Shown one piece after another: positions 1-5,922 of a stretch of DNA of 5,922 bases; position 1 is the stretch's first letter; each line of letters starts with the position of its first letter. The DNA is taken from positions 1 through 5,922 of the forward strand of contig NW_021829779.1 of assembly GCF_006345805.1 (NCBI RefSeq). The letters are read 5' to 3'. The DNA comes from Octopus sinensis. Lineage: Eukaryota. Under the pieces are notes generated by a model. It saw only the letters and a program-made list of their open reading frames with translations, was not told the DNA's origin and did not search any database. The position numbers and the translations under genes are program-made.

Positions 1-159
1 TGACAAAAAGAGTGCTCACCGTGCCACAATTTATTATTGTTTTCTATTAATAATTGGGTAACTAAAAATTAAGATATTTTAATTAAACCACAATTCTACC
101 TTGTAGCTTATAAACAGTGTAAATACCAGCGGGGATATCTCAATGATGGCAAATTGTGA

Positions 160-236
160 AACAGACTTGCGAGCAGACTGTTTCTTGGAAATTTTGCTCC
201 AGTAGATATTCGCGCAGTTTGTTTAGTTCTAGCCAT
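160..236 (-). pseudogene. His3: Histone H3 N-terminal tail remnant
   Basis: The minus strand from ATG 236 reads [18 protein letters not shown](K)Q without gaps vs canonical [20 protein letters not shown]: 17/20 identical after restoring one A in the run at 181-182. It continues SARKSV (H3 AARKSA, 4 residues missing), then homology fades. Not in the ORF track. Confidence 0.85.
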
Positions 237-256
237 ATTTTTTTTATTTCAGACAA

Positions 257-290
257 AACCGATTCAGGCGAGTTATTTTTGTTTTATATA
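257..290 (-). promoter_or_regulatory. Possible core promoter of the H3 remnant (TATA box plus Inr-like site)
   Basis: Minus-strand TATATAAA at 290-283 and TCGGTT (1 mismatch to the arthropod Inr TCAGTY) at 262-257, about 30 nt apart. An A-rich leader runs to the ATG at 236. Short AT-rich motifs arise easily by chance. Confidence 0.3.
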
Positions 291-434
291 GTTAAACAAC
301 ATTATTCCGAATTTTTTCGAGTAATGTAAAAAAATATCATTCCGAAAATTTTTGGTTAAATCACTCATCGTTTTTAAAATTAAAAAATTAAATATTTTTA
401 AAATAATATTTTATCAGCACCATCAAATAATAGT

Positions 435-491
435 AACTATTGCTTAAATTGATGAATTTTTGCGAGATTACAGACTAAATTACTAGTGTAC
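435..491 (+). pseudogene. Small second histone H2B-like remnant
   Basis: Reads NYCLN**IFARLQTKLLVY. IFARLQTK resembles H2B IFERIAxE, and LVY matches the minus-strand H2B remnant ([14 protein letters not shown]). Shares an exact 19-mer with that remnant. Confidence 0.35.
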
Positions 492-516
492 TAATTAAAG
501 AAAAAACAGAGAACGA

Positions 517-702
517 TCAGATCGCGGTCAAAAGAATAGCTTGCGCGTTGCAGCGCATGATTGTAACAGAGATTCTCTGTCTTAGCCAAGAAAATTCGCT
601 TGCATCCATGTTTCTCCGAGCGATTAGGAGGCAGACGTGTTTTAGGAACTTGGATGTTTGCGGGACGAAGGCTGCACAGGTCTCGAATGCCAAAGGGACA
701 AT
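517..702 (-). mobile_element. CRE-clade non-LTR retrotransposon, C-terminal fragment
   Basis: Minus strand IVPLAFETCAAFVPQTSKFLKHVCLLIARRNMDASEFSWLRQRISVTIMRCNAQAILLTAI* matches the CRE end pattern (P.A.ET...FL...D..E..WL.QRIS..I.R.N). It aligns collinearly with the C-terminus of the 3256-4385 copy at 20/61 identical residues. Confidence 0.8.
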
Positions 703-773
703 TACTAGTTGGATTTGGATTGTTGAAATAGTTATTTAAAGAACAAATGAATAAAACAATTATTTTTAAAGTG

Positions 774-1006
774 TTATTTTGTATTCGTGTACTTAGTAAC
801 TGCCTTTGCACCTTCTGTAATAGCATGTTTTGCAAATTCACCGGGAAGAATCAGACGAACTGCAGTCGGTATTTCACGTAAGGTAATGCTAGCCTTCAAA
901 TTCTGATAGACTAAATTTGAAGCTCGGTTTTTATTTTGTCATAAACATCGAATGTGTGAAACTGTTTTTAAGAAATATTTAATTTTCTACAATTTAAGCA
1001 ATAGTT
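774..1006 (-). pseudogene. His2B: Divergent histone H2B remnant
   Basis: 923-777 reads [49 protein letters not shown], then TAA at 776-774. It is 32/49 identical, ungapped, to canonical [49 protein letters not shown]. Upstream, across a 1-nt frameshift, DVYDKIKTE matches DIFERIAAE and KQFH matches KQVH, with an internal deletion. The 950-1006 part is weaker. Confidence 0.9.
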
Positions 1007-1047
1007 ACAATTATCAATTAATATCGATTAAACGAAAAGAAGGCCAG

Positions 1048-1210
1048 CTTTAAATCTTAGCCTTTTAGCGGCTGATTTAGCCTCCAGAGAAACCGGTTAG
1101 ATGTGAAGCAGAGAAAGTATCCCAGCAGCTTGTATCCCATACGAGGCCTTTTCCCCTCTCAAATGGGAAAAGGGTCATCCTGTCAATTTCAAAAATTTCG
1201 GCTCACGACA
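1048..1210 (-). mobile_element. CRE-clade retrotransposon fragment, restriction-like endonuclease region
   Basis: Minus strand from 1178 reads MTLFPFERGKGLVWDTSCWDTFSASHL, 14/27 identical to LSTFPFEFGKSLIWDATFSDTFSELNL of the 3256-4385 copy. It is preceded by a frameshifted EPKFL and followed by a frameshifted EAKSAAKR. Confidence 0.75.
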
Positions 1211-1221
1211 GATGAATTGAA

Positions 1222-1413
1222 CGCAAGCTCAGAAGAGTTCAGTTGCCTTGGCATCAGTCTCGTCCTATCACCGTCCTTAATTCCTGTCACTTTCTCTGTT
1301 AATTACAATAAACTTAATTCAATTCTGGTTTCCGCGGGCGCGCGTGCACGGCGTTGTCGGGGCTGTGTTTTCTTGGATTTACATTGAACCTTGGATTTAC
1401 TTTTACTTTCCAA
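1222..1413 (-). pseudogene. Histone H2A-like remnant
   Basis: KDGDRTRLMPRQL (1278-1240) aligns ungapped with H2A RDNKKTRIIPRHL, and the following NSSEL resembles NDEEL. Upstream in the same frame are a Lys/Ser-rich tail and PRQRRA (H2A SRSNRA). There is an in-frame TAA at 1305-1303 and most of the central fold is missing. Confidence 0.55.
1372..1400. repeat. 11-bp direct repeat, 18-bp period
   Basis: CTTGGATTTAC at 1372-1382 and 1390-1400; on the minus strand it encodes the repeated KSK of the basic tail. Confidence 0.85.
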
Positions 1414-1575
1414 AATTTTCTTGGAACATTGTTTAGTAGAGGACATATTGTGACTATCCCAACCGTGCCCTAGCAAGGAGTCTTGGTTGTCCGGCAAAAG
1501 AAATGCTGCAAGAGCTTCATTAACAATAGTGAGGTAGTGTACCCTAACCTCATCACGCATACGCTCGAAAGGGAC
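1414..1575 (-). pseudogene. H3 histone-fold-like remnant
   Basis: VPFERMRDEV resembles H3 LPFQRLVREI; NEALAAFLLPDNQDSLL resembles QEASEAYLVGLFEDTNL; HG....MSSTKQCSKKI resembles HA....MPKDIQLARRI. The neighbouring frame gives VTI at the expected place. Identity is low and the L1 loop is deleted. Confidence 0.5.
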
Positions 1576-1699
1576 ATTGCAGGGTTTGTCCAAGTCAACC
1601 TCATGTGGTGCTAAGGGCGCCCAAAAAAATTTCGAGAATACGCATTGACCACCAATACTTCGGTTAACAATGAACTTATTAGAAGAGAGAACAATTAGG

Positions 1700-1858
1700 T
1701 TTGAATAAGTTTGTCTAGAGACTGAAATTCAGTAAAGTTATCAGTTTCGAAAACAAAGATTTTGATTATTCTTGACCATTTTTTCTTTCTTTTCCTTGAC
1801 CATGCAACTGGATTCTCAAAGCAACTGTACTGAGCCCTAAGTTTTTCCAAACAGCACT
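1700..1858 (-). pseudogene. Possible further H3-like remnant (TVALR region)
   Basis: Exact TVALR at 1828-1814. After a 24-nt insertion bounded by the repeat ATGGTCAAG, Q, L, KL and FK fall at H3 spacing. Contains stop codons and could be a chance match. Confidence 0.3.
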
Positions 1859-1882
1859 CATATAGTAGTTGTGAAATCATAT

Positions 1883-3024
1883 ATGAGAAATTTTCAAGAT
1901 TTTCTAAAAGATTCAATTGCAGAAGGAGAATACCAACAAATTGAAAAGACGCATAGTCTAAAGGACGGAGATGACTCCAGACCTCGAACGATACCTCTAG
2001 GAGAATTTCTTATACCGAAACAAGAAGATTGGGATAATCCCAACTACCAGAAAGTGTATATAAGTGGAGGGCCGATCCTTCTTAACATGAACGTTAAGAT
2101 GGAGGTCGGCACTTTCGCCCGGGAGTATAGACCTTTCTTAATAGAGCCCAAATATAAGTATAGAAAGAATGAGCGTGCAATAATCAATACACTGAATCGC
2201 ATGACCGATTTCAATCAAGAACTCGTGACCTCAAGTTTGGCCATCTTTCTCATGAACTACACTTTCGACGCTCCAGCTAGTTTCGGAGAGGTGGGAATTA
2301 CAGAAGAGTATCAGGATATTACAGGGTATTCCTTAGTGGGAAAAGGATTTATTGTAAAAACTGCAGCCATGGCTATGAATTTCGGGGAGTCTGGCGCAGA
2401 GGGTGGAAGGGCAACATTAGAAGAATGGAGGGTTGCCTTGATGAAATGAAAGTCCTATCTCCAGTTAGATTCGCTCATGCTGCTGAGAGTAGATCCCTTA
2501 TGGACAGATTCCACAGTGTGATGCGGAATCTTGACCCGACGTACCAGCCTGAACGGTCCTTGGTATTGAAAATGTATCAAAAATACCTGCCTGATCGAGG
2601 ACTGGACAAGCTTTGCTGTCTCCTCGATAAGATGTTGTATACGTGTCCGGAGGACCCCATGTCAGTTCTGAGATTTTGTACAATTCCGTTTTATAATGCA
2701 GGAAATGCGGTCCTGTCACGCGTAGTCTCCTTATGCGCTGCCTTTCCAAGAGAGTTAGAAAGAGCCGTAATGGTGGAATCTCTCTTCGCATCAGCTCATG
2801 TAAATGAAGTAAGTCGATTCATTGGGCATTGTTTCGAGGTTCTGAACCCAGATCCTTTATGTATATACCATAAGGGACTAGGCCTTGTTAAAGCGTCCGC
2901 CTTCAGTTCAATGTCATTACCAGGGTATTTTATGTATACAAGCGCTATAGCTGGTATGATAAAACACCCTAAATTTATGTTCTCCCGATCAATAACTCCA
3001 AACATTCCTGAAATATATATTTGA
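1883..3024 (+). pseudogene. N: Endogenous viral element: rhabdovirus-like (Mononegavirales) nucleoprotein, frameshifted and 3'-truncated
   Basis: Collinear matches to vesicular stomatitis virus (VSV) N recalled from memory: SFG...ITGYSLV (from 2279) vs SFG...IGIFDLV; SPVRF..LMD vs GLYRV..LMD; DKLCCLLDKMLYTCPEDPMSVLRFCTI vs TKIVAAVDMFFHMFKKHECASFRYGTI (ungapped); DPLCIYHKGLGLVKASAFSSMSLP (2851-2922) vs DSYMPYLIDFGLSSKSPYSSVKNP (ungapped, continuing to the Arg at 2986). Track ORFs 1871..2449 and 2425..3024 join into about 378 aa from ATG 1883 when one ATGAA is removed. No introns are evident, and GC is higher than in the flanks (28/60 at 2521-2580 vs 9/60 at 361-420). Confidence 0.9.
2441..2450 (+). 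repeat. 5-bp tandem duplication causing the N frameshift
   Basis: TTG ATGAA ATGAA A GTC. Deleting one unit gives TTG ATG AAA GTC (LMKV), joins both ORFs and removes the TGA at 2447-2449. Confidence 0.85.
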
Positions 3025-3186
3025 TCAATAATACTTATTATTTTTTCAAATAGGAAAACTTAGATAACCAAAACAATTTTGCAAACTGGATTAATTCAAA
3101 AAAGACTTTGATAAATTACCAAAATAATTAAGAGCTCTCAAAAATTTTCTACATTATGCACGTTTTCTAACATAAGTGAGAGAGAA

Positions 3187-3200
3187 CATACATACATACA
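3187..3200. repeat. (CATA)3 microsatellite
   Basis: CATACATACATACA read directly. Confidence 0.8.
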
Positions 3201-3255
3201 AAACTCTCAAAAGCACGATTGTTTCTTACAGGAACAGAGTTGAACCAAGGAAAAG

Positions 3256-4385
3256 GACTTTTGAAGCTCTCCGTGTTTTCACAAACAAAATCTCCTTTCC
3301 GATATTGAAAATATTCTGAAGTCCGAAGCAGAGTCGCTATGCAACGTACGTTTCGACCCTCTGGGTTGGATTCAATCCACCCTGCCTGTAAGCCGCGGTG
3401 GGATTGGACTCTGTTCTCCCGTGTCTATTGCTCTTCCTGCTTTCCTTTCGTCAGCGGCATCATCCCGTGTCCTCACTGACATTGTTCTCAGAAACCTACC
3501 CGAACGAAAAATGTCAGTTGATCACGTGGTCGCTTTGGACCTGTGGGATTCATTGAACAACAAGAGACCCAGTGACCCGCGTATCCAAGCTCAATGGGAC
3601 GCTATCTCATGTGAGGCTCTTGACGTACATCTACGCTAAAATTTCGATCGGCACAGACTTGCATGTCTCCGCGCAGGCTGCTGCACAGGGAGCGGGGCCT
3701 GGCTGGATGCTTTCCCTGTCCCTTCCACCGGTAACCTATTAGACAAGGATTGTCTACGAATTGGATTATCATTGTGCCTCGGATTGGAATCTGCGAAATA
3801 CATAAAATGTCGTTGTGGTGCTGTTATTGACAGTTTCGGTCTGCATCCCCTTTCCTGTCGTCGCAGTGCGGGCGCGCACCACGCCATGCAGCACTTAACG
3901 ACGTTCTTCATAGGGGGGTCACGGCCGCTCGCGACGTTCTCTTGAACCCGTTGGGCTTGCGAGGGGAGACGGAAAAAAGACCCGACGGTCTATCGACTTT
4001 CCCGTTTGAGTTCGGCAAGTCTCTGATATGGGATGCGACGTTTTCAGACACTTTCTCGGAGCTTAATCTTCCTTCTCTCAGGCTGGCTCAGTCTCTCGCA
4101 AAACCGAGAAGATGAAAATTGGAAAGTACAAGGAGCTCTCTGAACGATATCTGTTCTCTCCTATCGCCGTCGAGACTTCCGGCGTCATCGGCGAAAAGAT
4201 CTTTCCTTTTTGAAAAAGCTTGGCCGCATGATTTCCCATAAACGGGGAGACTCACGCGAGTCCAAGTGGCTTCTCGAAAGGATTTCCTTGGCTATAGTAC
4301 GTGGAAACTGTGTTTCCATTTACGAGGCGGGAATTTAGTTAGTTAATAACTATTTTATTCTTTAATTTACTTATTTACAAAAAAA
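3256..4385 (+). mobile_element. 5'-truncated, decayed CRE-clade non-LTR retrotransposon (post-RT region, CCHC finger, restriction-like endonuclease, 3' UTR, short A tail)
   Basis: In order: SSPCF, WIQSTLPVSRGGIGL, ALPAFLSS, SGAWLDAFP, C-x-C-x9-H-x3-C (3808-3858), RHAALND (3882), LEPVGL..GDGKRPDG (PD at 3981), WDAT (4029), KYKEL..YLFSPIAVETSG, WLLERISLAIVRGN. Stop at 4336-4338, T-rich UTR, A7 at 4379-4385. There is a premature TAA at 3637 and several frameshifts. Confidence 0.92.
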
Positions 4386-4471
4386 TTCTTGCCATTGAAT
4401 TCCATTTCCCCGCAACACCAAATTATTACGGACAAGAAAAGAGAGTATACTTCCGATAAAATCGTGTAGAA

Positions 4472-4502
4472 ATCATCAAGCTCATCCAGAGATCATCAAG
4501 CT
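4472..4502. repeat. 11-bp direct repeat, 20-bp period
   Basis: ATCATCAAGCT at 4472-4482 and 4492-4502. Confidence 0.85.
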
Positions 4503-4724
4503 TTTCTCCTTTATCGTTATCGTTATTTATTGAATTTCACATAATTTTGATAGAAAGTTCTATTCATTATATTCTTATAGCATAATTTTATTTATTTGTT
4601 CCTGGATTTTTTTAAAGTTTGAGTTGCTTTTTAATTTTTGAAAATCTTTTTTTCTTAAATTAATAGTAATTTCGATCCTTCAGTACTTGAACTTTAACTG
4701 CAGCAATTTCTAGGCATTCGTGCC

Positions 4725-4957
4725 CAAATTCGACGCAGTGATTCAAATTTTTCTAAACGGACATCACCTTTAACTGTGAATATGTTTGCCCATGTTTAGT
4801 TTCATAGTGACGTCGAATATTGTATTTTTTCATAACTGCAATTTTGTCATTGCACATGACACACACTGCATTTTTATGAATTCTATGAAAAAGTATTTAA
4901 GGTTCCATTCGTTGTTAAAACACGGCACTCAGTGTCAATTTTTTGTTTGTCTTTCAT
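4725..4957 (-). mobile_element. hAT transposase N-terminal fragment (SPIN/Charlie, GTF2IRD2-like)
   Basis: From ATG 4957, with three 1-nt deletions restored: MKDKQKIDTECRV(F)NNEWNLKYFFIEF.KNAVCVMCNDKIAVMKKYNIRRHYETKHGQTYSQL.GDVRLEKFESLRR. This is the typical KID.ECRVF..EW..KYFF / C..C...H....H BED-type zinc-finger start of this group. No catalytic domain or TIR was seen. Confidence 0.85.
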
Positions 4958-5184
4958 ATTGTGAGCAAACTAATTCAATACAAAATGACCAAACTAGCAT
5001 GAACAGTTACACCTGAATGTATCCTCTCCACTTCTGTTATGCTCTCGTCAATAAGTCTGACCAGGATTAAATCACATTCCTCTTGATTTGTGTTTATTTT
5101 GTTTCTTAATTCTGATTTTGGTCCAGGATCACAATTTTCCATTTGGAGTTCTAAATCCTTTGAAGTAACAAAATCATTGACTGT

Positions 5185-5610
5185 CGAGTTGTCTGGTCCT
5201 TGGCACAAAATATAATCAATTTGATTATATTTGTTTTTTTTCAGTTTGTTTGTTTTACAACCTACCCAGGTTGTATTATGCTGAAAAGCCATGTTACAAA
5301 TGGTTATTACAAATGTTGAAGTCGATTATAAGTTTCCAGAAGAATTTGATAACCCTTTTGTGATTAATCACCTGACAGCGTGAAAGTAAAAAAATAATCT
5401 TGTTGGCTAATTTTCGTTTCAGTCATCTCAATAATAGGTTTAAATCCGTTCCTCCACTGTTTTATTCATATAATTTTTAATATTTGCTTATCATCATAAA
5501 ATGTAGTCCTTCTATGTCCTAATATGCCCGATTGATTGAATAGTCGCAACATTCCGAAACTTTGAGAATATCTATTATTTGTGAATAATTGCATATGATT
5601 TCCGTTAATT
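5185..5610 (-). mobile_element. Decayed apurinic-like (APE) endonuclease of an RTE-type non-LTR retrotransposon
   Basis: Ordered motifs on the minus strand across frameshifts: IDILKVSE (5575-5552), GD(x)N (5372), N.SG..IIDF, ICNMAFQH.TTW and NQIDYILC. The 5190-5372 core is the best supported part. Confidence 0.65.
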
Positions 5611-5660
5611 TTCAACTAATATCGGGATTATTTACATGAGGCATTCTCAACTTTTTTTGT

Positions 5661-5752
5661 TTATCACCCCCTTTGAAATTTTATCGCCCCTTGTCCACAT
5701 ACAATTTAAAAATTTTGGGCATTGTCCCTTAATGGTTGTTTTGTCCCTTAAT
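5661..5752. repeat. Two pairs of short direct repeats
   Basis: TTATCACCCC (5661-5670) / TTATCGCCCC (5681-5690), and TTGTCCCTTAAT (5722-5733 and 5741-5752). Confidence 0.75.
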
Positions 5753-5922
5753 CATTATCGTATAAGGTTTGATGCTAACACCACATTTTCTTTTTCAATT
5801 ATCTAGTAAGATACTCCAATTTGTATCGATTCAAAACGGATTTAAAACTTTTTAATAATGTCCAATTTAGATTCCAGAATTTTTGCGATACATACAGATA
5901 TTTTATCTTTGAAGTTTTGGTA

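Follow-up and report, generated by a model that had tools for sequence, protein, structure and literature searches.

A truncated, frame-broken rhabdovirus-type nucleoprotein gene on a contig likely belonging to a dicyemid in a cephalopod assembly

The locus described here raises two questions, namely whether it truly derives from the nucleoprotein (N) gene of a rhabdovirus, and in whose genome it lies. The window, i.e. the whole stretch of DNA that was analysed, is the entire 5922-base contig C6250 of an Octopus sinensis assembly (2.72 Gb, 13,516 contigs). An initial annotation had read positions 1883 to 3024 as an endogenous N gene, left by a possibly undescribed virus that infected the host lineage.

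The coding stretch was described as intronless and GC-elevated, and from the ATG at 1883 onwards this is correct: the translation is N-like, and the GC content is 0.428 compared to 0.27-0.32 in the non-coding flanks of the window. While this start was accurate, the limits were not. Viral similarity extends from approximately 1848 to 3003, and the tail of the open reading frame, that is its last six codons (3004-3021) and the stop, belongs to a host repeat starting at 3000; at the 3' junction, repeat and viral similarity share about 3-4 bases. The frame is broken at approximately 2441-2450, giving one frame from 1883 to 2449 and a second ending at 3024, and five internal codons are missing. The copy amounts to 374 codons; as the unbroken natural relative on another contig (C6088) has 582, the window carries roughly 64% of the gene. 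The truncation may date from the capture itself or from a later insertion. With an end branch of 0.042, a length that includes divergence within the virus, the copy is probably young, and it is likely a non-coding fossil. Assembly errors may account for some of the frame breaks in these contigs, as duplicates that are otherwise identical do not share all of them. All features of the window are summarized in Table 1.

Table 1. Features located in the window, in order of position; percentages are identities.
Feature	Position	Strand	Evidence
Short piece of the non-LTR family also found at 3263-4385	1046..1201	-	Similarity to that family
LINE 3' end (AATAAA, short tandem tail)	1200..1321	+	Over ~120 nt, 93-98% to 7 copies; a LINE ORF precedes it in several
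Probable viral fragment, derived from the part of a viral sequence downstream of a nodavirus-like polymerase	1340..1759	-	96% (nt) to C12598; 52% (aa) over 82 to C12637 ORF
Piece from the beginning of a gag-like LINE ORF1 with zinc knuckle, oriented head to head with N	1757..1828	-	94-97% to L044, L046, L122; zf-CCHC weak in L046 ORF
Segment of viral origin: brief 5' untranslated part and first ~64% of rhabdovirus-type N gene	1848..3003	+	71-76% (nt) to other copies, from 1848/1876/1883 to 3002/3003
N 5' frame piece, 188 codons then stop	1883..2449	+	73-83% (aa) to 8 other copies; no Pfam match alone
N 3' frame piece, 186 codons, conserved core	2446..3003	+	83-94% (aa) to other copies; the frame containing it matches Rhabdo_ncap at E 0.022; aligned to VSV N
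Host repeat truncating N, supplies last six codons and stop	3000..3265	+	95-97% to C11711, C8744, C12699, C10248, with non-viral sequence upstream there
Broken 3' fragment of non-LTR retrotransposon	3263..4385	+	92-93% to many copies; tblastn to C6088 ORF

The Pfam scan proposed in the initial annotation did return Rhabdo_ncap (PF00945) for the 3' frame at E 0.022, but this match is weak, as its 14.1 bits lie below the curated cut-off of 26 bits. No N piece attains this cut-off (16 bits for the 582-aa copy, 19 bits for the best one), and the family was matched at E ≤ 0.1 in 9 of 16 N pieces from the same assembly (best E 0.00068). Unbiased tests came from profiles built of the assembly's own copies only (A2 and A3). 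With the core profile, vesicular stomatitis virus (VSV) N took ranks 1-5 among 177,635 PDB sequences (E 0.0034); the full-length own-copy profile reached VSV N at E 0.25 only. A search of 1.84 billion representative proteins gave three matches, two of them Rhabdo_ncap proteins (E 2.5e-55 and 1.6e-13), to which hhalign assigned 97.3% and 96.0%. The third (P0001), a repetitive protein, was dropped as a chance match. The nearest database proteins are only about 20-23% identical to N. PDB searches with single sequences, be it one of the two window pieces or the 582-aa copy, found no N, a word-index protein search returned nothing, all scores of an ESM Atlas search stayed under 0.9, and core-alignment scans of metagenome and viral contigs produced 160 and 18 pattern matches, respectively, of which none was confirmed. 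All significant sequence or profile matches of N are rhabdoviral. Since its score stays below the Pfam cut-off and its homology shows in profile comparison, the gene is named here a rhabdovirus-type N and not a formal member of the family. In its central point, supported by the own-copy profile and by hhalign, the initial annotation is borne out, and the window very probably holds a real endogenous fragment of such a gene.

A third profile (A1) contains two outside rhabdovirus proteins and was therefore used for residue mapping only. It matches VSV N at E 1e-23 over VSV residues ~146-352 (numbers counted along the printed chain of VSV N). The translation had been said to follow VSV N block by block, which is right for this range but not for the remainder, as the 188 codons of the 5' piece gave no Pfam match and no meaningful PDB match. 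Within the alignment, the invariant arginine of 'LRFCT' (2671-2673) stands opposite R214 and that of 'FSR' (2986-2988) opposite R317, both of a type which we take to be RNA-contacting; an equivalent of K286 is present, and GLVKASAFSS stands opposite GLSSKSPYSS, the motif noticed earlier. Of the three arginines previously claimed, R214 and R317 are hence aligned, and R143 falls just outside the alignment and is plausible only. Two AlphaFold models of N were both poor (pLDDT 40.7 and 44.9). A Foldseek search, likewise proposed at the outset, had rhabdovirus N as its top matches in BFVD (E 1.5e-3 and 0.12), but the better of the two reached a TM of only 0.15 with a poor model. PDB structure searches with these low-confidence models gave nothing significant, and VIA-align no Z ≥ 5.

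Around N, the window is a mosaic of host repeats. They bound N on both sides, and with its frame break, deletion and truncation the stretch is very probably a decayed viral gene in host DNA, a non-retroviral endogenous viral element. The non-LTR fragment on its 3' side has an intact relative on C6088 with a PHD finger and a reverse transcriptase (RVT_1 E 8.6e-18), presumably a 'CRE-like' element with a C-terminal endonuclease, for which Pfam gave no match. The sequence at 1200-1321 was considered as an LTR end and rejected in favour of a LINE 3' end. Two further observations concern the flanks. Within a multi-copy repeat, positions 427-456 and 985-1014 are inverted relative to each other over 30 nt, with 90% complementarity and a spacing of 528 nt; they are possibly the ends of a DNA transposon. 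The part from 3609 to 5919 is duplicated on C11858:33542-35890 at 96.8% without N upstream; no N lies within the 25 kb upstream there, and the contig was rejected as a clean empty site.

The gene is not alone, which the initial annotation had missed along with the truncation and the likely non-mollusc host. The 582-aa N has 67 matches in the assembly, all on unplaced contigs and none (0/67) on chromosome-scale ones. They form four lineages, approximately 76-90%, 37-44%, 23% and 20-21% identical to the 582-aa copy. Among copies of the window's lineage, the share of four-fold sites that differ is 0.45-0.86 in 96 of the 102 pairs that could be compared (median 0.71, with the out-of-frame piece C12597a excluded from these counts), and pairs nevertheless share 70-96% amino acid identity despite the saturated silent sites. 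The 16 in-frame copies form 11 groups, and within a set of 8 of them each group was compared with every other. Since silent sites are saturated and the protein is conserved, the captures likely involved no fewer than 8 separate variants of the virus. From the sequences, the pattern reads as divergence shaped by selection in the virus and followed by separate captures, and not as duplication after a single insertion. Later duplication is seen as well, with copies and flanks near 100% identical on C11370/C9311/C10060 and on C12603/C8999.

This multiplicity bears on two other explanations. A chimeric assembly or contamination by live virus could be suspected, as the stretch occurs in only one sequencing run (0.80 of words), which is possibly the source data. 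However, rhabdoviruses have no DNA stage, and there are dozens of copies with differing breaks and flanks, some of them duplicated together with flanks at near 100%, so that this explanation is scarcely credible. It is also very unlikely that the N-like genes are an old domesticated family of the parasite under host selection, with the window as its pseudogene. The very limited change of the protein compared to the saturated silent sites, as well as the unbroken 582-codon copy on C6088, would suit such a family, but that copy is the only full-length and unbroken one among those examined, flanks are unrelated beyond approximately 40 nt upstream, viral polymerase pieces and a second ORF (18 matches) are equally scattered, and one viral segment spans several genes with junction signals. 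Separate captures from a virus are hence the reading followed below.

The second ORF (C6088:10131-10928; L012:131-928) lies 130 nt past the unbroken N, is intronless and encodes 266 aa; other small contigs supply its 18 matches, at 30-79%. It has no family match and is probably the viral second gene, and no canonical gene junction separates it from N on C6088. On C6343, a TATGAAAAAAAAAC string that follows the second ORF was rejected as a gene end, as it sits in coding sequence. Directly 3' of a truncated N, a 285-aa ORF (L003:2682-3536; also L002, L004 and L005) is found in a near-identical block, in four copies on three contigs; it received no Pfam or Atlas assignment and is possibly another viral gene.

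The initial annotation had suggested looking for a matching L polymerase, and rhabdoviral L is indeed present, as fragments in the same assembly. Mononeg_RNA_pol gave 33 matches there and none in 14 controls. One L piece matched two rhabdoviral L chains at E 1e-69 and 1e-62, compared to 1e-19 for the next family, with a best identity of 40% in a large protein database. The 12 loci examined out of the 33 matches were closest to rhabdovirus-type L where compared, and rhabdoviral L and G pieces share the contig set of N. Gene order is seen on C9340:11500-18200, on the minus strand (L094), where an acidic/basic tail, a 417-aa ORF, an M-like ORF, a frame-broken G (Pfam E 1e-11) and the 5' part of L follow each other in order. 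Its borders carry TGAAAAAAAC(T)AACA-type junctions at three of four positions and the TGAAAAAAAC part alone at the fourth. The first ORF of this segment is probably P, and, as the copy spans several genes, a genome-length RNA would have been its template. In this assembly, the window's N lineage has no physical link to any L or G, and the C9340 copy is not tied to it. This missing link, together with the weak N scores and the non-significant listing of paramyxo-, borna- and pneumovirus N by the low-confidence models, would be in line with a source in another mononegaviral family, L and G then stemming from different viruses than the window's N. Yet each significant N match is rhabdoviral, as are, by their closest relatives, the L pieces compared in the 12 loci examined, and another family is thus improbable.

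Placing the rhabdovirus-type source more exactly was attempted with two quick L trees, the second of which had 8 rows dropped and 1 added compared to the first. In both, the L pieces lie outside a group of sigma-, tupa- and Culex rhabdoviruses with 98-99% support; they form one clade (94) in the first tree and have an open base in the second. Neither tree joins them to Wufeng shrew rhabdovirus 8, a long-branched alphaplatrhavirus and the sole platrhavirus sampled. Nesting of L among named members, which would place the pieces in the Alpharhabdovirinae, was not seen. A decayed rhabdoviral L fossil also sits on a host chromosome (C23:23139700-23141700, L090), where it groups with an alpharhabdovirus-like set.

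Other viral remains lie among these pieces. The N-terminal part of the C12637 ORF, to which the fragment upstream of N in the window is similar, matches an RNA-virus polymerase (8fm9, E 0.054), presumably that of a nodavirus, and a Noda_Vmethyltr piece is found on C10696 (E 3e-12). Noda-like fossils were noted at window positions 1340-1759, at L039:2-1426 and at L095:5955-6782; on C12598, the piece known from the window abuts a piece of a different N lineage.

The second question was prompted by the exon of BTAF1 that adjoins the unbroken N on C6088, as even its best matches across eukaryotes share just about 40% identity with it. The main organism is a mollusc, with 37 haemocyanin-domain matches including C5 and C28. 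However, the assembly holds two types of 18S, one of 1667 nt on C1618 and a GC-rich one of ~2.6 kb on chromosome-scale contigs. Against the short type (L080), the 18S primers R2 and F3 used for dicyemids (PMC6778094 supplement) have 0 and 2 mismatches, whereas the long type (L081) offers no site within 3 mismatches; the short type is called dicyemid by this primer match, not by phylogeny. Further partial or broken 18S matches, on C913 and at C2:131740446-131742615, could be from another organism or pseudogenes.

Gene structure points the same way. In BTAF1 on C6088, 8 candidate introns measure between 21 and 39 nt, and those of three Pax genes located on small contigs are 26-27 nt long; 9 of these 11 candidates, chosen by eye from homology and not from transcripts, measure 21-27 nt and the others 30 and 39 nt. 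In animals, introns under 30 nt are reported only from myxobolids and dicyemids, according to PMC13644364. Two Pax6-type genes are present, an ordinary one on the host-type contig C8955 and a divergent one on C9061 with a paired box, the start of a homeodomain and a 26-nt intron. For Dicyema, PMC2222250 gives a Pax6 and a mean intron of 26 nt, PMC6543705 a median of 27 nt (D. sp.), and PMC6736024 a GC content of 36.7% with 49% repeats. Genes with such ultra-short introns share contigs with N copies (C6088, C9497, C9300 and C12468). C10696, which carries an N copy, also holds a 358-nt piece of the short-type 18S (97%; C10696:43107-43464, L095:7108-7465) among viral and LINE fragments.

Since the window carries no host gene, its own assignment rests on repeats and composition. 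It contains no microsatellite bases, which agrees with 20 small-contig loci (0.2 per kb) and contrasts with 22 chromosome loci (44.8 per kb). Its repeats match 3 of the 20 small-contig loci and 0 of the 22 chromosome loci (118 kb), and it also has repeats in common with the short-18S contig and with C9061, the carrier of the divergent Pax6. A tetramer classifier (42/42 in leave-one-out) scores the window as second animal at 0.84, or 0.91 without 1321-3003, and puts the EVE-rich stretch L094 on the other side (0.34). With all 67 N matches on unplaced contigs of the second animal and the window binning there, a dicyemid endogenous viral element is likely, and there is a high probability that the contig belongs to a dicyemid co-assembled with its cephalopod host. 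Many unplaced contigs of up to 1.3 Mb, with a second BTAF1, Pax6, PIWI-like genes and 18S, appear to represent a substantial parasite genome within the mollusc assembly.

Two other locations were weighed against this one and are about equally improbable, each with a small chance. The element might sit in unplaced, repeat-rich DNA of the mollusc itself, for instance in heterochromatin resembling a piRNA cluster. The window indeed carries no gene, unplaced contigs of host type do exist (such as C8955 and its ordinary Pax6), and the mollusc carries a rhabdoviral L fossil on the chromosome-scale C23. Still, that fossil is of a different, alpharhabdovirus-like group, the repeats, microsatellites and classifier all separate the window from the chromosome loci, and N copies share contigs with ultra-short-intron genes and the short-18S piece. 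Alternatively, the second animal could be another parasite with short introns, e.g. a myxozoan, or a mix of parasite species. The two mismatches of primer F3 and the myxobolid introns of under 30 nt (PMC13644364) leave room for this, but primer R2 matches exactly, the divergent Pax6-type gene with its 26-nt intron fits that of Dicyema as given in PMC2222250, and the main genome is that of a mollusc, with dicyemids living in cephalopod kidneys at a prevalence of approximately 75% (PMC12953835). A dicyemid thus remains the preferred owner of the contig.

Taken as a whole, the stretch is likely a frame-broken, 3'-truncated DNA copy of a rhabdovirus-type N, integrated in a dicyemid that was co-assembled with its cephalopod host. 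The proposed course of events begins with a clade of rhabdoviruses that would repeatedly infect dicyemid germ cells. As these viruses lack a DNA stage, a reverse transcriptase of the host, presumably that of a non-LTR retrotransposon, would have copied the viral RNA, and the DNA would then have been joined into repeat-dense DNA; N shows neither a poly(A) tail nor an evident target duplication. Non-LTR elements are an abundant source of reverse transcriptase here, including the intact ORF on C6088. Their protein matches lie within 150 nt of N ends in 13 of 55 cases (24%), compared to 19% and 33% in two backgrounds, a test that counts protein matches only and misses untranslated pieces such as window 1757-1828. 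With no enrichment, adjacency names no culprit element. PIWI-like genes with short introns, their subfamily judged from motifs, lie on the same contig set as N, so that use of piRNAs is possible. A search for sequencing runs with the stretch listed no RNA run. If the window's N has any role, the most likely one is as a template for antiviral piRNAs, a suggestion we make tentatively; otherwise it would be neutral debris.

A single insertion of this kind would be ordinary, because endogenous rhabdovirus genes are a known phenomenon. What matters is the location: if the contigs are dicyemid, the fossils are evidence of viruses in that phylum. No paper on dicyemid viruses or viral fossils was found in the literature searched, with most subscription papers outside its reach, and within this scope it would be the first virus record for the phylum. 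The source is likely an undescribed rhabdovirus group captured many times, without a close relative among the 1.84 billion representative proteins. One may speculate further that dicyemids carry their own rhabdovirus radiation (four lineages of N and three or more of L, a group lying outside the sampled named members of the subfamily), which a PIWI-based memory in the germline would archive densely and repeatedly alongside noda-like and other viral remains, although we consider this somewhat doubtful. If it is true, part of the rhabdovirus signal from cephalopod tissue stems from parasite viruses, and a second spiralian parasite phylum joins the flatworms at the base of animal rhabdoviruses. 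Dicyemids, animals of approximately 30 cells, would also offer a very simple system in which to test for piRNA-based antiviral memory outside arthropods. The finding also bears on the idea of animal rhabdoviruses spreading through parasites, as put forward in PMC9241645. Finally, it is a warning that viral elements credited to a mollusc assembly may be those of its parasite.

In comparison with known systems, one related setting is that of cephalopod transcriptomes, from which Rey-Campos et al. reportedly described rhabdoviruses in 2023. The host system is the same, and some of those viruses may be relatives of the present group or infect dicyemids, so that members of this group may already be in print as cephalopod viruses. 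At the level of the protein, the likeness to VSV N (PF00945; PDB 2gic/3pmk) comprises a core of ~200 residues with equivalents of R214, K286 and R317 and the GL..K.S..SS motif; in contrast, the N-terminal 188 residues have no match, and the unbroken relative has 582 aa compared to 422 in VSV. Like the rhabdovirus-derived elements of Aedes (PMC5497376), the present ones comprise fragments of N, G and L that lie in clusters with transposon remnants and further viral sequences. They differ from them in the likely dicyemid host, in an M-like gene and a probable P, neither M nor P having been found in that study, and in their neighbours, which are mostly non-LTR and DNA-transposon pieces and not Ty3/gypsy LTRs. 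With regard to the platrhaviruses of parasitic flatworms, the L pieces did not group with the one alphaplatrhavirus sampled; the best Foldseek match, obtained with a poor model, was however the 538-aa N of the betaplatrhavirus Beihai dimarhabdovirus 1. The Alpha-, Beta- and Gammaplatrhavirus members described in PMC12451637 and PMC9241645 offer the same lesson as the present contigs, as they too are rhabdoviruses of parasites that were first credited to the hosts.
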